A DNA stretch of 64,000 bases. It comes from Myxococcales bacterium. GTDB taxonomy: Bacteria > Myxococcota_A > UBA9042 > JABWCM01 > BTVJ01. This document shows positions 1-64,000 of this stretch, in pieces (positions within the stretch are counted from its first letter, which is position 1; each line of letters starts with the position of its first letter). A model generated the notes under the pieces. That model was not told the origin of the DNA. It searched no databases and was given only the letters and a program-made list of their open reading frames with translations. A program made the position numbers and the translations under genes. The stretch covers positions 64,001-128,000 of the forward strand of contig BTVJ01000004.1 of NCBI GenBank assembly GCA_045863395.1, given 5' to 3'.

Positions 1-97
1 CGGCGCTCTTCACGCACTCGGGCTTGCTCGCGGCCGGCTCCGGGCTCCGCTTGCATCCGACCAACGCCACCAGGACCAACCACGCTGCTCTGTTCAC
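1..97 (-). CDS. N-terminus of a putative lipoprotein (runs off the window edge)
   Basis: Manual translation from GTG at 97 gives MNRAAWLVLVALVGCKRSPEPAASKPECVKSA. It has a lipobox (LVGC) and an upstream GGAGG RBS. Confidence 0.65.
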   Translation of the reverse strand, partial: MNRAAWLVLVALVGCKRSPEPAASKPECVKSA

Positions 98-205
98 GCT
101 CTACCCTCCGTCTGGACAGCGGGAGCCTACCGCCCACGGGGGTCCGCGGCAAGCTGGCGCGCACGTCGCGGTGTGGTAGCCTTGCGCCCCACGAGGAGGC
201 GCACC

Positions 206-700
206 ATGGGCCAACGACGGCTCCCGATGATCAAGGAGGTCTCCTGGGCGGCCGTCGGCCCCCAGCTCGTGCTGCTCGCCGTGCTGGTCGCCGCCGGCCA
301 CGCGGTGATCGGCCCCCGCTTCGGCGTCACGGCCGGGGCCCTCGTCTGGCTCGCCTGGCGCATGGGCGGTCACCAGGTCGTCGCGCGCCACCACCGGGCG
401 GGCATCCGCCTTCTTCGGGCGCGCCGCCCCGAGCAGGCCATCGGCGCCTTCGAGCGGAGCATCGCCTTCTTCGAGCGTCACCCCTGGGTCGACCGCCACC
501 GGGCCCTGGTGCTGCTGTCCCCGAGCCGCATGTGCTACCGGGAGATGGCCCTGGTCAATATCGCCTTCGCGTGGGGGCAGCTCGGCGACGGGGTCCGCAT
601 GAAGCAGACCTACGAGCGGGCCCTCGCGGAGTACCCCGACAACCCCATCGCTGCTGCGGCGCTTCAGCAGATCGCCGCCATCGCGGGACGCGCCAGTTGA
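206..700 (+). CDS. Small membrane protein with C-terminal TPR-like repeats
   Basis: ATG at 206 follows a GAGGAGG RBS. Two hydrophobic helices, then TPR-like helices (AIGAFERSIAF; YERALAEYPDNPIA). Confidence 0.7.
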   Translation: MGQRRLPMIKEVSWAAVGPQLVLLAVLVAAGHAVIGPRFGVTAGALVWLAWRMGGHQVVARHHRAGIRLLRARRPEQAIGAFERSIAFFERHPWVDRHRALVLLSPSRMCYREMALVNIAFAWGQLGDGVRMKQTYERALAEYPDNPIAAAALQQIAAIAGRAS

Positions 701-854
701 CTGGGGGCCTCGAGGGGCAGAGAGGCGCTGCCTCTTGCCGGCGGCCGGCAAGCAGGGTTAGGGTAGGCGGCGGGGGCGAGAGGGGTTCGTGCTCGAGCGG
801 TCTCGACGCCAGGTCCACGCAGGAGCCCCGCGCCCCACAGGCAGGAGGTGACGC

Positions 855-1850
855 ATGACTCCCACGGTGGCCGCATCGCCGGTCGCGGCTCCCTCCGCGG
901 GGAGCGACGGCACGGGCGACCCGCCGCAACATGACGGGCCGGGATCACCCGCCGCCTGCCCGGCTCCCAGCCCGCTCAGCGAGCAGCTCGACCAGATGCG
1001 CGCACAGATGGACACCCTGACCCGCGAGCTGCGCAAGGCCCGGCGCCTGGAGGCCATCGGCCGCCTCTCGTCGGGCATCGCCCACGAGATCAACTCGCCG
1101 CTCCAGTACATCACGTCGAACCTGCACTTCGCCCGCACGTCGGTGGAGGACCTCCTCGCCCTCGTCGACACCTACCGCGACGCTGCGCGGGTCGATGGCG
1201 AGGTGCCCGAGGCGCTGCGGCAAGCGGAGGCCGAGCGGGGCCTCGACTTCCTGCTGGAGCAGCTCGGCCCGGCGATCGACCAGACCTTCGACGGGCTGGA
1301 GCGCGTCTCGAAGATCGTGCGCACCATGCGGGAGTTCGGCGTGGAGCGCACCGGCGACCGCAAGGAGCCCGCCGACCTGAACCGGGCGCTGCGGAGCGCG
1401 CTCGTCGTAGCCCACAACGAGCTGAAGTACGTTGCCACGGTCCAGACGGACCTGCAGCCCATCCCGCACGTCACCTGCTTCGAGGGAGACCTGAACCTGG
1501 TCTTCCTGAACCTGCTGACGAACGCAGCCCACGGGGTGGCCGCCGCGGTGGAGGGGACCCATGCGCAGGGCACGATCACCGTCTGCTCTCGCGACGCGGG
1601 CGACGACGTCGTGGAGATCGCGGTATCCGACACGGGGTGCGGGATCCCCCCAGACGATCTCGAGCGCCTGCTCGGGGCTCCGCCTCATGAGACCGGAGCG
1701 AGCCCCTGGGGCGGCCTCGCTGTCGCCCGCGCGGTGATCGTCGACGAGCACGCGGGCACCCTGACCATCGACAGCGAGCAGGGACGAGGCACCACCGTCA
1801 CGATCCGCCTCCCCGTCGAGCCGCCGGGGGACATCGCTGAGACGTGCTGA
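855..1850 (+). CDS. Soluble histidine kinase (NtrB-like HisKA + HATPase), no sensor domain
   Basis: H-box GIAHEINSPLQY, N-box VFLNLLTNA, G1 box DTGCGI, terminal GRGTTVTIRLP. RBS AGGAGG. Confidence 0.9.
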   Translation: MTPTVAASPVAAPSAGSDGTGDPPQHDGPGSPAACPAPSPLSEQLDQMRAQMDTLTRELRKARRLEAIGRLSSGIAHEINSPLQYITSNLHFARTSVEDLLALVDTYRDAARVDGEVPEALRQAEAERGLDFLLEQLGPAIDQTFDGLERVSKIVRTMREFGVERTGDRKEPADLNRALRSALVVAHNELKYVATVQTDLQPIPHVTCFEGDLNLVFLNLLTNAAHGVAAAVEGTHAQGTITVCSRDAGDDVVEIAVSDTGCGIPPDDLERLLGAPPHETGASPWGGLAVARAVIVDEHAGTLTIDSEQGRGTTVTIRLPVEPPGDIAETC

Positions 1851-1901
1851 ACCCGCCACGAGCCCTGCGCCGGCAGGCCCGCAGCCCGAGATCCAGGAGG
1901 A

Positions 1902-3041
1902 ATGATGACGCTCCCCCGTGTCCTGTGTGTCGATGACGAACCGAACGTGGTCGCGGGCCTCAGCCTGCACCTGCGCCGGCACTACGAGGTGCTCACGGCC
2001 ACCAGCGGGGCGCAGGGGCTGGAGCTCCTCCGGGAGCAGGGCCCCATCGCCGTCGTGCTCTCCGACATGCGCATGCCGGGCATGGACGGGGCGACCTTCC
2101 TGGGGCTCGTGCGCGAGCGCTCCCCGGCCACGGTGCGCATTCTCTTGACGGGCCACGCGGATCTGAACTCCGCCGTCGCCGCCGTCAACCGCGGGCAGAT
2201 CTTCCGGTTCCTGACCAAGCCGTGCCCACCGGACGAGCTGCTGGGCGCTTTCCGGGCCGCCGCGGAGCAGCACCGCCTCATCGAGGCGGAGCGTGTGCTG
2301 CTGGAGCAGACCCTCATGGGCAGCATCAAGGCGATGGTCGACGTGCTCGCCCTGACCAACCCAGTGGCCTTCGGCCGTGCCAGCCGAATCAAGCGCCACG
2401 CGATGCAGGTCGCCCAGAAGCTCGACGTGCCCGACCCGTGGCAGATCGAGGTGGCCGCCATGCTGTCGCAGATCGGGTGCATCACGCTGCCCCCAGACAC
2501 CTCGGAGAGGCTGTTCCACGGCCACCCGCTGGACCCCGAGGAGCAGGAGATGGTCGCCCGCGTGCCCGCGACCACCCGCCAGCTCCTGGGGAACATCCCG
2601 CGCCTGGAGCCCGTGCTCGAGATCCTGAGCGGTGAGCGGATCGCGTGGCGGAAGGTGAACCCCCAGACCGGCCGCCCGGCGCCTGTCGGCTCCCGCATCC
2701 TGCGGGTCGCCGCCGACTACGACACGCTGACGGCCCGCGGCCACACGCCGGACGTGGTGTTCGGGACGCTGCGGGCCGTGCGCGACACCTACGACCCCGC
2801 CGTGCTGGAGGCCTTCGACGCCCTCCACGAGGAGGCCGGGATCGCGAGCCGGGTGCTCGAGATCCCCATCCGCGCGGTCCAGGTGGGCATGGTCATGATC
2901 GAGGACGTGCTGATGACCAGCGGGACCGTCTTCGCCGCCCGGGGCTACGAGGCGACCGAGAGCTTCGTCATGCGCGCCGGGAACCTCCCCGACGGAGCCG
3001 TGCGGGAGCCCGTGGGGGTCCTCGTCCCTGCGCCCGCCTGA
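1902..3041 (+). CDS. Response regulator (REC) with a degenerate HD/HD-GYP-like output domain
   Basis: REC motifs LCVDDE, SDMRMPGMDG, LTG and FLTKP. The output domain has AAMLSQIG where HD-GYP proteins have LHDIG, plus the GSRILRVAADYD helix. Confidence 0.88.
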   Translation: MMTLPRVLCVDDEPNVVAGLSLHLRRHYEVLTATSGAQGLELLREQGPIAVVLSDMRMPGMDGATFLGLVRERSPATVRILLTGHADLNSAVAAVNRGQIFRFLTKPCPPDELLGAFRAAAEQHRLIEAERVLLEQTLMGSIKAMVDVLALTNPVAFGRASRIKRHAMQVAQKLDVPDPWQIEVAAMLSQIGCITLPPDTSERLFHGHPLDPEEQEMVARVPATTRQLLGNIPRLEPVLEILSGERIAWRKVNPQTGRPAPVGSRILRVAADYDTLTARGHTPDVVFGTLRAVRDTYDPAVLEAFDALHEEAGIASRVLEIPIRAVQVGMVMIEDVLMTSGTVFAARGYEATESFVMRAGNLPDGAVREPVGVLVPAPA

Positions 3042-3193
3042 GCCGCTCCCCTCTTGGTCCCCCTGGCGCCGTCACCCACCTTCTCTCGCAACGCCCTCTC
3101 CCGAAGGCCGAGTCGCGCCGGCCGCGGCGGTTCGCGGCGATGTCCCTTGTAAGTCGGAGGCGGCAGTGATACCAGCCGCCGAGGAGGTGCGCC

Positions 3194-4825
3194 ATGAGGT
3201 GGTTGGTGGCTCTGTTCCTGGTAGGGTGCGCAGGTTCCGTGGAGAAGGGGGCGCCCGCGCTGCCTGCGCTTGGGGCCAAGCAGGACGGCCCGGCGGTCCC
3301 CGTGCTCGGCACGCTGGCCTGGGGAGAGGCGATGAGCGGGACCCTCACGCCGGGGGAGTTCCAGGGGTGGCTCCTCCCGGCGCTCGCTGGCGACCTCGTG
3401 ACGGTGGAGGTGACACAGAAGGGGTCGAGCGCCGGCCTGGACGCGACCCTGTTCGTCTATGCTCCGGACGGCGGGGGCTTCGCGTCGGACCCCGCCGCCA
3501 TGGACGACGACTCCGGGTGGGGTCGCCTGCCCCGCCTGACCCACACCTTCAGCGTCGGAGGCTCGTACCTCGTGGTGGTCGGCGCCTTCGACAAAGTGGG
3601 CAAAGGCGCCTACCGCCTGCTCGCCACCTGCACCGGCGTCTGCGAGGTGGCGAGCTGCGACCCCCGCCTTCTCGCCGGCATGAAGGCGTGTGTCCAGGAT
3701 TGGCGCTACGGCGCGGATCCGGACGCGCAGCGCCCACCGACCACCGGGGAGCTGGTGGAGGGCTGCACCGACGCCGAGCCAGTGGCCCCGGTGCGTGACG
3801 CCATCTGCGCCGAGGACGACTCGCCCTTCTGCGCTCTGGACTACGAGCAGTTCGTCTACCAGGCCATCCCGCCGTGCCGCGCGCCCCTCGAGACGTGGGT
3901 GGAGGAGACGGCCTGCGCCCTCGGCTATACGTGGCAGCCCATCGCCCAGGGGGCGGCCTGGGGCATCCTGGAGCTCGGCCGCACCACGGTGACGACGGCC
4001 GAGGGGCTCAGCGATGTCGAGGCGGAGCGCATCGTGGCGGCGCTCCACGCCTCCGCCCACACGGACGTCACGACCGCCGCGGAGGCCATTCTGCGCACCG
4101 ACGACAAGGCCCTGCTGCGCCTCTCGCTCTGGGACGTCACCAACGGCAGAGCCTATGACGCCTGGACCTTCCACGCAGGTGACAACCTCTTCGGGGCCGT
4201 CTTCGGCGATGGGAGTGGGGGTCCGGTGGCCCACATCAACGACGGAGACATCGTGGAGTGTCAGGTGACACCGGGGCCGGTGCTTCACCCCTGCGCGACG
4301 GACGGAGACTGCGGCGGCCTCACCTGCATCGGCGCCAGCCCGCAGACCTTCGACGGCCGCTGTGTCCCGCCGGGAGCGGCAGGCGCAGAGACGTGCTCGG
4401 CGGAGGCGCAGTGTGCGGCGGGCTTCGTGTGCAACGGTGGAGAGGCGGGCACCTGCGCCCCCGCCTGGACCCGCGCCACCTTCCGCGACGTGGCGTGGGC
4501 GCCCATCCCGGAGGGCGTCGGCGCCCCGCTGGAGCGAACAATCCAGGCGTCGGGCCTGCTCCCGGAGGCGACGGACGCCCGCCTGCGGATCACCGTGGCC
4601 CACCCGGCGCCATCACAGCTCCGCGTGCTGCTCTTGACGCCGGCGGGAGGCGAGCACGTGGTCTACGAGGGCACGCAGCAGGGCCCGGACCTGACGCTGG
4701 ACCTGGCGGTCCCCGTTGACGGCGGCACCCCGGCCAACGGGACGTGGACCCTCCGCGTCACCGACACGCTCAAGGGGAAGGCGGGGACGCTCACCGAGTG
4801 GTCGCTGGGGTTGGGGAGCCGCTGA
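3194..4825 (+). CDS. Lipoprotein with PPC-like domain, Cys-rich segments and C-terminal proprotein-convertase P domain
   Basis: Lipobox LVGC. PPC-like LDATLFVYAP..DDDSG. P-domain ITVAHP..SQLRVLL..P...ANGTWTLRVTD...GTLTEWSL. Confidence 0.8.
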   Translation: MRWLVALFLVGCAGSVEKGAPALPALGAKQDGPAVPVLGTLAWGEAMSGTLTPGEFQGWLLPALAGDLVTVEVTQKGSSAGLDATLFVYAPDGGGFASDPAAMDDDSGWGRLPRLTHTFSVGGSYLVVVGAFDKVGKGAYRLLATCTGVCEVASCDPRLLAGMKACVQDWRYGADPDAQRPPTTGELVEGCTDAEPVAPVRDAICAEDDSPFCALDYEQFVYQAIPPCRAPLETWVEETACALGYTWQPIAQGAAWGILELGRTTVTTAEGLSDVEAERIVAALHASAHTDVTTAAEAILRTDDKALLRLSLWDVTNGRAYDAWTFHAGDNLFGAVFGDGSGGPVAHINDGDIVECQVTPGPVLHPCATDGDCGGLTCIGASPQTFDGRCVPPGAAGAETCSAEAQCAAGFVCNGGEAGTCAPAWTRATFRDVAWAPIPEGVGAPLERTIQASGLLPEATDARLRITVAHPAPSQLRVLLLTPAGGEHVVYEGTQQGPDLTLDLAVPVDGGTPANGTWTLRVTDTLKGKAGTLTEWSLGLGSR

Positions 4826-5090
4826 GGCGCACCGCGGCCCTGTCGCGACGGGCGTCGTGAACGGTGTACACCGCACTGCGCCAGATCCCCTGAGACCCGC
4901 TCGGTCAGAACGCCTCCACTCGCCAGCACAGGTACGCGAGGAGCGCATCGCTCACGAAGCCGATCACTTCATGCCAGAGGAAAGTCTTGCTCGGATTGTG
5001 CTTGCGGTCTCGCACCCCCGTGAGCTACCCTCGTCCAGTCCGTGACCCGGAGAGGTCGACTCGGCATACTCTCGAGGGGAGTTTGTCGCG

Positions 5091-5339
5091 ATGGGAATTC
5101 GACGATGCAGCTTCTGCAAGAAGCCCCGCGGCGCAGAGCTCGCCAAGATCTGCACATCCTGCGCCCAGGGCCGCACAGCAGACTCCTGGTGTGACTTCTG
5201 TAACAAGACGACCAACGGCGCGCCGGCCTGGATATGCTCCACGTGTGCCAAGGGACGCACCGGCGACAACTGGTGCGACTTCTGCAACAAGACCACGAAT
5301 ACGGTCGTTGCTCGTATTTGCGCTCGCTGCGCCGCATGA
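5091..5339 (+). CDS. 82-aa Cys-rich zinc-finger protein with six CxxC motifs in three 28-aa repeats (PHF5/Rds3-like spacing)
   Basis: GAGGGGAG RBS. CxxC at residues 6, 21, 34, 49, 62 and 77. The internal repeat WCDFCNKTTN occurs twice. Confidence 0.75.
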   Translation: MGIRRCSFCKKPRGAELAKICTSCAQGRTADSWCDFCNKTTNGAPAWICSTCAKGRTGDNWCDFCNKTTNTVVARICARCAA

Positions 5340-5365
5340 CCGCGAGTCGAGAGAGGAGATGATCG

Positions 5366-8299
5366 ATGTTGTCTGTCGACCAGCTTCGGCGACTGGAGTC
5401 CACCCGGGCCCTCCTGCCCAATTCGCTCGCAACCAGCCTGACCGGCGCACTCCTCGAGCGGGATCCTCGCTCGAAACTACGTGAAATTCTGCGGTTCTGC
5501 GAGTCATTGGCACGCTACCTGTGCGACCTGCTCAACTCGGCGTACACGATGCGCAAGGACACGGACCCGTCCATCGAAAGGGAGCTGCGCGCCAAGTCGA
5601 AGAAGGAGAAGACAGCGGGTCTGTCCTTCGGGGACCTCGTTGCATCACTGGCGGTGTTCAGAGGACGAATGACGGAGGAGATGGCGCTTCCTCAGATCAA
5701 GGTGATCCTCTCGGAACAGCTTCCTGGCGAGTGTCTCACGGCCATCAGGACCATCGAGATCATCATGGAAGCGACGGGCGATTTCGAGGTCCCCCCACAC
5801 AAGGTAGCCGCCTATGTCAAGAGACGGCTGGCCGAACGTGGGGCCGTCGGAAAGAAGAACATCACGGACCTCCTGTGGATGCTCGCAAGAGTCCGCAATG
5901 CCTTTCACCACCCGTCGGACGCGGGGGCCCGCGCTGCGGACTCGAGAGTCGACGCTCGTCAGGAGGCCGAGGCGCCCTCACCGGCGACCGGGAAACAGTG
6001 GTGGTCGGAGGCCATTGAGTTCTACGTCGCGCTAGTGGAGACGCTGCACCCGGCACTCGTGGATCTGCTCCTCTGGTCGCCCCTCGTCGCGCTGGTAGAG
6101 CAGTACGAGCTCGTCGAGACCTTGTCGCCATCCGTGTCGGTGGACGACGGGTTTCTCTCGACCGTAAGACGTAACAGCCCAAGTGCCGAGCTGCTGCTCG
6201 TGCCAAGCCAGATCCGAACGGACTCGCCGTTGGAATCCGGACAGCTCTGCGTCGCTGCTCGGACGGCCGATCCATCTCGACTCGAGCTTTGTGTCCGCGG
6301 ACTTCGGTATCCTGCGAGCCGGCTGGCGCGCACGGAACACCTCGCCATGTATCGCAAGGCATTCGTACGAGCGATCCTGGGCGACGCGGTCGTCGATGCC
6401 GCCGATGAGTCAGCACTGGAGGAGATTCGGGCTCAGGGCGACCTCACAGACGGTGAGGTAGCGGAGTGTCGTTCATCGGTTCTCCAACGCTGGCTCGCAG
6501 CATGTCCGACCTCGGAGCCGATCCAGAGCCTGGGCACAGACATCACACCGAGACCGAGCGACGCTCTGGAGCATTGGCTCTCAAGGGATACACCGGCAAA
6601 GTCCGAGAGTCCGGCAGCCCCTGGTGACGTAGTTGCGCAGGCAGCATCTCTCATGGGCCACGTCTGTGGTCTGGTATTGCGGTCCCTTCAGGACAACGGC
6701 GCCATGGGGCTCGAGGCTCTCGTTCGGAGCACGTCTGTCGAGGCCCTCGCGTTGGCCCGTGCTCTGCAGTGGCTCGTGGACCGTAAGCGGGTGACGAGCG
6801 CAGGCAGCACGCAACAGGGAAATGCGGCACGCACATACCAGCTCTTGGACCAGGCACACATCGACACATTCCGGTCCGTCCTCGTCGAGGTTGGACACGA
6901 GATTGACTCAGGGAAGGTGATCAGCGGCCAGGTCTGGCGTCTCATCAAGTTGACGGACTCACTCCTGAGAGATCTCGGACACACCGAGGATTTCGCCGAG
7001 CGATGGCGAGAGCTGGAGGAGCGCGCACTGTCTCAAACGGATCTGGAGGTTTCTGACACTACCGATGTAGACGAAGAGGCTGATCGCCTGGACCTCATGA
7101 TCGAGGGTACCGACGTCAGCGCAAAGCGCTTGACACATCTGGTGCGGCGGGCTTGGGAGCTCGTGTGCAACGACGACAGGATGGTAAGACAGGTGACATC
7201 CCCAGGCAGCGCCATACCGTTCAAGGTCGGTCGCAGCCGCTATTTCGCTCACAGTGCACCAGAGCACTCCAACGGCACCGCGTTTGCTTTGCCCGTCGAG
7301 TGTCTCTGCGGCGACACGGCGGTCTACTTCGAGTGCAACTGGAGTCGTCGCGAAGGTGTCTTCCACCTCATCGGATTTCTGGGGAGGTGCGGATTCCGCG
7401 CCGAGTCCGCCTCCGTTGGAGAGCAGGTCGTGCAGGTTGAACAGGCCGCGCCGGAGCCAGGCGACGAGTCCACGCGGTCACGGCCCGGCGGTGTGCAGCA
7501 AGCCCTTGGCGACGGCGATGGTCGGGGAGTTGCGATTCTGCTGACGGACGGTGAGGAGCTCGATATTCGCGGCCGCAACGTTCCGCGCTTTCTGGGCTCG
7601 CTTCTGCGCTGGCTCGTGGACAATGATCTGATTCATGAGCAGGTGCATGGTGAGCCACTGCTTCCGTTTCAAAGCGGCAGAGTGCGAAACTTCGTCGCGC
7701 TTGCGCCGTTTCACCAGGACGAGACGCCATTCCAACGCCCGGTGGAGTACCAGGGACTCTACATGGAGGCGTCTCAATCATGGGAATCGGCGCTGGAGTA
7801 CTCGAAGCGCCTGCTCGACAGACTCAGGCTCGACTGTCGTGTCCTGGTGGATGATTCGCGACTGCCGCTCATGGTCCGTGTGCGCGATGGCGCGCCCATC
7901 GAAGGGGAGAACGTTCGCGATTTGTTCGTTGCGGCATGCCAGTATCTGGTCGAGTCCCAGAATGCATCCCGAGTACCCGTTCCACTTGCGAGCGGCACGA
8001 AGCGGTACATCATGTCCGAAACTCCGGTTCATCCAGCCGGCAACGCATTCAGCAGTCCGGTCCAGATTGATCTCAACGGGCGTCTCGTATACTGCGAAGC
8101 CAACGTAAGCAGAGCGAGCGCGCTGTCCTATGTCGTCAAGCTTTTGGAGTCCACTGGCACCATCATCGTCGATGCCCAGGGCCACAATGCGCTACAGGAA
8201 GCACTGGGCGCTGCGTCCTCGGGCGAGGGGCCCGACGTCCATAGCAGTGCATTGGACAGTCTGGGAGACGCAATCAGCGAGGCTGGAGCGACTCTCTGA
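5366..8299 (+). CDS. 977-aa multidomain protein: HEPN-like N-terminus, TerB-like segment, wHTH, three tandem SeqA-C-like repeats; putative defence protein
   Basis: RBS GAGAGGAG. RNAFHH motif at 5894-5911. Three C-terminal repeats of pattern P(F/L)xxGxxRx(F/I)xxxxPxHxxxxxFxxPV...YxExxxSxxx(A/G). Codon usage is visibly less GC3-rich than the flanking genes. Confidence 0.8.
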   Translation: MLSVDQLRRLESTRALLPNSLATSLTGALLERDPRSKLREILRFCESLARYLCDLLNSAYTMRKDTDPSIERELRAKSKKEKTAGLSFGDLVASLAVFRGRMTEEMALPQIKVILSEQLPGECLTAIRTIEIIMEATGDFEVPPHKVAAYVKRRLAERGAVGKKNITDLLWMLARVRNAFHHPSDAGARAADSRVDARQEAEAPSPATGKQWWSEAIEFYVALVETLHPALVDLLLWSPLVALVEQYELVETLSPSVSVDDGFLSTVRRNSPSAELLLVPSQIRTDSPLESGQLCVAARTADPSRLELCVRGLRYPASRLARTEHLAMYRKAFVRAILGDAVVDAADESALEEIRAQGDLTDGEVAECRSSVLQRWLAACPTSEPIQSLGTDITPRPSDALEHWLSRDTPAKSESPAAPGDVVAQAASLMGHVCGLVLRSLQDNGAMGLEALVRSTSVEALALARALQWLVDRKRVTSAGSTQQGNAARTYQLLDQAHIDTFRSVLVEVGHEIDSGKVISGQVWRLIKLTDSLLRDLGHTEDFAERWRELEERALSQTDLEVSDTTDVDEEADRLDLMIEGTDVSAKRLTHLVRRAWELVCNDDRMVRQVTSPGSAIPFKVGRSRYFAHSAPEHSNGTAFALPVECLCGDTAVYFECNWSRREGVFHLIGFLGRCGFRAESASVGEQVVQVEQAAPEPGDESTRSRPGGVQQALGDGDGRGVAILLTDGEELDIRGRNVPRFLGSLLRWLVDNDLIHEQVHGEPLLPFQSGRVRNFVALAPFHQDETPFQRPVEYQGLYMEASQSWESALEYSKRLLDRLRLDCRVLVDDSRLPLMVRVRDGAPIEGENVRDLFVAACQYLVESQNASRVPVPLASGTKRYIMSETPVHPAGNAFSSPVQIDLNGRLVYCEANVSRASALSYVVKLLESTGTIIVDAQGHNALQEALGAASSGEGPDVHSSALDSLGDAISEAGATL

Positions 8300-8458
8300 G
8301 GCGAGCGGGCTCGGACCCGTGCGAGGGTCTCTGTGTTGTGACGTCTCGTCAGGCGAGGAGCGCGCAATCGGTGGCGTAGACGCGCTGTGGCGTTGGGTGC
8401 CCCCTGACCCGCCGCGGTCCTCGTGGGCCGGGATCACGACGCCTTGGCATGCCACGGA

Positions 8459-10141
8459 TCAGAGCGTCTCCTCCCGCCCGAACAGCGGCGCCAGGAGCAC
8501 CACGCCGGCGCAGCCGACCACGTTGTACCAGAGGAAGCCGACGTCGCTCAGGAAGAACATCGCCAGCACGAGGGCCTCGGAGAGGACCGCCGCCCAGAAG
8601 ACGCCGGCGGCGCGGACCCGCTTGAGGAAGAAGGCGGCGAGGAAGATGCCGAGGATGGTGCCGTAGAAGAGGGAGCCGAGGATGTTGACGGCCTGGATGA
8701 GGTTGTCGATGAGCGAGGCGAAGGTCGCAAACGCGATGGCGAGGAGCCCCCACCCCACGATGAAGACCTTGGAGACGCGCAGCGTGTGGGCCTCGTCGGC
8801 GTCTGGCCGGAAGGAGCGCTTGTAGAAGTCGATGGCGGTGGTGGTGCCCAGCGCCGACAGCTCGCTCGCCGTCGACGACATGGCCGCCGACAGGATCACC
8901 GCGACCAGCAGCCCCACCACCCCGATGGGGAGGAACTTCATCACGAAGCTCAGGAAGACGTAGTCCGTGTCCTTGGTCTCGGCCCCGGGCACCGCGCGGG
9001 CGATGATCGCCCTCGCCTTGGCGCGCAGCTCCACGTCCTGCGCGGAGAGCTCCCGCATGGACGCCTTCGCCGTCGCCGCCGCCTCCTCGTCACCCGCCCT
9101 GCGCGCGCCGAGCCAGGTGTCCACCGCCGCGCGCTTGACCTGGAAGATGCGCGCGTGGGCGGCCTCCACCTCCGCCAGCTCCGGCCCATGAGAGGTCGCC
9201 GCCGCCTGGGCCCGCGCGGCCTCGTTGAAGAACACCGGCGGCTCCACGAACTGGTAGAACACGAACACCATGACCCCGATGAACAGGATGAGGAACTGCA
9301 TGGGGATCTTGAGCAGCCCGTTGAACAGGAGCCCGAGGCGCGCCTGGGCGATGGAGCGCCCGGACAGGTAGCGCTGCACCTGGCTCTGGTCGGTCCCGAA
9401 GTAGGCGAGCGCGAGGAAGAGCCCCCCTGTGATCCCCGACCAGAAGGTGTAGCGGCTGTCGAGGTCCAGGCTGAAGTCGATGGCGTTCATGCGGCCGAAG
9501 GCCCCCGCCACCTGGACCGCCTCGCCGAAGGAGACGTGCTCCGGCAGGTGGAGCACCACCATGACCAGCGCCGCCACCATGCCGCCGAGCATCACCACCA
9601 TCTGGTGCTTCTGGGTCTGGCTCACCGCCTTGGTGCCGCCGGTCACCGTGTAGACGACGACCACGAGGCCGATGGCCACGTTGGTCACGTCCAGGGGCCA
9701 GCCGAGGATGGTGGAGAGGATGATCGCCGGCGCGTAGATGGTGATTCCCGCGGCCAGGCCTCGTTGAATCAGGAAGAGAAACGCAGCGAGCTGGCGGGTG
9801 CGCTTGTCGAAGCGGCTCTCCAGGAACTCGTAGGCCGTGTAGACCCGCAGCCGGAAGTAGCGGGGCACCACCACCGCGGACAGGATCACCATGGCGATGG
9901 GCAGCCCGAGGTAGAACTGGACGAAGCGCATGCCGTCGTCGTAGCCCTGCCCCGGGGTGGACAGGAAGGTGATGGCGCTCGCCTGGGTCGCCATGACGCT
10001 CAGGCCGACGGTGTACCAGGGCAGCTCGTTGTCGCCGCGCAGGTAGCCCTGCACCGTCGCCACACGGCGCGTCTTCCAGGCCCCGTAGGCGACGATGCCG
10101 AAGACCGTGCCCAGCATCACCGCCCAGTCGAGGGCGCTCAC
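8459..10141 (-). CDS. Sodium:solute symporter (SSS family)
   Basis: Motifs SVMATQASAITF, YEFLESRF, GTDQSQVQRYL and AAMSS. About 13 TM helices. Confidence 0.95.
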   Translation of the reverse strand: MSALDWAVMLGTVFGIVAYGAWKTRRVATVQGYLRGDNELPWYTVGLSVMATQASAITFLSTPGQGYDDGMRFVQFYLGLPIAMVILSAVVVPRYFRLRVYTAYEFLESRFDKRTRQLAAFLFLIQRGLAAGITIYAPAIILSTILGWPLDVTNVAIGLVVVVYTVTGGTKAVSQTQKHQMVVMLGGMVAALVMVVLHLPEHVSFGEAVQVAGAFGRMNAIDFSLDLDSRYTFWSGITGGLFLALAYFGTDQSQVQRYLSGRSIAQARLGLLFNGLLKIPMQFLILFIGVMVFVFYQFVEPPVFFNEAARAQAAATSHGPELAEVEAAHARIFQVKRAAVDTWLGARRAGDEEAAATAKASMRELSAQDVELRAKARAIIARAVPGAETKDTDYVFLSFVMKFLPIGVVGLLVAVILSAAMSSTASELSALGTTTAIDFYKRSFRPDADEAHTLRVSKVFIVGWGLLAIAFATFASLIDNLIQAVNILGSLFYGTILGIFLAAFFLKRVRAAGVFWAAVLSEALVLAMFFLSDVGFLWYNVVGCAGVVLLAPLFGREETL

Positions 10142-10281
10142 CCGAGCACCTCCGTCAGGACGGTGAACGCGACGACGAGCGCGGCGAGGGTGCCCAGCAC
10201 GACGAGGTAGATGGCGCGCCAGCTCCCGAGGACCGGGGGGGCGTCGTCCAGGTCCCGGTCTCCCGTCGGGTCAGTTCGCAT
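10138..10281 (-). CDS. 47-aa single-pass membrane protein preceding the SSS gene (not in the ORF track)
   Basis: MRTDPTGDRDLDDAPPVLGSWRAIYLVVLGTLAALVVAFTVLTEVLG. It overlaps the upstream stop and the downstream GTG start (GTGA), indicating translational coupling. Confidence 0.75.
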   Translation of the reverse strand: MRTDPTGDRDLDDAPPVLGSWRAIYLVVLGTLAALVVAFTVLTEVLG

Positions 10282-12724
10282 GGTCGATCAGGTTGGCCAT
10301 GAGCCGGAAGGCGCCCGGCACCCCCGCGGGGAGCTGGCGGAAGAAGGACAGCCCGGTGTAGACGATGCGGCCCTTGCCATGGGGCATGACCAGCAGGGAG
10401 CCCAGCTGAGGGTCCTCCCCCGGGTCCGCCATGGAGAGGACGGGGGTCCAGGCCGGGTCCCACGAGTCGGCGAAGTAGAGGCCGCGCTCCTGCACCCAGC
10501 CATCGAAGTCGGCGGCGGTGATCGCGTTCGGGCGCGTCAGGATGGGGTGATCACCCAGGAAGGTCACCGCCGCTCCCTCGTCCGTGACGCGGCCGCGCCC
10601 GACGGAGATTGGTTTGGGCCCGATGGGGGCCAGCAGATCACTCAGGTGGTTTCGCGTCGCGTACTGGACTACCAGCGTGCCGCCGCGGCTCGCCCACTCG
10701 TGGAGGCGCGGGGCCCACACCTTGATCCGCGGCGTGCTGCTGAAGGCGCGGACCCCCACCACGATGCTGCGCCACTGGCTCAGGTCGCCGGCCGTGAGCT
10801 GCGCGTCCGTCAGCTCGTCCACGGCGTAGCCCGCGTCCCGCAGCGCGTCGGCCACCTTGTCGCCGGGGCCGGGCACGTAGCCGACGCGGTCCGTGACGCG
10901 TGCCAGCGGAACCGAGACGAGCGGCACCGACGCCTCCCGGTGGATGGTCTGGATGGGGATGTGCGGGTAGTCGATGCGCGCCACCGAGACGGAGACCGGT
11001 CCGTCACCGGCATCGACGACGGCGCGAGCGCGGCCGCTCCCCTCTCCCCGCAGCGTGAACGTGACGGCCGCCTCGTCCCCCACCGCGTCCAGTGAGACGG
11101 CGTGGGACCGCGGCTCCACCGAGAACCCGGCGGGCAGCTCCAGGCGCACGGTGGCGCGCAGGCCGGGCACCGACGCCCGCACCAGGAGCCGGACGAGGCG
11201 GGGCGCGCCACTCGGCACCACCAGGGCCTCCCGGTCGAAGGCGACCGTCGCGGGCGGCGCCACCTCCAAGGCTCGGGTCCGCTCCCCCTCCACCGGATCC
11301 ACCCACGAGTACGCCAGGTCCCGGGTGAAGTGCAGGGTCTGGTCGCCCGCCCGCACGGCGAACACCACCGGCAGGGCGGGCGGCCCCACCGGCAGGCCGA
11401 GGAGCGCCGGAGGGACGCGGAACAGCGCGCCGTCCGGGGGCTCCCGCAGCCAGTAGGGCGCCGTGTAGGGGGCGCCCGGGGGAACGACGGTCTCCTCCAC
11501 CAGGGTCATGGGGAGGTTGTCCGGGAGGGGACGGTCCACCTCCACCACGCGCCCATCTGGCAGCATCGCGGAGAGCAGACGCAGCTCGACGGGCGAGCGG
11601 TTGGTGGCCTCGATGCGAACCGTGAGCGGGGCCCCCGGGACGCCCTCCACCCGGTCGGCCAGCGCCGCCAGGTAGAGGCCGCTCAGGTGGGCGATCAGCG
11701 AATCCAGGCGCGCGAGGGTCCGCTCCTTCCACGGGCCGTCGGGGAGCAGAGTGGCAGCCGCGCGGGCCGCCAGGAGCGCCGGCACCGCCCGGTGGGGCGC
11801 CCGAGGGTCGAAGGCGGCGCGAGCGTCCTCGACGGCCTTGCCCACCGCCGCCCCCCCGGCCAGCCGCCCCCACGTCAGGTCCAGCCCCTCCAGGATGTCT
11901 CCAGTCGGGCGCGTCCCCGCCAGCGGCTCGAAGTACTCGATGATCGCCCCCCGCTGCTGCGCCGCCCCGAAGCCCTGGCTCTTGTGCATGCTGCGGCTCC
12001 GCCCGGCCAGCTCCCCCCACGAGGTCCCGAGCAGGGGGCTGTAGCCGCCCACGTCGACGGAGAGCCACCGGGACTTGTCCGTCTCGGGCGTGATGGTCCA
12101 GTGGGAGACGTTGTACAGGAGCCGGTCCGCCTGCCACGGGGCCACCTGCGAAAGCTGCTCGGGGAAGCGCGCGGGATCGGCCGCCGCCGTGAACGCCTCC
12201 GCGCCCAGGATCGCCGACGCCGTGTGGTGCCCGTGGTTCGGTGACCCACCCGTCGCGAACCGCACGATGATGGCGTCGGGCTGCACGAGGCGCACGGCCC
12301 ACACCACGTCGGCGAGGACCTCCTCGTGCCCCCAGAGCGCCAGGGTCTCCTCCGCGGTCTTCGAGTAGCCGAAGTCCACGGCGCGGGTGAAGAGCTGCTC
12401 GGCGCCGTCCAGGCGGCGCGCGGCCATCAGCTCCTGCGTGCGGATCAGCCCGAACAGCGAGTCCTGCTCCTCGCCGATGAGGTTCTGCCCGCCATCGCCC
12501 CGGGTCAGGGACAGGTAGACGGTCCGCACCTTGCGCTCGTTGGCCAGGTAGGAGAGGAGCCGCGTGTTCTCGTCGTCCGGGTGGGCAGCGATGTAGAGCA
12601 CCGTGCCGACGGTGCCGAGCTTGTCCAGCTCGTGCTGGAGCCGCGCCGCGTCGGGCTGCGCCTGCGCGGCGAGGGCGACGAGGAGGGTTGCGCCGGTGAG
12701 GGCGCCTCGGAGTGCGATCATCAT
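10271..12724 (-). CDS. Secreted PIG-L/LmbE family deacetylase with Ig-like and class I GATase-like C-terminal domains
   Basis: AHPDDE, LTRGDGGQN and HGHH motifs. Signal peptide ends AAQA. C-terminal WVQERGLYF. Start inferred at ATG 12724 (track ORF extends to 12802). Confidence 0.9.
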   Translation of the reverse strand: MMIALRGALTGATLLVALAAQAQPDAARLQHELDKLGTVGTVLYIAAHPDDENTRLLSYLANERKVRTVYLSLTRGDGGQNLIGEEQDSLFGLIRTQELMAARRLDGAEQLFTRAVDFGYSKTAEETLALWGHEEVLADVVWAVRLVQPDAIIVRFATGGSPNHGHHTASAILGAEAFTAAADPARFPEQLSQVAPWQADRLLYNVSHWTITPETDKSRWLSVDVGGYSPLLGTSWGELAGRSRSMHKSQGFGAAQQRGAIIEYFEPLAGTRPTGDILEGLDLTWGRLAGGAAVGKAVEDARAAFDPRAPHRAVPALLAARAAATLLPDGPWKERTLARLDSLIAHLSGLYLAALADRVEGVPGAPLTVRIEATNRSPVELRLLSAMLPDGRVVEVDRPLPDNLPMTLVEETVVPPGAPYTAPYWLREPPDGALFRVPPALLGLPVGPPALPVVFAVRAGDQTLHFTRDLAYSWVDPVEGERTRALEVAPPATVAFDREALVVPSGAPRLVRLLVRASVPGLRATVRLELPAGFSVEPRSHAVSLDAVGDEAAVTFTLRGEGSGRARAVVDAGDGPVSVSVARIDYPHIPIQTIHREASVPLVSVPLARVTDRVGYVPGPGDKVADALRDAGYAVDELTDAQLTAGDLSQWRSIVVGVRAFSSTPRIKVWAPRLHEWASRGGTLVVQYATRNHLSDLLAPIGPKPISVGRGRVTDEGAAVTFLGDHPILTRPNAITAADFDGWVQERGLYFADSWDPAWTPVLSMADPGEDPQLGSLLVMPHGKGRIVYTGLSFFRQLPAGVPGAFRLMANLIDHAN

Positions 12725-12911
12725 CCACCTTTCTGCCGGGAGCATTCCCATGGTCACGCGAGCCCCTCCGAACACACGAGGGACGCTGTAGCATCCCGCC
12801 ATCTGGTGCCCGGAGCGACCTTTTGCCTGGAGTGCGCTTGCGGTATGTTCGCCGTCGAGCGTCCGGTCCCGTTCCGGACGTGGGTCGACTACCTACCCCG
12901 GGAGACCATCG

Positions 12912-13361
12912 ATGAAGCGAACAATCGCGCTCGTCAGCCTGGCCCTCATGCTGACTGCGTGCGACGGGACCGAGGCGAGCGGCCCAGGTGACGCGCTGGG
13001 GGCCGATACCACGGCGGGTGACGCCGACGGGGCCGGCGCGGACACCCCCGACGGGACGCCGCACGATGCCACAGGCGCCATGGCCTGCGGCCCGACCACC
13101 ACCTGTGTACCTCCCCAGGCCTGCGAGGCGCTGGGGCAGGGCACCTGCGGCGGTCCCGCCCCCGGCCCGGACGGCAAGTGCGCACCGGGCTGCTCCCCCA
13201 TGGAGTGCGGCGGGGGCACGCATTGCCTGTGCGGCACCTACAAGTGCATCGACCTGCCCCCCGGGTGCACCGGCTGCGACTGCACGTGGACGGACTGGCA
13301 CCAGTCCTGTATCTGCGACGACTCGACCGGCCTGGTCGTGCTCCAGTGCCCGGGCGCGTGA
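12912..13361 (+). CDS. Cys-rich lipoprotein
   Basis: Lipobox LTAC, Asp/Gly linker and many Cys residues. RBS GGAG. Confidence 0.75.
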   Translation: MKRTIALVSLALMLTACDGTEASGPGDALGADTTAGDADGAGADTPDGTPHDATGAMACGPTTTCVPPQACEALGQGTCGGPAPGPDGKCAPGCSPMECGGGTHCLCGTYKCIDLPPGCTGCDCTWTDWHQSCICDDSTGLVVLQCPGA

Positions 13362-13458
13362 CTCTGACTCCAGGTCGCGGACGGACCTCCTTCGTCGCCG
13401 TGAAAGCCGCCAACAGGGCTGAGCCGAGGGAAACCTCAGAGAGCCGCGCGGTCGAACC

Positions 13459-13571
13459 TGCCCGATCTGGCGTGCACCCTACGTGCCCCGGGGCACTCGC
13501 GCTTCTGGTTTTCATCAGATAACTGTATTGCAGTGCCCGATCTGGCGTGCACCCTACGTGCCCCGGGGCAC
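13459..13571. repeat. Perfect 38-bp direct repeat x2 separated by a 37-bp unique spacer (mini-CRISPR-like geometry)
   Basis: TGCCCGATCTGGCGTGCACCCTACGTGCCCCGGGGCAC at 13459-13496 and 13534-13571. It contains the 14-bp palindrome GTGCCCCGGGGCAC. Spacer TCGCGCTTCTGGTTTTCATCAGATAACTGTATTGCAG is 16/37 GC. Confidence 0.9.
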
Positions 13572-13578
13572 CCCGGGC

Positions 13579-14448
13579 TCATGGCACGAGCCACGCTTCG
13601 AGCTGCTCCCAGGTCCACCCGGTCCCCTGCACGAACATGGCCCGCGCCATGCCCGCATGGACGAAGCGCTCGTCGCCGAGATCGAAGAGATCCTCCAGGA
13701 TCGGCAGGAGGCGCCCCCGCAGCTCGGGGTCCGCCAGGCCCAGCCCCAGCACCTCGTTGAGCTGTGCCAGCTTGCGCTCCACCCGGGCTGCCTTCTCCAG
13801 GCGGGAGGCCACGACGCTCGGCCGGTCCAGGCCGCAGACGCGAATGGTCTCCGCCCCATGCTCGCTGCCCGCCAGCGGGCGGACCGCGCCGCCTCCAAGA
13901 AACTCGAGGTGCTGCGCCGGATCGTGCCGCCCGAACGGGTCGAGGAGCAGCGGGTCCTCCACGGCCTCGTCGCCGGGTGCCGGCCGGGCGGCGCGCCCAC
14001 CCGCCACCGGGAAGAGGGCATTCTTCCACGACTGGTTGCACAGACCGCACGACACCAGGTAGTTGTCCCAGGAGTAGGCGAGCCACCAGTATCCGCTGTC
14101 CCAGGTCCCGACCTTGGGCGGCTTGCCGAACGACCGCCCCGCCGTGTTGTTGAGGCTCTGACGCTCTCTCCCCGGCTTGAGCAGCGTGAAGATGGCGGTC
14201 TTCGGGCGGTAGTGCTCCACGTCCCCGTGGTCCGTCAGGAGCCGCTCGCAGTAGCCGCACTTGCGGTGCTGCCGCTCGGCGAAGTGCTCCTTGACCCCTT
14301 CCCCCCACGCCGCGTTGGCCTTCAGGAAGTCGGCCACGCCCTTCCAGTCCCCGACGGTCCCCAGCGCCTCCGCCGCCTCCCGCAGCGTCTTCACCCGCAG
14401 CTCGAAGTCCGCCCTCCCCCCGGTGGGTCGCGCGCTGAACCGCAGCAT
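13579..14448 (-). CDS. HNH endonuclease, Septu PtuB / retron-effector HNH-like
   Basis: KCGYCE...DVEHYRPK...YWWLAYSWDNYLVSCGLCN...KNALFP...LLLDP. Starts 2 bp after the ATPase stop. Confidence 0.85.
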   Translation of the reverse strand: MLRFSARPTGGRADFELRVKTLREAAEALGTVGDWKGVADFLKANAAWGEGVKEHFAERQHRKCGYCERLLTDHGDVEHYRPKTAIFTLLKPGRERQSLNNTAGRSFGKPPKVGTWDSGYWWLAYSWDNYLVSCGLCNQSWKNALFPVAGGRAARPAPGDEAVEDPLLLDPFGRHDPAQHLEFLGGGAVRPLAGSEHGAETIRVCGLDRPSVVASRLEKAARVERKLAQLNEVLGLGLADPELRGRLLPILEDLFDLGDERFVHAGMARAMFVQGTGWTWEQLEAWLVP

Positions 14449-14450
14449 GG

Positions 14451-15734
14451 TCAGGGCTCTCCGAGCAGGGAGCGCATGCGCCGCTTCAGGTCCGCACGGT
14501 CCTCCTTGGCGAGGGGCAGCTCGCTGCTGGTCTCCGCCACGAGGCGCAGGGCCAGCCTCTCCTCCGCCGTGTCACCGAAGCTCCCCAGGCGCTGGCGCAG
14601 CTCGACCTCCACGTCCCGGAGCTCAGCGCGGGTCGCGCCGCCCGCGGCCGCCTTCTGGTACTCCTCCAGACGGCGCACGGTGTCGGCGTCGAGCGTCGAC
14701 GCGAGGCCGAACCAGGGTCCGGTCAGGACCGCGTCGGCCCGGGAGCCAGGCGGAACGTCCTGCTGGCGCGCATGGATGCCGTCCGACTCCCGCGTCAGCA
14801 CATGGATCTCCCGAGGGCGCGCCCCGAGCAGGGTGAGCGGGTTGTGGGTGGTCACGACGAAGGAGAGACACGGAAAGGCCGCGCGCAGATCCTCGATGAC
14901 GCGGACCTGCCACCGGGGGTGCAGATGGAGGTCCAGCTCGTCCACCAGGACGAGCCCGGTCATCTGCTCGCGGAAGTCCCGGTCCAGGTTCACGGCCGAC
15001 TGAGTGGCTTGCGTCCTGGAGCGTGACGGCCCCCGCCTCGCGTGGGCCCAGCGCGCGATGAGGTCGCAGGTCCACCCGATGGTGGTGGCAAAGCCGTCGC
15101 TGAGGCCGTCGAACGTGGTGCGCCCGACGGCCGGCCCCTCGACGTACACGGCGTCCGACTCGGGCTCGATGCGGTCCACCCCCGGCAGGAGTCCGACCAG
15201 GGTGGCGCACACCGACTCGAAGAAGCCCTCGTCCCCCCCGCCCTTGCTTCGCAGGGCACCAAACGCGAGGTTCCGGAGCCATGTCTCGGCGTGAATCAGC
15301 CCCGGCGGCTGGTTGAACAGAGTCCCCACGGCCCCGAGAGGGTGCTCCAGGTCCACGCTGCGGCTCGGCCCCCCGAGGGCGCTCCCCCGTGCGGCCCCGT
15401 AGGCGAAGACGAGGGGAGTGAAGCCGAAGGTGCGGGTGGCGGCGCCCAACTCCAGCTCCAGATCGCCGGCCGAGGTCTGAAGTGCGACCCTCCCCGGTGG
15501 AGCCCCGAGCCGCTGGAGCCGCCCCTCCGGGTAGCGCGTCAGGTCGCTGAGCGGACTCAGCGCCACGGCCAGCGCCTTCAGGATGGTCGACTTGCCCACC
15601 CCGTTGTCGCCGAGCAGCACCGTCCACTGCCCCCGGCTCCGGGGCCGGGAGGCAAAGCGCAGGTCGAGCTGGTCGAAGCAGCGGACATTGTCGAGGTGCA
15701 GGTGCTTGAGAACCACGGGCGGTGATGCTTCCAT
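14451..15734 (-). CDS. ABC-type (AAA_21-like) ATPase, Septu PtuA-like
   Basis: Walker A GDNGVGKS, signature LSDG, Walker B/D-loop LVLVDELDLHLHP, H-switch VTTHNP. Start inferred at ATG 15734. Confidence 0.88.
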   Translation of the reverse strand: MEASPPVVLKHLHLDNVRCFDQLDLRFASRPRSRGQWTVLLGDNGVGKSTILKALAVALSPLSDLTRYPEGRLQRLGAPPGRVALQTSAGDLELELGAATRTFGFTPLVFAYGAARGSALGGPSRSVDLEHPLGAVGTLFNQPPGLIHAETWLRNLAFGALRSKGGGDEGFFESVCATLVGLLPGVDRIEPESDAVYVEGPAVGRTTFDGLSDGFATTIGWTCDLIARWAHARRGPSRSRTQATQSAVNLDRDFREQMTGLVLVDELDLHLHPRWQVRVIEDLRAAFPCLSFVVTTHNPLTLLGARPREIHVLTRESDGIHARQQDVPPGSRADAVLTGPWFGLASTLDADTVRRLEEYQKAAAGGATRAELRDVEVELRQRLGSFGDTAEERLALRLVAETSSELPLAKEDRADLKRRMRSLLGEP

Positions 15735-15742
15735 GGAGCGGC

Positions 15743-15771
15743 AGTATAGCGGGCTTGGCGGCACGGGTCAC
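15743..15771 (-). promoter_or_regulatory. Putative sigma70 promoter of the ATPase-HNH operon
   Basis: Minus strand GTGACC-N17-TATACT. The -10 box lies 8 nt upstream of ATG 15734 and there is no SD sequence. Confidence 0.55.
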
Positions 15772-15950
15772 CCGCGCACGGGGACCTCACTCCGTGGGGA
15801 CAGCGGGCCGTGGAGGTCGGCTCCTCGGTCGCCGTGGAGACCTGGCCACGCCCGATGGGTTCCGAGGCCACCGGGCGAAGCCCCCCGCCCCCGGAATGCC
15901 ACCCACCGGGTACCTGTTTGCGCTGCCACGACCCACGGAGGTTCCCCAAA

Positions 15951-17504
15951 GTGAGCTTCGCCCATGCGTTTCTGGCCGGTGACCCCGCGGCCACCGCCCT
16001 GCTGCCCGACGGCTTCCGGCGCCCCGCAGACCGGGCCGCCGCGGTGGTGGCGGCGCGACGGCCTGTCTCTGCGGCCCTCATCCGGGCGCTCGAGGGGCAG
16101 ATGGACGCCTGGGGGGCTCGCCCGGCCCAGCGCAACGCCTTGCGCGCCCTGGAGGGCGGGGCCGTCGCCGTCGTGACCGGGCAGCAGGTGGGGCTCCACC
16201 TCGGGCCCCTCTACACGATTCACAAGGCGGCAGCGGCGGTGGTGACCGCCCGTGCGCTCGCGGAGGAGACAGGACAGCCCTGCGTGGCCGTGTTCTGGCT
16301 CCAGACGGAGGACCACGACCTGGCGGAGATCCGCGGGGTGGGCCTGCCCGGCGCTACACTGAGCGTCGCCGACGACGGGCGGGACGGCGTCTCCGTGTGG
16401 CACCGCGTGCTGGGCCCCGACGTGGAGACCCTCCCGCTCGCCGAGCACCTCGGGCACGCGCCCCACGCCGCCGAGGTCGTCGCCTGGCTCGGGCGCCACT
16501 ACCGTGCCGGAAGGGCCTGGCACACGGCGTTCGCAGGGGCGCTGTGCGAGCTGCTGGGCGACGCGGGGCTCCTGTTGCTCGACCCCCGGGATCCGGCCAT
16601 CGCGGCGCTGAGTGCTCCGATCCTGCGGGCGTCCCTCACCGCGGATCTCGGCGCCCTCGCCGAGCGGGGGGAAGCGCTACGGGCGGCTGGCTTCTCGGAG
16701 CAGGTGCACGTGCGGCAAGGCTCTCCGCTGGCGTTCTTCCACCCCCACGGCGCGGATGGGCCGCGCGCGCGCCTCGCACCGCACGGCGACGGCTGGCGGG
16801 TCGCGGGCACCGGACAGACGGTGTCCACCGCCGCGATCCTGCACGCGGCCGATCGGGATCCCCGCGTGCTGAGCACCTCCGCGCTGCTGCGCCCCCTGGT
16901 GCAGGACACGCTCCTGCCGACCGCCATGACCCTCGGGGGGCCCGGTGAGATCGCGTACATGGCGCAGCTCCCGCCACTCTACGAGCGCCTCGGCCTGCCC
17001 ATGCCGCTGATTGGGCCCCGCGCCAGCCTGCGACTCGTGGATGCGCGGTCCCGGTCGCGCCTCGACGCGCTGGAGCTGTCCATCGCGGACCTGGCGCGCC
17101 CCCGGGAGGCGCTCCTCGCCACCCTCGCCGAGCGCCGGGGGGCGCCGCACATCCCGGACCTGCACGCCGCGCTGCGCACGGACGTCGATGCTCTGCTCAC
17201 GCGCTTCGCCAGCCAGGCGGCGCCCCCAGCCGACGCCCTGGACAAGACCCGCCGCTCGGTGCACCACGCCCTGCTGCGCCTCGTGGAGCGCACCGCCTCG
17301 GCGCTGGCCACCCGCGACGCCGTGACCGCGGGGCGCCTCGACAGGCTGCTTGGGGTGATGCACCCTGGGGGCGCGCCCCAGGAGCGGACCCTCGGCGTGG
17401 CGTGGGCGGCGGCGCGGGTGGGCCTCGCTGCGCTCGCGTCGAAGATCCTGGCCGCCTGCGTCCCCTTCGAGGGCGCCACCCGCGACGTGGAGCTGGAGCG
17501 CTGA
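15951..17504 (+). CDS. bshC: Bacillithiol biosynthesis cysteine-adding enzyme BshC
   Basis: VVTGQQVG..GPLYTIHKA, VFWLQTEDHD, SALLRPLVQD..LPT...GGPGEIAY, PQER. GTG start after GGAGG. Adjacent to bshA. Confidence 0.92.
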   Translation: MSFAHAFLAGDPAATALLPDGFRRPADRAAAVVAARRPVSAALIRALEGQMDAWGARPAQRNALRALEGGAVAVVTGQQVGLHLGPLYTIHKAAAAVVTARALAEETGQPCVAVFWLQTEDHDLAEIRGVGLPGATLSVADDGRDGVSVWHRVLGPDVETLPLAEHLGHAPHAAEVVAWLGRHYRAGRAWHTAFAGALCELLGDAGLLLLDPRDPAIAALSAPILRASLTADLGALAERGEALRAAGFSEQVHVRQGSPLAFFHPHGADGPRARLAPHGDGWRVAGTGQTVSTAAILHAADRDPRVLSTSALLRPLVQDTLLPTAMTLGGPGEIAYMAQLPPLYERLGLPMPLIGPRASLRLVDARSRSRLDALELSIADLARPREALLATLAERRGAPHIPDLHAALRTDVDALLTRFASQAAPPADALDKTRRSVHHALLRLVERTASALATRDAVTAGRLDRLLGVMHPGGAPQERTLGVAWAAARVGLAALASKILAACVPFEGATRDVELER

Positions 17505-17527
17505 CCCCTGCCGTTGGAGTCCCCCGC

Positions 17528-18682
17528 ATGACCCGCCCCCTGAACATCGGCGTGACCTGCTACCCCACGTTCGGGGGCAGCGGGATCATCGCCACCGAGA
17601 TCGCCGCCGAGCTGGCGCGCCGCGGCCACCGCGTGCACGTGATCAGCTACGACCTGCCCGTCCGCCTGGACCGGACGGCGGACAACGTGTTCTTCCACGA
17701 GGTGGAGGTCCGCGAGTACCCGCTGTTCCAGCACACCCCCTACGTCATCGCGCTGGCGTCGCGCCTCGTGGACGTCACCCGCTGGGAGCGCCTCGACCTG
17801 CTCCACGTCCACTACGCCGTCCCCCACGCGACCAGCGCGTTCCTGGCGCAGCAGGTGCTCGGCGACGAGGCGCCGAAGCTCGTGACCACGCTGCACGGCA
17901 CGGACATCACCCTGGTCGGCGGCGACCCGAGCTACCTGCCCATCACCCGGTTCTCCGTGATGCGGAGCGATCTCGTCACGGCGCCGAGCGAGTTCCTCCG
18001 CGAGGCGTCCTATGAGCGGCTGGAGCTCCCGCGTTCAACCCCCATCGACGTGATCCCCAACTTCGTGGACACGGACCGCTACGCGCCCCCGGTGAGCCGT
18101 GACCCCCACCGCCTCCGCCAGCTCTTCCGGTGCAGCGCCGGCCTGGAGGGGGCCCGCGTGCTGCTGCACGTGTCCAACTTCCGCCCCGTCAAGCGGGTGC
18201 TGGACGTCGTCGCCGTCTTCGCGCAGGTGGCGCGCGCCAGGCCCTGCGTCCTCCTGCTGGTCGGCGACGGCCCGGACCGTGCCGCCGCGGAGGCCCGCGT
18301 GCGGGAGCTCGGCCTCGCGGATCGCGTCTCCTTCGTGGGCAAGCAGGAGAGCTTCGTCGCATGGATGCAGCAGTCCGACGTGTTCCTGCTGCCCAGCGAG
18401 ACCGAGAGCTTCGGGCTGGCGGCCCTGGAGGCCATGTCCTGCGGCGTGCCGGTGGTGGGGAGCCACACGGGCGGCCTCACGGAGGTGGTCACGCCCGACG
18501 TAGGCTTCCTGCACCCGGTCGGGGACGTCGAGGCCATGGCGGCGAGCGTCGTCCGCCTGCTGGACGACGCGGACCTCCATGAGCGCATGGGCGGGGCAGC
18601 CCGGCGCGCCGCCGTAGCGAGGTGGCGCATGGGCCCGATGGTGGATCGCTACGAGGAGGCCTACCGGCGGCTGCTCGGCTGA
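17528..18682 (+). CDS. bshA: N-acetyl-alpha-D-glucosaminyl L-malate synthase BshA (GT4)
   Basis: CYPTFGGSGIIATE, HVHYAVPHA, TTLHGTDITLVG, HVSNFRPVKR, ESFGLAALEAM. Confidence 0.95.
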   Translation: MTRPLNIGVTCYPTFGGSGIIATEIAAELARRGHRVHVISYDLPVRLDRTADNVFFHEVEVREYPLFQHTPYVIALASRLVDVTRWERLDLLHVHYAVPHATSAFLAQQVLGDEAPKLVTTLHGTDITLVGGDPSYLPITRFSVMRSDLVTAPSEFLREASYERLELPRSTPIDVIPNFVDTDRYAPPVSRDPHRLRQLFRCSAGLEGARVLLHVSNFRPVKRVLDVVAVFAQVARARPCVLLLVGDGPDRAAAEARVRELGLADRVSFVGKQESFVAWMQQSDVFLLPSETESFGLAALEAMSCGVPVVGSHTGGLTEVVTPDVGFLHPVGDVEAMAASVVRLLDDADLHERMGGAARRAAVARWRMGPMVDRYEEAYRRLLG

Positions 18683-19516
18683 CTACTTCCACTCCTCCAG
18701 GGCCTTCTTCACCTGGTCCTCCCAGAAGAAGTACTCCGCCTTCTTGCCCAGGTCATAGGCCCGCTGGGCCGCAGCGAGGGCCTCCTTCTTCTGGCCCTTC
18801 TTCGCCAGGATCTGCGCGTGGATCCAGAGGCCGTACCAAGTGGGATCGACGGCGACCGACGCCGTCGAGAGCTCCAGCGCGCGGTCGAGCTCCTTGCCCC
18901 CGTCGAGGAGCCACCGGGCCGCGTTGGCCTGCGTGCGGGCCGCGTCCTTGGTCGCGGTCGCCACGCTGGCCGCGGCGTGGGCCGCGGTGTCCGCGGTGAT
19001 CGGCAGGGTGACCCGCAGCGTGTCCCACTCCAGGTCGAGCGAGGTGGCGTCGTCGGTCGTGTCCGCGAAGACGAAGCTCATGCGCTCCCGCTTGGGGATC
19101 TGCGCCGTCTTGCCCGGGACCCGCGCCTGGTCCTGCGCCTTGTCGTAGCCCTGGGTGCCGCCGAGACCGACCTGCTTGCTGAGCACCCAGGTCCAGTCGG
19201 CCTTCGTCGGGACCGCGAACAGGCTGTAGCTGCCCGCTGGGACCGCCTGGCCGCCCACCTTCACGTCCTTGGAGAACGTGATCTTGGTGGCCGCGTTGGC
19301 GCCGAGGCGCCACAGCTCGTCGTAGGGGACCAGCTCCCCCCAGATGGTGCGCCCCTTCACGCCAGGGCTGCTGTACTCGACGGTGACGTCGGTGAGCCCC
19401 ACCCGCTGGGTGACGCTGGCGGTAGGGCTCGGGCGGGGCAGGTCGGGCGACTGGGCGTGGGCCGTCGCGGTCCACAGCAGGGTCACCAGGGCGAGCGCAC
19501 GGTGCGCGGTCTTCAT
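18683..19516 (-). CDS. DUF2911 domain secreted protein with C-terminal TPR
   Basis: Signal peptide ..AHAQ. PRPSP.A.V.QRVGLT.V.VEYSSPGVKGR.IWG.LVPY..LWRLGAN. Start inferred at ATG 19516. Confidence 0.9.
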   Translation of the reverse strand: MKTAHRALALVTLLWTATAHAQSPDLPRPSPTASVTQRVGLTDVTVEYSSPGVKGRTIWGELVPYDELWRLGANAATKITFSKDVKVGGQAVPAGSYSLFAVPTKADWTWVLSKQVGLGGTQGYDKAQDQARVPGKTAQIPKRERMSFVFADTTDDATSLDLEWDTLRVTLPITADTAAHAAASVATATKDAARTQANAARWLLDGGKELDRALELSTASVAVDPTWYGLWIHAQILAKKGQKKEALAAAQRAYDLGKKAEYFFWEDQVKKALEEWK

Positions 19517-19624
19517 CGGCAGTCTCCTCATGGGTGAGGCCACGGTCGTGGCGGTGGTGTCGGGCATACCCCAACACCCCCTTCGAAGGCAACATTCCTG
19601 GACCTCGGTGGCGCCTGGCGCCCC

Positions 19625-19653
19625 TGGACCTCGCCGCGCGGTTCTTCTAAAGT
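19625..19653 (+). promoter_or_regulatory. Putative sigma70 promoter of the Ser/Thr kinase
   Basis: TGGACC-N17-TAAAGT. The -10 box lies 7 nt upstream of ATG 19661 and there is no SD sequence. Confidence 0.45.
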
Positions 19654-19660
19654 CCGGCCC

Positions 19661-22624
19661 ATGCGTGACCCCGACGAGACTCCGCCCGACGGGGAGACGG
19701 CGCCCCCCGCGGGCCCCGCAGGGGAGCCGGGGGCACTCCCCGCGCGCATCGGGCGCTACCGCATCGACGGGCTGCTCGGGCGCGGCGGCATGGGGGAGGT
19801 CTTCGCCGCGTGGGACGAGCGCCTGGAGCGTCCGGTGGCGCTGAAGCGCATCCACGGGCTGCACCGGGAGAGCGCGGACGCCCGCGCCCGCTTCTGGCGG
19901 GAGGCGCGGGCCCTGGCGGCGCTCGAGCACCCCGGCGTGGTCACGGTCTACGAGCTGGGCGAGACCCCGGACGGCGACCTGTTCATGGCCATGGAGCTGG
20001 TCAAGGGGACCCCGGTCTCCGAGGCGCTCGGGGCGCGGTGGCCCATCGGCGCGGCGTGCCGCCTGGCCCGGGAGGTGGCCTCGGCCCTCGGCGCCGCCCA
20101 CGCGGCGGGCATCGTCCACCGGGACATCAAGCCGTCCAACCTGATCGTCGAGGGCGACGGGAGCGTCCGCGTGCTGGACTTCGGCCTGGCGCGGCGCACC
20201 GCGGAGGGGACCGACGAGCTGACCCGCTCGGGGCTCGTCATCGGGACCCCCGCCTGGATGTCCCCCGAGCAGGTGCGCGCCCAGGCCGTCGGTCCGCAGA
20301 CGGACGTCTTCGCGGTCGGCATCCTGCTGTATCGCACGCTGACCGGGACCCACCCCTTCCTGCGGGACTCGTCGCTGGCCACCGCCGTCGCCGTCGCCGA
20401 GGCGAAGTTCCGCCCCCTCGGCGAGCTGCGCCCCGACGCGCCGCGACGCCTGAGCGCCCTCGTCGAGCGGTGCCTCGCCTCCGATCCGGCGGCCCGCCCC
20501 GCCGACGGGCGCGCGCTCGCCCTGGAGCTGGACGGGGTGGAAGCCGCACCCATCGAGGCCCTCGCCCGCCTCGTCCACGACGGCCGCGGCGAGGTCGACC
20601 CGACGTCGGACACTCAGGCGGCGGCGTCCCCACCGCGGCGCCGGGTGTGGGCCCTGGGCGCGGGTACGCTGGCCCTGGCCGCCATCGCCCTCCTATGGCC
20701 GGGCGGGCAGTCTCCGCCGAACGGGCCGCCCGCCGCGCCGACCGGCAACCCCGAGCCGGGCGCCACCGAACCCGCCGCCACCGAACCGGGCGCCACAGGG
20801 CGCGGCTCCACCGAACCCGGCGCCGGCTGGGCGAGGCGCCCCCCACGCCCGGTGGTGGCGGTGCTCGGGCTCCGGCGCGCCGACACCGAGGCGGAGCGGC
20901 TCCGCGCCGAGGTGGCCGCCGACGCGCTGCGGGAGGCCCTCGACGACGCCCCCCACGAGGCGCTGGTCATGCCGTGGTCCACGCTGCTCTCCCTGGGACG
21001 CGGGGGCGCCCTGCCCCCTCTGGACACACCGCCGACGCGCCTGCTCCGGCCCGGCCGCGGCCTGGGGAGCATCGACGCGGTGGTCACCGGCGTCTTGGGA
21101 GACGACGACGCGAGGGCGCACCTCGTGGACACGTCCACGGGCACCGTCGTCGCGGAGGCCCACGCCACGGGCAGGGACCCGGTGGCGCTGGGCCGAGCCC
21201 TGGCCGTTCAGCTCCGCCCCCTGCTTGGGCTGCCGGGAGACCCGCCCCCCACTCCAACCACGTCCGCCGACGCGTGGGCGGCCTACGTGGAGGGCCGTGA
21301 GGCGGCCCACTCCGCTGACGACGGGCGCGCCCGGGAGCGGCTGACGTGGGCGCTTCAGCTCGACCCGGCGTTCTCGCTGGCCCGCGCGGGCACCCTCCAG
21401 ATGCTGCGGGGGGAGCGCCGCTATGACGAGCTGGTCGCCCAGGCCGACGCCCTCCTGAACAGCGGCGCCCCACCCCGCCACCGGGCCACCGCCCTGGCGC
21501 TGCGGTCTCTGGCCCGGGGCGAGCCCCGCGCGGCGGTCCGGCAGCTCCACGATCTGTTGCGGACATGGGTCTACGACGGAGACGCCCAGCTCGACCTGCT
21601 GGTGCTTCGCTTCAACGACCCGGAGACGGCAGACCTGCGGGAGGCGGAGCGCATCGCCCGCGACACCCTCACCATCGGCCCCGGCAGCGAGGTGGCCGCG
21701 TCCCGGCTCGTCCGGGCGCTCGCCTTCCGCGGCCGCGCCGAGGAGGCGGCGGCGGCCCTGGAGCAGCTCGGCGTCCCGCGCGAGGGCAACGGCTTCAACA
21801 TCGACCCCTGGGCGGAGGTGGACCTGCACCTCGGACGCACCGACGCGGCCATCGCGAGCTTCGACGCGGCTGCGAGCGCCGCGGAGCGCAGCATCTACGC
21901 GGAACATATGGGAGTCGCTGCCCGGATCCTCGCCGGCCGCTGCGAGGAGGCGGCGAGCCGCGCCCTCGACCGCATCGACGCCGCGCGTGTGGGCGGCAAC
22001 CCGCAGAACCTGGACTGGACCTGGTCGCTGGCCATCCAGGCCCTGCTGTGCCAGGGGCGCTGGGAGCCGGCGCTCCAGGCCATCGAGCGCTGGGCGACGT
22101 CCAGCCCGGGTGGCGCCGCCCAGGGCCCCGTCCTCGCGCTCCGGGCACGTGCCGCCAGGGGCGACGCGGACGTAGCCGACGCGGCGCTGAAATTGCTCGA
22201 CGCCCCCCGGAGTGACGCCTCCGCGCTGTGGCGCCTGATCGCTCGCGTGGGCGCGGACCCATCCTCCCTGGAGCGCCTCGCTGCCAGCGCTGGCGCCTGC
22301 GCCGTGGACATCGACCGCCCGCGCCTGGAGCAGCTCGGCTGCGCCCAGGCCGAGCGGCAGCTCAGGGCGCGGGCGCTGGAGGCGAGTGGCAGGCTGGACG
22401 AGGCCTTGGTGCAGCTCGATGCGGCCATCGGCACCTGGGACGACATCCGCTCCGAGGGCGAGCTCGCCGCCCGCGTCGAGGCCATGGCCCAGCGAGCGGA
22501 GACCCTGGAGCGGGCCGGAGACCCCAGGGCCGGCGACGCCTGGCGCCGCGTCGTCGACCTCGGCTACCCCCGCCTCTGGGCGACGGACCTCTGGGCAGTG
22601 GCCCGGCGGTCCCTGGACCGGTGA
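19661..22624 (+). CDS. Membrane-anchored Ser/Thr protein kinase with C-terminal TolB-N-like/TPR region
   Basis: LGRGGMGEV, VALK, HRDIKPSN, DFGLA, GTPAWMSPEQ. One TM helix, then TPR-like helices. Confidence 0.95.
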   Translation: MRDPDETPPDGETAPPAGPAGEPGALPARIGRYRIDGLLGRGGMGEVFAAWDERLERPVALKRIHGLHRESADARARFWREARALAALEHPGVVTVYELGETPDGDLFMAMELVKGTPVSEALGARWPIGAACRLAREVASALGAAHAAGIVHRDIKPSNLIVEGDGSVRVLDFGLARRTAEGTDELTRSGLVIGTPAWMSPEQVRAQAVGPQTDVFAVGILLYRTLTGTHPFLRDSSLATAVAVAEAKFRPLGELRPDAPRRLSALVERCLASDPAARPADGRALALELDGVEAAPIEALARLVHDGRGEVDPTSDTQAAASPPRRRVWALGAGTLALAAIALLWPGGQSPPNGPPAAPTGNPEPGATEPAATEPGATGRGSTEPGAGWARRPPRPVVAVLGLRRADTEAERLRAEVAADALREALDDAPHEALVMPWSTLLSLGRGGALPPLDTPPTRLLRPGRGLGSIDAVVTGVLGDDDARAHLVDTSTGTVVAEAHATGRDPVALGRALAVQLRPLLGLPGDPPPTPTTSADAWAAYVEGREAAHSADDGRARERLTWALQLDPAFSLARAGTLQMLRGERRYDELVAQADALLNSGAPPRHRATALALRSLARGEPRAAVRQLHDLLRTWVYDGDAQLDLLVLRFNDPETADLREAERIARDTLTIGPGSEVAASRLVRALAFRGRAEEAAAALEQLGVPREGNGFNIDPWAEVDLHLGRTDAAIASFDAAASAAERSIYAEHMGVAARILAGRCEEAASRALDRIDAARVGGNPQNLDWTWSLAIQALLCQGRWEPALQAIERWATSSPGGAAQGPVLALRARAARGDADVADAALKLLDAPRSDASALWRLIARVGADPSSLERLAASAGACAVDIDRPRLEQLGCAQAERQLRARALEASGRLDEALVQLDAAIGTWDDIRSEGELAARVEAMAQRAETLERAGDPRAGDAWRRVVDLGYPRLWATDLWAVARRSLDR

Positions 22625-22747
22625 CGGCGGCACAGGGGCGACGGGTCGCGCGCATCGGCGTGGCGGCCACGGACGCACGGAGCATCGCGGTGTATGCTCC
22701 ACCCCGGAGGCCCGCGGTGCGGACCACGCCGCCTGGAGGAGCGGGGC

Positions 22748-23416
22748 ATGCGCATCCTGGTCATCGAGGACGACCCGAAGATCGCGGGGTTCCTGGCCCG
22801 AGGGCTGCGGGAGGAGGGGCACCGGGTCGACGTGACGAGCGACCTTGCGGCGGCGCGACGCACCGTCGCCGAGGGCTACGACCTGCTGCTCGTCGACCGG
22901 ATGCTCCCCGACGGGGACGGGCTCTCGCTGGTCCGGGAGCTGCGCCGGGGGAACGACCGCACGCCGGCGATCTGCCTGACCGCGCGCGACCGGGTCGAGG
23001 AGCGCGTCGAGGGCCTCCACGGCGGCGCCGACGACTACCTGGTCAAGCCCTTCGCCTTCGAGGAGCTGCTGGCGCGCATCGACGCCGTCACCCGGCGCCT
23101 GCCGGTCGACGAGCGCATCGAGGTCGCCGACCTGGTGATCGACGTGGCGGCGCACCGCGTCACGCGGGCCGGCGTCGAGATCCGCCTGACCGCGCAGGAG
23201 CTGACGCTGCTGCGCCTCCTCGCCGAGAACGCCGGGCGGGTGCTCTCTCGAACTCGCATCCTGGAGGCCGTGTGGGGCGTCTCCCACGACCCCCGCACCA
23301 ACGTCGTCGACGTCTACGTCAGCTACCTGCGGGCCAAGGTGGACAAGGGCTTCGATCACCCGCTCATCCACACGGTCCGCGGCGCGGGCTACGTCCTCGA
23401 GGAGCGCCCGCGTTGA
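22748..23416 (+). CDS. OmpR-family response regulator (CusR/CzcR-like)
   Basis: MRILVIEDD, DRMLPDGDG, GADDYLVKPF, TNVVDVYVSYLRAK, IHTVRGAGY. Confidence 0.95.
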   Translation: MRILVIEDDPKIAGFLARGLREEGHRVDVTSDLAAARRTVAEGYDLLLVDRMLPDGDGLSLVRELRRGNDRTPAICLTARDRVEERVEGLHGGADDYLVKPFAFEELLARIDAVTRRLPVDERIEVADLVIDVAAHRVTRAGVEIRLTAQELTLLRLLAENAGRVLSRTRILEAVWGVSHDPRTNVVDVYVSYLRAKVDKGFDHPLIHTVRGAGYVLEERPR

Positions 23417-24750
23417 GCGTCTCGGTCGCGCGGCGCGTCGCCACCCGCGGGGCGGCCATCCTCGTCGTGACGCTCGTGGTCGTCGGCGCCGGGACCGCCG
23501 CCCTGCTGCACCGGCGCGAGGTGATGGCCCTCGACCGGGTCCTGCTGGCGGCCGCCCACGGGCGTGCCCACCCGGACGTCGCGGCCTCCGTCGAGGTGGA
23601 GCACAGCCGCTCGCCAGTGGACGCATGGCTGGTCGAGCCCGGGGACCCGCGGGTGCCGACGGACCTCGCGAAGCAGGCCCTCGGCCGGGAGCGCCCGCTG
23701 TACGTCGACACGGGGGACGAGCGGATCGTCCTCCTGCCGTTCGAGGTCGACGACGGGAGCCACGACCAGCTCGCCGCCGCGGCGGCGCCCCGGGTGACCA
23801 TCTCTCGAAGCGTGGGACCATTCCTGGCCATCTATGCTGGCACTGGCGCCTTTGCGGCGATCTTCGCCATGTTCGTACAGGGAAGGGTCGTGCGTCGCTC
23901 GTTTGCTCCGTTGGACGCCGCCCGGGCGGAGGCGGAGCGGGTCGTCGGCCTCGGCCACGGGCACCGCCTGACGGTCGCCGGCCCCGAGGAGGTGCGAACA
24001 CTGCTCGCGGCGATCAACGACCTCCTCGAGCGGCTCGACGCCGCCTACCACGCGCAGGCGCGCTTCACCGCGGAGGCCGCCCACGAGCTGCGGACCCCAG
24101 TGACGTCGATGCTCGGCGAGGTCGAGGTGGCTCTGCGCGCACCCCGGACGGCCGAGGAGTACCGAGCCACACTGACGTCCGTCCGCGAGGACGTGGAGCG
24201 CCTCCGCCGCCTCGTCGGCGCCCTCCTCGCCCTGGCCCGACTCGACGCGGGGCTGCTCGATGGGGAGCGCGAGCCGACGCGCGCCGCGGAGCTCGCCGGC
24301 GCGGCCCTGGCGGCCGAGGCGCCCCTGCTGACCGCGGCAGGGTGCCAGGCGCGCATGGACGTCGCCGCAGACCCGGAGCTGGAGGTCCACCGCACGCTGG
24401 TGGAGGTGGCGCTCGGCAACCTGCTCCGCAACGTGGCGCGCCACGCGCCGGGCGCCCCCGTGGTCCTGCGCGTCGGGCGCGAGGGGGCGATGGCGGTCTT
24501 CGACGTGGACGATGGGGGTCCCGGCATCCCTGCGGAGCGCGACGGCCTGTTCGACCGGTTCGCTCGCGGCGCCGAGGCGCGGCGCAACGACCGCGAGGGC
24601 CTCGGCCTCGGTCTCCCCCTCGCCAGGGAGGTCGCGCGCCGTCACGGAGGGGACTGCGTCCTGCTCCCGTCGCCCCTCGGTGGGCTGCGCGCGCGCCTCC
24701 TGCTGCGGTGCGAGCCCGAGGGTCCAGGGGACGTTCTACCGGACTTCTAA
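23413..24750 (+). CDS. Membrane sensor histidine kinase with HAMP domain
   Basis: Two TMs, HAMP, AAHELRTP, NLLRN, DDGGPGI, LFDRF, GLGLGL. TTG start overlaps the response regulator stop (TTGA). Confidence 0.9.
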   Translation: MSVSVARRVATRGAAILVVTLVVVGAGTAALLHRREVMALDRVLLAAAHGRAHPDVAASVEVEHSRSPVDAWLVEPGDPRVPTDLAKQALGRERPLYVDTGDERIVLLPFEVDDGSHDQLAAAAAPRVTISRSVGPFLAIYAGTGAFAAIFAMFVQGRVVRRSFAPLDAARAEAERVVGLGHGHRLTVAGPEEVRTLLAAINDLLERLDAAYHAQARFTAEAAHELRTPVTSMLGEVEVALRAPRTAEEYRATLTSVREDVERLRRLVGALLALARLDAGLLDGEREPTRAAELAGAALAAEAPLLTAAGCQARMDVAADPELEVHRTLVEVALGNLLRNVARHAPGAPVVLRVGREGAMAVFDVDDGGPGIPAERDGLFDRFARGAEARRNDREGLGLGLPLAREVARRHGGDCVLLPSPLGGLRARLLLRCEPEGPGDVLPDF

Positions 24751-24764
24751 TCTGCCTCTCATCT
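24746..24764 (+). promoter_or_regulatory. Putative OmpR-family tandem binding site upstream of the cytochrome b gene
   Basis: TCTAATCT (24746) and TCTCATCT (24757): imperfect direct repeat with 11-bp period in an AT-rich patch. Confidence 0.5.
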
Positions 24765-24859
24765 CCTTCCAATGTGTCGCAGGCATGATTCGGCGAGACC
24801 TGCCGGGAGCGGGGCAACCCGGGACCCGTGCATGGACCCTTTCACCACGCGAGGGAGTC

Positions 24860-25603
24860 ATGACGCGCATCCTGATCTGGGACATCCCCACCCGCCTCTT
24901 CCACTGGCTGCTCGCCGGCTCGTTCGTCGGCGCGTTCGCCATCGCCAACCTCGTGGACGACGACAGCCGGGCCTTCCGGGTCCACATGCTGCTCGGGCTG
25001 GTCATGGCCTTCATGGTGCTGCTGCGGGTGCTGTGGGGGCTCGTCGGTACGCGTTGGGCCCGCTTCGGGGCGGCGATCTTCGGGCCCCGCGCTCTGCTCG
25101 CGTTCCTTCGGGGCGCCCTCACAGGGGGCGGCCCGCGCTACGCCGGACACAACCCGGGGGCGGCGTTCGCCCTGTTCGGCGTACTGGCGCTCGTCCTCGG
25201 CCTCGCCGTCACGGGGCTCATGATGGGCGGCGACGAGTCCGTGGAGGACCTGCACGAGGTGCTCGCCTGGTCACTGCTCGCGGTCGTCGGCGTACACCTC
25301 GCGGGCGTCGCCTGGCACAGCGTCCAGCACCGCGAGAACCTCGCCCTGAGCATGGTCGACGGGCGCAAGGAGGCCGAGCCGTCCGCCGCGATCCCGTCGT
25401 CGCGCCCGCTGGTGGGGCTCTTGTTCCTCGCGCTGACGGGGACGTGGGCGGCGGGCCTCCTGTCCGGCTACGACCCCGCGACCAGCCGCCTGACCTTGCC
25501 GCTCGTCGGCACCACCCTGCAGCTCGGCGAGGACGAGGACGAGCACGAGGGCAATCGAGACGGCGGGCGCGAACACGGGGGGGAGGACGAGGACGACGAC
25601 TGA
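24860..25603 (+). CDS. Cytochrome b (Ni/Fe-hydrogenase-type b cytochrome / CybH-like)
   Basis: WDIPTRLFHW, VHMLLG, GHNPG, LHE..., HLAGV..HS..HRENL..SM.DG. Acidic C-terminal tail. Confidence 0.88.
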   Translation: MTRILIWDIPTRLFHWLLAGSFVGAFAIANLVDDDSRAFRVHMLLGLVMAFMVLLRVLWGLVGTRWARFGAAIFGPRALLAFLRGALTGGGPRYAGHNPGAAFALFGVLALVLGLAVTGLMMGGDESVEDLHEVLAWSLLAVVGVHLAGVAWHSVQHRENLALSMVDGRKEAEPSAAIPSSRPLVGLLFLALTGTWAAGLLSGYDPATSRLTLPLVGTTLQLGEDEDEHEGNRDGGREHGGEDEDDD

Positions 25604-25797
25604 GGGTGCCCCGCCTGCACGCGACCGCCTTGTCGCCACCCCGTCCAGCGTAGTAGGGTTCGGCCCACCGTGGTCCCCGACAACTGAGAGGCTCGTCGCC
25701 GCGCGCGCCGAGTGGCCACCGGACGCGCCAGTGGAGGGCGCCCACGTCTGCATCAACGGCAACCCGCCGCAACGACCGGCAGCCCAGGAGCACGATC

Positions 25798-26277
25798 ATG
25801 ACGAGCAAAGCCACCATCTGCTTGTGGTTCGACAAGGACGCCGAGGACGCCGCGCGGTTCTACGCCGCGACCTTCCCCGACAGCTCGGTGGGCGCCATCC
25901 TCCGGGCGCCGTGCGACTATCCGGGCGGCAAAGCGGGCGATCTGCTGACGGTGGAGTTCACGGTCTGCGGCCTGCCCTTCATCGGCGTCAACGGCGGCCC
26001 CGCGTTCACGCCGAACGAGAGCTTCTCGCTGCAGATCCACACAGAGGACCAGGCCGAGACCGACCGGCTGTGGGATGCAATCATCGGGAATGGCGGTCAG
26101 GAGAGCCAGTGCGGCTGGTGCAAGGACCGCTGGGGCTACTCCTGGCAGATCACACCCCGCGCCCTGTCCGAGGCCCTCGCCGATCCCGACCCAGCCGCGG
26201 CGCGACGCGCGATGGAGGCGATGATGCACATGAAGAAGCTCGACATCGCCACGGTCGAGGCGGCGCGCAGGGGCTGA
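25798..26277 (+). CDS. VOC/PhnB-like protein (3-demethylubiquinone-9 3-methyltransferase family annotation)
   Basis: CLWFD..AE.AA.FY, NGGP.F..NESFS, DQAETDRLW, CGWCKDRWG.SWQI.P. Confidence 0.92.
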   Translation: MTSKATICLWFDKDAEDAARFYAATFPDSSVGAILRAPCDYPGGKAGDLLTVEFTVCGLPFIGVNGGPAFTPNESFSLQIHTEDQAETDRLWDAIIGNGGQESQCGWCKDRWGYSWQITPRALSEALADPDPAAARRAMEAMMHMKKLDIATVEAARRG

Positions 26278-26346
26278 GGGGAGCGAAGGCCACGCTCGTG
26301 ATCATCCGCGACCCCGCTGGGGGTGAGGGCCCCGTGGAGGTGCCTC

Positions 26347-26685
26347 ATGCGGGTGGCGTTGGTTGTTCTCCTGGGGTTGGTGGAGTGCGCTGGGGAGCGC
26401 TCCGACTCGAGCGTCGAGGACATGGTCGCCGGCATGGACGCTGCCGTCGACGTCGCAGACATTGCCGCGGACGAGGGCGCTCCCCGCGCCCGGGCGGACG
26501 GCGCGCTGTGCAGCAAGATGTGGAGCCGCTTGGTCGACTGCGGTCATTACTACACGTTCCCGGAGTTCGAGGACCGGTGCGGCGATTGGGACGCGGGTGG
26601 CCCGGAGCGGGCGACGCTGGATGGCTGCAAGCTGAAGCCGTGCGCTACGCTCGTCTCCTGCGTGAAGAGCCTCCTCGACGGCTGA
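26347..26685 (+). CDS. Small Cys-containing secreted or lipoprotein-like hypothetical protein
   Basis: Hydrophobic N-terminus, Asp/Ala linker and a six-Cys domain. RBS GGAGG. Confidence 0.55.
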   Translation: MRVALVVLLGLVECAGERSDSSVEDMVAGMDAAVDVADIAADEGAPRARADGALCSKMWSRLVDCGHYYTFPEFEDRCGDWDAGGPERATLDGCKLKPCATLVSCVKSLLDG

Positions 26686-26817
26686 CTGACCAAGGCGGGC
26701 GCGGTGCCGCAGCGACCCCGGTGTTGCTCGACGCCCCTCTCGAGGTGGCCGCTCGGGCGGGAGGGGGCCGGACGACTCCATGAGACGTGGCAGGGAGCCC
26801 AACGGCCCCGACACGGC

Positions 26818-26881
26818 TGGCGCCGCATCCCCGACCTGGGCTACCCTCGCCTCTGGGCGATGGATTCGTGGGCGCCGGCCC
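26818..26881 (+). pseudogene. Remnant copy of the 3' end of the Ser/Thr kinase gene
   Basis: 51/64 nt identical to 22541-22604 by manual alignment. Reads WRRIPDLGYPRLWAMDSWA versus the kinase's WRRVVDLGYPRLWATDLWA. Confidence 0.7.
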
Positions 26882-26921
26882 CCCGGATCCGCCGCCCGGT
26901 GAGAGCGAGGACCCGGCGCAG

Positions 26922-28352
26922 ATGACGCACGACGAGATCACCGAGCTGCCGAAGCGGGAGCACCCCCGCGCCGCGACGCCCGACCGCCCTCGGCCGACCC
27001 TCGTGGTCGCCTGGTCACGGGAGGAGCCCGAGCGGGTGGGCGAGGTGGCCCCCGTTCCTGCTGCCGGGACGTGGACCCTGGGGCGCGGGGGCGACGGTGA
27101 CGCCGGGCGGCTGGAGCTCCAGCGGCAGCGGCCCGGCGAGGCGAGCACGACCGGCGGCCTGCGCGCGCCGGCCATCTCGCGCCAGCAGCTCCGGGTCTCC
27201 GCCATGGACGACCGGCTCCTGGTCGAAGGAGTCGGGCGCCTCCCGCTCCTGCGTGCAGGGGTGCCCGTCACGCAGGCGATCATCCGGCACGGGGACGTGC
27301 TCGAGGTACAAGGGCAGCTCGTGCTGCTGTGCGTCGAGCGTGGGCCGCTGCCTCCCGCACGGTATGTGCCCCGAGACCAGTGGCCCCCCTTCGGTCGCGC
27401 CGACCGCCACGGCGTCGTGGGCGAGAGCCCCGTAGCCTGGGAGCTGCGCGACCGCATCGCCTTCGTCGCCGCGCGCAAGGGCCACGTCCTGATCCTGGGG
27501 CCGAGCGGCGCTGGGAAGGAGCTGGCCGCCCGCGCCATCCACCGCCTCTCGGAGCGCTCCGCGCGCCCGCTCGTGGCGCGCAACGCGGCGACCTTCCCGG
27601 CGGGGCTCATCGACGCGGAGCTCTTCGGCAACGTCCGCGACTTCCCGAACCCGGGCATGCGGGAGCGCCCGGGCCTGGTCGGTGAGGCGGACGGCTCGAC
27701 GCTCTTCCTGGACGAGATTGGGGAGCTGCCGGCGGACCTCCAGGCCCACCTGCTTCGCGTGCTCGACGCGGACGGGGAGTACCAGCGCCTGGGCGAGCCG
27801 CGCCGCCGGACAGCGGACCTGCGGCTGGTGGCCGCGACGAATCGACCCGCGGAGACCCTGAAGGGAGACCTCGCGGCGCGCCTCCGCCACGTGATCGAGG
27901 TGCCGTCGCTGGCGCGGCGCCGCGAGGACCTCCCGCTGCTCGCCCGGGCGCTGCTGGAGCGGGCGGCGGAGGACGACCCGCACGTGGCGGAGCGCTTCTT
28001 CGACGGCGCCGTGCCGCGGGTGACCCCGGAGCTCCTGACCCTGCTGCTCAGCCAGCCCCTGGAGCTGAACCTGCGGGAGCTCGACGGCCTCCTCTGGCGC
28101 TCCATGGCCGAGAGCCGGGGCGACCGCCTGGAGGCCCCGACATTGCCCGACCGCCCGGACACCGACGGCGAGGACGCCCAGGCCGCCTCGGACGGCTTCA
28201 CCGACCCCGCCTCCGTCACGCCCGAGCAGCTCCAGGAGTGCCTCGACCGGCACGGCGGCGTCCAGGGGCCCGTGTGGCGGGAGCTGGGCTTCCGCAACCG
28301 CTACGTCCTGCAGCGGCTCATCCGCAAATACGACCTGCGCACGGTGGAGTGA
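26922..28352 (+). CDS. NtrC-type AAA+ enhancer-binding protein with N-terminal FHA-like domain and Fis-type HTH
   Basis: GPSGAGKE, ELFG, GSTLFLDEIGELP, RLVAATNR, NLREL. The GAFTGA loop is replaced by NVRDFPNPGM. Confidence 0.88.
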   Translation: MTHDEITELPKREHPRAATPDRPRPTLVVAWSREEPERVGEVAPVPAAGTWTLGRGGDGDAGRLELQRQRPGEASTTGGLRAPAISRQQLRVSAMDDRLLVEGVGRLPLLRAGVPVTQAIIRHGDVLEVQGQLVLLCVERGPLPPARYVPRDQWPPFGRADRHGVVGESPVAWELRDRIAFVAARKGHVLILGPSGAGKELAARAIHRLSERSARPLVARNAATFPAGLIDAELFGNVRDFPNPGMRERPGLVGEADGSTLFLDEIGELPADLQAHLLRVLDADGEYQRLGEPRRRTADLRLVAATNRPAETLKGDLAARLRHVIEVPSLARRREDLPLLARALLERAAEDDPHVAERFFDGAVPRVTPELLTLLLSQPLELNLRELDGLLWRSMAESRGDRLEAPTLPDRPDTDGEDAQAASDGFTDPASVTPEQLQECLDRHGGVQGPVWRELGFRNRYVLQRLIRKYDLRTVE

Positions 28353-28358
28353 GCCCCG

Positions 28359-29585
28359 CTACATCGGGTGGGCGATGAAGAACTCCATGAGCGCCTCGCC
28401 CCACGTGAAGGCGTTGGTCCCCAGGCAACCGTAGCCGAAGAGCTGGCCCGGGAGCCCGCCGTTGAGGTCGGCGCTGCCCGGGTAGCAGTGGCCGCCGAGG
28501 ATCGGGGAGCCGGCCTTGTAGTCGTGCTGCACGAACTCGAACAGCGCCCCCTCGCCCTCCCAGCGGGTCCAGAGGTGGTTCGGGTCCTGGGACACGACGG
28601 CCGTCTCGGTGAGCCCCCACGCGGCGACCACCGCGTCCCGCTGCTTCTTGGCGCAGTTGAAGGCGACCAGCGCGTCCTTGGTGCCGTGCATGAACAGGGT
28701 GGGGACGCGCCGCGAGGGGACGTCGCCGCCGGTGAAGGAGCACGCGCCGAAGCCCCCGCCCGCGCAGGCGGCGGCCGGCGCCACCGAGGCGAACAGGTCG
28801 GCGTGCTTGCAGAGGAAGCGCCAGGTCATGAACCCGCCCTGGGAGAAGCCGGTCATGTGGACGCGGGCCGGGTCGATCTTGAGCGCCACGATCACGTCGA
28901 GGAGGAAGCCATGGACCAGCGGGTCGTCGGCCTCGGACCAGCTCGACGCGGGCGGGTCCGGGGTGGCGTTGGGCTGAACCACGACGTAGCCGTGCTTCTC
29001 GCCGAGGGCCCGCAGCCCGGTGTTGGCGTCCTCCTGATCTCCGCTCATGGTCATGCCGTGGACGTCGAGGACCACGCCGCAGCCGCCGGAGACGCAGGCA
29101 GTGGGGATGTGCAGCTCGTAGGAGAGCCCCGCGCAGGGGAGGTGGTGGTGGCCGGCGGACGTGGTGGTGACGCAGCCTGCGGGCGTCGCGCCGTCGGGGC
29201 CGGTGCCTGACCCCGCGTCTGCGGGAGCGGCGACATCAGCGGAGTCTGAGGCGTCCGCGGGGAGGGCCGCGCCACCGGTGTCCGCATTGGCGTCTGCCGG
29301 AGCGTGGGGCCCGGCGTCTGCCGGTCCACCGCCAGAGTCCAAGGCCACCGCGTCTCCGACGGCGTCCTTGGGCAGAGCGCTCCCGCCCGCGTCCCCCGGG
29401 GCCACGTCGGCCAGAGCGCCGCCGCCCACGTCAGCACCGGCGTGAGGAGCGGCATCGCCCGCGGTCGCCACGTCTGTCGCCACGTCCGCCACGTCCGCCG
29501 CGTGCGCCGCATCCGTCGCAGCGTCGCTCCCCTCCGCCCCGCCACCACACGCCGCCACGAGGCCGAGCACCCACCACCGTCCCAT
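28359..29585 (-). CDS. Lipoprotein esterase, PHB-depolymerase/LpqC-like alpha/beta hydrolase
   Basis: Lipobox VAAC, long Asp/Ala linker, VHG, GFSQGG nucleophile elbow, HGTKD, GGH. Start inferred at ATG 29585. Confidence 0.85.
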   Translation of the reverse strand: MGRWWVLGLVAACGGGAEGSDAATDAAHAADVADVATDVATAGDAAPHAGADVGGGALADVAPGDAGGSALPKDAVGDAVALDSGGGPADAGPHAPADANADTGGAALPADASDSADVAAPADAGSGTGPDGATPAGCVTTTSAGHHHLPCAGLSYELHIPTACVSGGCGVVLDVHGMTMSGDQEDANTGLRALGEKHGYVVVQPNATPDPPASSWSEADDPLVHGFLLDVIVALKIDPARVHMTGFSQGGFMTWRFLCKHADLFASVAPAAACAGGGFGACSFTGGDVPSRRVPTLFMHGTKDALVAFNCAKKQRDAVVAAWGLTETAVVSQDPNHLWTRWEGEGALFEFVQHDYKAGSPILGGHCYPGSADLNGGLPGQLFGYGCLGTNAFTWGEALMEFFIAHPM

Positions 29586-29678
29586 GAGCACCTCCCGATG
29601 CGGGTCATGATACTCCTGTGACCCCGCCGCGCCCAACCCTCCGCGATCTGCTATCCTCCGGCTGCCACGGAGGCGCGG

Positions 29679-30272
29679 TTGCCCACTCTCCGCATCGAGG
29701 ACGTCCGGTATGGGAGCTTCGGCCCGGTGACCCTCACCGTCGGGCCGGCCGAGTGCGTGTGCCTCCGAGGTGCGTCGGGCAGCGGCAAGTCGCGCCTGCT
29801 GCGCGCGCTGGCGGATCTGGACCCCCACGAGGGGGCAGTGTCCCTCGACGGCGCCCTCGCCTCCGCCATGCCGCCCCCGCTCTGGCGCCGCCAGGTGGGG
29901 CTCCTCCCGGCGGACAGCCACTGGTGGAACGACACGGTGGGGGAGCACCTCCCGGACACCGCCCTGCTGCTCCAGGTGGGCTTCGGCGACGACGTGCTCT
30001 CCTGGCGCGTCGACCGCCTCTCGTCGGGCGAGAGGCAGCGCCTCGCCCTGGTCCGCCTGCTGGCCGGCCAGCCTCGCGCGCTGCTCCTCGACGAGCCGAC
30101 GGCCAACCTGGACCCGGCGAGCGCCCGAGACGTGGAGGCGCTCATCGCCAGGTGGCGCCTCCAGCACGAGGCGCCTGTGCTCTGGGTCACCCACGACGAC
30201 GCGCAGGCCGCTCGCGTCGCCGACCGGCGCTTCGTCTTGGAGGGTGGAGTGCTCGTGCCGGACTCCTCGTGA
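29679..30272 (+). CDS. ABC transporter ATP-binding protein, FetA/YbbL-like
   Basis: GASGSGKS, LSSGERQR, LLLDEPTANLD, WVTHD. Upstream of a FetB-like permease. Confidence 0.88.
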   Translation: MPTLRIEDVRYGSFGPVTLTVGPAECVCLRGASGSGKSRLLRALADLDPHEGAVSLDGALASAMPPPLWRRQVGLLPADSHWWNDTVGEHLPDTALLLQVGFGDDVLSWRVDRLSSGERQRLALVRLLAGQPRALLLDEPTANLDPASARDVEALIARWRLQHEAPVLWVTHDDAQAARVADRRFVLEGGVLVPDSS

Positions 30273-30330
30273 CGGTGAGGACCCACCCAAAGCCTGCGTC
30301 CAGAGGCGCCATACGTCCAAGGAGCCGTGA

Positions 30331-31122
30331 TTGATCACCCTCTCCACCCTCGATCTCTCCATCGCGGCCTCCCTCGTCGTCGCGCTCGCCCTCCTTGCGT
30401 CGCAGGTCCAGCGCAGCCTCGGGGTGCAGCTCGCGGTGGCCGCCGTGCGGACGACGGTGCAGCTCAGCCTCATCGGGCTGGTGCTCAAGGCGCTCTTCGC
30501 CCACGTCCATGTCGGGTGGGTGTCCCTGATGGCGCTGGTCATGCTCCTCGCGGCGGGCCGGGAGGTGTGGGCGCGGCAGCGCCGGCGCCTCGCGGGCGCC
30601 TGGGGCTACGGCGTCGGCACGGTGAGCATGTTCCTGTCGTCGTTCACGGTGACCGTGTTCGCGCTCGTGGCCGTCGTGGGGACCGACCCCTGGTACGAGC
30701 CCCAGTACGCGATCCCCCTGCTCGGCATGTTGCTCGGCAACACGATGAACGGCATCGCCATCGCCCAGGACCGGCTCAACGAGGGCGCCTGGAGGCGCCG
30801 CGGCGAGATCGAGGCGCGCCTCGTGCTCGGACACACCGCCCACGAGGCCATCGGCGACCTCCGCCGTGAGAGCGTCCGTGCGGGTCTCATCCCCATCATC
30901 AACGGCATGGCCGCGGCGGGGCTCGTCAGCCTGCCGGGCATGATGACGGGCCAGATCCTGTCCGGCTCCCCGCCCGACGAGGCCGTCAAGTACCAGATCC
31001 TCATCATGTTCCTCATCGCCGTGGGCACGGGCCTCGGCACGCTGGCCGCCGTCTCCGCGACGACCCGCCGCCTCTTCGACGAGCGCCAGCGGCTGCGCCT
31101 GGACCGCCTCGCGCCCGTGTGA
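30331..31122 (+). CDS. fetB: UPF0014 family ABC permease FetB/YbbM
   Basis: RTTVQL..IG, YAIPLLGMLLGNTM, IEARLVLG, GLVSLPGMMTGQILSG..P..AVKYQI. Confidence 0.9.
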   Translation: MITLSTLDLSIAASLVVALALLASQVQRSLGVQLAVAAVRTTVQLSLIGLVLKALFAHVHVGWVSLMALVMLLAAGREVWARQRRRLAGAWGYGVGTVSMFLSSFTVTVFALVAVVGTDPWYEPQYAIPLLGMLLGNTMNGIAIAQDRLNEGAWRRRGEIEARLVLGHTAHEAIGDLRRESVRAGLIPIINGMAAAGLVSLPGMMTGQILSGSPPDEAVKYQILIMFLIAVGTGLGTLAAVSATTRRLFDERQRLRLDRLAPV

Positions 31123-31184
31123 CTGTTGCTCCGCGCGCCGGCTGTGGCACACTGGTCCCGTCCTGCCCGCCAGGAGGAGACCGC

Positions 31185-31835
31185 ATGAAGCTCACTACAT
31201 CCATCGCCTGCCTCGCACTGCTCGCCGGGTGCCTCGATGATGCCGTGGAGCCGTCCCCCGGCGTCGCCCTGAAGAGGACCACCGCGCTTCCGGCTGCCCC
31301 GGCGGCAGCGGAGGCCCCACCGAGCGAGGAGCCCATGGAGCCCGCCCCGACAGCCCCGGCGCCCCAGCCTCCCCCCGGCTTCTCGTGGGTCGAAGACGGC
31401 GTGATCGCAGGCCTCGCCCACCCGGGCGCCGGCCCCCTCGGCGAGGCGCGCCTCGCCTGGCTCTCCGCTCAGGGCGTCGATGTGCTGGTGTCGCTCACCG
31501 AGACTCCGGTGCCCCCTACGTCAGTGTCCGCCCACGGCATGACCCCGGCGCACATCCCCGTCGTGGACTTCACGGCGCCGACCCAGGAGCAGCTCGACCA
31601 GTTCGTCGCCCTCGCCCAGACGGCGCGGGACGCCGACCGGCCCGTCGCGGTCCACTGCGCGGGAGGCATGGGCCGCACGGGCACGTTCCTGGCCACCTGG
31701 CTCGTCGCCCAAGGCATGACCGCGGAGCAGGCCATCGTCAAGATCCGCGAGCTGCGCCCCGGCTCCATCGAGACCGCCTCCCAGGAGGCCGCCGTCGCCA
31801 CGTGGGCCCAGCGCCACCCAACGAACGCCCCCTGA
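31185..31835 (+). CDS. Dual-specificity/PTP-family phosphatase with lipoprotein signal
   Basis: Lipobox LAGC, FSWV, DFTAP, CX5R loop HCAGGMGRT, RPGSIET..QE. RBS AGGAGG. Confidence 0.88.
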   Translation: MKLTTSIACLALLAGCLDDAVEPSPGVALKRTTALPAAPAAAEAPPSEEPMEPAPTAPAPQPPPGFSWVEDGVIAGLAHPGAGPLGEARLAWLSAQGVDVLVSLTETPVPPTSVSAHGMTPAHIPVVDFTAPTQEQLDQFVALAQTARDADRPVAVHCAGGMGRTGTFLATWLVAQGMTAEQAIVKIRELRPGSIETASQEAAVATWAQRHPTNAP

Positions 31836-31878
31836 TCCCGGAACCCGCTGCAATCTTGCGCCCTTTCCCGCCGCGCCC

Positions 31879-31906
31879 TTGACCCGCCCGGGCCCGACCC
31901 CACAAT
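31879..31906 (+). promoter_or_regulatory. Putative sigma70 promoter of the metallophosphoesterase
   Basis: TTGACC-N16-CACAAT, overlapped by a CCCCAC/GTGGGG inverted repeat. Confidence 0.4.
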
Positions 31907-31944
31907 GAATCAGTGGGGCCGCCGCCTCCTCAACGGGAAATGCC

Positions 31945-32649
31945 ATGAAGATCGCCGTCATCAGCGACCTGCACATCGGGGCCGGGGGCCGGGTCGACCG
32001 CTTCGGCCATGAGGAGGCGTCCTTCCTGCGCTTCCTGGACTTCCTCGCCGCCTCCTTCGAGCGAGTGGTGGTCCTCGGCGACGCCCTGGAGCTGCTGCAC
32101 GGCCCTCGCCCCGGCGCCTACCGCGCCCAGGTGGAGGCGATCCGCGCCGCCCGACCGCGCCTCTTCCAGCGCCTGATGTCGCCGCCGTTCACCTACGTGC
32201 ACGGCAACCACGACCTGGCGGCAGGGCGCCTGCTGAGCGCGCCCTCCGAGCTGGTCATCGAGGCCGGGGACGCCCGGGTGCTCCTGCTTCATGGCCACCA
32301 AGGAGACTTCATCGTCAGGCACGCCTACCCGGTGGCCGCCTTCCTGAGCTGGGTCGGCGGCATGGTGGAGCGGGTCGTCGGGCCGCGCCTCGCCCGGTGG
32401 CTCGACGACGTGGACCACCTGGTCACGAGCCCGAAGCGCACCGCGGACTGCCCCTTCCAGCAGTGGGCGGTCGCCCAGGCGCACCGTCACGCGGCCGACG
32501 TGGTGGTCACGGGCCACACCCACGTGCCCGTCGTCGCGGAGCACGGCGACCGCGTCTTCATGAACAGCGGCACCTGCTCCCGCGGGCGCTTCGACTTCCT
32601 GGCCATCGACACGGCGACCGGCACGTTCCAGCACCACGAGCGCTGGTAG
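31945..32649 (+). CDS. Calcineurin-like metallophosphoesterase (LpxH-like)
   Basis: SDLH, GD, GNHD, HGH and GHTH motifs. Confidence 0.9.
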   Translation: MKIAVISDLHIGAGGRVDRFGHEEASFLRFLDFLAASFERVVVLGDALELLHGPRPGAYRAQVEAIRAARPRLFQRLMSPPFTYVHGNHDLAAGRLLSAPSELVIEAGDARVLLLHGHQGDFIVRHAYPVAAFLSWVGGMVERVVGPRLARWLDDVDHLVTSPKRTADCPFQQWAVAQAHRHAADVVVTGHTHVPVVAEHGDRVFMNSGTCSRGRFDFLAIDTATGTFQHHERW

Positions 32650-32747
32650 CGCCTGGGCCCCCGTCCCCACCCGCGCGTTGCCTCGCCATCCGTGGAATAC
32701 GCCATGGACCCGCGGTAGGAGCCCCCATCTGAGCCCCGCCGGGGCGA

Positions 32748-32776
32748 TTGACAGCAGGACCTGGGTCGGCCAGCAT
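32748..32776 (+). promoter_or_regulatory. Putative sigma70 promoter of the PTS-IIA/antiporter operon
   Basis: Consensus TTGACA-N17-CAGCAT, 7 nt before ATG 32784, with no SD sequence. Confidence 0.55.
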
Positions 32777-32783
32777 CGCGGGC

Positions 32784-33608
32784 ATGGTTGCACTCCTCCC
32801 CGACTCCAGCCGCATCCGCACGCGACTCGCGGCCCAGTCTCTCGATGACGTCCTGGCGGCTGCCGCGACCGTGATCGCGCCCACGGACCCTGCGCGCGCG
32901 GCAGCCGTGCTCGGCGCGCTGCGCTCCAGCACCGCCGCGCACGGCTTGGGGCTTGGCGAAGGTGTAGCGGCCCCGCACGCAGAGGTCGCGGGGCTCGACC
33001 AGGCGGTGTGCGCGCTGATCGTGACGACGAGACCGCTGGACGTGGGCGCACCGGACGCGGAGCCCGCCGACCTGTTCTTCGTCGTCGTGGCGCCGCCAGA
33101 CGATCCGGGCGGGCACCTCCATGCCCTCGCACGGGTCGCCCGCCTCGCCACGAGGCCCCTCCTGCGCAGAGGCTTGCGCCAGGCTGCGACGGCGGAGGAG
33201 GCCCAGGCCCTCATCGATGCCGCGGAGGCACGTGAGGGCCGGGGGACGGCCCCGCAGCTCGCAGCCGCTGGCGACGCCCTGGCCGTGCTGACGGTCGTCG
33301 GCGAGCGCATGACCGACCGCCTTATGGTGACGCTGGTCGAGGCGGGCTTTGGCGACGCGACGGTGCTGGAGGCCCAGAGCGCGGAGGAGGCCGTCACCCA
33401 GGAGGTGCCCCTCTTCTCAAGCCTCAGGGACTTGTTCGCTGACCCGGGCGGGCGTCGCGTCGTGCTCCTGGAGGTCTCGCGCGACCGGGTCGCCGCCTTG
33501 AAGGCAGCCGTCCTCTCGTTACGGTCACCCGATGCGCGGGAGTCGGCGCGCATGTCGCTGATCCCCCTCCTCGAGGTCGTGACGGCGCCGGCCAGCGACC
33601 TGTCATGA
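32784..33608 (+). CDS. PTS EIIA(Ntr/Fru)-like domain protein with an additional C-terminal domain
   Basis: GLGEGVAAPHA (phospho-His motif), APDAEPADLFF, HLHALARVARL. Confidence 0.8.
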   Translation: MVALLPDSSRIRTRLAAQSLDDVLAAAATVIAPTDPARAAAVLGALRSSTAAHGLGLGEGVAAPHAEVAGLDQAVCALIVTTRPLDVGAPDAEPADLFFVVVAPPDDPGGHLHALARVARLATRPLLRRGLRQAATAEEAQALIDAAEAREGRGTAPQLAAAGDALAVLTVVGERMTDRLMVTLVEAGFGDATVLEAQSAEEAVTQEVPLFSSLRDLFADPGGRRVVLLEVSRDRVAALKAAVLSLRSPDARESARMSLIPLLEVVTAPASDLS

Positions 33609-34819
33609 GCGCCGGTGGCATCCTTGCCGTCCTGATCGCCCTGGTCGCCATCACGATGTGGCGGCCCCTCCGCGCAGTCCGCGCGGCGCTGGATGTGTCC
33701 CATCTGCTTGCCACCGGGCACGCCTTCCTGGTGCTCGGGGTGCTCCTGGGCCTCACCATGGACCACCCCACGGAGCGGGCCCTGACGTCGGAGTTGACTC
33801 CGCTCGTCTCCTTCGTCACGGGCTGGATCGGCTTCTCGGTCGGCGTCGGCTTCGAGCTGAAGGCGCTCCGGCGGATGCCCGGTCGCCTCCTCGCCGTAGC
33901 GTGGACACCGGCCGTGGCGGCCACCGCCGTGGTCGGAGTGAGCGCGTGGCCCATGCTCCGGGCCGCGGGCGCAACGCTGGCGGAGTCGACGGGCGCGGCG
34001 CTCGTCGTAGGTCTCGCCGCCGCCAACAGCGCCCCCACTCTGGCCGCCATGCTTCGCCGGCGACGAGCCGGGCGCCTCGCAGACGTGCGCCCGACCCTCC
34101 GAATGGTCGAGCTGTCGGCCACACTGGACGACGCCCTGGTCGTGCTGCTGACGCTCGTTGCCTTTGCGCTGCTGCGCCCACCCCAGGAGGGCACTGGCCC
34201 GCTGGAGATCATCGGGCTCAGCCTCGGCGCGGGCGTCGTGCTCGGGGTGAGCGCCATGCTCCTGCTGCGGGGCCGCGCCTCCGACGACGAGCGCCTGCTG
34301 CTGGGCTTTGCCGTCCTGACCCTGGCTGCGGGTGTCGCAGCGTGGCTTCGAGTGTCTCCCACCGCGCTGGCCGCGACCGCCGGCTTCGTCCTGGTGAACG
34401 CTGCGGGCGAACGGGCCGCATCCCTGGTGGCGGTCATCCGAAAGGCGGAGCGCCCCGCGCTGGTCGTCCTGATGACCGTCATCGGGGTCCATACGGCGCA
34501 CGCAGCAAGCTGGCTGGCCCTGAGCATCCTGGGACTGATGACCATCGGGCGCGGAGCGGCCAAGCTGGCCAGCGGTCGCGCGCTCCTTCGGATACAGGTC
34601 CCCGTCGGCGGCCCGCTCGCCCGGAGCTGGGCCCTCGGCCTCGCGCCGCAGGGAGCGCTCGGCCTCCTCGTCGCGCTCACGCTGTTTCACGTGTGGCCGA
34701 GCGAGCTGGCGCGCGCCGTCCTGGGCGCAGTCGCCGTGGCGAGCCTGCTCAACGAGGCCGCCGCTCCTGCGCTTCTGGCACGCGCGGTCCGCACGGCGAG
34801 ACGCGAGGCGCCCGCATGA
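33605..34819 (+). CDS. Cation:proton antiporter-like membrane protein (CPA, divergent)
   Basis: About 12 TMs, GFEL, LAPQG. ATGA coupling on both sides. Confidence 0.75.
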   Translation: MSAGGILAVLIALVAITMWRPLRAVRAALDVSHLLATGHAFLVLGVLLGLTMDHPTERALTSELTPLVSFVTGWIGFSVGVGFELKALRRMPGRLLAVAWTPAVAATAVVGVSAWPMLRAAGATLAESTGAALVVGLAAANSAPTLAAMLRRRRAGRLADVRPTLRMVELSATLDDALVVLLTLVAFALLRPPQEGTGPLEIIGLSLGAGVVLGVSAMLLLRGRASDDERLLLGFAVLTLAAGVAAWLRVSPTALAATAGFVLVNAAGERAASLVAVIRKAERPALVVLMTVIGVHTAHAASWLALSILGLMTIGRGAAKLASGRALLRIQVPVGGPLARSWALGLAPQGALGLLVALTLFHVWPSELARAVLGAVAVASLLNEAAAPALLARAVRTARREAPA

Positions 34820-36168
34820 TCGTCGAGCGGCTGTTGGGCCGCATCGTCCCCCTGCTCCTGTGCACTGGCCTGGTGGTGTTGCTGCGCTTCGGCGACGTGA
34901 CGGCGCCCGTGTCGGGGGCACAGGGGGCGCCGATGGCCATCGGGTACCTGCTGCTCGCCGCCTACCTCGGTGGCAAGTCCGCCAAGGCGCTGGGGCTCCC
35001 GCGCATCACGGGCTATCTGATCGTCGGCGTCCTGGTGGGTCCCTACGCGTCGGGCCTGCTCCAGCGGGACGTCCTGGCCGCTGCCCGCGTCGTCGAGGGC
35101 ATCGCCGTCGCGCTGATCGCGCTGGCGGCAGGGGGCGAGCTCCGCATCGCCTGGGTGCGGCAGCACGCGCGCCGCGTCGCGGTGCTCGTTGCGCTGGCCT
35201 TGGCGACCGTGTGGATCGGGGTCGTGGCGCTGCTGCTCCTGGGACGCTCCTGGTTCCCGTTCCTGGACGGGGCGTCAGCCGTGGAGGCGGTCGCCATCGC
35301 CGTCGTGTTCGGAGCCATCGCGGTCTCGTGCTCGCCCATGGTCACGCTGGCCGTGCTCAACGAGAACCGGGCGGACGGTCCACTGTCCCGCACGACCTTG
35401 GGCGTCGTCATCCTGATGGACATCGCGGTGATCGTGCTCTTCGCCGCGTCGCTGGCCGCCGCGCGGAGCATACTCGGCGGCGAGCAGGGAGGCGCCTCCC
35501 TGGCGACGGTGCTCGCCCGAGAGCTCGGCGGGTCCATCGTCGCGGGCTTCGTCGTGGGCGTCGGAGTCATCCTGTTCCTGCGCACCATTGGCCGTGACGT
35601 GGCGGTCTTCGTGCTCGGGCTGTGCTACGGCATCTCCCAGGTCTCCGATGCCCTGCACTTGGAGCCGCTGCTGGTGGCGCTGGCCGCCGGCTTCGTCGTC
35701 GAGAACTTCTCCGGGGGCCTTGGCCACCGGCTCATTGAAGGCGTCGAGCGCATGGCGCTGCCCATCTTCGCGCTGTTCTTCGCCGTGGCCGGCGCGAAGG
35801 TCGACCTGGGCGCTCTGGCGACCGTCGGCCCGCTCGCCGTGATGGTCGCCGTGGTCCGAGCCGTCCTCATGCGCGCCGGGACGCGCCTCGGGGCGCGGCT
35901 CTCGGGCGCCGACCCGGTCGTCGCCAGGGATCTGTGGCTCGGGCTGATCAGCCAGGCCGGGGTATCCCTGGCGCTTGCGGCCACAGTTGCCCGCGCGTTC
36001 CCCGAGTGGGGCGGCTCTCTCCAGGCCATGGTGCTCGCGATGATCGCCGTGCACGAGCTGGTCGGCCCGGTGGTGTTCCAGCGCGCTCTGGCTCGCTCGG
36101 GAGAGATCGGGCGCGCTTCACACGGCTCCGCCGCCCCCCCCGCCCCTAGAGCGACCCACGCAGCCTGA
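34816..36168 (+). CDS. Cation:proton antiporter (Na+/H+ exchanger family)
   Basis: LPRITGYLIVG.LVGP, IALAAGGEL, SP.VT.AV..E, MD, FFAVAGA, LISQAGVSL, HELVGP. Confidence 0.88.
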   Translation: MIVERLLGRIVPLLLCTGLVVLLRFGDVTAPVSGAQGAPMAIGYLLLAAYLGGKSAKALGLPRITGYLIVGVLVGPYASGLLQRDVLAAARVVEGIAVALIALAAGGELRIAWVRQHARRVAVLVALALATVWIGVVALLLLGRSWFPFLDGASAVEAVAIAVVFGAIAVSCSPMVTLAVLNENRADGPLSRTTLGVVILMDIAVIVLFAASLAAARSILGGEQGGASLATVLARELGGSIVAGFVVGVGVILFLRTIGRDVAVFVLGLCYGISQVSDALHLEPLLVALAAGFVVENFSGGLGHRLIEGVERMALPIFALFFAVAGAKVDLGALATVGPLAVMVAVVRAVLMRAGTRLGARLSGADPVVARDLWLGLISQAGVSLALAATVARAFPEWGGSLQAMVLAMIAVHELVGPVVFQRALARSGEIGRASHGSAAPPAPRATHAA

Positions 36169-36251
36169 GTGCGACCAAGCGTGAGTCTGCGCTTGCTTCG
36201 AGCGACCGGCTGGGACTACGATGCTCCCAACGACAACCTCAGGAGCCCGCC

Positions 36252-38807
36252 ATGCAAGCGCTTCGCTCGCTCGCGCTCGGGATCTGCGTCTGCGCCATCT
36301 GGGGAACCGGCGCGCAGGCCGCCGATCTCTCCCGCAGCCTCGGCGTCCAGGGCCGCCTCGACACCGCCTCGGGCGCGCCCGCCTCCGGCACCTTCGACCT
36401 GACCGCGCGCCTCTTCACCGCGCCGACGGGCGGTACCAAGGTCTACGAGGAGGCGATGACCGGCGTCGTGGTCGCCGGGGGCCTCTTCGACCGGGAGCTG
36501 GGGCCCATCCCGCCTGGCGTGTTGGAGGGCGCCTCCGAGCTCTGGCTGGAGCTCCAGGTGGGCACCGACACCCTGCCCCGCCGCCCCCTGCGTGCGGTGG
36601 CCTACGCGCTGGTCGCCCAGCAGGCCAACGCGGCCCTGGTCGCCGCGGACCTCGCGTGCAGCGGCTGCGTCGAGCCGTCGGAGGTGTCGTTCCCTTACGC
36701 CGCGGCAGCCTCCAAGGGCGGGGCCGCGACGGACCTGGACTGTACCGGGTGCGTCGGCGCAAGCGAGATCGGCGCCGCCTCCATCGGGGCCACGCACATC
36801 CAGGCGGGCTCCGTCACGGCGGACAAGGCGGCCTTCCCCTGGGCAGCGGCGGCGGCGGCGGGCGGCCCGGCGACGGATCTCGCCTGCACGGGCTGCGTCA
36901 GCTCCACCGAGCTGGCCGCCAGCCTCGCGCTGTCGGGCAACGTGACCGTGGGCGGAACGCTCGCCGTCTGTACGGCGGGAGCCCCGGGCTGCTCCGTCGG
37001 CATCAAGGACACGGCGCTGACGGCGGCGGGCGATGGGTGGCTGACGGCCCGGACGCCGGCGGGTGTGCGCGTGCGCAATGCGGGCGACACGGAGTACCGC
37101 CCGCTCCTCTTCGGCGGGGGCACGGCGGTCGGCAACCTCGAGGTGACGGGGGACCTGGCCGTCGCCTCGGCGTCCGTCGCAGGCAGCCTCCAGGTCGGCG
37201 GCGACGCGGGGGCGTGTACGGGCTCGCGGGCAGGCACCGTACGCTGGTCCGGCTCGGCCCTGGAGGTGTGCGACGGCGCCGAGTGGATCGCCACCGTGGG
37301 CGCAGGCAGCGGCGGCTCAATCCAGGTGGGCAACGACACGGGCGCCTGCACCCCGTCCAAGGGCGGCACGCTGCGCTGGACCGGCTCCGTCATCGAGGTG
37401 TGCGACGGCGCCTCCTGGAAGGCGATCTACGACCCTCCAAGAGACGGCAAGAGCAAGCTCCAGGCGGCGCCGAGCTGCGTGGACATCCTGGAGACCGGGT
37501 ACTCCACCGGCAGCGGCGTCTACTGGGTGGACTTCAACGGCGGCTCGACGGACGACGCCATCCAGGTCTACTGCGACATGATCACGGACGGCGGCGGCTG
37601 GACGCGGGTGCTCTGGGCCGGGGCGGACAAGGCGATCTGCGCCATCGACGACGACCTCCCCGGAAACAACAGCAACCTGATCAGCGCCTCGGGGCCCTCC
37701 TTCGGGCTGCCGTGGGAGACGGTGGACCTGCTCTTCCCCAACGGCTTCGGCGGCTACGGCGAGCTCATGGGCAAGCTCGCGTCCAACGGGGACTGGGTCA
37801 TCCTGCGCAGCGACTCGGCGTCCTGGAACTGCTTCGCCAAGGGCGACTGCTTCAACTACAACCAGGCGCAGCGCAACGTGGAGTACAAGGTGAAGGGCGG
37901 CAACTGGGAGCCGGCGGCCAACTGCTGCTGTGGCCCGAGCTCCTACTGCAGCTCCCCGTCCAGCATGATCCTGGGCATCGGCGCATACCACACGGGCAAC
38001 GGCACGGTGCGAAGCAACGCGAGCTGCACCCAGACCTACATGGGCTTCTACTCGGGGGGCCAGGGACCCGCCCCCAACCAGGGGCAGTGGAGCATCCAGG
38101 GCACCGCCTACGTGCGCACCCGCAAGCCGGTCACCTCGCCCCTCAACGGCCAGTCCAAGGGCCAGCCGGGCAAGTCCTGCAAGGCGCTGCTCGCCAACGG
38201 CTTCTCCGTGGGCAGCGGGCTCTACTGGATCGACCCCAACGGCGGCGCCACCACCGACGCCTTCAAGGTCTACTGCGACATGACGACGGACGGCGGCGGC
38301 TGGACCCGCGTCCTGTGGGCGGCGGCCGACGTCGCCATCTGCGCGGTGGACGGCGGCCTCCCCGGCGGGACCGCGAACGTCGCCTACGCGAAGGGAGTGT
38401 CCGCGGGCCTGCCCGCCACGACGGTCAACCTCCTGTTCGACAACGGCTTCGCGGGCAACGGGGAGCTGATGGGCGTCCTCGCCAACGGCCAGCGCGCCGC
38501 GTTCCGCAGCTCCACGGCGAGCTACGCGTGCTTCGCGACGGGCGGCTGCTTCAACTACGCGCAGGTCGCCAACAACGTCCAGTATCGGCTCAACGGCGGG
38601 AGCTGGCTCAACGCCGCCGACTGCTGCTGCGGACCGAGCTCCTACTGCAGCACCCCGTCGAGCCTGATCATCGGCATCGGGTCGTATCACACGGGGAACG
38701 GCGTCACCCGCAACAACGCGAGCTGCACGCAGACCTACATGGGGTTCTACTCGGGTGGCCAGGGGAGCAGCCAGTGGGACCAGACCGGGACGGCGTGGGT
38801 GCGGTAG
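36252..38807 (+). CDS. Secreted adhesin-like protein with CxGC stalk repeats and two fibrinogen-C-related domains
   Basis: Signal peptide AQA. DLxCxGCV x3. Two copies of SC...GSG.YW.D.NGG...DA..VYCDM.TDGGGWT. Confidence 0.85.
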   Translation: MQALRSLALGICVCAIWGTGAQAADLSRSLGVQGRLDTASGAPASGTFDLTARLFTAPTGGTKVYEEAMTGVVVAGGLFDRELGPIPPGVLEGASELWLELQVGTDTLPRRPLRAVAYALVAQQANAALVAADLACSGCVEPSEVSFPYAAAASKGGAATDLDCTGCVGASEIGAASIGATHIQAGSVTADKAAFPWAAAAAAGGPATDLACTGCVSSTELAASLALSGNVTVGGTLAVCTAGAPGCSVGIKDTALTAAGDGWLTARTPAGVRVRNAGDTEYRPLLFGGGTAVGNLEVTGDLAVASASVAGSLQVGGDAGACTGSRAGTVRWSGSALEVCDGAEWIATVGAGSGGSIQVGNDTGACTPSKGGTLRWTGSVIEVCDGASWKAIYDPPRDGKSKLQAAPSCVDILETGYSTGSGVYWVDFNGGSTDDAIQVYCDMITDGGGWTRVLWAGADKAICAIDDDLPGNNSNLISASGPSFGLPWETVDLLFPNGFGGYGELMGKLASNGDWVILRSDSASWNCFAKGDCFNYNQAQRNVEYKVKGGNWEPAANCCCGPSSYCSSPSSMILGIGAYHTGNGTVRSNASCTQTYMGFYSGGQGPAPNQGQWSIQGTAYVRTRKPVTSPLNGQSKGQPGKSCKALLANGFSVGSGLYWIDPNGGATTDAFKVYCDMTTDGGGWTRVLWAAADVAICAVDGGLPGGTANVAYAKGVSAGLPATTVNLLFDNGFAGNGELMGVLANGQRAAFRSSTASYACFATGGCFNYAQVANNVQYRLNGGSWLNAADCCCGPSSYCSTPSSLIIGIGSYHTGNGVTRNNASCTQTYMGFYSGGQGSSQWDQTGTAWVR

Positions 38808-38809
38808 GG

Positions 38810-38866
38810 GCGGAGGAGGCGGAGGGGCCGGAGGGGGCGGAGGAGGCGGAGGAGGCGGAGGAGGCG
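38810..38866 (+). repeat. 9-bp G-rich tandem repeat (GCGGAGGAG, about 6.3 copies) between convergent genes
   Basis: Units at 38810, 38819, 38828, 38837, 38846 and 38855; two of them are variants. Confidence 0.85.
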
Positions 38867-38883
38867 CTCCGGCTCCTGACCGT

Positions 38884-40767
38884 TCAGGGCAGCCACGGCC
38901 CCGGGTCGCACACGCCGCCTGGGGGCCCCGGGGGGTCGTAGGGCAACAGGTCCGGGGCGGGGATGAGCTTGCCGGCCACGTCGTCGATGCGGAACATCTT
39001 GGCGTCCGGCCCCACGCCGAGCTGGAGCTCCTCGAAGGCGGTCACCCAGAAGTAGCCGGTGAAGGCGGGGGTGGTCGCGCTCTTGTACTCCAGCGTCACG
39101 GTCTTGCGCCCGCCGGGCCCGGTGCCGCAGGTGATGCAGTACTTGGCGAAGGGGTCGCCGATGACCGGGCCGTCCCACCAGATGTCCTTGGCGTAGTCGG
39201 CGACGATGCGCACGAGCAGGGCACCGGGAGGGGTCGGCGTCTTGTCCACGATCTTCGTGTCCGGCGGCACCACCAGGACGAGCCGATCCGTGCCCGGGTC
39301 GCCCCAGACGGCCTCGCCGGAGCCTCCACCGCCGAAGAAGTTGGGCCCGAGGAACGCGATGGACTCCTTGCCCTCGTCCACATACCAGACCGCCGTGTCG
39401 TCGCCCATGCCGCCAAAGACCCTGAAGTCACGCATGTTCCCGCGCAGCACCACCAGGTCGTCGCCGTCGGTCGGGTCCAGCACGTCCGTCTTGCCGCCGT
39501 CCCCGTTGCCCGCGTCGATGGCCGCGCCGCCCATGTCCAGCGCGAAGATCCAGTCGGACCCGGGCCCCGTGTGGATGGTCGCCTGCTTGAACTGGTAGCC
39601 AGGCCCTGCGTCGGGGATGCACCCACCGATGACCAGGTCGTTGTCCCACTTCGAGCCCGACAGGCTGGAGCCCGTGCGGAAGTCCAGGGACCAGGACCCG
39701 TCGAAGATCAGCACGTCCGGCCCATCGCCCAGGTTGCCCGACGTGAAGCTGTGGAGCAGGCCCGAGGGCCCGAGATCCAGGACGTCGATGCCCGGGGAGC
39801 CCTCGAAGTAGGCCGCTGGCCCCGCGTAGTCGATGGCGTCCGGGTCGTTGCCCAGCAGGCGCCAGCCGTAGTGGTTTCCCTCGTCGTCGACCAGCATCTC
39901 GAACTTCCCGATGTTGCCGGCGAAGTTCTTCCAGTTGGCCATGTCGTCGTTGGCGTCGTTCCAGTCCCACTTGCCGGGCGGCAGGATGGGCGAGACCTCG
40001 CCCGTCCAGGTCTTGTGGCCGTCGAAGTACTCGTCGTCGAACAGCCCCGCCATCGGGAAGTCGGACTGCGTGGGCTCGAAGCTGCCGTCCCAGGAGTAGG
40101 GGTACTTCAGCGGAGGGCCGGCGTCGGCGCCCGGAGAGCCAGCGTCGGCGGCCGGACCCGCGTCGGGAGAGGGCGCGTCGACGGATCCGCCGGCGTCGAG
40201 GGGCCCCGTGTCCGGGGGAGCGAGCACGTCAGGGTCCGCGGGGCCAGCGTCGGCCGATGCATCGTCGAGGTCCACGTCCGACGGGGAGGCGTCGGAGGGG
40301 CCGGCATCGGAGGGACCGGCGTCCGTGGGACCGGGGTCCGTGGATCCGGCGTCCCACGGCGCGGCGCCGTCAGCGCCCGCACCGCCGATGGCGTCCTCCC
40401 AGGTGTCCTCCCCCGGTGAGGCGTCCGACGCAGCGCCGTCCTCCGACGCGCCACCCGCTGCGGCGTCGCTCACCTCGGCTTCCGCCCCGTGATCGCGCTC
40501 TGCCGCAGCCCCGGCATCCACCACGCCCCCATCGAGGTCCCGCGGAGGGAGCTGCGCGTCCAGCACCGACCCGCCACGGGAGCCGCCGTGCCCATCCGGA
40601 GGGGAGCCCAGCGCTGCGTCGTCGTCCACACCCGCCACATCCGGCGCCCCGGGCTCCGTCAGCCCCGCGTCAATGGCCACGGCCCCCACGGGCTCGGGCT
40701 GGTCTCCCGAGACGTCACAGCCACCCGACACCAGCAGGATCGACAGAGCGAGAAGAACGGCGCGCAT
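38884..40767 (-). CDS. Lipoprotein with long low-complexity linker and Gly/Asp-rich (RTX-like beta-roll) domain
   Basis: Lipobox-like SGGC, DAG-repeat linker, and GxGxDxL-like repeats (GDGPDVL, GPGSDWI, GMGDDTA, PGTDRLV). Confidence 0.75.
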   Translation of the reverse strand: MRAVLLALSILLVSGGCDVSGDQPEPVGAVAIDAGLTEPGAPDVAGVDDDAALGSPPDGHGGSRGGSVLDAQLPPRDLDGGVVDAGAAAERDHGAEAEVSDAAAGGASEDGAASDASPGEDTWEDAIGGAGADGAAPWDAGSTDPGPTDAGPSDAGPSDASPSDVDLDDASADAGPADPDVLAPPDTGPLDAGGSVDAPSPDAGPAADAGSPGADAGPPLKYPYSWDGSFEPTQSDFPMAGLFDDEYFDGHKTWTGEVSPILPPGKWDWNDANDDMANWKNFAGNIGKFEMLVDDEGNHYGWRLLGNDPDAIDYAGPAAYFEGSPGIDVLDLGPSGLLHSFTSGNLGDGPDVLIFDGSWSLDFRTGSSLSGSKWDNDLVIGGCIPDAGPGYQFKQATIHTGPGSDWIFALDMGGAAIDAGNGDGGKTDVLDPTDGDDLVVLRGNMRDFRVFGGMGDDTAVWYVDEGKESIAFLGPNFFGGGGSGEAVWGDPGTDRLVLVVPPDTKIVDKTPTPPGALLVRIVADYAKDIWWDGPVIGDPFAKYCITCGTGPGGRKTVTLEYKSATTPAFTGYFWVTAFEELQLGVGPDAKMFRIDDVAGKLIPAPDLLPYDPPGPPGGVCDPGPWLP

Positions 40768-40867
40768 GGCTCAACCTCTCGGCGGTCTGGTGAATGGCGC
40801 GAAGACTGTCCTCGCGAGCATATACCGACGCACCGTGAAGGGAAGGCTCACGCTGAAGATTGGCAGC

Positions 40868-43324
40868 CTACCTCAGCTCGTTGGTCCACACGCAGCGGTA
40901 GGGGTACTGGTAGGAGGTGCTGTTGATCTTGTACGCCCACGTCGAGTAGGTCGAGTACTGCCCCGTGAAGCTCGTGTCCACGCCGCTCCACTTGATGATG
41001 CCCGACAGGAACTGGGTGTCGTTGTACCCCTCCTGGTCGCTGGACCAGATCCAACTGTTGGACCCGTTGGGCAGGCCTTCGCGGATCAACTCCGTCAGGT
41101 CCCGCTCCGACGCCAGGTGGCCAGAGAGGTCATTGCAGGCCTTCACTGCCAGGTGGAAGCGCGTCGCTGCGCGGTCCGTGCTGTCCATCCACATCTTGAC
41201 CTTGCCGCCGCCCTTGGTGGACAGGAAGCAGCCCCCGTTGCACGCCGACGGCCCCGCGTAGGCTTGGTCCACCGGGTAGTAGACGCAGCGGTAGGGCCGC
41301 CCGCTCTCCGTGCGGTAGGACCACGTCGCGTAGGTCGAGTAGTAGTCGCTGAAGCTCTTGTCCGTCCCCGACCACTTGCTGATGCCCACCAGGAACTGGG
41401 TTCCGTTCCAGCCTTGCTGGTCGCTGGTCCAGAGCCAGTTGTTGGAGCCGTTCGGGAGGCCCTCGGAGATCAGCTCGTGGAGGTCGCGGGACGTGGGCAG
41501 GTGGCCGCCGCCGTTCCAGCAGGTGCTGGTCGCCGCCTGGAGGGTCGCGCTCGCCAGGTCCGTGGTCGTGGACTTGAGCTTCGTGGTCGGGGTCACCCAC
41601 TCGTTGGTGATGGTGTTGGGGTGCGTCCCCGCGTCGTAGTTGACGCCGACGCACCGGAAGCGCGCCTCGTAGCCCGTCGCCTTGTAGGCCCACGTGGCAT
41701 AGGCGGAGTAGCTGTCGTCGAAGCCGGTGTTCACCCCGCTCCAGCGCACGACGCCCGTGAGGAAATTGGTGCCGTTGTAGCCCTGGCCGTCGCTGGTCCA
41801 GAGCCAGTCGTTCGACCCGTTGGGCAGCCCACGCATGATCTCCTCGGAGAGGTCCCGCTCCCACGCCAGGTGCGCGCGGTAGAAGGCACACTCGCGGACG
41901 GCCACGTTGTACGAGGTCGGGGGGCGGTCCCACAGGTCCACGTTGTAGCGGTCCCCCTCCCGCTTCGCCAACCAGCAGGGGTTGCCCGCCGGCCCGTGGC
42001 AGTTCTTGCCGGTGAAGCTCGTCGGGGCCGCCGGCGGGAAGATGCACCGGTATGCGCGCACCGTGCTGTCCGCCGAATAGGAGATGTCCCCGTTGTCGAG
42101 GCGCCCGACGATGTGTGCGCCCGCGTACTCCTCGATGATCCCCCAGAGCCAGGCCGACGTGTAGGCGGTCCCCACCTCGGCGGTGCCGGTGTAGCTGACC
42201 CGCGACAGCTCCGTGGCGGTCGGCAGCCTGCCCCCGGCCGCCTCGCACGTCGCCTTGGCGTTGGCCCAGGTGGCGGTCGGCCGCTCGTGCCCGTCCCAGG
42301 TGGCGCCCCACGAGTCGACCAGGGAGTAGCCGAGCCCCTGCGTGGTGCCGCCCGAGGCGACGACGACGCAGGCGAACGCGCTCCCGTCCCACTGGAGGGC
42401 CTTGCCCGGACCGACGCAGGACGGCGGAGTCGGCAGCCCCGCTCCCGACACACACACCCACGCGCTGCCGTTCCACTGCGGCGACTGCCCGGACGAGCAG
42501 CTCAAGGCCCCGAGCGCGTCCTTGTCGGGGCAGTTGCCCGCCGCCGTGCAGACGGTGCTGCCGCCGGCGCTCAGCGTCCCCGTGACGGTCACGTTGCCAG
42601 TGATGGTTCCCCCGGTCTTGCCGTTCACCGTGTTCAGGGCCGGCCCCACGGCCGCGACGGCCTCGGCGTCCGTGTAGCGGTCGTGGTGCAGCGGGTTGCC
42701 CGCCCCCTTCGCTCCCATCGCCGCGACCGCCTCCGCGTTGGTGTACCGGTCGTGGTGCAGCGGGTTGCCGGCGGCCTTGGCGCCCATGGCGGCGACGGCC
42801 TCCGCGTTGGTGTAGCGCGTGTGGTGGGCGCTGGCGTCGGCCGCGTGGGCGTCCAGCTCCGCCTGGGTGGCCGGGTCGAAGGCGAGCTCGCCGATGGCCA
42901 CGCACCCGCTGCACGCGAGATCCCCGGCCTGGTCCGCGCTGACCGCAGAGCGCGCCCGGAACGCGAAGGCGACGGTCCGGAGCGCCGATCGCGGCAGCTC
43001 GGGCTCACCCGCGACGGACACTCCGACCCACACGTCCCCGTTGTCGCGGAACAGCGTGGCGGGGATGGGCGTGCCCTGCCCGAGCACCACGTCGAGCACC
43101 CCGCCCGAGACCTGCACCGCAGGCATGGTCTCGGTCCAGAGCACGGTGGAGCTCGACTGGGACGGGTAGAGCTTGATGGTCAGGGAGTACGTCCCGTTGA
43201 GGGGCGCCCCCCCCGCGGTCTGGAGCGCCGCCTGCAGGGCGACCGTGCTCGGCACGTCCGCGGCCCGGGCAGGTGACAAGAGAACGGAGAACGACAGGAA
43301 CGCGGTGGCGATGGCCTTGCGCAC
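40868..43324 (-). CDS. Secreted fibre/adhesin-like protein with His-rich repeats and four C-type-lectin-fold (DUF1566-like) domains
   Basis: Signal peptide ARA. N-terminal module shared with the 36252 and 55239 proteins. HHxRYT repeats. Repeated TW..A...C...GG.LP...EL...WLW motifs. Confidence 0.8.
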   Translation of the reverse strand: MRKAIATAFLSFSVLLSPARAADVPSTVALQAALQTAGGAPLNGTYSLTIKLYPSQSSSTVLWTETMPAVQVSGGVLDVVLGQGTPIPATLFRDNGDVWVGVSVAGEPELPRSALRTVAFAFRARSAVSADQAGDLACSGCVAIGELAFDPATQAELDAHAADASAHHTRYTNAEAVAAMGAKAAGNPLHHDRYTNAEAVAAMGAKGAGNPLHHDRYTDAEAVAAVGPALNTVNGKTGGTITGNVTVTGTLSAGGSTVCTAAGNCPDKDALGALSCSSGQSPQWNGSAWVCVSGAGLPTPPSCVGPGKALQWDGSAFACVVVASGGTTQGLGYSLVDSWGATWDGHERPTATWANAKATCEAAGGRLPTATELSRVSYTGTAEVGTAYTSAWLWGIIEEYAGAHIVGRLDNGDISYSADSTVRAYRCIFPPAAPTSFTGKNCHGPAGNPCWLAKREGDRYNVDLWDRPPTSYNVAVRECAFYRAHLAWERDLSEEIMRGLPNGSNDWLWTSDGQGYNGTNFLTGVVRWSGVNTGFDDSYSAYATWAYKATGYEARFRCVGVNYDAGTHPNTITNEWVTPTTKLKSTTTDLASATLQAATSTCWNGGGHLPTSRDLHELISEGLPNGSNNWLWTSDQQGWNGTQFLVGISKWSGTDKSFSDYYSTYATWSYRTESGRPYRCVYYPVDQAYAGPSACNGGCFLSTKGGGKVKMWMDSTDRAATRFHLAVKACNDLSGHLASERDLTELIREGLPNGSNSWIWSSDQEGYNDTQFLSGIIKWSGVDTSFTGQYSTYSTWAYKINSTSYQYPYRCVWTNELR
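42644..42826 (-). repeat. Intragenic 69-bp (23-aa) tandem repeat, about 2.7 copies
   Basis: HH(T/D)RYT(N/D)AEAVAAMGAKxAGNPL. His-His codons at 42821, 42752 and 42683. Confidence 0.9.
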
Positions 43325-43378
43325 GACGGTACCTCCACGAGGGGTGCCGCTTCAACCTACGGGGGTCGCGAGCCGATT

Positions 43379-44584
43379 TCAACTCGCCGGCGGCGGAGTC
43401 GCTGCCACGTCGGCGAGACAGGCCAGAATCGCCGCAGCGAGGGACACGTAGTCGGCAGGCTCGTTGTAGAGCTGCGCCGAGAGGCGCACCAGGCGCGCTG
43501 GCGGAGCTGGCCAGCAGGAGACGGGGATCTCGATGGAGAAGCGGTCCAGGAGGGCGTCCTGAAGCGGATCCGTGCGAAAGGGAGAGCGAGGCGCGGTGGA
43601 ATCGCCAGGAGGCAGCAGAATCGAGGCCATGGAGCCGATCATCCCGTCGGGGCACGGGAGCGGAACACTCAGCGCGACGGCCACTACACGCCGCGCCTCC
43701 AGGGCCAGGGAGCGGTTGCGCTCGAGGAGGGAGGCGAGCCCCCCTGGGAGGGCCCCACGCAGGAAGGCGATGGCCGCAGGCACGGAGAGCATCGCCGTCG
43801 GATCCGCCGTCCCGGTCCAGTCGGCCTCGACGCGGAACCGGGACCGCCCCTCCAGGGGCGCATTGGCCCCGTGGCTGATGGAGAGGGGCCGGACCCCAGC
43901 CTGGCGGTCGCGCCGGACGTGCAGGAAGGCGGCCCCCTTCGGGGCGCACACCCACTTGTGGAGGTTTCCCGTGTAGTACGCGGCCCCGATGGACTGGAGA
44001 TCCAGTGGGACCATCCCCGGGGCGTGGGCCCCATCGACGAGCACGTCGATGCCCCGGTCCGCAGCCGCCCGGACGATGCCCTCGATGGGGAGCACGAGAG
44101 CCGTGGGGCTGGTCACGTGATCCACGAGCACGAGGCGCGTGCGGTCCGTGAGCGCCGCCTCGATTGCGGAGGCCGCCTCGTCCGGCCCCCCAAGGGGGAA
44201 CGGCACGCGCGCGACCACGACCCGAGCTCCGGCCGCGGCAGCGACCACCTCCAGGGCGTTGCGGCAGGCGTTGTACTCGTGGTCCGTAGTGACGAGCTCG
44301 TCGCCGGGCCGCAGATGCAGCGAGCGGAGCACCGTATTGACCCCGGCGGTGGCGTTGGGCACGAAGGCCAGGTCGTCCGGGTCCGCCCCGACGAGGTCCC
44401 CGAGGGTCGCGCGCGCCTCGTCGGCCAGGCGCGGCAGCTCCCGCATGAAGAAGCGCACCGGCTCCCGCTCCATGCGGCTGCGCAGCTCGGCCTGCGCGTC
44501 GAGCACGGCGCGGGGGCACGCGCCGAAGGAGCCGTGGTTCAGGTAGGTGATGTGCGGGTCCAGGGTCCAGAGGTCTCTCATCAT
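43379..44584 (-). CDS. Class V PLP enzyme (isopenicillin N epimerase / EgtE-like C-S lyase family)
   Basis: YLNHGSFGACP, NATAGVN, DHVTSPT, VDGAHAPG, GNLHKW. Start at ATG 44584, with a TACAAT -10 box 8 nt upstream. Confidence 0.9.
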   Translation of the reverse strand: MMRDLWTLDPHITYLNHGSFGACPRAVLDAQAELRSRMEREPVRFFMRELPRLADEARATLGDLVGADPDDLAFVPNATAGVNTVLRSLHLRPGDELVTTDHEYNACRNALEVVAAAAGARVVVARVPFPLGGPDEAASAIEAALTDRTRLVLVDHVTSPTALVLPIEGIVRAAADRGIDVLVDGAHAPGMVPLDLQSIGAAYYTGNLHKWVCAPKGAAFLHVRRDRQAGVRPLSISHGANAPLEGRSRFRVEADWTGTADPTAMLSVPAAIAFLRGALPGGLASLLERNRSLALEARRVVAVALSVPLPCPDGMIGSMASILLPPGDSTAPRSPFRTDPLQDALLDRFSIEIPVSCWPAPPARLVRLSAQLYNEPADYVSLAAAILACLADVAATPPPAS

Positions 44585-44719
44585 GGGGCGCGATTGTACT
44601 CGCCCATGCCGCCCCGTCGAGGGCCCCGATCGGGCAGCGCCGTTCCGGAGGGCTCGACAGCCGCGGGGTGCTGCTGCATCCTCTGGCGCGGGGTACGTCA
44701 TGACTACACGGAGGGCTTC

Positions 44720-45862
44720 ATGAACGCGAGCAGATGGGTCGGGGCCTTGACGCTGGCCGCGCTGATCGGCGCCGGCTGCGAGACCGAGGAGACCGGGGGC
44801 ACGAGCGACGCCGGGAGCGGCGCCGTGGACACGGGCAGCGGGGCGACCAGCGACGCGGCCGGCGACGCGGCGGCGGACTCGGGCGGCACCCCCGGGGCGG
44901 ACACGGTGGGCTCGACCGACGTGGGGCTCACGGACACGCTGGGCGACGGGACCGCGGCCGGCCCGGACAAGAAGACCGCGCTGCTCTCCATCGCCACCAT
45001 CATCGCGCCGGACCTGCCCATCCAGTTCATCTCCGTGTCCACGTACACGCCCAACGCAGACCCGACGACGGGGGGCACCATCCACTTCGAGCTCCAGCCG
45101 CTCCAGACGGCGCCGGGCAAGGCCACGCGCGAGCCCGTGGGGGACGTCATCGAGGCGGACGGCACCGTGGACGGAAAGGGGGGCCTCATCCTGGACGTGG
45201 GGACCCAGCAGGTGGTCGGCGACGCCAACCCGGTCAGCGGCAGCGACATCGAGGCGACCCTCAAGCTCATCGGCCGCGTCGTGTCGCCTGATCTGTCGTG
45301 TGGCACCATCCAGGGCAGCGTCACAAAGCCCTTCGAGGCGCCGCTCGCCGGCTCCACCTGGGCCGCGATCACCATCACCGACACCACCCCGGCGAACCTG
45401 CCGGACCCCGTCGGCAAGTGCCCCGGCGACGGGCCAGACACGGACGCCGTCTCCCACGACGTCGCCTCCCACGACGTGGTGGGGCACGACGTGGCCCCCC
45501 ACGAGGCGGGCACGTGGGACGCAGGCGCCTTCGATGCCGGCGCGCCAGTGACCTTCGAGGCCGTCTGGGCGATCCTGGAGAGCTACTCCTGCACCAATGG
45601 GTACTGCCACGGCAGCGGCGCCGGCTACCTCCAGATGTCGTCACAGGAGGGCGCCTACGCGGCCCTCTACGCCGTCGACTCCTTCTGCGACGGGACGAAG
45701 CTGGTCGACCCTGGCAACGCGGCGGCCAGCCTCCTGTACTTGAAGGTCGTCCCCGGGAAGCCCTCCCCCTGCGGCGCCAAGATGCCCAAGGACGCCGGCG
45801 AGATGGACGCGGACGACGCCCTGGTGATCCGCAAGTGGATCGAGGCCGGCGCGATGCCGTGA
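44720..45862 (+). CDS. Lipoprotein with C-terminal c-type cytochrome-like domain (CX4CH)
   Basis: Lipobox GAGC. Near the C-terminus: SCTNGYCHG, VDPGNAAASLLYLKV, KMP and IRKWIEAGA. Confidence 0.75.
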   Translation: MNASRWVGALTLAALIGAGCETEETGGTSDAGSGAVDTGSGATSDAAGDAAADSGGTPGADTVGSTDVGLTDTLGDGTAAGPDKKTALLSIATIIAPDLPIQFISVSTYTPNADPTTGGTIHFELQPLQTAPGKATREPVGDVIEADGTVDGKGGLILDVGTQQVVGDANPVSGSDIEATLKLIGRVVSPDLSCGTIQGSVTKPFEAPLAGSTWAAITITDTTPANLPDPVGKCPGDGPDTDAVSHDVASHDVVGHDVAPHEAGTWDAGAFDAGAPVTFEAVWAILESYSCTNGYCHGSGAGYLQMSSQEGAYAALYAVDSFCDGTKLVDPGNAAASLLYLKVVPGKPSPCGAKMPKDAGEMDADDALVIRKWIEAGAMP

Positions 45863-45881
45863 GTGGCGTCCCTGCGGCGCG

Positions 45882-47177
<1,296 letters not shown>

Positions 47178-47362
47178 CCTTGTCACCTCCCTGCGCGATG
47201 TCCATGGCGCGCCTCTGGACATGGAGGCACAAAGGTGTAGCATCGAGCCAACGTCGCCGCCAGACCGAGGTGGTGGGCGGCGACGCCTCGAGGGACCCGA
47301 CGGGAGACCCCGCCTCGCCCCTCCGACGGCCCCGGAGGCCGCAGGAACCGAGGAGCGGTACC

Positions 47363-49150
47363 GTGACGCGACGCGTTGCGTGGGCAGTCGCCCTTGCTTG
47401 GGCCTTCGCGAGTCCGGCCCGCGCGGACTGGGTCAGCCCCGGCCCGCTCGCGAGCGCCCACGCCGACCTCGACCAGAGCGACCGCTGCGACAAGTGCCAC
47501 GACCCGGGAGCCGGAGTCAGCGCGCGGCGCTGCGTCGCGTGCCACGAGCACGCCGCCGGCCCGCCTGCCGCGCGCGAGACCTGGCACTTCCGGGAGCAGG
47601 TCAAGGGCTCGGGCAAGGCCTGCGCAGACTGCCACCGCGACCACAAGGGCCGCACCTACCCGCTGATCCGGTGGACGCCCCCCGCGGACTTCGATCACAA
47701 GACGACGGGCTTCGTGCTGGACGGCGCCCACCGGGGCCTCGACTGCGGCGCCTGCCACAGCCGCCAGCCCCGCTACCTGGGCCTGAAGCCGGCGTGCGTG
47801 TCCTGCCACAAGGACCCCCACGGCGGACAGCTCGGCGCCTGCACCGGCTGTCACACGACCGCGTCCTTCCTGCCGCCGGCCTTCGACCACGCCAAGGCCC
47901 GGTTCCCCCTGGAGGGGCGCCACACGTCCATCGCGTGCGCCTCCTGCCACCGGGCGCGACCGGACGGCAAGCCCCACTACAAGCCCATCGCCCACGGCCG
48001 CTGCGCCGACTGCCACAAGGACCCGCACCAGGGGCGGACCTTCCTGTCGGACTGCTCGTCCTGCCACGAGGTCGGGGGCTGGCAGAAGACCCGCGGCCTG
48101 CCCCCGGCCCACGAGCCCTCCGGGTGGCCGCTGGTCGGCAAGCACGCGCCCGTCGCCTGCGCGGACTGCCACGGCACGGACCTCGGGCGCCGCGTGGAGA
48201 CCGCGTGCGCGAGCTGCCACGCGGACCCGCACGCGGGGCGCTTCGGCGGCGACTGCGCCCGGTGCCACGACGAGCGCGGGTGGAAGCAGCAGAAGCCCGG
48301 CAGCTTCGATCACGGGCTGACCCGCTTCCCTCTGCGGGGGCGGCACGCGGGCGTCAAGTGCGCGAAGTGCCACGCGCCGAAGGGGGGGACGCCGGTCTAC
48401 AAGGGCATCCCCTTCGGGCGCTGCGAGGACTGCCACGCGGACCCGCACCGCATGACCTTCGCGTCCGCGGCGACGTGCGCCTCGTGCCACGACGAGCAGG
48501 GGTTCTCTCCGGCGACGTTTGGACTCGTGGAGCACGAGCGTGCCCGGTGGCCTCTGACCGGCTCGCACCGCGCGGCGCGGTGCGAGGCGTGCCACAAGCG
48601 GGAGCCCGGCGGGATCCCGCAGCTCGCGGTGGCGGACACCCGCTGCGTCGCCTGCCACAAGTCCCCCCATGGCGAGCAGTTCGTGAAGACGATCACCGAG
48701 CGCGGCTGCGAGGCTTGCCACTCGACGCGCGGCTTCCGGGCGAGCGCCTTCGACCACGAGGCGACCCGCTTCCCCCTGCGAGGCGCCCACGCCAACGCGG
48801 CCTGCGCGTCGTGCCACCGGGGCAACCCGATTCAATACGAGGGGCTGCCGCTGTCGTGCGAGGGCTGCCACGTCGACGTGCACAGAGGACAGTTTCGCAC
48901 GACGGCGCGGGCGCGGCCCTGCACGGACTGCCATGGGAGCGACTCGTTCCGCATCCCGATCCTGGAGGGCGAGGCCGCCGACTGGCACCTCCGGGTGACC
49001 GGCTCGCCGCTGGACGGTGCGCACGAGAAGGTGGCGTGCGCCAGGTGCCACCCCACGGTGGAGCTGGGGGCAGAGGTGGTCCACTGGCGGCTCGGACCCA
49101 AGGGGTGCGCGGACTGCCACCAGAACCCCCACGCGCGAGGTGACCGATGA
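47363..49150 (+). CDS. Multiheme cytochrome c (23 CxxCH)
   Basis: Signal peptide ARA. 23 CxxCH counted manually. Repeating FDH...FPLxGxH units. Confidence 0.93.
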   Translation: MTRRVAWAVALAWAFASPARADWVSPGPLASAHADLDQSDRCDKCHDPGAGVSARRCVACHEHAAGPPAARETWHFREQVKGSGKACADCHRDHKGRTYPLIRWTPPADFDHKTTGFVLDGAHRGLDCGACHSRQPRYLGLKPACVSCHKDPHGGQLGACTGCHTTASFLPPAFDHAKARFPLEGRHTSIACASCHRARPDGKPHYKPIAHGRCADCHKDPHQGRTFLSDCSSCHEVGGWQKTRGLPPAHEPSGWPLVGKHAPVACADCHGTDLGRRVETACASCHADPHAGRFGGDCARCHDERGWKQQKPGSFDHGLTRFPLRGRHAGVKCAKCHAPKGGTPVYKGIPFGRCEDCHADPHRMTFASAATCASCHDEQGFSPATFGLVEHERARWPLTGSHRAARCEACHKREPGGIPQLAVADTRCVACHKSPHGEQFVKTITERGCEACHSTRGFRASAFDHEATRFPLRGAHANAACASCHRGNPIQYEGLPLSCEGCHVDVHRGQFRTTARARPCTDCHGSDSFRIPILEGEAADWHLRVTGSPLDGAHEKVACARCHPTVELGAEVVHWRLGPKGCADCHQNPHARGDR

Positions 49151-50133
49151 GGTGGGCGGTCCTCGTCCTGCTGGTGGTGAGCGCGCAGGCCGACGCAGCG
49201 CACCCCACCGACGACTGTGTGCGGTGCCACACCGCGGAGTCGTGGAAGGCGCTGCCCGAGCGGGTGGACTTCGACCACGCCTCGACGGGCTTCCCGCTGG
49301 TGGGGCTCCACGCGGGGGCGCGCTGTGTGGCGTGTCACGGGGCAGGCCTGAGCGCGACGGACCAGACCCCCACGGCGTGCGTCCGCTGCCACGAGGACCG
49401 GCACCAGGGGACCCTCGGGCGCGACTGCGAGCGGTGCCACGCGCCGACCGGGTGGCGCATCCCCACGGCGGTGCTCGACCACCGCGCCACCCGGTTCCCC
49501 CTGGCCGGAGCGCACATCGCCGCGGACTGTTCGGCGTGCCACCGCCGCGCCCGGGAGGGGGTGTGGGCCGGCGCCCCGACCCAGTGCTTCGCCTGCCACG
49601 CCGGCGACTGGCGCCGCCAGGACGTCCACCCGAACCACGCGAAGGCCAGCTTCTCCACGAGCTGCGACCTGTGCCACACCCAGTACACCTGGGCCATGCC
49701 GCGGCTGCGCCACGAGCTGTTCTACCCGCTGAGCGGCGCCCACGCGGTCGCGACCTGCACGGGCTGCCACAAGGGGGAGCGGTACGGGGGCACACCGACG
49801 GCCTGCGTGGGCTGCCACCGCCAGGACTACGACGCCGCGGCGGACCCGCCCCACGCCGCGACCCGGATGCCGCTCGACTGCGCGCGCTGCCACACGCCGG
49901 TCTCATGGGGCGCGCTGGCGGGTGGATGGCACGAGCCCTCGTTCCCCATCAGCAGGGGGAAGCACTCCGGGTTCTCGTGCGCCCAGTGCCACACGCGGCC
50001 CGGGAGCTGGCTCGACTTCTCCTGCATGGCCTGTCACCAGAAGGGCCCGACAGGAGGAGAGCACGGCGGCGTCGGTGGATATGTGTACGAGAACCACGCC
50101 TGCTGGGCGTGCCACCCGCGGGGAGACGACTGA
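49147..50133 (+). CDS. Multiheme cytochrome c (13 CxxCH)
   Basis: Signal peptide. 13 CxxCH counted. Ends CHPRGDD. ATGA overlap with the upstream gene. Confidence 0.93.
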   Translation: MRWAVLVLLVVSAQADAAHPTDDCVRCHTAESWKALPERVDFDHASTGFPLVGLHAGARCVACHGAGLSATDQTPTACVRCHEDRHQGTLGRDCERCHAPTGWRIPTAVLDHRATRFPLAGAHIAADCSACHRRAREGVWAGAPTQCFACHAGDWRRQDVHPNHAKASFSTSCDLCHTQYTWAMPRLRHELFYPLSGAHAVATCTGCHKGERYGGTPTACVGCHRQDYDAAADPPHAATRMPLDCARCHTPVSWGALAGGWHEPSFPISRGKHSGFSCAQCHTRPGSWLDFSCMACHQKGPTGGEHGGVGGYVYENHACWACHPRGDD

Positions 50134-50147
50134 TCATGGAGGGCCCG

Positions 50148-52106
50148 ATGGCGCGCTGGTTGGTCCTGCTCCCGCTGCTCGCTGCGTGCGGATCCACGCC
50201 CTCCCCCGAGCACCACGCCTTCGCCGTGATGACGGACTGCGCGTCCTGCCACCTGGACCGCTGGAAGGCGTCCGAGCAGCCTCCCCACTCGGCGCTGGAC
50301 CTCCCCAAGGCGTGCGGGGACTGCCACACCACGGCCGGGTGGCCCGGAGCGAGCTTCGACATCCACGACCAGTTCTTCGTGCTGGACGGGCGGCACACGT
50401 CCCTGGACTGCAAGGACTGCCACGTGGGCGGCCAGTACACGGGCACCGCGGCGGAGTGCTTCGCGTGCCACGCGGCGGCCTACGAGGGCGCGGACGCTCA
50501 CCAGGACCGCGGCTACCCCCACGGGTGCGGCCGCTGCCACAAGACGAGCGGCTGGGAGCCCCCGACCTGGAAGGGCCACGGCTGGCCCCTGACGGGCAAG
50601 CACGCCAAGACGAAGTGCTCCGCCTGCCACGCGAACGAGGTCTGGGAGGGGACGCCGAGCACGTGCGCCGGCTGCCACCTGCCCGACTATCAGGGGGCGG
50701 CCGACCCGGACCATGTGGCCGCGAGCTTCCCTCAGACCTGCGAGGTGTGCCACGGGACGAGCGCCTGGGAGCCCGCCACGTACTCGGGGCACGACGACGT
50801 CTGGCCGCTCTTGGGCAAGCACCAGACGGCGCCGTGCGCCTCTTGCCACACGGGGGGCGTGTACTCCGGCACCCCGCGGGAGTGCAAGGGCTGCCACCTG
50901 CCCGACTACCAGGGAGCCAAAGACCCGGACCACGTGACGGCGGGCTACCCCACGTCCTGCGAGGTCTGCCACACGCCGGCGGCGTGGAAGCCCGCGAGCT
51001 TCGACGGACACGACACCTACTGGCCCCTGACGGGCAAGCACGAGGCCACGGTGTGTGGGTCCTGCCACGTGGGCGGCGTCTACGCCGGGACCCCGCGGGA
51101 GTGCAAGGGCTGCCACCTGCCGGACTACTCAGGCGCCAACGACCCGGACCACGTGGCCGCGGCCTTCCCCCAGACCTGTGACATCTGCCACTCGACGGCG
51201 GCCTGGGAGCCCGCCAGCTTCGCGGGCCACGACGCCTACTGGGCGCTGACCGGAAAGCACAAGGCCACGGAGTGTGGGTCGTGTCACGTGGGGGGCGTGT
51301 ACGCCGGCACCCCGCGGGAGTGCAAGGGCTGCCACCTGCCCGACTACTCAGCCGCCAAGGACCCGGACCACGTGGCCACAGGCTTCCCCCAGACGTGCGA
51401 CACCTGCCACTCCACGGCCGCGTGGGAGCCCGCGAGCTACGAGGGCCACGACGCCTACTGGGCCCTGACGGGCAAGCACAAGACCACGGCCTGTGGGTCC
51501 TGCCATGTGGGCGGCGTCTACGCCGGCACTCCGAAGCAGTGCGAGGGCTGCCACCTGCCGGACTACCAGGGGGCGGCGGACCCGGACCACGTGGCCTCGA
51601 GCTTCCCCAAGACCTGCGACACCTGCCACACCACCGCGGCCTGGGAGCCGGCGGCTTTTGGGGACCACGACGCCTTCTGGCCGTTGACCGGCAAGCACCA
51701 GACCACCTCGTGCGCGTCCTGCCACGCGGGGGGCGTCTACGCCGGCACCCCCAAGCAGTGCCAGGGCTGCCACACGCCCGACTGGACCGCCGCGGCCGAC
51801 CCGAGCCACAGCAAGCTCGCGCTTCCCAAGACCTGCGAGACGTGCCACACGACCAGCGGTTGGGCGACGACGAAGTTCCCCGGGCATGACACGCTGTTCC
51901 CGATCACGAGCGGCAAGCACAGTTTCTCGTGCGCGAGCTGCCACAAGGGAGCCACCTGGAGCGTGTTCACCTGCGTCGGCTGCCACGCCCTGTCCCAGAT
52001 GAACGCGAAGCACCTCGGGGAGGTCGGCAACTACCAGGCCACGCTCAACGCCGCGCCGACCGTCGACCACGGGTGCCTGAAGTGCCACCCGAAGGGAGAT
52101 GACTGA
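50148..52106 (+). CDS. Lipoprotein multiheme cytochrome c (26 CxxCH) built from 73-aa triheme repeats
   Basis: Lipobox LAAC after a GGAGG RBS. 26 CxxCH counted. Ends CHPKGDD. Confidence 0.93.
   Translation: MARWLVLLPLLAACGSTPSPEHHAFAVMTDCASCHLDRWKASEQPPHSALDLPKACGDCHTTAGWPGASFDIHDQFFVLDGRHTSLDCKDCHVGGQYTGTAAECFACHAAAYEGADAHQDRGYPHGCGRCHKTSGWEPPTWKGHGWPLTGKHAKTKCSACHANEVWEGTPSTCAGCHLPDYQGAADPDHVAASFPQTCEVCHGTSAWEPATYSGHDDVWPLLGKHQTAPCASCHTGGVYSGTPRECKGCHLPDYQGAKDPDHVTAGYPTSCEVCHTPAAWKPASFDGHDTYWPLTGKHEATVCGSCHVGGVYAGTPRECKGCHLPDYSGANDPDHVAAAFPQTCDICHSTAAWEPASFAGHDAYWALTGKHKATECGSCHVGGVYAGTPRECKGCHLPDYSAAKDPDHVATGFPQTCDTCHSTAAWEPASYEGHDAYWALTGKHKTTACGSCHVGGVYAGTPKQCEGCHLPDYQGAADPDHVASSFPKTCDTCHTTAAWEPAAFGDHDAFWPLTGKHQTTSCASCHAGGVYAGTPKQCQGCHTPDWTAAADPSHSKLALPKTCETCHTTSGWATTKFPGHDTLFPITSGKHSFSCASCHKGATWSVFTCVGCHALSQMNAKHLGEVGNYQATLNAAPTVDHGCLKCHPKGDD
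50583..51896 (+). repeat. Intragenic 219-bp tandem repeat x6 (triheme module)
   Basis: W(P/A)L(T/L)GKH codons recur at 50583, 50802, 51021, 51240, 51459 and 51678. Confidence 0.9.
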
Positions 52107-53729
52107 ATGGCCCGGCTGCTCGCAGGGATCGCGCTCGTGCTGCTCGCGCAGAGCGCGTGGGCCGGTGAGATCACCGGCGTCCGGCGCGGGGTGGTGTACG
52201 TGTCGCTGGGCTCCGCGGACGGGGTCTCGGAGGGGACGCGCCTCGCCGCTGCGGGCGCGGTGCTGGAGGCCACGGAGGTCGGCGAGCGCCAGTGCGCGAC
52301 CAAGGTGGTCGAGGGGGCGACGCCGCCCGTCGGCGCGGTGGTGGACGCCCCGCAGCAGGCCCAGCCCGAGACCGGTCGCAAGCCGCCGCGTGTGCTGCCG
52401 GCGCCGGAGCGGCTCGCAGAGCGCGCCGGGGACGACCTGGTCCGGGACCTGGGCGCCCTGCCCCGCCCCAAGGTGGTACACGCGGTCGGGGAGAGACCGG
52501 CCCGCGAGACGACGATCCACGGCGACGTGCAGGTGAGCTGGGTGGGGCTCTTCGACACGGACCCACAGCAGCGCCAGGACCTGGGCCTGCACGCGGTGCG
52601 GGTGCGAAGTCGCTTGACGGCGGGCGACATGGGCGGCCTGCCCCTGTCGTGGGCGCACGACGTGGGCTTCCGCGGCGACTTCGGCCCCAACCTGGGGGGG
52701 AGGGGCGGCGCCGACTCCCGGCCGTGGGTCGAGGCGCGGCGGGCAGCGCTGACCTGGGCGCCGGCCGGTGCCACCGTGAGTGGTGGCCGCCTGCTCATGC
52801 CGCTGCCCGTGCAAGGGGGGATCCTCGACGGCGCGTCCGTGGAGGCCGACCTCGGCAGCGTCCGCCTCGGCGCCTACGGTGGCCTGAGCCCGGACCTCAT
52901 GGACCTCGCCCCCGCCGCCGACGTGGGACGCTTCGGCGTGAGCGCGGACTGGCTCGGGGACCTGGACGCCGTGGACGTGCAGGTGAGCGCGGCCGTCGGG
53001 GGCTCCACGTGGCAGGGTGAGCTGGACCGGACGGCGCTGTCCCTCTCGACGGGCGTGTTCGCCGGACCGCTGCTGACCGTCCTCGGGGACGTGACCCTGG
53101 ACGCCTGGACCCAACACAACCCCGCGGACCGCCCCCCCGTCGACCTGACCGAGGCGTTCGTCGTCGTGCAGAGCCGCCCCCTGGACTGGCTCACCCTGGA
53201 CGCCCACTACGCCTTCAGCCGCGAGGCGCTCACCCGCGAGCTGGCCGCCCGGTGGCCGGAGCTGCTGGAGACTCCGGCGATGGAGCCCTCCCACGTCGCG
53301 TGGCTCCAGGCGACGGTCCGCCCGCTGCCATGGCTGTCGGTGGGCCAGGCAGGAGGAGCCGGCTTCGGCGCGGAGTGGGCGGAGGGCTGGTGGCTCCGGA
53401 GCCGCCTCGATCTGCTCCGGCTCCCAGTCACGGGCACGGACCTCCACGTCGGGTACTCCTGGCAGCAGACGGTGGCGACCCGCGTCCAGGTCGCCAGCCT
53501 GCGCATCGGGCAGCCCCTGACCGACGAGGTGCAGCTCACGGCGGGCTACGCCTTCGTCACGAGCCAGCTCCGGCGCCTGGACGAGCGCTACGACCAGCAC
53601 GAGGTGGAGGCGGGCGTCTCCGCCTGGCTCCCCTTTGGCCTCACGGCGGACGTGTCGGGGACTGTGCTGCTGGACGAGGCGCTTGGCCCGGTCATCGTCG
53701 CAGCGGTGCATGGCGGGTGGAGGTTCTAG
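52107..53729 (+). CDS. Putative outer-membrane beta-barrel (porin of a porin-cytochrome complex)
   Basis: Signal peptide AWA, alternating amphipathic strands and C-terminal aromatic signature GGWRF. Directly follows the multiheme genes. Confidence 0.7.
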   Translation: MARLLAGIALVLLAQSAWAGEITGVRRGVVYVSLGSADGVSEGTRLAAAGAVLEATEVGERQCATKVVEGATPPVGAVVDAPQQAQPETGRKPPRVLPAPERLAERAGDDLVRDLGALPRPKVVHAVGERPARETTIHGDVQVSWVGLFDTDPQQRQDLGLHAVRVRSRLTAGDMGGLPLSWAHDVGFRGDFGPNLGGRGGADSRPWVEARRAALTWAPAGATVSGGRLLMPLPVQGGILDGASVEADLGSVRLGAYGGLSPDLMDLAPAADVGRFGVSADWLGDLDAVDVQVSAAVGGSTWQGELDRTALSLSTGVFAGPLLTVLGDVTLDAWTQHNPADRPPVDLTEAFVVVQSRPLDWLTLDAHYAFSREALTRELAARWPELLETPAMEPSHVAWLQATVRPLPWLSVGQAGGAGFGAEWAEGWWLRSRLDLLRLPVTGTDLHVGYSWQQTVATRVQVASLRIGQPLTDEVQLTAGYAFVTSQLRRLDERYDQHEVEAGVSAWLPFGLTADVSGTVLLDEALGPVIVAAVHGGWRF

Positions 53730-53731
53730 GC

Positions 53732-54643
53732 GTGGCTCACAAGGGCGCAGACGTCCCAACACGGCGCCTGGGCGCAGGCCGCAAGCTCTTCGTGGCGGCG
53801 CTGCTGCTGGTCGGCGCGGGCACGGCCGCGGTGCTTGCCGAGCGCGGCTGGGACTACTACGGCATGAACGCCTGGGAGCGGGCGGAGCGCCCCGACCTGG
53901 CAACGCTCGGGTCGAGCGGCGCCGCGGGCCTGGCCTACGGCATCGCCGGAACGGCGCTGATCCTCGTCAACCTCACCTACCTGCTCCGGCGCCACGTCCC
54001 GTTCATGCGGCAGGCGGGCAGCCTGCGCACCTGGATGGAGCTCCACGTGCTGACCGGCCTGCTCGGCCCCCTGCTGGTGCTCTTCCACTCGGCCTTCGAG
54101 CTGCGGACGGAGCTCGCCACCGGCGCCCTCAGCGCGCTCGGCGTCCTGGTGGTCACGGGCATCGTGGGCCGCTACATCTACGCCCAGGTCCCGCGAACCG
54201 TGTCAGGCGCCGAGGCGGGCCCCCAGGCGCTGTCCGTCCGAGCGGACCAGGCGGAGGCAGCCCTGGCGCGGGCGCTGGGCCCCGGCTCCCCCCACCTGGA
54301 CGCAATCCGTGCGCTCGCGGGCCGCGAGAACCCCGTGCCCCGGAGCCGCCTCCTGTGCCTCCTCATGCTCCCCGTGATCTCCGCCCGGACGCTGGGCGTG
54401 CGCCTCGCCATCCGGTCGCTGGGGCGGCGCATCGCGCGAGACTGCGAGAGCGGGGTCGACACGGGCGCCGTGCTCGCGGACCTGGAGGACGTGGTCCTCA
54501 TCCGCCAGCGCCTCCAGGCCCTGGAGACCTTCCGCGAGCTGATGCGCTGGTGGCGCGGCCTCCACCGGGCCTTCGCGATCCTCATGTTCGCCGCCGCTCT
54601 GGTTCACATCGCCGTGGTGACGGCGCTCGGCTACGGGCTGTAG
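53732..54643 (+). CDS. Inner-membrane protein with His in TM helices (cytochrome b / ferric-reductase-like)
   Basis: About 5-6 TMs. WMELHVLTG..GP.LVLFH, GRYIYAQ.P, W..LH......HI. GTG start inferred at 53732. Confidence 0.75.
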   Translation: MAHKGADVPTRRLGAGRKLFVAALLLVGAGTAAVLAERGWDYYGMNAWERAERPDLATLGSSGAAGLAYGIAGTALILVNLTYLLRRHVPFMRQAGSLRTWMELHVLTGLLGPLLVLFHSAFELRTELATGALSALGVLVVTGIVGRYIYAQVPRTVSGAEAGPQALSVRADQAEAALARALGPGSPHLDAIRALAGRENPVPRSRLLCLLMLPVISARTLGVRLAIRSLGRRIARDCESGVDTGAVLADLEDVVLIRQRLQALETFRELMRWWRGLHRAFAILMFAAALVHIAVVTALGYGL

Positions 54644-54652
54644 GGAGGCACC

Positions 54653-54907
54653 ATGCGCACGCTGTCGATGCTCTCGGTGCTCGCCGCCCTGCTGGCGGGG
54701 TGCGAAGACGACCAGCGCTTCTCCCCGCCCGGGCTCCCCGGCGCCTGCAATCCTGAACAACGAGCCTGCTACGACCACCCCCAGGACGGTCGCCCCATCC
54801 TGCTGCGCTGCAACGACGGGTCGGTCAAGGGGGCCGTGTGGGTCGTGGACCGGGTCTGCGCGGAGGGCGAGGTGTGCGAGCAGGCCGCCTGCGCCCCGGT
54901 GGGGTGA
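54653..54907 (+). CDS. Small Cys-rich lipoprotein
   Basis: Lipobox LAGC and six further Cys. RBS GGGAGG. Confidence 0.75.
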   Translation: MRTLSMLSVLAALLAGCEDDQRFSPPGLPGACNPEQRACYDHPQDGRPILLRCNDGSVKGAVWVVDRVCAEGEVCEQAACAPVG

Positions 54908-55238
54908 CGTGTCACGAATCGAGGAGCGCGTAGACCGGACGCTCGGGGGGCAGGGAGACCGTGTGGCAGGCGTCCGATGCTCCTGAGGCATCGCGGCGCC
55001 ACGGGGGCCCGCGCACGCCATCGCAGGTGCCGTTGGGACCGAGGCTGATCCGAACCACGACGCCCTCCGCCTCGTGGTGGAGCCGACAGGGTCGCCGCAG
55101 CCTTGCCCCTCCCCGAACGGGACCGCGATCTCTGCTCGGCGCGCAGACGCTGCGCCCCAGGACGACCAGCCTCCGTGACGCCGTGCGCCCCGACGCTGCG
55201 CCGGGAGGGTCGCCTCAGGGGCGCTCCGCAACCGGCCC

Positions 55239-57101
55239 CTACCGCCCCACGACCAGGTGCAGGTTCGCGGCTGACCCGCTCTGGTTCTCGATCTCCACCG
55301 TATTGATCGTCTTGCGCACCCGCAGGTCCTTCGGCGGGTCGTTGCCCCACAGCTCGATCTCGTTGGCGCCGTTGTTCACCGTCGACCAGACGCTCAACAC
55401 CGTGATGGTCACCTGGTTGGTCACCACGGGGGCCAGGTCATACAGGTTGGTCCCCTGGCTGTTTGCCAGCGTGACCGTCTGGATGCTCCCGTCCGAGAAG
55501 TTGAGCCGGATGTCCTTGTTCCACTCGCAGGAGCAGCCGCGCTGCTTGTAGCCGATCTTGCGGAGCTGGTAGTTCTTGTCGAGCTTGATGGTCAGCCACG
55601 AACCCACTCCCTGGCCGTTGGTCGCCCAGGCATCGGTCGCGCCGTCGTTGTAGGCGCCGTCCACGGCGTTGCTGCACCCGTAGGAGCCGTTGATCCCCGC
55701 GCCCTGGTAGGCCGACGACTGGCCGATGCAGGTGCCACCCTTGGCCGCGGACGCCACGTTCATCAACTCGGAGCCCGCGGTGTCTGAGCCGGTGATCGCG
55801 TCCCACTTGCCGTCGGCCGCCTGCACCCACGCCGAGACGAGGACGTCGAGGGTCCCGAGCCCGTGGGTCAGCACCAGGCTCTGCCCGCTGGCCACCGACG
55901 TCGGGCCCGCGGTCAGCAGGCTCGTCGAGGTAGTGGGGCCCACGTCCTTCCACCCCCCCGCGCCGTAGGTCTGGAGCGTGTCCGTCGTCGTGTTGTAGAC
56001 CAGGAGCCCTGCCGTCGGGCCGGCGATGGAGTTGCGCTGGGCCGTCGTCACGCGCGGCGGAAGGAGCCCCCGCGTCACGGACCGCACCTCCAGCAGGGCC
56101 GCCGCGTGGGGCGTCGTCCCGGACCCGTCGTTGACCAGGAGGCCCGCCCCACCCGGGCCGATCAGAGCGCCCGCCGCCGTGAGCTGCCCCACGCTGGCCG
56201 CGCCGGACACGGCCAGGTCGCCGCCCGAGACCGTGAAGGTGCCGTAGGAGGTGCCGCCGCCGAGCTGGAGCGGGCGCCAGGCGTCGTTGTTGGGGCTCCG
56301 GATCCGCAGCCCGCTCGCCGCCTGGGCGTTGAGCCAGCCGTCACCGTGGTCGGCGAGCGCCGCGTCCCGCACGAAGACCGCGCAGCCCGGCGCGCCGCTG
56401 GTGCATGCGTAGACGGCGCCGGCCGCGGAGAGCTGGCCCGTCGCGAGGGCCGACGCCAGGTCGCTGCTGCCGACGCAGCCCGTACAGGCCACGTCCACGG
56501 CAGGCCCGCCCGCGGTGACCGCACCCGCGTATGCGAAGCCGACCTTGGCGGTGGTCACCGCGCCGTCTTGAAGGTGCCCTGTCGCGACGGCGCCCCCCGC
56601 GAGGTCCGTCGACGACACGCACCCGGAGCAGTCCAGGTCCAGGGCGGCACCCCCCTTGCTCGCCGCCGCAGCCCAGGGGAAGTTGACGTGCGCAGAGGTC
56701 ACGCACCCTGAGCAGGAGAGGTCGAGGGCGACCAGCGCCCGCCTCGCGAGCAGGGCCGTCGCCACTGGCCGCATGGGCCGCCGGGGGAGCGGCTCCCCGG
56801 CCACCACGGTCTCCAGCCAGAGCACGCCCCCCTCGACGACCCCCTCGGGCACTGGCCCCAGCTCCACGTCGAAGAGCCCCGCCACGACGCTGACGCCGGG
56901 GACGGTCTGGGCGTAGAGGGGAGCCCCCCCGGTCTCCGCCCCGAACAGGCGGATCTCCATGTCGAAGTCACCGTTGGCCGGCGTCCCCCCGGACGTCATC
57001 ACGCTGCCCTGGACGCCCAGCACGCGCGTCGGGTCGACCTGCGCATGGGAGACGCTCGCCATGGCCAGCAGGATCACAGGGACCAGGAACCGGACGGTCA
57101 T
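55239..57101 (-). CDS. Secreted fibre/adhesin-like protein with CxGC repeats and C-terminal discoidin (F5/8 type C) domain
   Basis: Signal peptide SHA, shared N-terminal module, (D)xxCxGCV x3, GLLPPRVTTAQR..I..P.AGLLVYNT stalk motif, NAVDG...W...SWLTIKL...EIELWG. Confidence 0.82.
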   Translation of the reverse strand: MTVRFLVPVILLAMASVSHAQVDPTRVLGVQGSVMTSGGTPANGDFDMEIRLFGAETGGAPLYAQTVPGVSVVAGLFDVELGPVPEGVVEGGVLWLETVVAGEPLPRRPMRPVATALLARRALVALDLSCSGCVTSAHVNFPWAAAASKGGAALDLDCSGCVSSTDLAGGAVATGHLQDGAVTTAKVGFAYAGAVTAGGPAVDVACTGCVGSSDLASALATGQLSAAGAVYACTSGAPGCAVFVRDAALADHGDGWLNAQAASGLRIRSPNNDAWRPLQLGGGTSYGTFTVSGGDLAVSGAASVGQLTAAGALIGPGGAGLLVNDGSGTTPHAAALLEVRSVTRGLLPPRVTTAQRNSIAGPTAGLLVYNTTTDTLQTYGAGGWKDVGPTTSTSLLTAGPTSVASGQSLVLTHGLGTLDVLVSAWVQAADGKWDAITGSDTAGSELMNVASAAKGGTCIGQSSAYQGAGINGSYGCSNAVDGAYNDGATDAWATNGQGVGSWLTIKLDKNYQLRKIGYKQRGCSCEWNKDIRLNFSDGSIQTVTLANSQGTNLYDLAPVVTNQVTITVLSVWSTVNNGANEIELWGNDPPKDLRVRKTINTVEIENQSGSAANLHLVVGR

Positions 57102-57229
57102 GGCACATCTCCTCGCGTCCACGGTACGCCGCGGCGCAGCGCGCGGCGGCGTATGGGAGCGGTTCAGGTTCGAGGGGAGGCATCATACCACAGCCCGAGA
57201 CGCGGGGCCCACATGCGACGGCGGGAGAT

Positions 57230-57481
57230 CTACTTGGGCTGGGTCGTCGGCGTGCCGCCCGCCGGCTTGATGCCGCCGGGGGAGGTCGGGGTGCCCTTGA
57301 CGCCCCCGCCACCACCCTTCGTCGGGGGATCCGCACAGTAGAACGTGCCGCCGGCCGCCTCGTAGCGACAGACCTGGCCCTCTGGGCACTTGGGCTTGCA
57401 GTCTGCGCGAGCGATGCTGGCCGTCGCGACAAGGGTGGAGGCAACGAGGAGGCTCATGGCGAAACGGTTGAACATTCTCAC
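57230..57481 (-). CDS. Small secreted protein with four Cys
   Basis: Signal peptide ARA, then DCKPKCPEGQVCRY...FYC and a Gly/Pro-rich tail. Confidence 0.65.
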   Translation of the reverse strand: MRMFNRFAMSLLVASTLVATASIARADCKPKCPEGQVCRYEAAGGTFYCADPPTKGGGGGVKGTPTSPGGIKPAGGTPTTQPK

Positions 57482-57680
57482 GGGTGGATCCTCCGAATCA
57501 GTGGTGCTGCCTGGTGAAACACCAATCGCCCGGGTGCTGCGCGCTGTGCGCCGCCTGGGCTCCTTCGCTCGTGGCAGCCTGGTTGACCGCCTGCTCTGTG
57601 AAGTGGTTGGACGATGCGCCGGATCGCACGAGGAGTCAAGCCACCTCTCTGCGTCGGTCCAACGAACGGGCCCGTCGGTG

Positions 57681-60600
57681 TCAAGAGCGGGCGTCCGAGG
57701 CCGGCGTCGTGTCCGTCGCGCGAACCTCGACCGCCCGCAGGGCGCCCCGCGCCCGCTCGACGATGAGGTAGAGGCAGGGCACCACCACCAGCGTGACCAG
57801 AGTGGAGGTGAGCAGGCCGCCGACCACCACGCGCGCCAGGGGGGCCTGGACCTCGCTGCCCTCGCCGGTGCCCGCGGCGAGGGGGAGCATCGCCAGCACG
57901 GTCGTCAGCGTGGTCATGAGGATGGGGCGCAGCCTCCGGGCCGTCGCCTCCTGCAGCGCCTCCACCAGCGGGCGGCCGTGGGCGCGGCGTGAGAGGTTCA
58001 CCGTGTCGACGAGCACGATGGCGTTGTTCACGACGACCCCCACGAGCACGATGGCGCCGAGGAAGGAGTTCATGTTGAAGGTGGTGTCGGTCACCACCAG
58101 CGTGACCACGACCCCGATGAACGCGAATGGCACGGCCGCCATGATGATCAGCGGGTGAAGCAGGGATTCGAACTGCACCGCCATCACGGTGTAGACCAGG
58201 AACAGGGCGAGCAGGATGCCGATGAGGAGCGTCAGGAAGGTCTCCTCCTGCTCCTCGTGCTCGCCGGCGATGCTCATGGTGAAGTCGTCAGGAACGGCGA
58301 CGCCCTCCAGGGCGCGGGCCAGGTCTGCCACGATGGCGCCCAGGGAGCGGTCGCCCACGGCCCCGAGGACGCGGACGATGCGCTCCTGGTTCTCACGCTC
58401 GATGGCATTGGGGGCGCTGCGCGGGACGGAGTCTGCGACGCTCTGGAGCGGTGTCGTCCCCCCGCCCGGCAGGTGCACGGGCAGCTGCCCGAGCTGCTCC
58501 ACGTCCCAGCGGTCCTCTGCGCGGAGCTGCACGCGCACGTCGAACTCGTCGCCCTGCTCCCGGAAGCGCGTGACCACCCGCCCGAGCACGTAGGTCTCCA
58601 GGGTCTCGGCGATGTCCGCGCGAAGCAGCCCCAGGTCCCCTGCCCTGGTCGCGTCCACGCGCACGGCGCGCTCCTCCAGCGAATTCTCCTTGTCCACGTA
58701 GGCGTTGCTCACCCCGGGGACGGACTCCATGAGCGCAATCACCCGCGCGGCCAGCCCCTCCGCCGTCTCCCGGTCGTGCCCCCGGATGTCGACGGCCAGC
58801 CGCTCGTCCTGGCCGCCGCGCATGATCCGCATGAGGATGTTGACGTTGCCCTGGCGCACTCGGATGTCGGCGCCGGGCATCCTGGCCAGCTCCTTGCGGA
58901 GCGCTGCCATGATCTCGTTGACTCCCCTCGCCCGCTGTGTGACGGGCACCAGGTTGATCTCCAGCTCGCCGACGTTGCTCCCCTCGGTGCGCCACCAGTT
59001 CTCGGGACCCGCTGACGTCATGATGCTCGCTACCTCGTGCTCCTCCATGACCGCCCGGGCGCGCCTCTCCAGCTCCAGCATCCAGGGGCCGGTGTGCTCG
59101 ATGGGGGTGCCCACGGGGAACTCGATGTCCGCGTCGATCTGCCCCTCGTCCGTGTCGGGCATGAGCTCATAGCCGATCAGCGGCACGAGCCTGGTGCTCG
59201 CGACCAGGAGCAGCGTGGCGAGGGCCAGTACGAACCACGGGGCACGCAGCGCGGCGCGGACGGTTGCCTGATATCCGCGATCCACCGCACCCAGAGCGGC
59301 GCCGATGCCGTTTGCGACCCAGGCGAGGGGCCCTCGCGGCGCCCCGACGGCGCCGATGAGCTTCGCGGAGACGCTCGGGACCAGGGTCACGGCGATCACG
59401 AGGGAGCAGAGCAGCGCGAAGGTGACCACCGCGGCCATCTCGCCGAAGAAGACGCTCGCGAAGCCGCCCATGAACACGACCGGGGCGAACACCACCATGG
59501 TCGTGAGAGTGCCGGCCACCACGGCGGACACGACCTCCTGGGCCCCCTCGATGGCGGCGCGCAGGATCGGGAGCCCCTCCTCTCGCTTGCGGTAGATGTT
59601 CTCAAGGATCACGATGCCGTTGTCGACCAGCATCCCGATCCCCAGCGCCAGCCCACCGAAGGAGATGACATTGAGCGTGAACCCGGAGAAGTACATGAGC
59701 CCCAGCGCGGCGAGCACGCTCAGGGGGATGGCGATGGCGATGACGAAGGTGGCGCGCACGTTCCGCAGGAAGACGAGCAGCACGAGCACCGCCAGCCCGG
59801 CGCCGGCGAGGGCCGAGGTCTGCACGTTGGACACGGATCGCCGGATGAAGTCGGACGAGTCGACGAGCATGGTCAGCAGGACCCGTCCGGCATACTCCCG
59901 GTTGATGCGCTCCATCTCCGCGCGCACCCGCGCCGCCACCTCCACGGTGTTTGCCCCGGACTGCTTGGAGATGGACAGGGCGATGCCCGGCTTGCCGTCG
60001 ACCCACTGCTCGGCGTTCTGCTCCTTGAACCCGTCCGTGACCGTCGCGACATCGTGAAGGTAGATGGGGCCCTTCTCCCGAATCGCGACCAGGGTGCCGG
60101 CGATCTCCTCCACCGACTCCCACTGCCCCACCGACCGCACCAACAACTGCCGCCCCGCAGACCGCATGTCTCCGGCCGAGACGTTGCGGTTCTCTCGGGT
60201 CAGGGCCGCCGAAATCTCCCGGGCCGAGACGTCGAGGGCGATCATCTGGGCGGCGTCCAGCTCCACACGAATCTCGCGGACACGCCCGCCCTGAACGCTC
60301 ACGCTCGCGACTCCCGGGACCCGCTCCAGGCGCCTGGACAGGGTCTCGTCCGCCAGGTAGCGGAGCCGCCGCGGGTCTCCCCCTCCGCTGACCCCGATCT
60401 CGGCGATGGGCACCGACGACAGATCGAACTTGAACACCACCGGCCGCTCGGCCTGGTCCGGCAAGGTGCTGCCGAGGCGGTCCATGTAGGCGCGCACGTC
60501 GTTCACCGCGTTGTCCAGATTGGTCCCCCACCCGAACTGCACCTGGATGCGGCTGATGCCCTCCGCCGAGGTCGACTCGATGGACTCGATGCCCTCGATG

Positions 60601-60818
60601 GTGGAGATCACCTGCTCGATGGGGCGCGTGATCAGCGTCTCGATCTCTTCGGGGCCGACCCCCTCGTAGGTGGTCACGATGGAGATTCGCGGGAAGTCCA
60701 CCGCGGGCAGCAGGTCCACGGCGAGCTGACGGGCGGCGACCAGGCCGACCACCAGAACGGCCAGCGCGATCATGGCGACGCCGATGGGGCGGCGGACGCT
60801 GGTCTCGACGACGCTCAC
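57681..60818 (-). CDS. RND efflux permease (AcrB/AcrD/AcrF family)
   Basis: RRP, GMLVDNGIVILENI, GVVVNNAIVLVD, RLRPILMTTLTT, GGLLTST. GTG start overlaps the MFP stop. Confidence 0.95.
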   Translation of the reverse strand: MSVVETSVRRPIGVAMIALAVLVVGLVAARQLAVDLLPAVDFPRISIVTTYEGVGPEEIETLITRPIEQVISTIEGIESIESTSAEGISRIQVQFGWGTNLDNAVNDVRAYMDRLGSTLPDQAERPVVFKFDLSSVPIAEIGVSGGGDPRRLRYLADETLSRRLERVPGVASVSVQGGRVREIRVELDAAQMIALDVSAREISAALTRENRNVSAGDMRSAGRQLLVRSVGQWESVEEIAGTLVAIREKGPIYLHDVATVTDGFKEQNAEQWVDGKPGIALSISKQSGANTVEVAARVRAEMERINREYAGRVLLTMLVDSSDFIRRSVSNVQTSALAGAGLAVLVLLVFLRNVRATFVIAIAIPLSVLAALGLMYFSGFTLNVISFGGLALGIGMLVDNGIVILENIYRKREEGLPILRAAIEGAQEVVSAVVAGTLTTMVVFAPVVFMGGFASVFFGEMAAVVTFALLCSLVIAVTLVPSVSAKLIGAVGAPRGPLAWVANGIGAALGAVDRGYQATVRAALRAPWFVLALATLLLVASTRLVPLIGYELMPDTDEGQIDADIEFPVGTPIEHTGPWMLELERRARAVMEEHEVASIMTSAGPENWWRTEGSNVGELEINLVPVTQRARGVNEIMAALRKELARMPGADIRVRQGNVNILMRIMRGGQDERLAVDIRGHDRETAEGLAARVIALMESVPGVSNAYVDKENSLEERAVRVDATRAGDLGLLRADIAETLETYVLGRVVTRFREQGDEFDVRVQLRAEDRWDVEQLGQLPVHLPGGGTTPLQSVADSVPRSAPNAIERENQERIVRVLGAVGDRSLGAIVADLARALEGVAVPDDFTMSIAGEHEEQEETFLTLLIGILLALFLVYTVMAVQFESLLHPLIIMAAVPFAFIGVVVTLVVTDTTFNMNSFLGAIVLVGVVVNNAIVLVDTVNLSRRAHGRPLVEALQEATARRLRPILMTTLTTVLAMLPLAAGTGEGSEVQAPLARVVVGGLLTSTLVTLVVVPCLYLIVERARGALRAVEVRATDTTPASDARS

Positions 60819-61990
60819 CCCCCGCCCTCGACCACGCGGACCTTTGCCCCATCCGAGAGGTTGCCCTGGCCGCGGACGATGACCTGAGCACCCTCCGCGA
60901 GCTCCCCGGAGACGGCGACCCTCTTGCCCTCGCGGCCATCCACGGCGACGGGCGTCCACCGGGCGCCCCCGTCCACCACGGCAAAGACACCTCGCTCGGG
61001 CTGTCCCGCGTCGTCCAGGCGCTCCACGAGGGCCTCGGCGGGGACGGTCAGGGCACCGGCCACCGTCCGCGTCGGGGAGACCACCTCGGCGGACATGCCA
61101 GGCAGCCACCCCTCCGGCGGGTCGACCACGTCGGCCTCCACCACCACGGTGCGGCGCTGGCGGGTCACCTCCCCTCCGATGCCGCGCACGGCCGCGGCGA
61201 CCTCCAGTGGCCCGGTCGCAGGCGACCGCACCACCACCGCGGCACCTCCGAGCAGCGCCACGTCGCGCTCGGGGACCTCGAACCGGACCCGCAGGGGCCG
61301 CTGCGCGACGAGGCGCACGATGGGCGTGCCGACATGGGCGTAGGCGCCCGCATCCAGATGGCGCACGCTCACGACACCGCCGAAGGGCGCCACCACCATC
61401 GCGTCCTCGATGCGCTGGGTGAGCATGGCGACACGCGCGCTCGCCTGGTCTCGCTGGGCATCGGCGGCGTCCCCGTCCGTCGCCAGCCCGTCCACTCGGG
61501 CCTTGAGCGTGTCCACCTGCTGGCGGCTGACGAGCTGGTCATCGACCAGGGCCTCCGTCCGCTCCAGCTCGCGCTTCGCCGCCGCCAGCTCCGTCCTGGC
61601 CCGGCGGCCTGCCGCCTTGGCCGCCCGCACCGCTGCCCTGGCCTCGGCGAGCTGGAGCTTCAGGTCCGTGACGTCCACCTGAGCGATCTTCGCACCCGCC
61701 TCCACGTGATCGCCGACCCGAGGCTCCACGGAGAGCAGCCGCCCGGCGACCCGCGCCGCCACGTCCGCAGCCTCCGTGGCGAGCTCCGCCGGGTAGGTGG
61801 CCCGCTCGGTGACGGTGCCCACGGTCACCGGAGCCACCTCCACGGACGCCACGCGCTCGGAGACGGGCTTGCGCTCGGCCTCCGGCTCCTCCTCGGGGAG
61901 GGTCAGGAGCAGGATCGCCACCCCGGCCGCAAGCACCACCACCACCCCCGCGCGCACCCACGGCCCCCACCGCCTCGGTCGCGCGCTCAT
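60815..61990 (-). CDS. RND efflux periplasmic adaptor (MFP)
   Basis: N-terminal TM, V.ARVAGRL...GDHV.AG lipoyl half, coiled coil, APFGGVV, PGMSA. Confidence 0.92.
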   Translation of the reverse strand: MSARPRRWGPWVRAGVVVVLAAGVAILLLTLPEEEPEAERKPVSERVASVEVAPVTVGTVTERATYPAELATEAADVAARVAGRLLSVEPRVGDHVEAGAKIAQVDVTDLKLQLAEARAAVRAAKAAGRRARTELAAAKRELERTEALVDDQLVSRQQVDTLKARVDGLATDGDAADAQRDQASARVAMLTQRIEDAMVVAPFGGVVSVRHLDAGAYAHVGTPIVRLVAQRPLRVRFEVPERDVALLGGAAVVVRSPATGPLEVAAAVRGIGGEVTRQRRTVVVEADVVDPPEGWLPGMSAEVVSPTRTVAGALTVPAEALVERLDDAGQPERGVFAVVDGGARWTPVAVDGREGKRVAVSGELAEGAQVIVRGQGNLSDGAKVRVVEGGG

Positions 61991-63249
61991 GGCAGCGCCA
62001 CCCCGAGCTCTCCGCGAGCGTGGATCAGGCGCCACCTGGCGAGCTCCAGGTCGTGGGCGAGGGTCGCGGCGCGCTCGTCCGCCGCGGAGAGCTGCGCCTC
62101 GGCGTCCAGCACGTCGAGCACGGTCGCCAGGCCCGCGTCCAGGCGGCGCCCCACGTCCTCCCGCACCTGCCGAGCGGTCTCCAGGGACCACCGCGCGGTC
62201 GCAAGCTGCCGCTCGTGCTGCTCGACCCGGATCTCGGACGCCCGCACCTCGGCCCCCGCGCGGGCCTCCAGCCCCGCCAGCTCGGCCCGGTGCAGATCCA
62301 CCGTGGCGTCAGCGAGGTCCAGCAGACCGTAGCGCTCCCCTCCGTCGTAGAGAGCCCACCGCGCCTGGAGCTCGAGGCGCCACGTGAGGCCGTCCGGGTT
62401 CGTGAAGGACTCCTGCGCCTGCGCGAAGGTCGCTTGGAGCTCCACGTCGGGCAGGAAGCGCAGCCACGTGAAGGTCTCTGCGAGGCCGTCGCGCTCGTCG
62501 AGCAGCACCCGGACCGCGCGCACGTCGCCGCGGAGCATCTCCGGGGCCCCAGACGCCACGGCGGGGGCGGTCCCGGCGCCAGCGAGCCGCAGACCGGGGC
62601 CCCGCACGTCGAGGACCGCGGCCAGCGCCACGAGGGTCGCCGCCTCGTCGGCGGCAGCGGCGTCCAGCTCCATGGAGGCAGTCGCCAGCGACAGGGCCGC
62701 CCGCTGCGCCTCCGAGCGATCCGTCAGGTCACTCCTCAGCCGCGCCTCGGCCGCGCGCTGGAAGGCTCCCCGCCGCTCGACGGCCGCCTCGGCCGCCGCC
62801 CGCCGCGCGCCAGCACGCTGGGCACCGATGAACAGCTCCACGACGCCGAAGGCCACGGCCTCCGTGTCATAGGTCGCGGCCTCGCGGCTGGCGTCGAGCT
62901 CCACCCCCGCCACGAGCCACTCCCCGAGGGCGCCCGGCCGGAACAGCCCGACCTGCAGCCCCCCCACGAGCGACAGCTCGTCCTGCCGGGCGACGACGCG
63001 GCCCGCGGCTTCCACCTTCTGCTCGTTGTGAAGCCAGGTACCGGTGACCGCGAGGGTGGGCAACACCCGCGCGAGGGCCACGCGGACTGCGGCGGACTGC
63101 TGCCCGAGCCGCGCCTGCAGGGCCCGCACGTCGGGGTTGAGGCGCCGGGCGCGCTCGACTGCCTGCGGGAGCGTCAGCGTCACCGCCTCCTGGGCGCGCA
63201 CGGGCGCTACGACTCCCAGGACCATCCACACTGCGAACAGGACACGCAC
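61987..63249 (-). CDS. TolC-family outer membrane factor
   Basis: Signal peptide VRAQ, LTL.QAV..A...NP, LPTL, LYDGG, GLATVLDVLDAE. GTG start after GAGGAG. Confidence 0.9.
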   Translation of the reverse strand: MRVLFAVWMVLGVVAPVRAQEAVTLTLPQAVERARRLNPDVRALQARLGQQSAAVRVALARVLPTLAVTGTWLHNEQKVEAAGRVVARQDELSLVGGLQVGLFRPGALGEWLVAGVELDASREAATYDTEAVAFGVVELFIGAQRAGARRAAAEAAVERRGAFQRAAEARLRSDLTDRSEAQRAALSLATASMELDAAAADEAATLVALAAVLDVRGPGLRLAGAGTAPAVASGAPEMLRGDVRAVRVLLDERDGLAETFTWLRFLPDVELQATFAQAQESFTNPDGLTWRLELQARWALYDGGERYGLLDLADATVDLHRAELAGLEARAGAEVRASEIRVEQHERQLATARWSLETARQVREDVGRRLDAGLATVLDVLDAEAQLSAADERAATLAHDLELARWRLIHARGELGVALP

Positions 63250-63552
63250 CCTGGCACTCCTCTTGGCCCCGTCACGACACGGGCGGGCATCATACCCGCC
63301 CGAGACGCTCGGGTGGACCCAATTCAGCACGCGCTGGGTCTCCGGGATTCCTTCGCAGTCCCCCCAGGGACTCGTGGCACAGGTCACGCTCCGCCGTGAT
63401 CCAGATCACACCGCGGCGGACACCCCTCCCTACCCTTGAGACTGGGCGCGAACTTCCCGAGTCCCTCCGCGCGCCGGGCGACGCGGGAGGGCACCGGGGC
63501 CGGAGGCTCCGCCGGGAGGCCGCGCAACACCTCATCGCGCGGAGGTTCGGTC

Positions 63553-64000
63553 ATGGTCATGAGGTTGGTAGCTGTGGCCGCGGCGCTCGCCGCGGCGCTC
63601 GGGTTGGCGAGGTGCGCGGAGGACACGTCCGAGACGCGCTCGCTGGCAGAGGTGCGCGTACTGCTCTCGTCGACGGACCTGCGGGCCGGAGACTCGCTCC
63701 AGGCCACGGTCCTCGCGGAGTACGACGACGCCACGCTCCGGGACGTGACGTTCCAGGTGACGTGGGCCTCGTCCAACGCGGCGGTCCTCGACGTGAGCCA
63801 GACGGGGCTCGTGCACGCCAAGGCGCCAGGCACCGCGAAGGTGGTGGCGACCTACGCGGGGATGAGCGGAGAGCTCTCCGTCGCTGTGACCGCCAAGGCC
63901 CTGTCGCTTGTGTTCATCGTGCCCGACGGCATGGAGCTGCGGCCCGGTGCGAGCCAGCAGTTCACGGCCATCGGCAGCTACGACGACGGGTCGTCCTCGG
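63553..64000 (+). CDS. Lipoprotein with Ig-like (Big_2) domains, 5' part only
   Basis: Manual translation MVMRLVAVAAALAAALGLARCAED...DVTFQVTWASSNAAVLDVSQTGLVHAKAPGTAKVVATY...QFTAIGSYDDGS. RBS GGAGG. Confidence 0.85.
   Translation, partial: MVMRLVAVAAALAAALGLARCAEDTSETRSLAEVRVLLSSTDLRAGDSLQATVLAEYDDATLRDVTFQVTWASSNAAVLDVSQTGLVHAKAPGTAKVVATYAGMSGELSVAVTAKALSLVFIVPDGMELRPGASQQFTAIGSYDDGSSS

Follow-up and report, generated by a model that had tools for sequence, protein, structure and literature searches.

A candidate anti-phage HEPN protein with three SeqA-fold repeats in a horizontally acquired islet of a Myxococcales bacterium

What do the two genes of an atypical, low-GC islet in a Myxococcales genome encode, and could they protect their host from phages? 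The islet spans 3.5 kb, holds just these two genes and lies in the window, a 64,000-nucleotide stretch of contig BTVJ01000004.1 to which all coordinates refer. As the preliminary description had it, the open reading frames place two co-oriented genes 26 bp apart on the plus strand (5091-5339, 82 aa; 5366-8299, 977 aa), each with its own ribosome-binding site (GAGGGGAG 9 nt before the ATG of the small gene and AGGAG 7 nt before that of the large one). The excess of A/T-ending codons that it reported is equally real, GC3 being 0.75 and 0.71 in the two genes against 0.90-0.98 in 9/9 neighbouring genes measured, and sliding GC is 0.61-0.64 across 5001-8500 versus 0.70-0.74 across 1-5000. The islet and its boundaries comprise:

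4905-4982, minus strand: the islet's left boundary, a decayed copy of the 78 nt that end the SSF transporter gene (56/78 nt identical to 8459-8536)
5074-5081, plus strand: Shine-Dalgarno-like site of the small gene (from sequence)
5091-5339, plus strand: protein of 82 aa built from three ~28-aa units, its 12 Cys forming six CxxC motifs (from the open reading frame, Cys conservation and coding signature)
5366-8299, plus strand: 977-aa HEPN-OB-helical-wHTH-3x SeqA-fold protein (from its relatives and family HMMs)
8459-8536, minus strand: the islet's right boundary, the intact 3' end of a sodium:solute symporter gene (8459-10141; Pfam SSF)

The decayed copy still has its stop codon in register with the end of the SSF gene, whose C-terminal peptide is matched by 11 orthologs; the intact end is the best non-self blastn match of stretch 4826-5090 in the genome (E 2.8e-4), and the score of the pair was reached by 0/3000 random genome windows. 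This 78-nt duplicate had been overlooked. The earlier view of an inserted island is supported, horizontal acquisition included. Two of five sibling islets of the same genome carry Ppl-like or KAP-NTPase cargo, and PADLOC returned no match for three of the five. A search confined to tyrosine integrases found none on contig C4, and no sigma-70 promoter turned up. Contigs assembled from two RNA-library and two DNA runs span parts of the islet, with one contig per RNA run joining both genes, although contigs cannot demonstrate transcription; no empty-site joint occurs among them.

The 977-aa protein has 135 relatives at E<=0.001, and HMMs built from the family itself detect the full layout in 33 sequences, the query included, always in the same order:

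5387-6100, plus strand: HEPN domain, aa 8-245 (conserved R-N-H, model and structural matches)
6101-6313, plus strand: OB fold like IF1, eIF1A and CspA, aa 246-316 (structural matches)
6317-6520, plus strand: three-helix bundle, aa 318-385, tentatively TerB-like (model)
6650-6853, plus strand: winged helix-turn-helix (wHTH), aa 429-496 (profile match)
7085-7411, plus strand: repeat 1, aa 574-682 (SeqA C-terminal fold by homology to repeat 3)
7541-7843, plus strand: repeat 2, aa 726-826 (SeqA C-terminal fold by homology to repeat 3)
7868-8161, plus strand: repeat 3, aa 835-932, SeqA C-terminal fold, swappable slot (model)

Pfam, PADLOC and NCBIfam assigned the protein to no family, a word-index homolog search returned only the protein itself, a single-sequence PDB search and a viral fold library gave nothing usable, and no homologs were found in the phage and plasmid collections. 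Full-length genes occur in 4/401 genomes of the phylum (~1%); the family is divergent, patchily distributed and moves as cargo. That the architecture matches no named system held for the library models and the literature searched. Other bacteria share the combination, and it is a candidate for an anti-phage system not yet described.

At the N-terminus, the protein is classed as HEPN because R177, N178 and H182 (RNAFHH, 5894-5911) are invariant in 55/55 sequences covering the site, a 56th stopping before it, at an overall family identity of 22-32%; this fits the definition given in PMC3710099, that is, Rx4-6H with a polar residue after the R and an upstream acidic Ex3[KR]. The spacing from R to H is 4 in 41 sequences and 5 in 14, the upstream acid is E or D at position 46 in 51/56 (E46 codon at 5501-5503), and the basic residue at +4 of Ex3[KR] is R or K in just 19/56; the motif LSFGDL is located at 5621-5638. 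The N-terminal model (pLDDT 92.6), helical over aa 4-246, matches 4txa, 5hy3, 1wwp, 8xdj and 5fsh at Z 4.5-6.7 (1wwp Z 5.7, rmsd 2.9, 108 aligned; 8xdj Z 5.6; 5hy3 Z 5.7; Roquin Z 6.7), with all structural Z-scores of this analysis below 8, a range that the tool calls common. Roquin and LsoA are proteins that we take to contain HEPN domains; two non-HEPN helical proteins also match this part, at Z 5.6-6.0. Foldseek gave no match at E<=0.001 for either the N-terminal or the repeat-3 model, and the Pfam HEPN models gave none (best E 0.14, in 1/43 members). The invariant R-N-x-x-x(x)-H and the HEPN folds among the structural matches nevertheless support the initial assignment, and the protein is very probably an active RNase.

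The OB fold that follows matches IF1 (3i4o; Z 4.0, rmsd 2.1, 59 aligned) and CspA (rmsd 2.1, 60 aligned), with Foldseek probabilities of 0.95-0.98 at E-values that are not significant; it was absent from the preliminary description. For the adjoining bundle (helices 322-340, 345-357 and 362-379), a TerB-like segment had been proposed, its string lying at 6371-6430. The bundle matches a tellurite resistance protein (2ou3) at Z 6.5 (rmsd 3.1, 64 aligned) and unrelated bundles at up to Z 7.6, and Pfam TerB gave no match among the families listed; since the TerB-family structure ranks tenth, behind unrelated helical bundles, the identification as TerB is not established. The proposed wHTH segment is supported by profile match: among PDB sequences the family profile finds HTH regulators, with E 0.0015 at best, and MarR matches homolog P0008 at E 0.0016.

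The three C-terminal repeats share 29-35% identity (blastp E-values from 1e-6 down to 7e-9); for all three pairs the score was reached by 0/1000 shuffles. The model of repeat 3 (pLDDT 95.8) has the fold of the SeqA C-terminal domain (PDB 3sk7, 3fmt, 1iu3) over 94-97 residues: among 48,161 chains the top two are 3sk7 (Z 6.6, rmsd 3.1, 94 aligned) and 3fmt (Z 6.5), with SLED at Z 5.5 and the next row at 4.5. Unlike SeqA, the repeat occurs three times in tandem within a single chain that also contains the predicted RNase, and is only 9-14% identical to SeqA; by sequence, SeqA (PF03925) was found neither for the query nor against PDB sequences, and it is absent among the best 25 of 26 families for 42 repeat-bearing members at E<=1. 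The earlier designation of three SeqA-like repeats is thus supported by structure rather than sequence, through the modelled repeat 3 and at moderate Z. SeqA binds hemimethylated GATC, as described in PMC4738411 and PMC12707154; because SLED also matches the repeat-3 model, methyl reading does not follow from a SeqA-like fold. An Asn mostly retained in repeats 1 and 3 is usually missing from repeat 2, including that of the window protein.

The three slots diverged from one another long ago: the nearest neighbour of a repeat occupies the same slot in 84/89 cases. Five full-length homologs (P0041, P0052, P0058, P0060 and L027) carry the PDC-S11 C-terminal domain in place of repeat 3 (E 1e-10 to 1e-35); PDB and NCBIfam searches gave no name to the swapped-in domains, and the PDC-S02 domain is one that we take to be EVE-like. 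The repeat itself, without a Pfam, PADLOC or NCBIfam model, is also found fused to PD-(D/E)XK_4, HsdR_N, NucS, GmrSD_C, Mrr_N, TIR and Sir2/ADP-ribosylglycohydrolase proteins, and forms the end of a McrB adjoining McrC. It is likely that the repeats bind DNA.

The reading to which we give slightly better than even chances is that the 977-aa protein is a single-chain anti-phage RNase, sensor and effector in one, gated by an array of DNA readers that probably senses modification state. The wHTH and the three repeats would bind DNA, with preferences that differ from slot to slot, and the repeats would most likely read base-modification state by analogy with SeqA and the readers of type IV restriction; DNA binding would cluster or dimerise the HEPN domains and so complete a composite active site. 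The IF1-like OB fold would present RNA, probably tRNA or ribosome-bound RNA, so that cutting by the HEPN domain would stop translation and abort the infection. As separate predictions, a role in defence is probable, and DNA modification as the trigger falls somewhat short of an even chance.

With the HEPN defence RNases PrrC, RloC, LsoA/RnlA, HEC-08 (DUF3644) and Csm6 the protein has in common Rx4-6H, the polar residue after R, the upstream acid and the helical fold, but it lacks an ABC ATPase, a CARF domain and a cognate antitoxin, and adds the OB fold, the wHTH and the three SeqA-fold repeats; in PrrC and RloC an ABC ATPase is fused to HEPN, and no ATPase family matches the query or its full-length homologs; defence by HEC-08 is reported to require its HEPN His. 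As in Madara (PDC-S11), McrBC and GmrSD, a nuclease is combined with an exchangeable reader domain, the Madara C-terminal domain being present in some homologs and the repeat on McrB, whereas the predicted effector is a HEPN RNase instead of a DNase and each chain has several readers; the window protein does not match the PADLOC model of PDC-S11. Madara is described in a preprint (10.64898/2026.09.05.749240) as a NucS-like PD-(D/E)XK nuclease with an EVE-like C-terminal domain that restricts modified but not unmodified T4, the role of that domain as sensor being the preprint's supposition. The type IV-related CoCoNuTs, for which RNA targeting is a prediction, share HEPN, OB and wHTH domains (PMC11090510), but the islet has no McrB GTPase, McrC, CnuH helicase or coiled-coil partner, and neither 'SeqA' nor 'TerB' appears in the main text of that article.

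More tentatively, and rather doubtful at present, the family could be a modification-gated ribonuclease counterpart of type IV restriction with an RNA output, in which a SeqA-fold array with a swappable last slot senses the epigenetic state of incoming DNA and activates a translation-targeting HEPN domain and the repeat is a widespread modified-DNA reader common to McrB, HsdR, NucS, TIR and Sir2 proteins. To our knowledge, type IV restriction enzymes cut DNA; if true, restriction and abortive infection would be connected by a one-gene system that answers a DNA mark by cleaving RNA. The repeat is carried by many restriction and NAD-targeting enzymes, all of which its ligand would annotate; that ligand would also show the SeqA fold at work in immunity and could provide new modified-DNA readers, for which the natural slot swaps of the family are ready-made specificity tests.

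A defence RNase could instead use repeats that bind DNA without reading modification, or that serve as bait. Its trigger, as in guards of the PrrC/RloC type, would then be free ends of DNA, phage DNA under replication, or displacement by a phage protein that mimics DNA or counters restriction. The SLED match and the missing Asn of repeat 2 would suit such a guard; PrrC and RloC, which are HEPN enzymes according to PMC3710099, are switched on by restriction-modification (RM) inhibition or DNA breaks according to PMC12707154, and in locus L033 the HEPN gene has a type I RM system, a KAP NTPase and an integrase as neighbours. Yet an adjacent RM system was seen in just 1/13 loci (L071, which is 1450 aa long and matches HEPN distantly, is excluded from the locus counts), the slot swaps involve domains of modification-dependent systems, and on McrB, NucS and GmrSD-type proteins the repeat sits where a reader would be expected. 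We consider the guard unlikely. Contexts of defence type, of which L033 is an example, are found in some loci, as anticipated, but enrichment in defence islands is not seen, because L032, L034, L035 and L036 have no recognisable defence neighbours.

The small protein, all 12 of whose Cys are invariant in 12/12 aligned sequences, is probably a triple C4 zinc finger; its frame is coding, with codon positions 1+2 conserved at 0.62-0.80 versus 0.43-0.57 for position 3 (8/8 homologs). Its family matches are weak, Cys-driven and below cut-off (Pfam PHF5 E 0.008 and zf-C4_ClpX E 0.039; PDB E 0.3-0.9); PHF5-like and ClpX-like labels are not adopted, and no fused form was found, a weak negative. Its gene adjoins the HEPN gene in 3/13 HEPN loci and has one adjacent in 3/9 zinc-finger loci, which weakens the proposal of a two-gene system with a zinc-protein cofactor; an obligate pair was rejected, a DHH-family neighbour being commoner (6/13). 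The zinc-finger protein is best read as a dispensable accessory that serves several conflict systems rather than as a required subunit. Elsewhere, its gene adjoins KAP NTPases.

The DHH-family gene, mostly a DHH-CorA fusion, is absent from the islet of the window, but a quick tree places one beside both of the nearest relatives with known context. L027 has the gene order Zn-DHHCorA-HEPN and L038 the order HEPN-DHHCorA-Zn. At L038 exactly these three genes are bounded by a 3'-end duplication, which was not found at the other 8 of the 9 homolog loci tested; in L064, L069 and L070 the adjacent DHH-CorA gene overlaps or nearly touches. The islet is probably a reduced form of this cassette. These arrangements, and the DHH-CorA fusions described in type III CRISPR loci (10.1101/270033), whose accessory is likewise DHH-like plus CorA-like, would fit a three-gene signalling system in which the DHH domain would act on a nucleotide signal or on the cyclic phosphates that HEPN cleavage yields, with CorA working at the membrane, the window keeping a crippled remnant without the middle gene or borrowing a paralog on contig C32. 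We hold this improbable: both window genes are intact, the HEPN genes of L032 and L034 stand without either partner with at least 9 kb seen per side, most DHH-CorA genes of the phylum sample have neither HEPN nor zinc-finger gene in the ~1.5 kb flanks seen, and 4/6 DHH loci come from one family. Unlike in type III CRISPR loci, no adjacent cas gene was recognised in the loci read.

Still less credible is a toxin-antitoxin or addiction pair keeping the islet stable, in which the zinc-finger protein would be the antitoxin and the DNA-binding domains would autoregulate expression. The small gene does lie immediately upstream of the HEPN gene, the structural matches include HEPN toxins, and the islet is old and retained; the zinc-finger gene, however, is unseen in 10/13 HEPN loci (several of which end at contig edges), 6/9 zinc-finger loci have no HEPN gene, gene order varies, and four DNA-binding domains with swapped reader slots exceed what autoregulation needs. 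Least plausible is a non-defence nucleoid or cell-cycle regulator through which the methylation state of DNA would govern RNA turnover. SeqA does regulate replication, and some copies follow a housekeeping gene (ileS at locus L032, icd at L034), but the family is present in ~1% of genomes, its composition is foreign, its insertion sites vary, and the repeat is fused to restriction enzymes.

The two co-oriented genes of the preliminary description, with their 26-bp gap, ribosome-binding sites and motifs, were all found in the sequence as it had them:

5091–5339, + strand: small gene (82 aa), encoding the Zn protein, a probable triple C4 zinc finger with 12 Cys
5366–8299, + strand: large gene (977 aa), with HEPN, OB fold, helical bundle, wHTH and three SeqA-like repeats (R1–R3, in slots 1–3)
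8459–10141, − strand: sodium:solute symporter (SSF) gene, whose 3' end is the right boundary of the islet

The suspected atypical composition is borne out by an islet GC of ~0.62 against 0.70–0.74 upstream and a GC3 of 0.71–0.75 in the two genes versus 0.90–0.98 in nine neighbouring genes, and the three proposed C-terminal repeats are significant, their pair scores being reached in 0/1000 shuffles for all pairs. No model of Pfam, PADLOC or NCBIfam matches the large protein at E ≤ 1; the small protein yields only sub-threshold zinc-finger matches in Pfam, among them a weak full-length one to PHF5/Rds3 (E 0.008) that comes from its Cys spacing and may reflect Cys content alone.

Exhaustive phmmer searching returned 135 relatives of the large protein, 50 of them at E ≤ 1e-10; 30 full-length relatives align at 19–31% identity, and the full order HEPN-OB-bundle-wHTH-helical-R1-R2-R3 recurs in 33 sequences, as read with HMMs cut from the family alignment that are circular as to domain names, not as to domain order. 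Full-length genes occur in 4/401 sampled genomes of the phylum, a count in which misses are possible because two candidates were scored per genome, and all five named genomes with near-full-length matches belong to Myxococcota, as the window probably does. Of the 56 sequences that include the N-terminal domain (two of them identical), 55 conserve R177, N178 and H182, and the 56th is a fragment ending before the site; E/D46 occurs in 51/56. Together these residues match the HEPN signature as defined in PMC3710099. In the model of aa 1–385 (pLDDT 92.6) the N-terminal domain is helical, and five of the seven listed structure matches that reach it are HEPN-type, with Z-values that are moderate and Foldseek E-values that are non-significant, here as for the other modelled domains. 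These five are Roquin twice (Z 6.7, 6.2) and LsoA (5.7), both of which we take to be HEPN-domain proteins, 1wwp (5.7) and a HEPN toxin (5.6); the remaining two are helical but unrelated (6.0, 5.6), and Csm6 matches at Z 4.5. By every sequence test run the large protein is a HEPN protein, and motif conservation and fold matches support the initial assignment.

The following segment, aa 246–316, is an OB fold nearest to IF1, eIF1A and CspA (Z up to 4.0, with an rmsd of ~2 Å across 60 residues). The wHTH of the preliminary description is backed by a profile match; its TerB-like segment is only tentative, as a tellurite-resistance protein scores no better than unrelated bundles against the bundle of aa 318–385. 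When the model of repeat 3 (pLDDT 95.8) was ranked against 48,161 chains, two SeqA structures came first at moderate Z (6.6, 6.5), followed by SLED (5.5) and the rest (≤4.5), which supports the SeqA-like fold predicted for the repeats; SeqA was undetectable in sequence searches with them.

Within the HEPN family the slots are old and distinct, the nearest neighbour of 84/89 repeats being the same slot of another protein. R880, H889, F895 and E911 are near-invariant; N913 is retained in 19/31 R1 and 22/27 R3; in R2 it falls outside the four most frequent residues. Five full-length homologs and a fragment have the C-terminal domain of PDC-S11 in place of slot 3, and a single full-length homolog and a further fragment have an N-terminal domain of PDC-S02 there; in one further homolog the latter domain is appended after three repeats. 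According to a preprint, PDC-S11, renamed Madara, restricts glucosyl-hmC T4 and not unmodified T4, and its EVE-like C-terminal domain is supposed to sense the mark (10.64898/2026.09.05.749240). Because slot 3 is exchanged with this domain, it may by analogy read modified DNA, an indirect argument and the best one for such a role.

Most likely, the wHTH and repeats would load onto DNA whose modification pattern is foreign or unbalanced. Their clustering there would complete the HEPN dimer site, tRNA or ribosomal RNA would be presented to that site by the OB fold, and RNA cleavage would arrest the infected cell. The domains, their conservation, the mobility and the slot exchange are observed; DNA binding, trigger, RNA target and phage protection are all putative in this scheme, and the family is proposed only tentatively to be a modification-gated RNase. 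The large protein is not PrrC/RloC, Madara, CoCoNuT or SeqA itself. As initially suspected, it corresponds to no named system in PADLOC or in the literature searched, where a mention of the HEPN plus SeqA-type-repeat architecture in a large prediction table is possible; within that literature it is an undescribed, well-conserved candidate defence protein of new architecture.

Among scanned shorter matches, many of them without a named partner, the repeat shares a chain with PD-(D/E)XK_4 in eight proteins, with ADP-ribosylglycohydrolase in five (one of which also has Sir2), with HsdR_N in four and with TIR in two; its single-case fusion partners are NucS, Mrr_N, GmrSD_C, DUF4357 and a RecD-like helicase. 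A simple system for probing repeat specificity is offered by one further locus:

L031:5919–9757: McrB with a C-terminal SeqA-fold repeat, adjoining McrC

Four proteins of ~175 aa (P0094, P0127, P0131, P0136) combine a short N-terminal domain, matched below cut-off by NF047386 in two of them, with one repeat; SeqA has a two-part layout, which theirs resembles.

Judged from its sequence, the Zn protein represents a genuine and rare family, encoded in 4/401 genomes and adjoined by the HEPN gene in two of those. Thirteen distinct HEPN loci have context (window, L025–L027, L032–L036, L038, L064, L069, L070), with a contig end near the gene at six; the Zn gene is present at three, including L038, which was found via that gene. 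Conversely, HEPN genes occur at three of nine distinct Zn loci, DHH-CorA at three (two shared with HEPN loci) and KAP NTPase at two, the three Zn loci with none of these being mostly short contigs. These counts weaken the two-gene system with a Zn cofactor proposed at the outset, and an obligate pairing is rejected. A DHH-family gene is adjacent at 6/13 HEPN loci (DHH-CorA at five, DHH-kinase at L026), four of the six coming from one family with HEPN proteins on different branches of a quick tree. Gene order is Zn-DHHCorA-HEPN at L027 and HEPN-DHHCorA-Zn at L038, and the window islet has most likely lost its middle gene. The large gene can stand alone, since L032 and L034 carry neither partner. 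The HEPN member at L070 is divergent, with no repeat detected. Loci touching on these genes are:

L032:9971–12631: stand-alone HEPN homolog directly downstream of ileS, no duplicated 3' end detected
L034:9953–12649: stand-alone HEPN homolog directly downstream of icd, no duplicated 3' end detected
L026:3867–6119: DHH-like domain fused to protein kinase, convergent with HEPN homolog
L045:6267–11485 (contig C32 of the window's genome): DHH-CorA paralog run of kinase, DHH-CorA and NYN nuclease, with host-like GC3; no recognisable cas gene within the 18 kb covered

These genes are mobile, and the window islet probably goes back to an old insertion of cargo, lacking its own integrase, at the 3' end of a gene. 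Positions 4905–4982 duplicate the final 78 nt of the SSF gene at 72% identity and keep the stop codon in register; this is the top non-self hit within the 8.8-Mb genome (E 2.8e-4), and its score was equalled by 0/3000 random windows. At L038, from a metagenome, a related cassette is likewise enclosed: a duplicate of the 3' end of an ABC-permease gene, 81% identical, starts 2 bp past the last cargo gene; two successive copies of one permease 3' end (10254–10358 and 11223–11272) suggest tandem insertions at a single site. A survey of the 40 largest contigs of the window's genome covered 1961 ORFs, of which 19 have a downstream copy of their own 3' end, with an in-register stop in ten: four paralog pairs and six cargo islets of 2.5–7.3 kb. 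The boundary of the window islet is much more decayed than any other (72% versus 93–100% in sibling islets), and no tyrosine integrase was found on its contig. The siblings, each with an in-register duplicate of a gene 3' end, are L072–L076:

C1:307263–314544
C23:26589–32772
C27:83491–87667
C38:40064–44253
C39:28045–30516

No integrase was recognised in these five; the cargo of one includes a Ppl-like gene (E 3e-124) and that of another a KAP NTPase, and PADLOC gave no match in three.

Three further features lie in the window, the first 5 kb from the islet:

13579–15764, − strand: Septu-like PtuA/PtuB pair (PADLOC E 1e-45 to 1e-57), host-like GC3
13459–13496 and 13534–13571: two identical 38-nt repeats just past ptuB, 75 nt start to start, with no further copy in the genome
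13013–13105, − strand: 93-nt tRNA-Thr called by ARAGORN inside an ORF, possibly spurious

Follow-up and report, generated by a model that had tools for sequence, protein, structure and literature searches.

PHF5A, a core protein of the U2 snRNP, lines the branch-point pocket against which splicing modulators are directed (PMC5458519). PHF5A and Rds3 bind three zinc ions through 12 Cys, with one knuckle divided between the termini; an initial annotation of the DNA studied here had described them in this way, in agreement with PMC7614390 and PMC5458519. The portions of the literature dealing with Rds3p describe it as permuted treble clefs (PMC4506424, PMC4999995) and as three GATA-like fingers (PMC7614390, PMC4999995), and an excerpt of PMC9695063 places the core of its knot at residues 21-74 of 2K0A. 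PHF5A/Rds3 are represented by Pfam family PF03660 and PDB entries 5SYB, 5ZYA, 2K0A, and 5GM6.

An 82-aa protein encoded in the window (the whole stretch of 64,000 nucleotides that was analyzed; Table 1) resembles these proteins in having twelve Cys in six alternating knuckles, a similar motif ahead of each B knuckle, and spacers similar to those of PHF5A (11, 3, 12, 8, and 10). Its Cys residues lie at positions 6, 9, 21, 24, 34, 37, 49, 52, 62, 65, 77, and 80, which gives CxxC spacers of 11-9-11-9-11 and an exact period of 28 residues; this layout and the three copies of A-x-I-C-x-x-C (A18, A46, and A74) are as first annotated. The knuckles follow the order A-B-A-B-A-B, where A is C-D/S-F-C and B is A-x-I-C-x-x-C, and identities between the repeats amount to 13/28, 9/22, and 15/22. 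In contrast to PHF5A/Rds3, all six CxxC are intact with no knuckle split across the termini, the repeats are regular, a terminal stem and a basic C-terminal helix are missing, and the protein is bacterial and encoded on a mobile islet. The chain ends two residues past Cys80 and has no signal peptide, and a six-frame scan of the genome (8.77 Mb) finds the six-knuckle pattern only once. Strain variants were seen within the ORF at 5176 and 5324 in four runs; no Cys is affected, and one of the two alters a variable residue while the other is silent.

Table 1. Positions of the 82-aa gene, its islet, and nearby features in the window
Feature	Position	Strand	Remarks
Diverged copy of symporter gene 3' end, islet left boundary	4905..4982	-	72% over 78 nt
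Low-GC two-gene islet	4983..8458	.	GC 0.623 vs flanks 0.721, 0.715; genome 0.709
82-aa 12-Cys three-repeat protein (family 1; P0001)	5091..5339	+	ATG-to-TGA ORF
977-aa protein, family unassigned	5366..8299	+	Begins 26 nt downstream of 82-aa gene
3' end of intact sodium:solute symporter gene, islet right boundary	8459..8536	-	Gene 8459-10141, Pfam SSF
289-aa ORF, two CxxC motifs	13579-14448	-	No Pfam match above cut-off

A search with the single sequence returned four relatives, an exhaustive scan across 1.84 billion representatives brought up 12 matches (five of them full-length relatives), and a profile search yielded 26 clusters at 90% identity from 218 candidates; these proteins are referred to here as family 1. 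Alignment A4 holds 34 family 1 rows, with P0026 (long N-terminal extension), L012, L014, and duplicates left out. All 12 Cys are invariant in 34/34 sequences, and the three repeats are likewise constant in all of them; the terminal tails measure 3-5 and 1-3 residues, too short for a signal peptide. The initial annotation would have been undermined by an unconserved ORF; because of the 26 clusters and the invariant Cys, the ORF is not a chance one. Spacers of 12-9-11-9-11, found in 30/34 sequences, are the family norm, and the exact period of 28 is peculiar to the window member. Family 1 proteins have 82-90 residues, are basic (charge +3 to +9), and retain aromatic residues beside every A knuckle, with no evident catalytic motif. 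The source genome (GC 0.709, 18 MYXO-CTERM matches) is one of 4/401 genomes of its phylum in which family 1 is present; a further Myxococcales record (L005), from a genome of the same class, carries the family, which points to Myxococcota as the phylum. Family 1 was not found in viral contigs. The stretch was detected in wastewater, sludge, and aquatic metagenomes. Two records, L003 and L004, are labelled Enterobacterales and Bifidobacterium breve, at odds with the GC content and phylum placement of the same contigs.

The two genes of the islet have GC3 values of 0.75 and 0.71, whereas two genes in the flanks reach 0.90 and 0.95. No integrase is evident among the islet genes. Because a diverged repeat of the symporter 3' end bounds the islet on its other side, this 3' end is the probable insertion site. 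The 82-aa and 977-aa genes are probably co-transcribed, judging from their arrangement. The 977-aa protein has no match in Pfam, PADLOC, or NCBIfam, and homologs at 22-31% identity are encoded close to family 1 genes in L004 and L007 (also L008). Its ESM Atlas structure neighbors are weak (TM by query <=0.22), several being restriction-associated; the weak resemblance to restriction-associated domains lies in its C-terminal half. The 289-aa ORF may encode a protein resembling an HNH nuclease.

At 12 distinct family 1 loci, a KAP NTPase gene adjoins the family 1 gene in four (L001, L002, L003, and L014; assigned by Pfam at two loci and by homology at the remaining two, with L001 and L002 from the same genome), and a gene like that of the 977-aa protein and/or a gene for a ~750-aa protein with a CorA-like end is found in another four (the window, L004, L007, and L010). 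A divergent Card1/CARF-like nuclease is encoded beside family 1 in L005. Partial profile matches of neighbors at loci other than the window include PifA/QatA-like, CorA-like, CARF-nuclease, and PDC-S11, suggesting that family 1 neighbors in part resemble defense genes, with no named system matched. The CorA-like C-terminus (PADLOC E 9e-6) occurs in the ~750-aa proteins of L007:3686-5920, L004:6239-8554, and L019:10742-12955 (G000:C32), whose N-terminus we take to be DHH-phosphoesterase-like; the source genome has a copy of this gene on a different contig, where its neighbors resemble kinase, phosphatase, and vWA genes.

Family 1 may tentatively be viewed as a basic binding module with three-fold symmetry and no catalytic activity, acting as sensor or adaptor within small islets of phage defense or conflict; its most likely ligands would be nucleic acids, nucleotide signals, or protein trimers. 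That the gene instead rides along on mobile islets and has no part in defense, encoding for example a zinc/redox stress protein, is only a little less likely. Neighbors do differ among loci, no defense-like gene is present at 3/12 of them (L011-L013, all short contigs), and the 82-aa protein matches no PADLOC or NCBIfam family of known anti-phage components at E<=0.1 (the same holds for the 977-aa protein). However, the stop of the KAP NTPase gene overlaps the family 1 start in L001, L002, and L003, and the same two unassigned neighbor families reappear, in varying gene order, in L004, L007, and the window. The predicted binding-module role is favored over a passenger or metal-stress role.

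With respect to the fold, two models of the 82-aa protein (pLDDT 84.7 and 85.1; pTM 0.67-0.68) were compared with 48,161 chains of known structure, a check suggested at the outset, and for both models PHF5A and Rds3 rank as the top two, aligned over residues 8-82. A PHF5 profile match, likewise suggested as a check, was seen (PF03660, 16.8 bits, E 0.0083), but it falls below the gathering cut-off of 26.7. PHF5 ranks third in Pfam after B-box (PF25287, 25.5 bits) and the double zinc ribbon DZR_2 (PF18912, 21.2 bits), both being partial, repeated matches below 27; the best PHF5 E value among 15 family 1 members is 0.00052. The family 1 profile finds PHF5A at E 0.3, with C2H2 arrays ranking above, and in one ungapped segment family 1 matches PHF5A from shortly before Cys11 through Cys26. 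Direct sequence evidence linking family 1 to PHF5 is, on these figures, weak.

A second bacterial family provides a bridge. A PF03660 search of the 401 phylum genomes gave 11 matches, one of them above the cut-off (L035:1222-1584, G389:C306); this 120-aa protein combines a twin-arginine-like signal with three repeats of 29 aa, ordered B-A-B-A-B-A. Its mature part (P0048) scores 33.4 bits on PHF5, again above the cut-off, and ranks Rds3 first in a PDB search (E 0.006), with matches at non-Cys positions as well, including the segment preceding the last ligand of Rds3. Searches with P0047/P0048 gathered 152 clusters from 155 candidates (family 2), of which the 120 listed were used for counting. 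Among those 120, a precomputed PF03660 match is present in 105, exact 8/13 spacers in 99, the order B-A-B-A-B-A with a period of 29 in 99, an N-terminal extension in 117, and a twin-arginine motif in 60; the 12 with named hosts come from Myxococcales, Bacteroidia, Planctomycetia/Thermoguttaceae, and one Pseudomonadota MAG. The PHF5 cut-off is passed by 5/8 distinct family 2 proteins tested, and a profile of 80 rows finds Rds3 (E 0.0018) and PHF5A (E 0.0044), with one C2H2 array ahead (E 0.00017). At least four members have seven knuckles, with A at both ends, and in P0114 and P0120 an A knuckle is split, its second Cys opening the chain and its first closing it, as in the eukaryotic proteins; other members of both clusters show the same layout. 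At the position of PHF5A Tyr36, a residue of the branch-point pocket, Trp is found in 336/343 family 2 repeats and mostly Thr in family 1. Within the phylum, strong family 2 matches occur in 5/401 genomes, plus one weak match, and none was found in the source genome. By sequence, family 2 is clearly related to PHF5A/Rds3 and is the stronger result, tying the fold to bacteria.

Families 1 and 2 each repeat an A/B knuckle pair three times and share a phylum, whereas family 1 differs in its A-B-A-B-A-B order and, in A4, in having neither an N-terminal extension nor a twin-arginine signal. Aligned with hhalign, they give 92.9% over 64 columns in a B-on-B register (33.9% for a single sequence). The family 2 profile scores family 1 at a mean of 31.4 bits, compared with 16.6 for Cys-fixed shuffles, and 30/34 family 1 sequences outscore all 20 of their own shuffles, a comparison that has no composition correction and in which shuffling destroys periodicity. 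In a stricter version, limited to one repeat unit with Cys unscored, 53/3000 shuffles reach or exceed the real score. Taken together, these comparisons lend moderate support to kinship. Convergence, in which family 1 would have arisen by separately triplicating a ClpX-like treble-clef half-unit and PHF5 would be kin to family 2 alone, would accord with this modest single-unit similarity, with the differing linker lengths of the two families, and with weak zf-C4_ClpX matches in 9/15 family 1 members. It is nevertheless improbable, since both families conserve five positions other than Cys in the same register (Ala -3 and Ile/Leu -1 before B, Gly +3 and Asp +7 after B, and Lys +2 after A) and the ungapped match to the N-terminal segment of PHF5A is also compatible with descent. 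As in the GATA-like fingers of Rds3, each predicted site pairs a knuckle with a helix-start CxxC; unlike in GATA-like or ClpX-type fingers, the halves of a site would come from different repeats, and the 11-residue spacer of the 82-aa protein appears too short for their usual hairpin. Also improbable is the absence of any triquetra, with three independent zinc fingers (B-box, double-zinc-ribbon, or treble-clef) or a metallothionein-like metal buffer in its place, given the leading rank of PHF5A and Rds3 over nearly the whole chain, a pTM that fits a single compact domain, and the three-repeat length with short tails, constant among the 34 aligned sequences, that a closed ring predicts.

Because the fold matches add to the moderate sequence support for kinship with family 2, common ancestry is given a probability of about 0.75: the 82-aa protein would be a distant member, cytoplasmic and circularly permuted, of a PHF5/Rds3-like superfamily in prokaryotes. 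It lies outside PHF5 as strictly defined and is probably a new permutant with the same fold and ancestry. The fold matches and the family 2 link thus support the symmetric, circularly permuted prokaryotic relative or analogue that the initial annotation had suggested. In the proposed mechanism, triplication of a two-knuckle CxxC unit (A then B) would have produced the three-repeat protein, with each of three zinc ions held by knuckles i and i+3 (Cys6/9 with 49/52, 21/24 with 62/65, and 34/37 with 77/80), a pairing derived from PHF5A (PMC5458519) and the colinear match. The three structural zincs would close a triangle with three similar faces, around which the chain would wind twice. The ring would open after B3 in the 82-aa protein and after A3 in most family 2 members; in PHF5A/Rds3 and a subset of family 2 the opening would fall within an A knuckle. 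Since the Rds3p knot core maps to residues ~17-76 of the 82-aa protein, any trefoil formed there would be shallow, with a C-terminal tail of ~6 residues. More likely than not, the PHF5A/Rds3 knot derives from a prokaryotic zinc triquetra with three symmetric repeats, still present in at least two bacterial families and in three ring openings (after B, after A, and inside A). In this series a knot would arise by triplication and be deepened by circular permutation, and family 1 would serve anti-phage islets as a sensor with three-fold symmetry. The direction of this descent is drawn from symmetry and not from a tree.

If the symmetric bacterial relatives are genuine, PHF5A would come off the list of eukaryotic inventions, and the bacterial series would offer a natural system for knot formation and deepening; at 82-90 residues, family 1 proteins should be easily expressed, making fold, zinc pairing, and knot depth directly testable. 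The family 2 part may already be visible in databases, as automatic annotation tags many members as PF03660. No paper on prokaryotic PHF5 relatives was found in a search mostly confined to literature outside subscription journals, and queries for 'PF03660' and 'PHF5 + archaea + eukaryogenesis' returned none. PHF5 is absent from three of the four supplement files of PMC12962969 and from the main text of 10.64898/2026.10.28.762692; the scope also included supplement rows of PMC9887622, its preprint, and PMC5091781, each in part.

Family 2 (P0047-P0167) is large, mostly secreted, and spread over several bacterial phyla; it includes a number of circular permutants, and His replaces a Cys ligand in 49/327 of its B knuckles. 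Two-repeat forms (P0144, P0153, P0161, and P0167) are either collapsed-repeat assembly artifacts or genuine shorter proteins. Five members with ~83-87 core residues and without an evident signal peptide (P0163, P0166, P0168, P0110, and P0139) may correspond to an 87-aa ESM cluster that includes Promethearchaeota.
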